Shown here one piece after another: positions 1-11,135 of a DNA stretch of 11,135 nt. The stretch is from a virus (lineage: Duplodnaviria; Heunggongvirae; Uroviricota; Caudoviricetes). The notes under the pieces are model-generated. The model was not told where the DNA came from, made no database searches, and saw nothing but the letters and a program-made list of their open reading frames with translations. The stretch lies in IMG/VR virus record IMGVR_UViG_2606217110_000003. One strand, given 5' to 3'. The first letter of the stretch is position 1; the number at the start of each line of letters is the position of its first letter. Both the position numbers and the translations under genes were made by a program.

Positions 1-2083
1 CCGCCCGGACCGTCAGCGTGTAACGCCCCAGCGCCAGTTGCCTGAAGCGGTATGTGGTTTCCGTCGTCCGGGCCGTGCTGACCAGCCGCTCACTGCCGTC
101 GTCCGCTGTTACGGTCAGACGGAGCAGGAAGCTCACGCCCTTCACCACCTTCGGTGTGTCCCATCGCGCCAGCACCTGATATTCCCCGCTGTCTGCAGTG
201 ACTTCTGCGGCCAGGTGCTGCACCGCTGGCGGCGTGACACCATTCACCGTGCCACTCTGGTCGCCGTCAAAGTGCGCCCCGTTATCCACGATGGCTTCTT
301 TTTCCGGTACATGCTGCACGGCGGTGATGGCATACGTGCCGTCGTCGTTCTCACGGATACTCACACAGCGGAACAGGCGCTGGCGCAACGTCGGCAACTT
401 CAGCCCCCACACGCTGTATTCTGCAACGCCGTCAGGAACCCGGCTCACTTTCACCTTCACGCCGTCGGTGACGGACTGGACCTGCACGCTGACCGGATTG
501 CCACTTCCGTCAACCAGGCTTATCAGCGTGGTACCGGAGGATGGCAGAGTGATTTCACGGTCGAGCGTCAGCGTCCGGGTCTGGCTGTTTACCGCCAGCA
601 CGCGCCCGCCGATGCTGATACCGGCATAGTCATCATCGCAGATTTCAATGACATCGCCCGGTACATGGCGAAGCCCTTCAGCACCCACGCTGAAATCCAC
701 GGTCTGCGTCTCCAGCAGTTCCGTTTTAATCAGCCACAGCCCGGCTCGGTGTGCCTGCCCCCGGCTGGTACAGCCAAAGGCATCCATCTTCGTGACATTA
801 CGACCGTAACGGGCAATGGCCTGCGTGTCCTCCACAAGCTCTGTTGCCGTTTCCCAGCCGTTATCCGGGTCAATCCAGTTCACCTCAACGGCATTATGGC
901 GGTCCTTCAGGGCGCTGAAACTGTAGCGGAACGGCGCGCCATCATCCAGCATCACCACATTACTGCGGTTATAGGTCCACACCTTATCCGACGGCCGGTC
1001 CTGCACGAACGTCAGCGTCTGCCCGTTCCATACCGGCATACAGCGCATCGCCGAGCAGAAATCACTGAGCACATCCCACGCCTTACGCTGTGTGGTCAGG
1101 TACGCATTACAGGTGATGCGCGGCTCCGTACCGCCAAAGCCGTCCGGCACCGACTGGTCGCAGTACTGGCCGATGACATACAGCGCCCATTTATCCACAT
1201 CTGCCGCACCAAGACGTTTCCCCATGCCGTAGCGCGGATGGGTCAGCATATCCCACAGACACCAGGCCATGTTGTTGCTGTATGCCGGTTTAAACGTTCC
1301 GTCCCAGATACCGCTGTATTGTCGCGTCTGCGGGTTATAGTTCGACGGCACCTGCAGAATGCGCCCGCGCAGATGATAATTACGGCTCACCTGCTGGCTG
1401 CCGAACTGCTCCGAATCCACCTGCACGCCGACCAGTGCCGTGTTCGGGTAGCACTGTTTCACATCGATGATTTCGGTGTATGACGACCAGAGCGTTTTGT
1501 TCTGCAGCTGGTCTGTGGTGCTGTCCGGCGTCATCCTGCGCATCCGGATATTAAACGGGCGCGGCGGCAGGTTACCCACCACCACCGAGGCCAGATACTG
1601 CGAGGTGGTTTTGCCTTTAATGGTGATGTCTTTTTCCGTCACCCAGCCACCGTTACGCTGTATCTGAACCAGCAGGCGGACTTCCGATGGATTCCTGTCC
1701 CCCTTTGAGGTGGTTTCCACCAGTGCCTGCACACCGAAGGTAAAACGCAGACGGTCGATGTTTGCCGACGTGATGGTCCGGGTGATCGGCGTATCATATT
1801 TCACTTCCGTACCCAGCACCGTCTCGGAGCCGGAGGATTCAAACCCCTCCGGCGGTGACTGCTCCTGCTCACCGGCCCGGAACACCACCGTGACGCCGGA
1901 TATATTGGTATTCCCCTCACTGTCCAGCACCGGCGTACTGTTCAGCAGCACGCTTTTTAATCCATCCACCGGACCTTCAACCGGCCCTTCGCTGATGGCA
2001 TCGATCACACTCAGCAACTGCGTGGACTTCAGGTTGTCCTTCGCTTCGCGCGGGGTATGCCCCTTACTGCTGCCTTTACCCAT
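1..2083 (-). CDS. J: Tail tip / central tail fibre protein J, N-terminal 694 codons; gene continues beyond the window start
   Basis: ATG at 2083-2081 with GGAG/GAGGA upstream. I translated the minus strand continuously from 2083 to position 1 with no stop or frame change: MGKGSSKGHTPREAKDNLKSTQLLSVIDAISEGP ... TTYRFRQLALGRYTLTVRA, recognisably lambda gpJ. No stop in window, so absent from the ORF track. Confidence 0.93.
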   Translation of the reverse strand, partial: MGKGSSKGHTPREAKDNLKSTQLLSVIDAISEGPVEGPVDGLKSVLLNSTPVLDSEGNTNISGVTVVFRAGEQEQSPPEGFESSGSETVLGTEVKYDTPITRTITSANIDRLRFTFGVQALVETTSKGDRNPSEVRLLVQIQRNGGWVTEKDITIKGKTTSQYLASVVVGNLPPRPFNIRMRRMTPDSTTDQLQNKTLWSSYTEIIDVKQCYPNTALVGVQVDSEQFGSQQVSRNYHLRGRILQVPSNYNPQTRQYSGIWDGTFKPAYSNNMAWCLWDMLTHPRYGMGKRLGAADVDKWALYVIGQYCDQSVPDGFGGTEPRITCNAYLTTQRKAWDVLSDFCSAMRCMPVWNGQTLTFVQDRPSDKVWTYNRSNVVMLDDGAPFRYSFSALKDRHNAVEVNWIDPDNGWETATELVEDTQAIARYGRNVTKMDAFGCTSRGQAHRAGLWLIKTELLETQTVDFSVGAEGLRHVPGDVIEICDDDYAGISIGGRVLAVNSQTRTLTLDREITLPSSGTTLISLVDGSGNPVSVQVQSVTDGVKVKVSRVPDGVAEYSVWGLKLPTLRQRLFRCVSIRENDDGTYAITAVQHVPEKEAIVDNGAHFDGDQSGTVNGVTPPAVQHLAAEVTADSGEYQVLARWDTPKVVKGVSFLLRLTVTADDGSERLVSTARTTETTYRFRQLALGRYTLTVRA

Positions 2084-2093
2084 TCCTCACGCT

Positions 2094-2125
2094 CCATAAA
2101 CGACAAAACCGCCCGCAGGCGGTTT
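2094..2125 (-). terminator. I-J intergenic stem-loop with U-rich tail (terminator-like)
   Basis: Minus strand after the I stop: AAACCGCC-TGCG-GGCGGTTT (8-bp stem, 4-nt loop) followed by TGTCGTTTAT, ending ~10 nt before the J RBS. Confidence 0.3.
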
Positions 2126-2143
2126 CACATAAAATATTTTGCA

Positions 2144-2815
2144 TCATCGACCAATCACCACAACCTGACCACCATCCCCTTCGTCTGCCGTGCTGATCTC
2201 CTGAGAAATCACGCGTGACCCCACGCGCATTTCACCGTACAGAACGGGCAGAACATTGCCCTGGGCAACCATGTTATCCAGTGAGGAGAAATACGTGTTC
2301 TGCTTACCGTTATCCGTTGTCTGTGTACGGGGAGTTCTGGCTTTCGGTGCCAGCATCTGCGCCACACCACCGAGCACCATACTGGCACCGAGAGAAAACA
2401 GGATGCCGGTCATACCACCGGCCCCAATGGCTGCCCCCCATGCTGCAAGGGTGGCTCCGGCGGTAAAGAATGATCCGGCAATGGCGGCTGCTCCCAGGAC
2501 AATCTGGAATACACCACCTGACTTGGCCCCGGCGACTCTGGGAACAATATGAATCACAGCGCCATCAGGCAGAGTCTCATGTAACTGCGCCGTTAATCTG
2601 GACGTGCTGACGTCCCGCCCGGCAATCCGTACCTGATACCAGCCGTCGCTCAGTTTCTGACGAAACGCCGGGAGCTGTGTGGCCAGCGCCCGGATGGCTT
2701 CAGCCCCCGTTTTCACACGAAGGTCGATGCGGCGGCCAAATCGTTGTAAATCCCCGTAAAGGCAGATGCGCGCCATGCCCGGTGACGCCAGAGGGAGTGT
2801 GTGCGTCGCTGCCAT
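2144..2815 (-). CDS. I: Tail tip assembly protein I
   Basis: 223-aa ORF in the track (MAATHTLPLASPGMARICLYGDLQRFGRR...GGQVVVIGR), recognisably lambda gpI; overlaps the 3' end of K by 103 nt in another frame. Confidence 0.92.
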   Translation of the reverse strand: MAATHTLPLASPGMARICLYGDLQRFGRRIDLRVKTGAEAIRALATQLPAFRQKLSDGWYQVRIAGRDVSTSRLTAQLHETLPDGAVIHIVPRVAGAKSGGVFQIVLGAAAIAGSFFTAGATLAAWGAAIGAGGMTGILFSLGASMVLGGVAQMLAPKARTPRTQTTDNGKQNTYFSSLDNMVAQGNVLPVLYGEMRVGSRVISQEISTADEGDGGQVVVIGR

Positions 2816-3456
2816 TTGTCGGTATACCTCTCTCGTTTGCTCAGTTGTTCAGGAATATGGTGCAGCAGCTCGCCGTCACCACAGTAAATGGCGGCATGAT
2901 TCGGCACCGATGAACCAAAACAGCACAGCAGCACATCGCCCGGTTGTGCTGATGACAACGGCACCTGATACAGCCCTGTGTCCTCCAGATTATCCAGATA
3001 GAGATTCTGACCGTGACGCCACCAGTCATCCTCGCGATGAAAATCCGGCATCTCAATCCCCGCCAGATGATAAGCATCCCGGAACAGCGTGTAACAGTCC
3101 GTCACCCCGTGCTCAAAGCGCCGCCCGGTGAGATGCGGCACACAGCGGAACTTATGAATCGTCCCCCGGCAGACCAGCCACCACGGCAAATCACTCTGCA
3201 CCTGCAGCCGCCGGTCGGCCTCACTCAGCCAGGGCAGACCACCGGGGTGGCTGTGGACCAGCGCCACAATCTCACCCTGCATTTCTGCCTGCAGCCAGTC
3301 CTCCGGAGCCATCCGGAAATAATCCTCCGGCTCACCGGAAATATTCACGCAGGGAAAATATCTTTCCCCCTCCGGCGCTCTCACCACGAAGCCGCACGAC
3401 TCCGCTGGCGCACATCGCCGGGCGTGCGCCAGAATCGCTGATTCTGTCTGTGTCAT
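2713..3456 (-). CDS. K: Tail tip assembly protein K (MPN/JAMM-like plus NlpC/P60-like domains), long form starting at MTQTES
   Basis: Track ORF 2713..3531; the first ATG after the L stop (3456-3454) gives 247 aa, MTQTESAILAHARRC...AAASTFV. HSHPGGLPWLSEAD is a JAMM-like motif. The lambda reference, as I recall, starts at the internal MAPEDW (codon starting at 3312, 199 aa). Confidence 0.85.
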   Translation of the reverse strand: MTQTESAILAHARRCAPAESCGFVVRAPEGERYFPCVNISGEPEDYFRMAPEDWLQAEMQGEIVALVHSHPGGLPWLSEADRRLQVQSDLPWWLVCRGTIHKFRCVPHLTGRRFEHGVTDCYTLFRDAYHLAGIEMPDFHREDDWWRHGQNLYLDNLEDTGLYQVPLSSAQPGDVLLCCFGSSVPNHAAIYCGDGELLHHIPEQLSKRERYTDKWQRRTHSLWRHRAWRASAFTGIYNDLAAASTFV

Positions 3457-3460
3457 GGGA

Positions 3461-4159
3461 TTACTGCGAAAGTTTGTTAATGGAAAGGAAGCCGCCAAAG
3501 TTGCCGACGTTATTGCGGAACTTACAGCCACTCAGGCATTTGCTGCATTTATCCTTCGTGATATCGGACGTCGGCTGGTCATATTCATCCGCGACAGCCG
3601 GACCGCTATAACCGCACTCGTCACCGCGATAGGTCCAGGTGCAGGTGTTGGCCAGCATGATACGTCCCGGAAAAACAGCGCCATCCGTTTCCGTCGGCGT
3701 GGACAGTACAAAGGAGGCACTCACCGCGCTCAGTTCGCTGCACTGCTCAATGCGCCAGCGGCTGATCACCTCCTGCTCCGGATCGGCGTAACTGTTTCCG
3801 TTGACGAAGTTCACCGCATCCAGAAAACGGGCATAAACCTTACGCCGGACCACCGTTCCGCCGACCAGACTCTGCATATCTTCCGCCATCCCGGTGACCA
3901 TACCGTACAGGTTAGAAACCGTCAGCGTGGGGCGCGTACTGGTGCCTTTGCCATTCAGTTCAAAACCACTCCCCTGAATGGGATACGGCTGATACTGTCG
4001 CCCCTGCCAGGTGACCGGCTCACCTTTTTCGTTCTGCTCATTACAGAAAAAATAACGTTCTCCACCGACCTCTGTCAGGTCGATTTCCCAGAGCACCACG
4101 CTGGCCGACTGCTCCGCACGGGTGCATTCATTCAGTGTTTCCTGCCGGATATCCTGCAT
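3461..4159 (-). CDS. L: Tail tip protein L
   Basis: 232-aa ORF (MQDIRQETLNECTRAEQSASVVLWEIDL...), recognisably lambda gpL; its ATG overlaps the M stop by 1 nt. Confidence 0.93.
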   Translation of the reverse strand: MQDIRQETLNECTRAEQSASVVLWEIDLTEVGGERYFFCNEQNEKGEPVTWQGRQYQPYPIQGSGFELNGKGTSTRPTLTVSNLYGMVTGMAEDMQSLVGGTVVRRKVYARFLDAVNFVNGNSYADPEQEVISRWRIEQCSELSAVSASFVLSTPTETDGAVFPGRIMLANTCTWTYRGDECGYSGPAVADEYDQPTSDITKDKCSKCLSGCKFRNNVGNFGGFLSINKLSQ

Positions 4160-4488
4160 CAGTTCACCACCTGTTCAAACTCTGCGCTGAACTCAACACG
4201 CAGCATACTGACCCGCGACGACCATTTTGCGCAGGTCACCTTTATCTGCCGCCACTCATAAGGCGGCGTCCACAGAAAGGCTTTCCAGCCCCCGTGCTCT
4301 TCCAGAAACGACTCCAGCGCCGTGGCCTCCCAACGGGGGACAGAAAGCGTCACGCTGTACGTTTTCAGGTTGGCATTCAGCCCGGCAGGCGCTCGCTGGG
4401 AATAGCCATCACCAAAGCGCACCTTTCTTACAGAAGGGGCCGAAGCCACATCCATACCGGGTTTCACTTTCCAGCGGAAGGTTTTCAT
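4159..4488 (-). CDS. M: Tail tip protein M
   Basis: 109-aa ORF (MKTFRWKVKPGMDVASAPSVRKVRFGDGYSQ...), recognisably lambda gpM; ATGA overlap with the H stop. Confidence 0.93.
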   Translation of the reverse strand: MKTFRWKVKPGMDVASAPSVRKVRFGDGYSQRAPAGLNANLKTYSVTLSVPRWEATALESFLEEHGGWKAFLWTPPYEWRQIKVTCAKWSSRVSMLRVEFSAEFEQVVN

Positions 4489-7058
4489 CGTCCACCTCCG
4501 GAGAACAGACCACCATCGCGCATCTGCCCGGTCACAACATCCATTGCCGCCTTACGGGCTACGTCATAAACAGCCTTCAGCGCCTGTGGCCCTATCTGAC
4601 CGTTCGTGCCGTCGTTGTTAATCACCACATGGTTATTCTGCTCAAACCCGAACCCCTGAACGCCGCATTTGCGCCGGACTTCCGGTGCCACCGACATAAC
4701 CGCCGGTGGCATAGCCGCGCATCAGCCGGTAGAGATTCCCCACGCCAATCCGGCTGGTTGCCTCCTTCGTGAAGACAAATTCACCACGGTGAACAATCCC
4801 CGCTGGCTCATATTTGCCGCCGGTTCCCGTAAATCCTCCGGTTGCAAAATGGAATTTCGCCGCAGCTGCCTGAATGGCTGTACCGCCTGACGCGGATGCG
4901 CCGCCACCAACAGCCCCGCCAATAGCGCTGCCGATACTCCCGACAATCCCCACCATTGCCTGCTTAAGCAGAATTTCTGTCATCATGGACAGCACGGAAC
5001 GGGTGAAGCTGCGCCAGTTCTGCTCACTGCCGGTCAGCATCGCCGCCATATTCTGTGCAATACCATCAAAGGTCTGCGTGGCTGCACTTTTTACCTGCAA
5101 CATACTGTCCGTGGCGCTCTCTTCCCACTCACTCCAGCCTGACCTGAGGCCTGCCATCCAGCTCCCGCGAAGCTGGTCTTCAGCCGCCCAGGTCTTTTTC
5201 TGCTCTGACATGACGTTATTCAGCGCCAGCGGATTATCGCCATACTCCTCCTTCAGGCGCTGTTCCGTGGCTTCCCGCGCTGCCTGCCGGTCAGTCAGCC
5301 CCCGGCTTTTCGCATCAATGGCGGCCCGTTTTGCCCGTTGCTGCTGTGCAAATTTATCCGCCTGCTGCGCCAGTTCGTTCAGCCGTTTCTGGTGTTCAAC
5401 CTTATCGCCAAGTTCAGCCAGCTGACGTTTGTACTCCAGCGTCTCTTTTTCATGAGCAAGAAGAGATTTTTCCTCGTACGGACAGCTGGCGACGTTGTGC
5501 CGCCTCCTCCAGCACCGCAAACTGACTTTCTGCCTTCCACAAATCCCGGCGCTGCTGGCTGATTTTCTCATTCGCTCCGCATGCTGCTCAAGCATCCGGA
5601 GTTCAGCCTGAAACGCAAGAAGAGCAGCATGAGCACGATCTTCCTGACGATCGCCCGCAGACACCTTCACGCCGGACTGTTTCGGCTTTTTCAGCGTCGA
5701 TTCATAATCCTTTTTCGCCGCCGCCATCAGCGTGTTGTAATCCGCCTGCAGGATTTTCCCGTCTTTCAGTGCCTTGTTCAGTTCTTCCTGACGGGCGGTA
5801 TATTTCTCCAGCGGTGTCTGCAGCCGTTCGTAAGCCTTCTGCGCCTCTTCGGTATATTTCAGCCGTGATGCCTCAGATTCGGCCCAGTCCTTTGCTGCCA
5901 TCTCTCTGGCCTTTTCAAGATCGGCCAGCAACATCGCGACTGAAAGCCCAAGATGCGCATTCGCTCTGTCTTCCCATGCTCCACGGAGATTGGCAAGAAA
6001 TGCTGAGGTTTTACCGCGCCGGTGGCTCCGGCTCTCATACCACTGCCATTTCTTGTCCGCTTCATAAAAAGCCTCTGCCTTAAGCAGCATATCAGCGAGG
6101 AATCAGGACGACCAATATCCAGCACCGCATCCCACATGGATTTGAAGGCCCGCGCTGTCCTGTCTGCCCAGGTCTCCAGCGTGCCCATGTTCTCTTTCAG
6201 GCGGCGGGTCTGGTCATCAAACCCCTTCGTCGCGGCCTCGTTCGCCGCCTGCAATGCCCCGGCTTCATCGCCGGAACGCTGCAACTGAGCAACATACGCA
6301 ATCTGCTCCGCCGTCACGTTATGGAACTGGCGTGCCATCGCTGTCAGCCCTGACGTCGGGTCTGTGGTCAGCTTCCCGAAGGCTTCAGCGACCTTGTCCA
6401 CCTCCACGCCGGATGCAGAGGAGAAACGCGCCACACTCTGGCTGATGGATGCAATCTGAGCCTCACCGCTTACCCCCGCCTTAACCAGTGCACTGAGTGA
6501 CTCGCTGGTCTGGTTAAACGTCAGCCCTGCCGCCTGCCCGGCTCTGGACAGGACCAGCATACGATCTGCCGTCAGTCCCGCCTGATTGCCGGAAAGGACC
6601 AGCGTTTTGTTGAAATCGGACAGGGTTGAGTCCCCCTGATACCAGGCATACGCCAGCGCACCGGTCGCCACCGCCAGCGAGGTGGCCCCGACCATCGGCA
6701 GGGTGATCGCACCGGCAAGCCCCCTGAACATGGGGATCATCCCGCCGAAGGAGTCCTTCACCTGACCACCCTGTTGCAGCAGGATCAGCCACGGACTTTG
6801 CCCGCCTGCAAGCTGCGTGGCCACGTCGGTGAACTGTGCAGGCAGCATACGCATGGCAGCTTTATACTGCCCGACGGAAATCCCCGCTTTCTGTGCAGCC
6901 AGCGCCTGTCGGCTCAGCGACTGTTCAACGACTGCCGCTGTTTTTTTCGCATCACTTTCCGTACCGGAAAAATGACGCCTGACTCTGGCCATCTGCTCGT
7001 CAAATCTGGCCGCATCCAGACTTAAATCAACGACCAGATCGCCTACCGGTTCAGCCAT
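4485..7058 (-). pseudogene. H: Tail tape-measure gene H with interrupted reading frame (frameshifted pseudogene or sequencing error)
   Basis: The N-terminal ~320 codons (track ORF 5859..7058, MAEPVGDLVVDLSLDAARFDEQ...DIGRPD) and the last ~65 codons (track ORF 4485..4712, ...FEQNNHVVINNDGTNGQIGP...LFSGGGR) share one frame. The middle ~1.4 kb (track ORF 4642..6090, ...SRLKYTEEAQKAYERLQTPLEK...) is in another. Frame transitions lie near 6088-6102 and 4646-4690. Total span 2574 nt is a multiple of 3. Confidence 0.75.
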
Positions 7059-7485
7059 ACCGGACTCCTCCTGCGATCCCTTCTGATACTGTCATCAGCA
7101 TTACGTCATCCTCCGTCATGTCCGCCACATCCGGGGAAGCGGGGATAACTTCATTCCCGTCCGGGCCAAAGCGGACACCTCCGGCAAGCCCTGCCGCTTT
7201 CTGCATCAGCACATCATCTTCAGGCTCTTCGTCAGCCTCGCGCCGGTTCAGCAGACTGAAATCCAGCGGATGCATATCCGGATCGCTGAAAAACAGGCTG
7301 AGCACGGTGTACGTCAGCCCGGAAAAGTGCATATCCAGCAGAACATCATGAAAATAATGGGTACTGTAAAAGCGGTGCCAGTCGGCATACTCCGTGGATG
7401 ACATCCCGGCAAGCATGGCACGCCAGTCGGGTCGCCCCATCTCACGCGCCAGTTTCAGGGCAAAACTCAGCTCACCGTCGAACAC
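7051..7485 (-). CDS. T: Tail assembly chaperone T segment, expected to be expressed only as the G-T fusion via -1 frameshift
   Basis: 144-codon ORF in the -1 frame relative to G (..FDGELSFALKLAREMGRPDWRAM...), recognisably lambda gpT; it has no RBS or ATG of its own and starts inside the G 3' end; its stop overlaps the H start. Confidence 0.85.
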   Translation of the reverse strand: MFDGELSFALKLAREMGRPDWRAMLAGMSSTEYADWHRFYSTHYFHDVLLDMHFSGLTYTVLSLFFSDPDMHPLDFSLLNRREADEEPEDDVLMQKAAGLAGGVRFGPDGNEVIPASPDVADMTEDDVMLMTVSEGIAGGVRYG

Positions 7486-7889
7486 TTTCCCGCAGAAACA
7501 GGCTCTGCTGGCCCGGCGTCATCTGCCTGTTCAGGTGCATCATTCACAACAAACTCAGACATACCGGACAGACGCATTACCACATTTTCAGCCTGAGCAA
7601 TTGCCTCTGTGGGCCAGGTGGTAAGCACTTCCTGCTCAATTTGTTTAACGGCTTCATTCATGGACGGCATCTTTGTCTTCTGCGGATGGTTATGCCACAG
7701 GGACATCGCCACCAGAAAAGCACCGGTTCTGACGAGATCTTCCACGCTCACCTGTCGATTGAGACTGGCTCCCGCCTGTTCTGCCTGTCGTTTCAGCAGG
7801 GCGAGATGCTCAATTCGCTGCAGGGCTGACAGTTCAGAAAGCGTGACGGTCACACCGTTATATTCAAATGATTCGGTTTTCAGGAACAT
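7467..7889 (-). CDS. G: Tail assembly chaperone G
   Basis: 140-aa ORF (MFLKTESFEYNGVTVTLSELSALQRIEHLALLKRQ...SAGKCSTVS), recognisably lambda gpG. Confidence 0.93.
   Translation of the reverse strand: MFLKTESFEYNGVTVTLSELSALQRIEHLALLKRQAEQAGASLNRQVSVEDLVRTGAFLVAMSLWHNHPQKTKMPSMNEAVKQIEQEVLTTWPTEAIAQAENVVMRLSGMSEFVVNDAPEQADDAGPAEPVSAGKCSTVS
7495..7501 (-). other. Programmed -1 ribosomal frameshift slippery heptamer G GGA AAG (G to G-T fusion)
   Basis: Minus strand reads GCG GGA AAG TGT TCG ACG GTG AGC TGA (..AGKCSTVS stop) in the G frame; slipping -1 at GGGAAAG gives GGG AAA GTG TTC GAC GGT GAG CTG.. = GKVFDGELSF, the T frame. Confidence 0.85.
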
Positions 7890-7904
7890 CGCTGACTCTC
7901 CGGA

Positions 7905-8645
7905 TTAACTGGCGGTGACGGTAATTTCTGCAACCGCAGCAAACTCACCATTACCGGATACAACCGGAATGTTGACCTTGCCTGCAGCAACACCTTTCAC
8001 GGTGATGGTCATACCACTGACCGACACGGTGGCTTTTGTTTTATCCGCAGACACCGCACGGAAGCTCTTGTCGGTTGCGCCCTCCGGCTGGAATGCCACG
8101 GTCAGCGTGGTGCTCTGCCCTTTCACCACCGAGGTGCTGGCAGGCGTCACGGTCATGCCGGTTGCCGCTGTTACCGTGCTGCGATCTTCTGCCATCGACG
8201 GACGTCCCACGTTGGTGACTTTCACCGTGCGGGTGATCACTTCCTTCGCCGTCACCGCCTTACCGATACTGCTGACCCAGCCACGGAACACATCGACTGT
8301 GCCGTTCGGGAAGCGGATTTTATAGGCACGGGTATCACCTTCATTAAACCACGCCAGCAGCGCCTGCTGCCCCTGCTCTCCGGGCATCCACGCCAGCGTG
8401 AAGCTGGTATCTCCGGCAGATTTCTGCCCCTGCCCGGTCGCAGTCCAGTCTGCATCTTCATCATCGAGATAGCTGTCGTCATAGGACTCAGCGGTCAGTT
8501 CGCCGGGCGTCAGGTCTTTAACCTTTGCCAGACGCGACCAGTCAACGTCTGAAAGCGGATTCGCATAAGGGTCACCGCTCCCCTTATAAACCCACAGGGT
8601 GGTCCCGGCACCTTTCACCGGCATTACAGGATTTGGTACAGGCAT
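7905..8645 (-). CDS. V: Major tail tube protein V
   Basis: Track ORF 7905..8675; the start is placed at [30 protein letters not shown] (ATG 8645-8643, GAGGA RBS upstream, 246 aa), recognisably lambda gpV; the longer track start lies inside U. Confidence 0.93.
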
Positions 8646-8652
8646 AGCGTCC

Positions 8653-9048
8653 TCACATTTCATAGGTAATGACATAAGTCAGATCGGCTGAACTCCACAG
8701 GCCCGCATCATCGTCGCGCCGGTAGTCATAGCCGCTGGCCACCATACTGGTGATCAAATCTGACAGTGCCGGGATATCGCTCATCACCGGATAAATCCGG
8801 GACTCCATCCACGCATCCAGCTCTGAATCCGGCACCTGAGCAGGCAGGAAAACTTCAATATGCAGCTCCGCCTGCCAGGTATCGCTGTCCAGCTCTTCGC
8901 CCGTGTATTCAGCGCCGGTGAGATAAACGGCAACTGCCGGAAAATCCGCCTCATCAAAAACAGCGGGGCGACCATCAAAAAACGTCGCCCCGGTGTCATG
9001 CTTCTCCAGTGCATCCAGTACGGCTGCACGGAGTTCAGTATGTTTCAT
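8653..9048 (-). CDS. U: Tail terminator protein U
   Basis: 131-aa ORF ([28 protein letters not shown]...), recognisably lambda gpU; ATGA overlap with the Z stop. Confidence 0.93.
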
Positions 9049-9623
9049 CGCTTTATTACCATCCTAAGTTGATGCTGCAGCGCATAGCCCAGCTCTTTCG
9101 GAAGACGTTCACGCCGTATCTGCTCAATATTCTGTTTAAACGCCGTGGTCAGCGGCACCGCCATCGGGATTTTCACCACATCAATGGGGTAACGGTTTTT
9201 CCCGGCCACACGCTGCATGACATGCCACCGGCCATTTTTCAGTTGCTGAATAAACGCGCCGGGAATACGACGGTTACCCACCACAAGCACGCTGCCGCCA
9301 CCTTTCAGGGATGAGCGCTGCCCCTTTTTACGACGCCTGCGGCGGGACAGGACAACCCGCGCATTCCCCAGCCTGATTACGGGCAAATCCCCCCGGTTAA
9401 CCCTGATTCTGGCCTGCGGATTTTTGACCGTGGCCCTTTTCAGCCTGGCCCTTTCCTTTACCAGTTTCCGGCGTACCTTTGTCTCACGGGCAACCTGTGC
9501 CGCCGACTGCGATATCGCGGATGAAGCAACGCGGTTAATGGCCATTGCTGACGCACCAGGCACCGCCGTTTTGCTGATACGGCTGAGGTTTTCAACGGCC
9601 TGCTCAAGACCTTTTATGGCCAT
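9045..9623 (-). CDS. Z: Tail completion protein Z
   Basis: 192-aa ORF (MAIKGLEQAVENLSRISKTAVPGASAMAINR...), recognisably lambda gpZ; GGGGGA RBS upstream. Confidence 0.93.
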   Translation of the reverse strand: MAIKGLEQAVENLSRISKTAVPGASAMAINRVASSAISQSAAQVARETKVRRKLVKERARLKRATVKNPQARIRVNRGDLPVIRLGNARVVLSRRRRRKKGQRSSLKGGGSVLVVGNRRIPGAFIQQLKNGRWHVMQRVAGKNRYPIDVVKIPMAVPLTTAFKQNIEQIRRERLPKELGYALQHQLRMVIKR

Positions 9624-9634
9624 ACATCCCCCTT

Positions 9635-9988
9635 TCAGCGGCGACGGTTAACGGCAGGCGGCACGCCACGCCCAAGCCAGAGATGACAGCTTCCACCATC
9701 ATCCGGCGAAACCCGGTCTATCCAGAAGTTTTCCTCACCGATGGTCAGCGTGTCGCCGCGCCGCAGCTGCCGCACATCATCAGTCCGGACAAACAGGGAC
9801 GGGCTGGAGCCTTCAACGCGCACGCCCTGTCCGGCATAGCTGATATTTTCAGGGTCATCAAAAACACCACGTATTACTGCGCCGGACTGCTCACCGGATG
9901 TCATGGTGGCTGACGTTCCCATGTACCCGCGTATCGTTTCATCGGCGCGGGCAATGGCAGCATCGAACAGGTTATCGAAATCAGCCAC
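9635..9988 (-). CDS. FII: Head-tail joining protein FII
   Basis: 117-aa ORF (MADFDNLFDAAIARADETIRGYMGTSATMTSGEQ...), recognisably lambda gpFII; GGGAGG RBS upstream. Confidence 0.93.
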   Translation of the reverse strand: MADFDNLFDAAIARADETIRGYMGTSATMTSGEQSGAVIRGVFDDPENISYAGQGVRVEGSSPSLFVRTDDVRQLRRGDTLTIGEENFWIDRVSPDDGGSCHLWLGRGVPPAVNRRR

Positions 9989-9999
9989 AGCGCCTCCCG

Positions 10000-10395
10000 T
10001 TATTGCATTCTGGCCAGGCCGCGCTCTGTCATTTCGGCTGCCACACCGGCAGAGACACGAAACGCCGTTCCCGGCAGCACAAATGCCACAGGTTCATCCC
10101 GCGTGGCGTGAAGTGCATCGGTATGCAGCGTCACCAGTGCCACAACCGTGACCAGAGCAGCCGTATCAGTCACGGTATCCGTCTGTGCTGATACCACCTC
10201 ATTTTCATGTCCGGTCAGCGCATTTTCCGGGCTGACAGACGAGTCCTGACCGGCTCCGTCATCCGTGTCATCAAGCTCCTCTTCCAGCTCTGCCACACGG
10301 AGCGCCAGTTCTTCTTTCGTCCCCGTCAGGCTGACATCACGGTTCAGTTGCTCACCCAGCGACCGGAGACGGGCAATCAGTTCATCTTTCGTCAT
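10000..10395 (-). CDS. FI: DNA packaging / head assembly protein FI
   Basis: Track ORF 10000..10434; the start is placed at the internal MTKDELIARLRSLGEQLNRDVSLTG (ATG 10395-10393) preceded by GGAGGAGTCC, 131 aa; recognisably lambda gpFI with a variable Asp/Thr-rich linker. Confidence 0.9.
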   Translation of the reverse strand: MTKDELIARLRSLGEQLNRDVSLTGTKEELALRVAELEEELDDTDDGAGQDSSVSPENALTGHENEVVSAQTDTVTDTAALVTVVALVTLHTDALHATRDEPVAFVLPGTAFRVSAGVAAEMTERGLARMQ

Positions 10396-10404
10396 GGACT
10401 CCTC

Positions 10405-10432
10405 CACAGAGAGAAAATGGCCCCTAAGGGCC
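10405..10432 (-). terminator. E-FI intergenic stem-loop with U-rich tail (terminator-like or mRNA-stabilising hairpin)
   Basis: Minus strand immediately after the E stop: ATGGCCC-TTAG-GGGCCAT (perfect 7-bp stem, 4-nt loop) then TTTCTCTCTG, just upstream of the FI RBS. Confidence 0.3.
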
Positions 10433-10436
10433 ATGA

Positions 10437-10960
<524 letters not shown>

Positions 10961-10961
10961 G

Positions 10962-11135
<174 letters not shown>

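Follow-up and report, generated by a model that had tools for sequence, protein, structure and literature searches.

The frameshifts that interrupt the tape measure gene H on this contig are very probably an artefact of assembly, produced when the consensus of a collapsed two-copy repeat was settled by a tie-break between two different alleles. In support of this, the deposited letters can be regenerated exactly from two natural alleles by a rule that has no biological meaning, and this holds at 6055-6125, at 5545-5668 and at 4644-4660. The broken reading frame does exist in the deposited letters but almost certainly does not represent a biological pseudogene; the strain itself most likely has intact H genes.

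Source genome and gene content of the contig

The window, by which we mean the whole stretch of DNA analyzed here (11,135 bp), coincides with the full length of contig JNMR01000066.1 in GCA_000700445.1, from Escherichia coli 3_267_03_S4_C2. Its orientation is that of the GenBank record, and L006 is the reverse of both. The strain is one of the 240 isolates from children in Tanzania that were covered by a single study, and its sample is listed as SRSS568333 in Table S1 of PMC6222053; it belongs to phylogroup B1 and serotype O163:H19, and its genome comprises 5.39 Mb in 185 contigs. Sequencing gave HiSeq reads of 100 bp, and the assembly was made, as for all 240 genomes of that study, with MaSuRCA 2.3.2, the Super-Read Celera Assembler (PMC6222053).

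The contig begins within J and ends within the multi-copy element IS621. Its IS621 end thus lies in a known repeat, and a repeat boundary at the end in J is an assumption. All of its genes lie on the minus strand, in the order J (partial)-I-K-L-M-H-T-G-V-U-Z-FII-FI-E (partial), so that H sits between the chaperone genes G/T and the tail tip gene M. Each neighbor of H is equal in length to its counterpart in annotated complete genomes. At the other end of the contig, homology to the major capsid gene E ends at 10905, the last 231 nt come from the end of an IS621 element, and the contig stops inside that element. The complete genome of E. coli MB06102 has the same E/IS621 junction adjoining the same tail module, and the element is annotated there as an IS621-family transposase. 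Because this junction recurs in a complete genome, the insertion in E is taken to be genuine. The prophage is truly defective, E being split by IS621. Despite the same insertion, the H gene of MB06102 is intact, with a length of 2562 nt.

Reading frames of the deposited H gene

Natural H genes relevant to this contig fall into two families: family A, like that of E300082/E200086, with a length of 2601 nt, and family B, like those of lambda, 434, strain 64 and MB06102, with a length of 2562 nt. The deposited gene has 2574 nt, which is divisible by 3, an outcome with a prior chance of 1 in 3. It does not contain a single continuous ORF of ~850-866 codons, and we attribute this failure to the assembly and not to the genome. 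Instead, the six-frame ORF list gives three overlapping minus-strand ORFs (Table 1). Pfam domains TMP_2 (at the N terminus) and Tape_meas_lam_C (at the C terminus) are found on the 399-aa and 419-aa pieces of H, and the pieces are represented in GenBank by the proteins KDU21985.1, KDU21984.1, and KDU21983.1.

We mapped the frame changes by translating H in three frames against an intact 866-aa relative. Homology follows frame 0 up to ...DIGRPDSS and continues thereafter in another frame, starting with ADMLLKAEAF.... Between 5580 and 5477 (minus strand) there are 35 codons off the homologous frame (AERMRK...ASCPY) with zero stops, after which homology resumes at EEKSLLAHEKE..., and frame 0 is regained at FEQNNHVV.... 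Four frame-disturbing indels underlie this layout, which we call sites 1 to 4: one at ~6095 (net -1), one at 5580 (-1), one at ~5477 (+1 relative to the B or lambda-type alleles and -20 relative to the long, A-type allele), and one at 4652-4656 (net -2). An extra deletion of 3 nt at ~6075 is in-frame. The shifts offset each other pairwise. Among the sequences at issue in deposited H are the junctions TTGAGCAGCATGCGGAGCGAATGAG and GGCGTTCAGGGGTTCGGGTTTGAGC, given as examples, and also GATTCCTCGCTGATATGCTGCTTAAG and CTGTCCGTACGAGGAAAAATCTC.

Much of what the first-pass annotation had read from the letters stands. The coordinates that it gave for the three overlapping ORFs are correct, as are its statements that the span is a multiple of 3, that the gene is 12 nt longer than lambda H (434/lambda-type H having 2562 nt), and that the pieces are recognizable as gpH. 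Both of the transitions that it named are real and map to ~6095 and 4652-4656. Its count of at least two frame changes was correct as a minimum but low, the true number being four; the pair at 5580 and ~5477 was missed, and it is hidden in a six-frame view because the 35 codons between the two shifts are stop-free. It had also described the neighboring genes as intact and E as disrupted: I, K, L, M, T, G, V, U, Z, FII, and FI are indeed intact (J being partial), and E is truncated at 10905 by IS621.

Table 1. Coordinates of the features of the window discussed in the text
Feature	Position	Strand	Remark
Gene H, very probably a chimeric consensus of families A and B	4485..7058	-	
ORF, piece of H	5859..7058	-	399 aa
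ORF, piece of H	4642..6090	-	482 aa
ORF, piece of H	4485..4712	-	75 aa
Hybrid block 1	6066..6105	-	Site 1 (1-nt loss, ~6095) and in-frame 3-nt loss, ~6075
Four substitutions unique to the window	5927..5953	-	5927, 5935, 5939, 5953
Hybrid block 2	5513..5653	-	Site 2 (1-nt loss, 5580)
Site 3	5475..5484	-	Junction from A-type to B-type
Site 4	4644..4660	-	Junction from B-type to A-type, net -2
3' part of the major capsid gene E	10437..10904	-	Cut by the insertion
End of IS621 (IS110-family) element inserted in E	10905..11135	-	Contiguous alignment with the MB06102 junction

Indels coincide with switches between the two allele families

Long runs of H are purely of one family or the other; for instance, 81 successive informative sites in 5954-6064 are A-type. 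All five indels, including the in-frame one, fall in intervals where the sequence switches between A and B. These intervals are 2-13 nt long and together make up 3.6% of H. The mixing is finest in 5513-5653, where there are 11 switches of family within 141 nt, and at site 2, inside this block, the two alleles have equal length. The grain of the mixing can be finer than a codon: a hybrid Phe codon, TTT, combines TTA with CTT, both parent alleles encoding Leu at that position. The first-pass annotation had taken H for a divergent allele with indels, a description that does not hold, as the odd stretches mix two known allele families base by base.

Four substitutions, at 5927, 5935, 5939, and 5953, stand apart from this pattern. 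Three of the four are non-synonymous, they are absent from every collection searched, and the tie model described below fails to reproduce them with an ungapped placement of any panel sequence. Real differences of the strain could account for them, as could noise from a third copy.

Comparison with natural H genes

The closest complete genome, E200086, is 97.2% identical to the window and has all genes intact. Relative to it, all indels lie within H, save for one intergenic 2-nt repeat difference. H has four frameshifts, compared with none in the other ~8.3 kb of coding sequence, and this clustering is not due to chance. A similar concentration is apparent in short words: 21-mers that are novel with respect to 130 related loci make up 9.9% of H versus 0.4% of the sequence outside H, and they cluster at 4648-4655, 5477-5478, 5519, 5580-5638, 5927-5953, and 6066-6101. 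This panel of 130 loci takes in at least 120 IMG/VR contigs with H, and in a control of the IMG/VR scan a conserved pattern of the window found at least 120 copies of H. Intact genes are the rule in the panel, where 75 of the 83 other full-length copies consist of one ORF of 2550-2601 nt. The disrupted copies (8/83, ~10%) mostly have single homopolymer indels, and none shares the layout of the window.

We found no copy of the hybrid stretches in the natural sequences searched. Among the more than 5,000 copies of H in 5,426 complete E. coli genomes, no match for the 200-260 nt around each site exceeded ~92% identity, the best lying at ~90-92%. The 84-nt stretch 5582-5665 had zero megablast matches in these genomes and no 28-nt word in common with their more than 5,000 copies of H. 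The four junctions and one hybrid block had no exact match in IMG/VR, and the junction of site 2, the only one scanned there, had none in JGI metagenomes. Exact look-ups of proteins left the 482-aa and 75-aa ORFs unmatched and returned only the source contig for the 399-aa and 419-aa pieces, and the middle piece of H is a singleton protein cluster. We had also considered that the odd patches might belong to a rare natural third allele, a reading that we rejected because 5582-5665 has no megablast match in the complete genomes and the best site matches are ~90-92% identical.

Outside the hybrid blocks, mosaic patches do have natural matches of 100%, at 2780-3020 in K and at 5095-5170 in H. Elsewhere along the contig, blocks resembling E200086 alternate with others resembling strain 64.

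An alphabetical rule regenerates the deposited sequence

Within 5513-5653, the deposited strand has the alphabetically lower of the two bases at 30 of 31 informative A/B columns. In the rest of the contig the lower base is found at 151 of 269 such columns (56%), and measured against this background the bias in the block has a binomial P of 4e-7. We then modeled the sequence as the column-wise minimum of two natural intact alleles, with the order gap<A<C<G<T. In 6055-6125, a region of 71 nt that includes site 1 and the 3-nt loss, this model gave the deposited sequence exactly from 7 of 105 allele pairs, in solutions with 15 mismatch columns and 8 gap columns. In 5545-5668, a region of 124 nt that includes site 2, exact solutions came from 8 of 66 allele pairs, with 22 mismatch columns and 2 gap columns. 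No solution for these two regions exists under 22 of the 24 possible base orders, the two that work being A<C<G<T and A<G<C<T. By comparison, no single natural allele comes closer than 11 edits in either region, and the reverse rule does no better.

The remaining sites were modeled as end-to-end (dovetail) overlaps. At site 4, an overlap of B-type with A-type sequence and a tie zone at 4644-4660 was tried with 9 allele pairs; all 9 gave the exact sequence under A<C<G<T, whereas the other 23 orders gave it for none. Among the 24 base orders, A<C<G<T alone fits all three of sites 1, 2, and 4. Site 3 is reproduced under the same order as a dovetail of L005 with L099 in which one column is a gap and six are mismatches, but it does not discriminate, as other base orders also fit with shorter tie zones.

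We know of no process of mutation, repair or selection that would rank the bases of one strand by the alphabet, whereas a consensus caller would do so if it settled 1:1 ties by alphabet index. Because the bases follow an alphabetical order that no biological process known to us would give, a tie-break artefact is the favored explanation.

Alternative explanations

A genuine pseudogene, in which random indels accumulated in H under relaxed selection within a prophage already disabled by IS621, has some points in its favor: E is truly broken (as it is in MB06102), which makes relaxed selection on H plausible in principle, 8 of the 83 full-length panel copies of H are themselves disrupted (mostly by single homopolymer indels), and non-synonymous changes make up three of the four substitutions unique to the window at 5927-5953. 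However, from the indel coordinates relative to E200086, the probability that all four random indels would land in H is ~0.003, and random decay would not explain why each indel falls at a junction where the alleles switch, or why the bases around it are in alphabetical order. Further, MB06102 keeps an intact H with the same insertion, and the junctions occur in no other genome among the 5,426 complete E. coli genomes and IMG/VR, nor, for site 2, in JGI metagenomes. We consider a pseudogene very unlikely. Of the two possibilities left standing by the first-pass annotation, pseudogene or assembly errors, the tie-break rule and the regeneration from intact alleles strongly support the second and leave the first without support.

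Lambdoid prophages recombine often. If the H genes of two co-resident prophages had recombined in the cell, with patchy repair of mismatches and loops in the heteroduplex, the product could combine two natural allele families as a mosaic, with indels at the junctions, as is observed in H, and the alternation of E200086-like and strain 64-like blocks along the contig would fit such a history. Repair, however, does not pick bases alphabetically, as would be needed here (A over all others, T under all others, and C over G at site 4), and 11 switches in 141 nt are far finer than typical conversion tracts. In addition, alleles of equal length at site 2 would give mismatches and no loops, yet one base was lost there. 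An origin by recombination and patchy repair, under which the mosaic, frameshifted H would be physically present in the strain and the alphabetical pattern would be a coincidence, has very little probability in our judgment. A functional H, read through programmed ribosomal frameshifts or made as a split tape measure protein, might be suggested by the total length, a multiple of 3, and by shifts that compensate pairwise, as well as by the adjacent G-T genes, which use a programmed -1 shift at GGGAAAG (present at 7485-7491). This heptamer is the sole canonical slippery site; H would require four shifts, and its sites are without an in-frame slippery heptamer of the form X XXY YYZ. Moreover, 75 of 83 panel copies are one ORF, the 8 disrupted copies have no shifts at these sites, and the alphabetical rule accounts for the sequence without biology. 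The probability of a functional, frameshifted H is close to negligible.

A proposed origin of the artefact

The strain probably carries two lambdoid prophages, given that complete E. coli genomes with any H have a median of 2 copies (maximum 8) and that this genome is large. The tail modules of the two prophages would be nearly identical save for short, strongly diverged patches in H. MaSuRCA 2.3.2 would have condensed the reads to super-reads and handed these to the Celera overlap-layout-consensus assembler. Super-reads would leave each copy of a repeat with a single sequence or only a few, so that ties would be likely. We infer that the two copies were brought into a single layout and that the ties were broken inside the consensus module: sequence from both H copies would be stacked together, and their equal weight would create a tie at each differing column. 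A tied column would then take whichever state ranks lowest in the series '-', A, C, G, T, turning substitutions into a base-by-base hybrid, and columns won by the gap would be dropped, leaving net length changes of -4, -1, +1, and -2. The Celera consensus would settle ties by alphabet index, a property that we deduced from the data.

Consequences and relation to known systems

There is nothing biologically new in the frameshifts of H, and they matter mainly for how such sequences are read. The proteins KDU21983.1, KDU21984.1, and KDU21985.1, as well as RefSeq WP_248841555.1, are very probably products of an assembly artefact. More broadly, calls of pseudogenes or of a ‘decaying prophage’ in repeated prophage modules of drafts from the MaSuRCA/Celera era should be distrusted without reads. 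The signature of the alphabetical tie-break offers a read-free way to detect consensus errors from collapsed repeats in finished sequence.

The gene itself is of a familiar kind. It resembles the lambda gpH gene (853 aa, with TMP_2 and Tape_meas_lam_C) in having the same place between T and M and the same domains, and its nucleotide identity to the H genes of lambda-like phages, 434, and E. coli prophages is 92-96%. Unlike lambda-type H, the copy in the window has four frame-disturbing indels and hybrid patches that are found in no other H. The prophage as a whole is like decayed cryptic lambdoid prophages in that it has a real IS621 in E, shared with MB06102, but it differs from them in that the lesions of H are not inherited, are not random in place and are tied to allele junctions. 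The closest likeness is to the collapsed-repeat and mixed-haplotype errors of overlap-layout-consensus drafts: a short contig ends in a repeat (IS621), two real alleles alternate, the tie-break is deterministic, gap columns are dropped, and MaSuRCA/Celera was used. What sets this case apart from the usual ones is that the mixing was recovered from the finished sequence alone, with the alphabetical rule, in which the gap ranks lowest, derived from the data.

Mosaic structure and sequence variation

Outside the tail tape-measure gene H, positions 1-10905 of the window consist of blocks 100% identical to E200086/E300082-type sequence that alternate with blocks matching the strain 64/MB06102 type equally perfectly (examples are given in the table), an alternation that could be natural mosaicism or could have been produced by an assembler switching paths between two copies. 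Novel 21-mers outside H are limited to one position in J and two intervals in V, and those in V reflect known variants newly combined, without new bases. Within the AGAGAG run between E and FI, at 10408, the window differs from E200086 by 2 nt (AG); because E300082 and ECamp52 match the window there, this is natural intergenic variation.

Within H, the substitutions at 5927, 5935, 5939, and 5953 were absent from every other H copy searched. Three of the four are non-synonymous, all go toward the alphabetically lower base, and none was regenerated by the two-allele tie model, which takes the column-wise minimum of a pair of natural alleles (gap<A<C<G<T). The middle piece of H, artefactual yet deposited in protein databases, forms a singleton cluster at 90% identity among ~15 billion proteins (KDU21984.1).

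Features of the window outside and within H
Feature	Coordinates	Strand	Remarks
Novel 21-mer site	484		Single SNP in J
Strain 64-like block (example)	601-1200
E200086-like block (example)	1401-2600
Strain 64-like block (example)	2801-4000
Middle piece of H (artefactual)	4642-5901	-	GenBank KDU21984.1, RefSeq WP_248841555.1
E200086-like block (example)	7401-7800
GGGAAAG, canonical lambda G-T -1 slippery heptamer	7485-7491	-	Overlap of G and T ORFs
Novel 21-mer site	7842-7869		In V; junction-only
Novel 21-mer site	8278-8303		In V; junction-only
3' part of major capsid gene E	10437-10904		Broken by IS621 insertion
IS621 (IS110-family) element within E	10905-11135		Window stops inside element

Condition of the surrounding genes

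The presence of the slippery heptamer where the G and T ORFs overlap means that the frameshift signal of these chaperone genes is unbroken. The E/IS621 junction is identical in E. coli MB06102 (L010, a related locus with its IS621 transposase at 15000-15980); thus, the prophage backbone is truly defective, and the insertion is common to more than one strain.

Disrupted H genes in related loci

H is disrupted in 8 of the 83 other full-length genes in our panel of related loci, in most cases by a single homopolymer indel. One draft-derived H (L130, IMGVR_UViG_2531839579_000014) carries eight small deletions within H positions 591-717, each at a position of difference between the allele families, a pattern suggestive of a collapsed-repeat artefact of the kind proposed for the H of the window.

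Follow-up and report, generated by a model that had tools for sequence, protein, structure and literature searches.

The gene product H of phage lambda (gpH; NP_040595; PF06791 TMP_2 and PF09718 Tape_meas_lam_C) is the tail length tape-measure protein, and the gene H considered here lies in the same position, between T and M. Unlike lambda gpH, H as deposited is split over three frames, has 34 codons in a fourth register and blends two allele classes. The window, that is the whole stretch of DNA analyzed, is the entire draft contig JNMR01000066.1 (11,135 bp; assembly GCA_000700445.1) of E. coli 3-267-03_S4_C2, a commensal strain recovered from a child in Tanzania (ST5285, phylogroup B1, O163:H19, 185 contigs; sample entry SRSS568333 in Table S1 of PMC6222053). 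Isolates in that study were taken as single colonies, and the genome was sequenced on an Illumina HiSeq 2000 with 100-bp reads; the draft was made by a short-read assembler of 2014, MaSuRCA 2.3.2, which uses the Celera Assembler (PMC6222053). The study holds no clonal sister isolate that could serve as a replicate, the child's other isolates all being of other sequence types (PMC6222053).

H occupies 4485..7058 on the minus strand and has 92-96% DNA identity to H of lambdoid phages. Precomputed Pfam matches on its fragments (TMP_2 and Tape_meas_lam_C), together with the DNA alignment to H of NC_001416, identified it as a gpH homolog, and comparison of the contig with annotated relatives confirmed a lambda-type tail order in which H lies between the G/T chaperone genes and M-L-K-I-J. 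A single uninterrupted ORF of about 853-866 codons was not found. Instead, H consists of three ORFs on the minus strand, namely ORF 1 (5859-7058; 399 aa, the N-terminal fragment), ORF 2 (4642-6090; 482 aa, or 419 aa in the gene call of the public record) and ORF 3 (4485-4712, from the ORF list), plus a locally shifted stretch. We attribute this interruption to the assembly rather than to the organism. Each of the three fragments is known from this one contig alone among 15 billion proteins. They have been deposited as KDU21983, KDU21984 (= WP_248841555.1) and KDU21985, one of them with a RefSeq non-redundant accession even though that protein is probably an artefact.

Several observations concern the surroundings of H. 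The programmed -1 frameshift heptamer of lambda G-T, GGGAAAG, is present at 7485-7491 (minus strand) in the G/T overlap, therefore the chaperone genes look normal. An Rfam search of the window for RNA elements gave no match. The contig ends with the last 230 nt of IS621 on one side (10906-11135; IS110 family, within the major capsid gene E) and inside J on the other, indicating that it is bounded by repeats. The IS621-E junction shows 100% identity over 256 nt with E. coli MB06102, and two complete genomes, CFSAN064035 and Z1323HEC0393, give the same two-piece match including the IS621 end, so the same insertion is likely there. Since the insertion is common to MB06102 and likely to these two genomes, it looks inherited and marks a defective prophage lineage. 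On a larger scale the contig is a mosaic, in which E-FI (10905-10236) is near-identical to the IS621-bearing prophage of MB06102 while E. coli E200086 is the match for the genes from FII to T and for most of H; the mosaic could be natural, or the assembler could have joined two prophages into a chimera. The G protein (7467-7889, 140 aa), which has one private substitution (7641), and the truncated E (10437-10883, 147 aa) are each known only from this contig among 15 billion proteins, and the neighbours of G and of the E fragment were found on tens to thousands of contigs.

ORF 2 translates as ...LEQHAERMRKSASSAGICGRQKVSLRCWRRRHNVASCPYEEKS... (in a longer extract, ...RMLEQHAERMRKSASSAGICGRQKVSLRCWRRRHNVASCPYEEKSLLAHEKE...), and the adjacent frame over 5480-5578 reads GANEKISQQRRDLWKAESQFAVLEEAAQRRQLS. 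The initial annotation took the latter for the lambda gpH sequence, and it is indeed an exact match to lambda gpH residues about 489-521. Pairwise alignment with lambda H (NC_001416) gave two differences, one -1 and one +1. The -1 converts CATGCCGGAGC of lambda H into CATGCGGAGC in the window, between 5578 and 5580, and the +1 converts GCAC-AGGAG of lambda H into GTACGAGGA, the extra base being 5475. Both lesions had been proposed from the sequence, as one nucleotide lost around 5575-5580 and one gained in compensation around 5473-5480, and the alignment bears out each of them at coordinates that had been accurate to within a few bases. The base missing at 5578-5580 and the base extra at 5475 were found against lambda H and about 110 other alleles, and the same two indels were seen against every one of the 72 distinct H alleles of the panel and against three annotated lambdoid phages. 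The 34 out-of-frame codons between them (5476..5577, minus strand) read ERMRKSASSAGICGRQKVSLRCWRRRHNVASCPY and consist of DNA of the lambda-type class B described below, differing from the L009 and L103 alleles in 1-2 places. This stretch has 3 Cys, compared to 0 Cys in the 853 aa of lambda gpH. The alternative frame here is naturally without stop codons.

The frame-B peptide, which the initial annotation had called atypical for a tape-measure protein, did not occur in any intact lambdoid gpH, and parts of it were found only in fragments of visibly error-ridden assemblies. Six such H fragments (P0023, P0038, P0039, P0073, P0102 and P0109) use the same alternative frame (…ERMRKSASSAGICGR…), but enter and leave it at other points and contain many more frameshifts; they stem from chromosome-sized, evidently error-rich assemblies. 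The noisy origin of such public fragments, whose out-of-frame peptides resemble that of the window, would favour random sequencing indel errors of the long-read homopolymer type as the origin of the pair. This suggestion of the initial annotation does not hold for the window, since the platform was Illumina HiSeq with 100-bp reads, which excludes long-read homopolymer error. In addition, the two contexts are a CC dinucleotide (CC to C) and a step from C to A (CA to CGA), neither of which is a homopolymer run, and the other 8.5 kb of the contig contain 0 indels. Random long-read error is already refuted by the platform and by the distribution of indels, and we give random errors practically no chance.

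Outside three zones, H is mostly painted by exact 100-300 nt tracts of known alleles. The backbone, class A, matches H of E. coli E200086 and E200139, and class B, present as short stretches, matches phage 434, L103 and L009 and is of the lambda type. In the region of the finding, A carries a 'type 2' segment, HSGANEK...HEKLSADVLDGQKKSLSIEEKS (also written HSGANEK...AVLHEKLSADVLDGQKKSLSIEEKS), which is 21 nt longer than B. Whereas 5476-5577 is B-type, the DNA downstream of 5475 is A-type, with a pure tract at 5278..5475 (minus strand) of 198 nt identical to H of E200086 and E200139, and over the 80 nt upstream of 5580 the origin changes from A to B or back at intervals of a few bases, with eight switches just upstream of the -1. 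At the -1 site (5578..5580, minus strand), A reads CATAGCGG, B reads CATGCCGG and the window reads CATGCGG. At the +1 site (5475..5478, minus strand), where the two-allele zone gives way to pure A-type DNA, base 5475 is added and the neighbouring T at 5478 is apparently private. The junction strings as deposited are ...GAGCAGCATGCGGAGCGAATGAG... and ...CAGCTGTCCGTACGAGGAAAAATC...; the in-frame strings at the junctions are CATAGCGGAGCG... and ...AGTATCGAGGAAAAATCT for A-type and CATGCCGGAGCG... and ...GCACAGGAGAAATCC for B-type DNA. No single allele is represented by the deposited H. With regard to the idea that the natural allele classes arose through ancient paired frameshifts, B-type DNA read by eye in its other two frames gave no convincing match to the A-type protein. 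Multiplicity of tail modules is common, with up to 6-7 H copies per genome. In E. coli CP148523.1 (L098-L100), three lambdoid prophages on one chromosome encode an identical major tail protein V.

The choice between A and B at conflicting sites follows a fixed order of letters. In the alternation zone (5581..5660, minus strand; 22 informative sites, 8 origin switches), every site is consistent with T > G,C > A on the coding strand. All 22 informative sites between 5660 and 5575 obey this one precedence across the 8 switches of origin, with T chosen over G, C or A at 12 sites, G over A at 5 and C over A at 5. The only orders fitting all 22 sites are TGCA and TCGA, and by Monte Carlo the probability that any order would fit random choices was about 5e-6. 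On the + strand of the contig, the rule places A before C and G, and C and G before T. The agreement of 22 out of 22 sites does not depend on how the alleles are aligned, and the analysis leans on it more than on anything else. In region 2 (245 nt), the best of all 24 orders was TGCA, with 8 violating columns versus 32 for the reverse order; read on the contig + strand, TGCA is simply the alphabetical order A,C,G,T. Natural alleles used as targets under the same treatment gave at least 17 violations. As a control, the other genes of the contig showed no excess of rule-obeying sites.

Because the precedence favours T and disfavours A on one strand, it is asymmetric under complementation, and a rule of this kind works on written letters instead of on the chemistry of DNA. 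Such an order is beyond the reach of recombination, mismatch repair and mutation, whose substrate is the base pair. The observed order does result if an argmax is taken over an array of counts in the index order '-ACGT' and the first entry wins each tie. Programmed frameshifting was considered in passing and is made unnecessary by the letter-order rule. The same asymmetry bears on real ectopic gene conversion between the H genes of two co-resident prophages. Here a short lambda-type patch would have entered a type-2 H; its ends would have been imprecise, mismatch repair would have been patchy, and the outcome would have been tolerated as the prophage was already dead. Such an event would be in line with the lambda-type DNA between the indels, the type 2 DNA in the downstream flank and the natural mosaicism of lambdoid H genes. 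However, recombination joins at shared bases and so leaves clean junctions, and no repair bias favours T over A plus C and G over A on one strand. Moreover, the methyl-directed repair of E. coli works over long tracts, which is incompatible with 8 switches in 80 nt, and we consider gene conversion highly improbable. A related proposal, that the -1/+1 pair is truly chromosomal and arose when a lambda-type patch recombined ectopically, out of register, into a type-2 H between co-resident prophages, is in our judgement quite unlikely. If it were true, paired frameshifts tolerated by the central rod domain would be a source of hypervariable tape-measure segments.

The indels of H can be derived from the same rule. 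In columns that pair a base of one allele with a gap in the other, the base is usually lost, the gap being the winner. With the gap winning, CATAGC-GG (A) over CAT-GCCGG (B) gives CATGCGG, that is the -1 at 5580, through two dropped columns. In the same manner, TCTGCTG-ATATG over GC-GCAGGAGATG gives TCGCTGATATG, the -1 near 6095, and AGGGTATCAGG---TTT over -GCGT-CCGGGAAGTTT gives GGGTTCGGGTTT, the -2 lesion at 4665-4648. The gapped A/B alignments for these three lesion strings were chosen by hand or by an optimiser and are partly fitted. For region 1, the optimiser may only pair or gap two parents, the E200139 allele and the phage 434 allele, and under this restriction all 65 nt were reproduced, including the -1 and the -3, with 21 rule columns, 8 dropped gap columns and 0 violations. 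The fit of region 1 succeeds only with T(G/C)A orders and explains two bases that formerly seemed private. In region 2, the rule removes the 21 extra bases of A, therefore the stretch looks lambda-type, and in the rule-constrained alignment the T at 5478 comes from GTATC of allele A. There are 0 private bases in region 1 and 0 in region 2, meaning that only bases from the two known alleles are present. The +1 at 5475 falls in a column where B has a gap, at the point where the mixed zone ends and A alone continues, and is a base kept opposite a gap. On these partly fitted alignments, the indels thus lie at mutually gapped A/B columns, with the +1 at 5475 going against 'gap wins'. A naive gap-friendly aligner combined with the rule split other tandem mismatches and predicted three deletions that are absent from the window; because it over-predicts deletions, it does not tell exactly where the assembler set its gaps.

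The lesions are unevenly distributed along the contig. Relative to close relatives, window-specific indels are found in H only, with 0 in the other 12 genes (the other 8.5 kb), all of which are intact. H contains five, namely a -1 near 6095, a -3 near 6075, the -1 at 5580, the +1 at 5475 and a net -2 at 4665-4648. Private changes amount to 8.5 per kb in H versus about 0.65 per kb elsewhere, one 13-sequence panel being used for both. Long rule-obeying runs along H occur at 6147-6066, 5707-5478 and 4660-4629, coinciding with the three lesion zones, of which the second spans about 5707-5476, and between them one allele dominates. Tie zone 1 (6066..6147, minus strand) holds the -1 at about 6095 and the -3 at about 6075, which make up the first large frame transition, and tie zone 3 (4629..4665, minus strand) holds the net -2 lesion, which makes the second large frame transition, as well as a run of 17 rule-obeying columns. 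The initial annotation had kept the out-of-frame stretch apart from the two large frame transitions, as a lesion in its own right, but all of them share the three fine-scale two-allele zones and one precedence rule. Since all frameshifts in H fit the two-allele rule, they point to a single cause, a tie-broken consensus, and the cause shared by the -1/+1 pair and both large frame transitions is almost certainly computational rather than mutational.

Three private changes on the minus strand at 5927-5953 stand apart. Positions 5953, 5939 and 5927 have all changed to coding-strand T (Q->H, A->V and Q->L), and lie outside the tie zones; over 5918-5962, the window shares not a single 28-mer with 5,426 complete E. 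coli genomes. We tried the tie rule on these positions, T being its top letter, and rejected it, as contrived alignments were needed and the two parents give no clean account.

The lesion was then sought in other sequence collections. Neither junction as deposited turned up in 5,426 complete E. coli genomes, GTDB representatives or IMG/VR, and the complete E. coli genomes also lack both junctions in their in-frame repaired versions. None of the 28-mers of 5581-5660 was found in the same 5,426 genomes, and two 24-mers from 5581-5660 are absent from IMG/VR, one of them also from JGI metagenomes. Exact protein look-ups and two protein homology searches did not find the same lesion and matched only fragments from noisy assemblies. 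Since the in-frame junctions are absent, the deposited H is not a circulating allele later hit by two point indels, and a circulating mosaic allele of this kind was rejected on the absence of both these junctions and the upstream 28-mers from the 5,426 complete E. coli genomes.

The distribution and the searches also bear on a real compensated frameshift, in which the H of a dead prophage suffered a -1 and, 103 nt away, a +1, in either order, as part of pseudogene decay after the insertion of IS621. The prophage is defective, IS621 having entered gene E at the site that it also occupies in E. coli MB06102, complete genomes often have a truncated or pseudogenised H, and an Illumina consensus is normally accurate for indels, all of which would fit such decay. 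Neutral decay should however be prophage-wide, and the changes are restricted to three short zones of one gene, which contain each of the five indels and almost every private change; neutral decay of a dead prophage was rejected on this ground. A compensated frameshift also leaves unexplained the strand-asymmetric letter order at the 22 sites beside the -1 and the equality of the lesions with the rule consensus of two known alleles. In addition, the in-frame versions of the junctions are also absent in nature, as judged from the 5,426 complete E. coli genomes, the lesion is missing from all collections searched, and the H fragments are unique to this contig. A real compensated frameshift is therefore very unlikely.

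Taken together, it is highly probable that the H stretch is a consensus artefact, a tie-broken merge of two collapsed H copies, and not a bacterial mutation. The read set would have covered two lambdoid H alleles that differ from each other, the likeliest source being two prophages of a single genome. A and B would have been of equal weight in the columns of the zones, with the consensus step breaking ties in a fixed order. The pattern itself is shown by the sequence: both alleles feed the three short zones, conflicting columns are resolved as A, C, G, T on the + strand, the 21 extra bases of A are dropped by gap wins, and the +1 at 5475 arises where the mixed zone closes and A alone runs on. 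As far as can be judged from the sequence, the deposited junctions would be missing from the actual DNA, and most likely both H genes of the bacterium are intact and free of frameshifts. The two alleles might also derive from two strains in the DNA preparation instead of two prophages, as several unrelated E. coli lineages were present in the child and the sequence signature is the same for both sources. The isolates were, however, single colonies, and in a mixed culture many loci would be affected and the assembly would be oversized, whereas the other genes of this contig are clean; we regard two strains as an unlikely source.

The finding is no novel biology, and its biological weight is nil, as the tape-measure genes of this strain are most likely ordinary and intact. 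It matters for data hygiene, in that three artefactual protein records, those made from the H fragments, stand in public databases. Compared with known systems, the -1/+1 pair is like intragenic frameshift suppression by rII +1/-1 pairs, in that opposite indels lie 103 nt apart, the frame is restored and the shifted frame is open. Unlike in rII suppression, the indels are evidenced in the database record alone and H is broken elsewhere anyway, so nothing is being suppressed. The locus is also like the consensus errors that arise from collapsed repeats or paralogues in overlap-layout-consensus assembly, with which it shares a repeat-bounded contig, a two-allele mosaic, errors restricted to sites of difference between the alleles and indels at points where their alignment differs. 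Unlike the usual errors of this kind, its tie-breaking is unusually legible and follows a strict '-', A, C, G, T order on the contig strand. This signature, a fixed letter order in allele switching together with bases dropped at gaps, reveals a merged-paralogue consensus without reads, and other drafts from the same pipeline could be screened for it.
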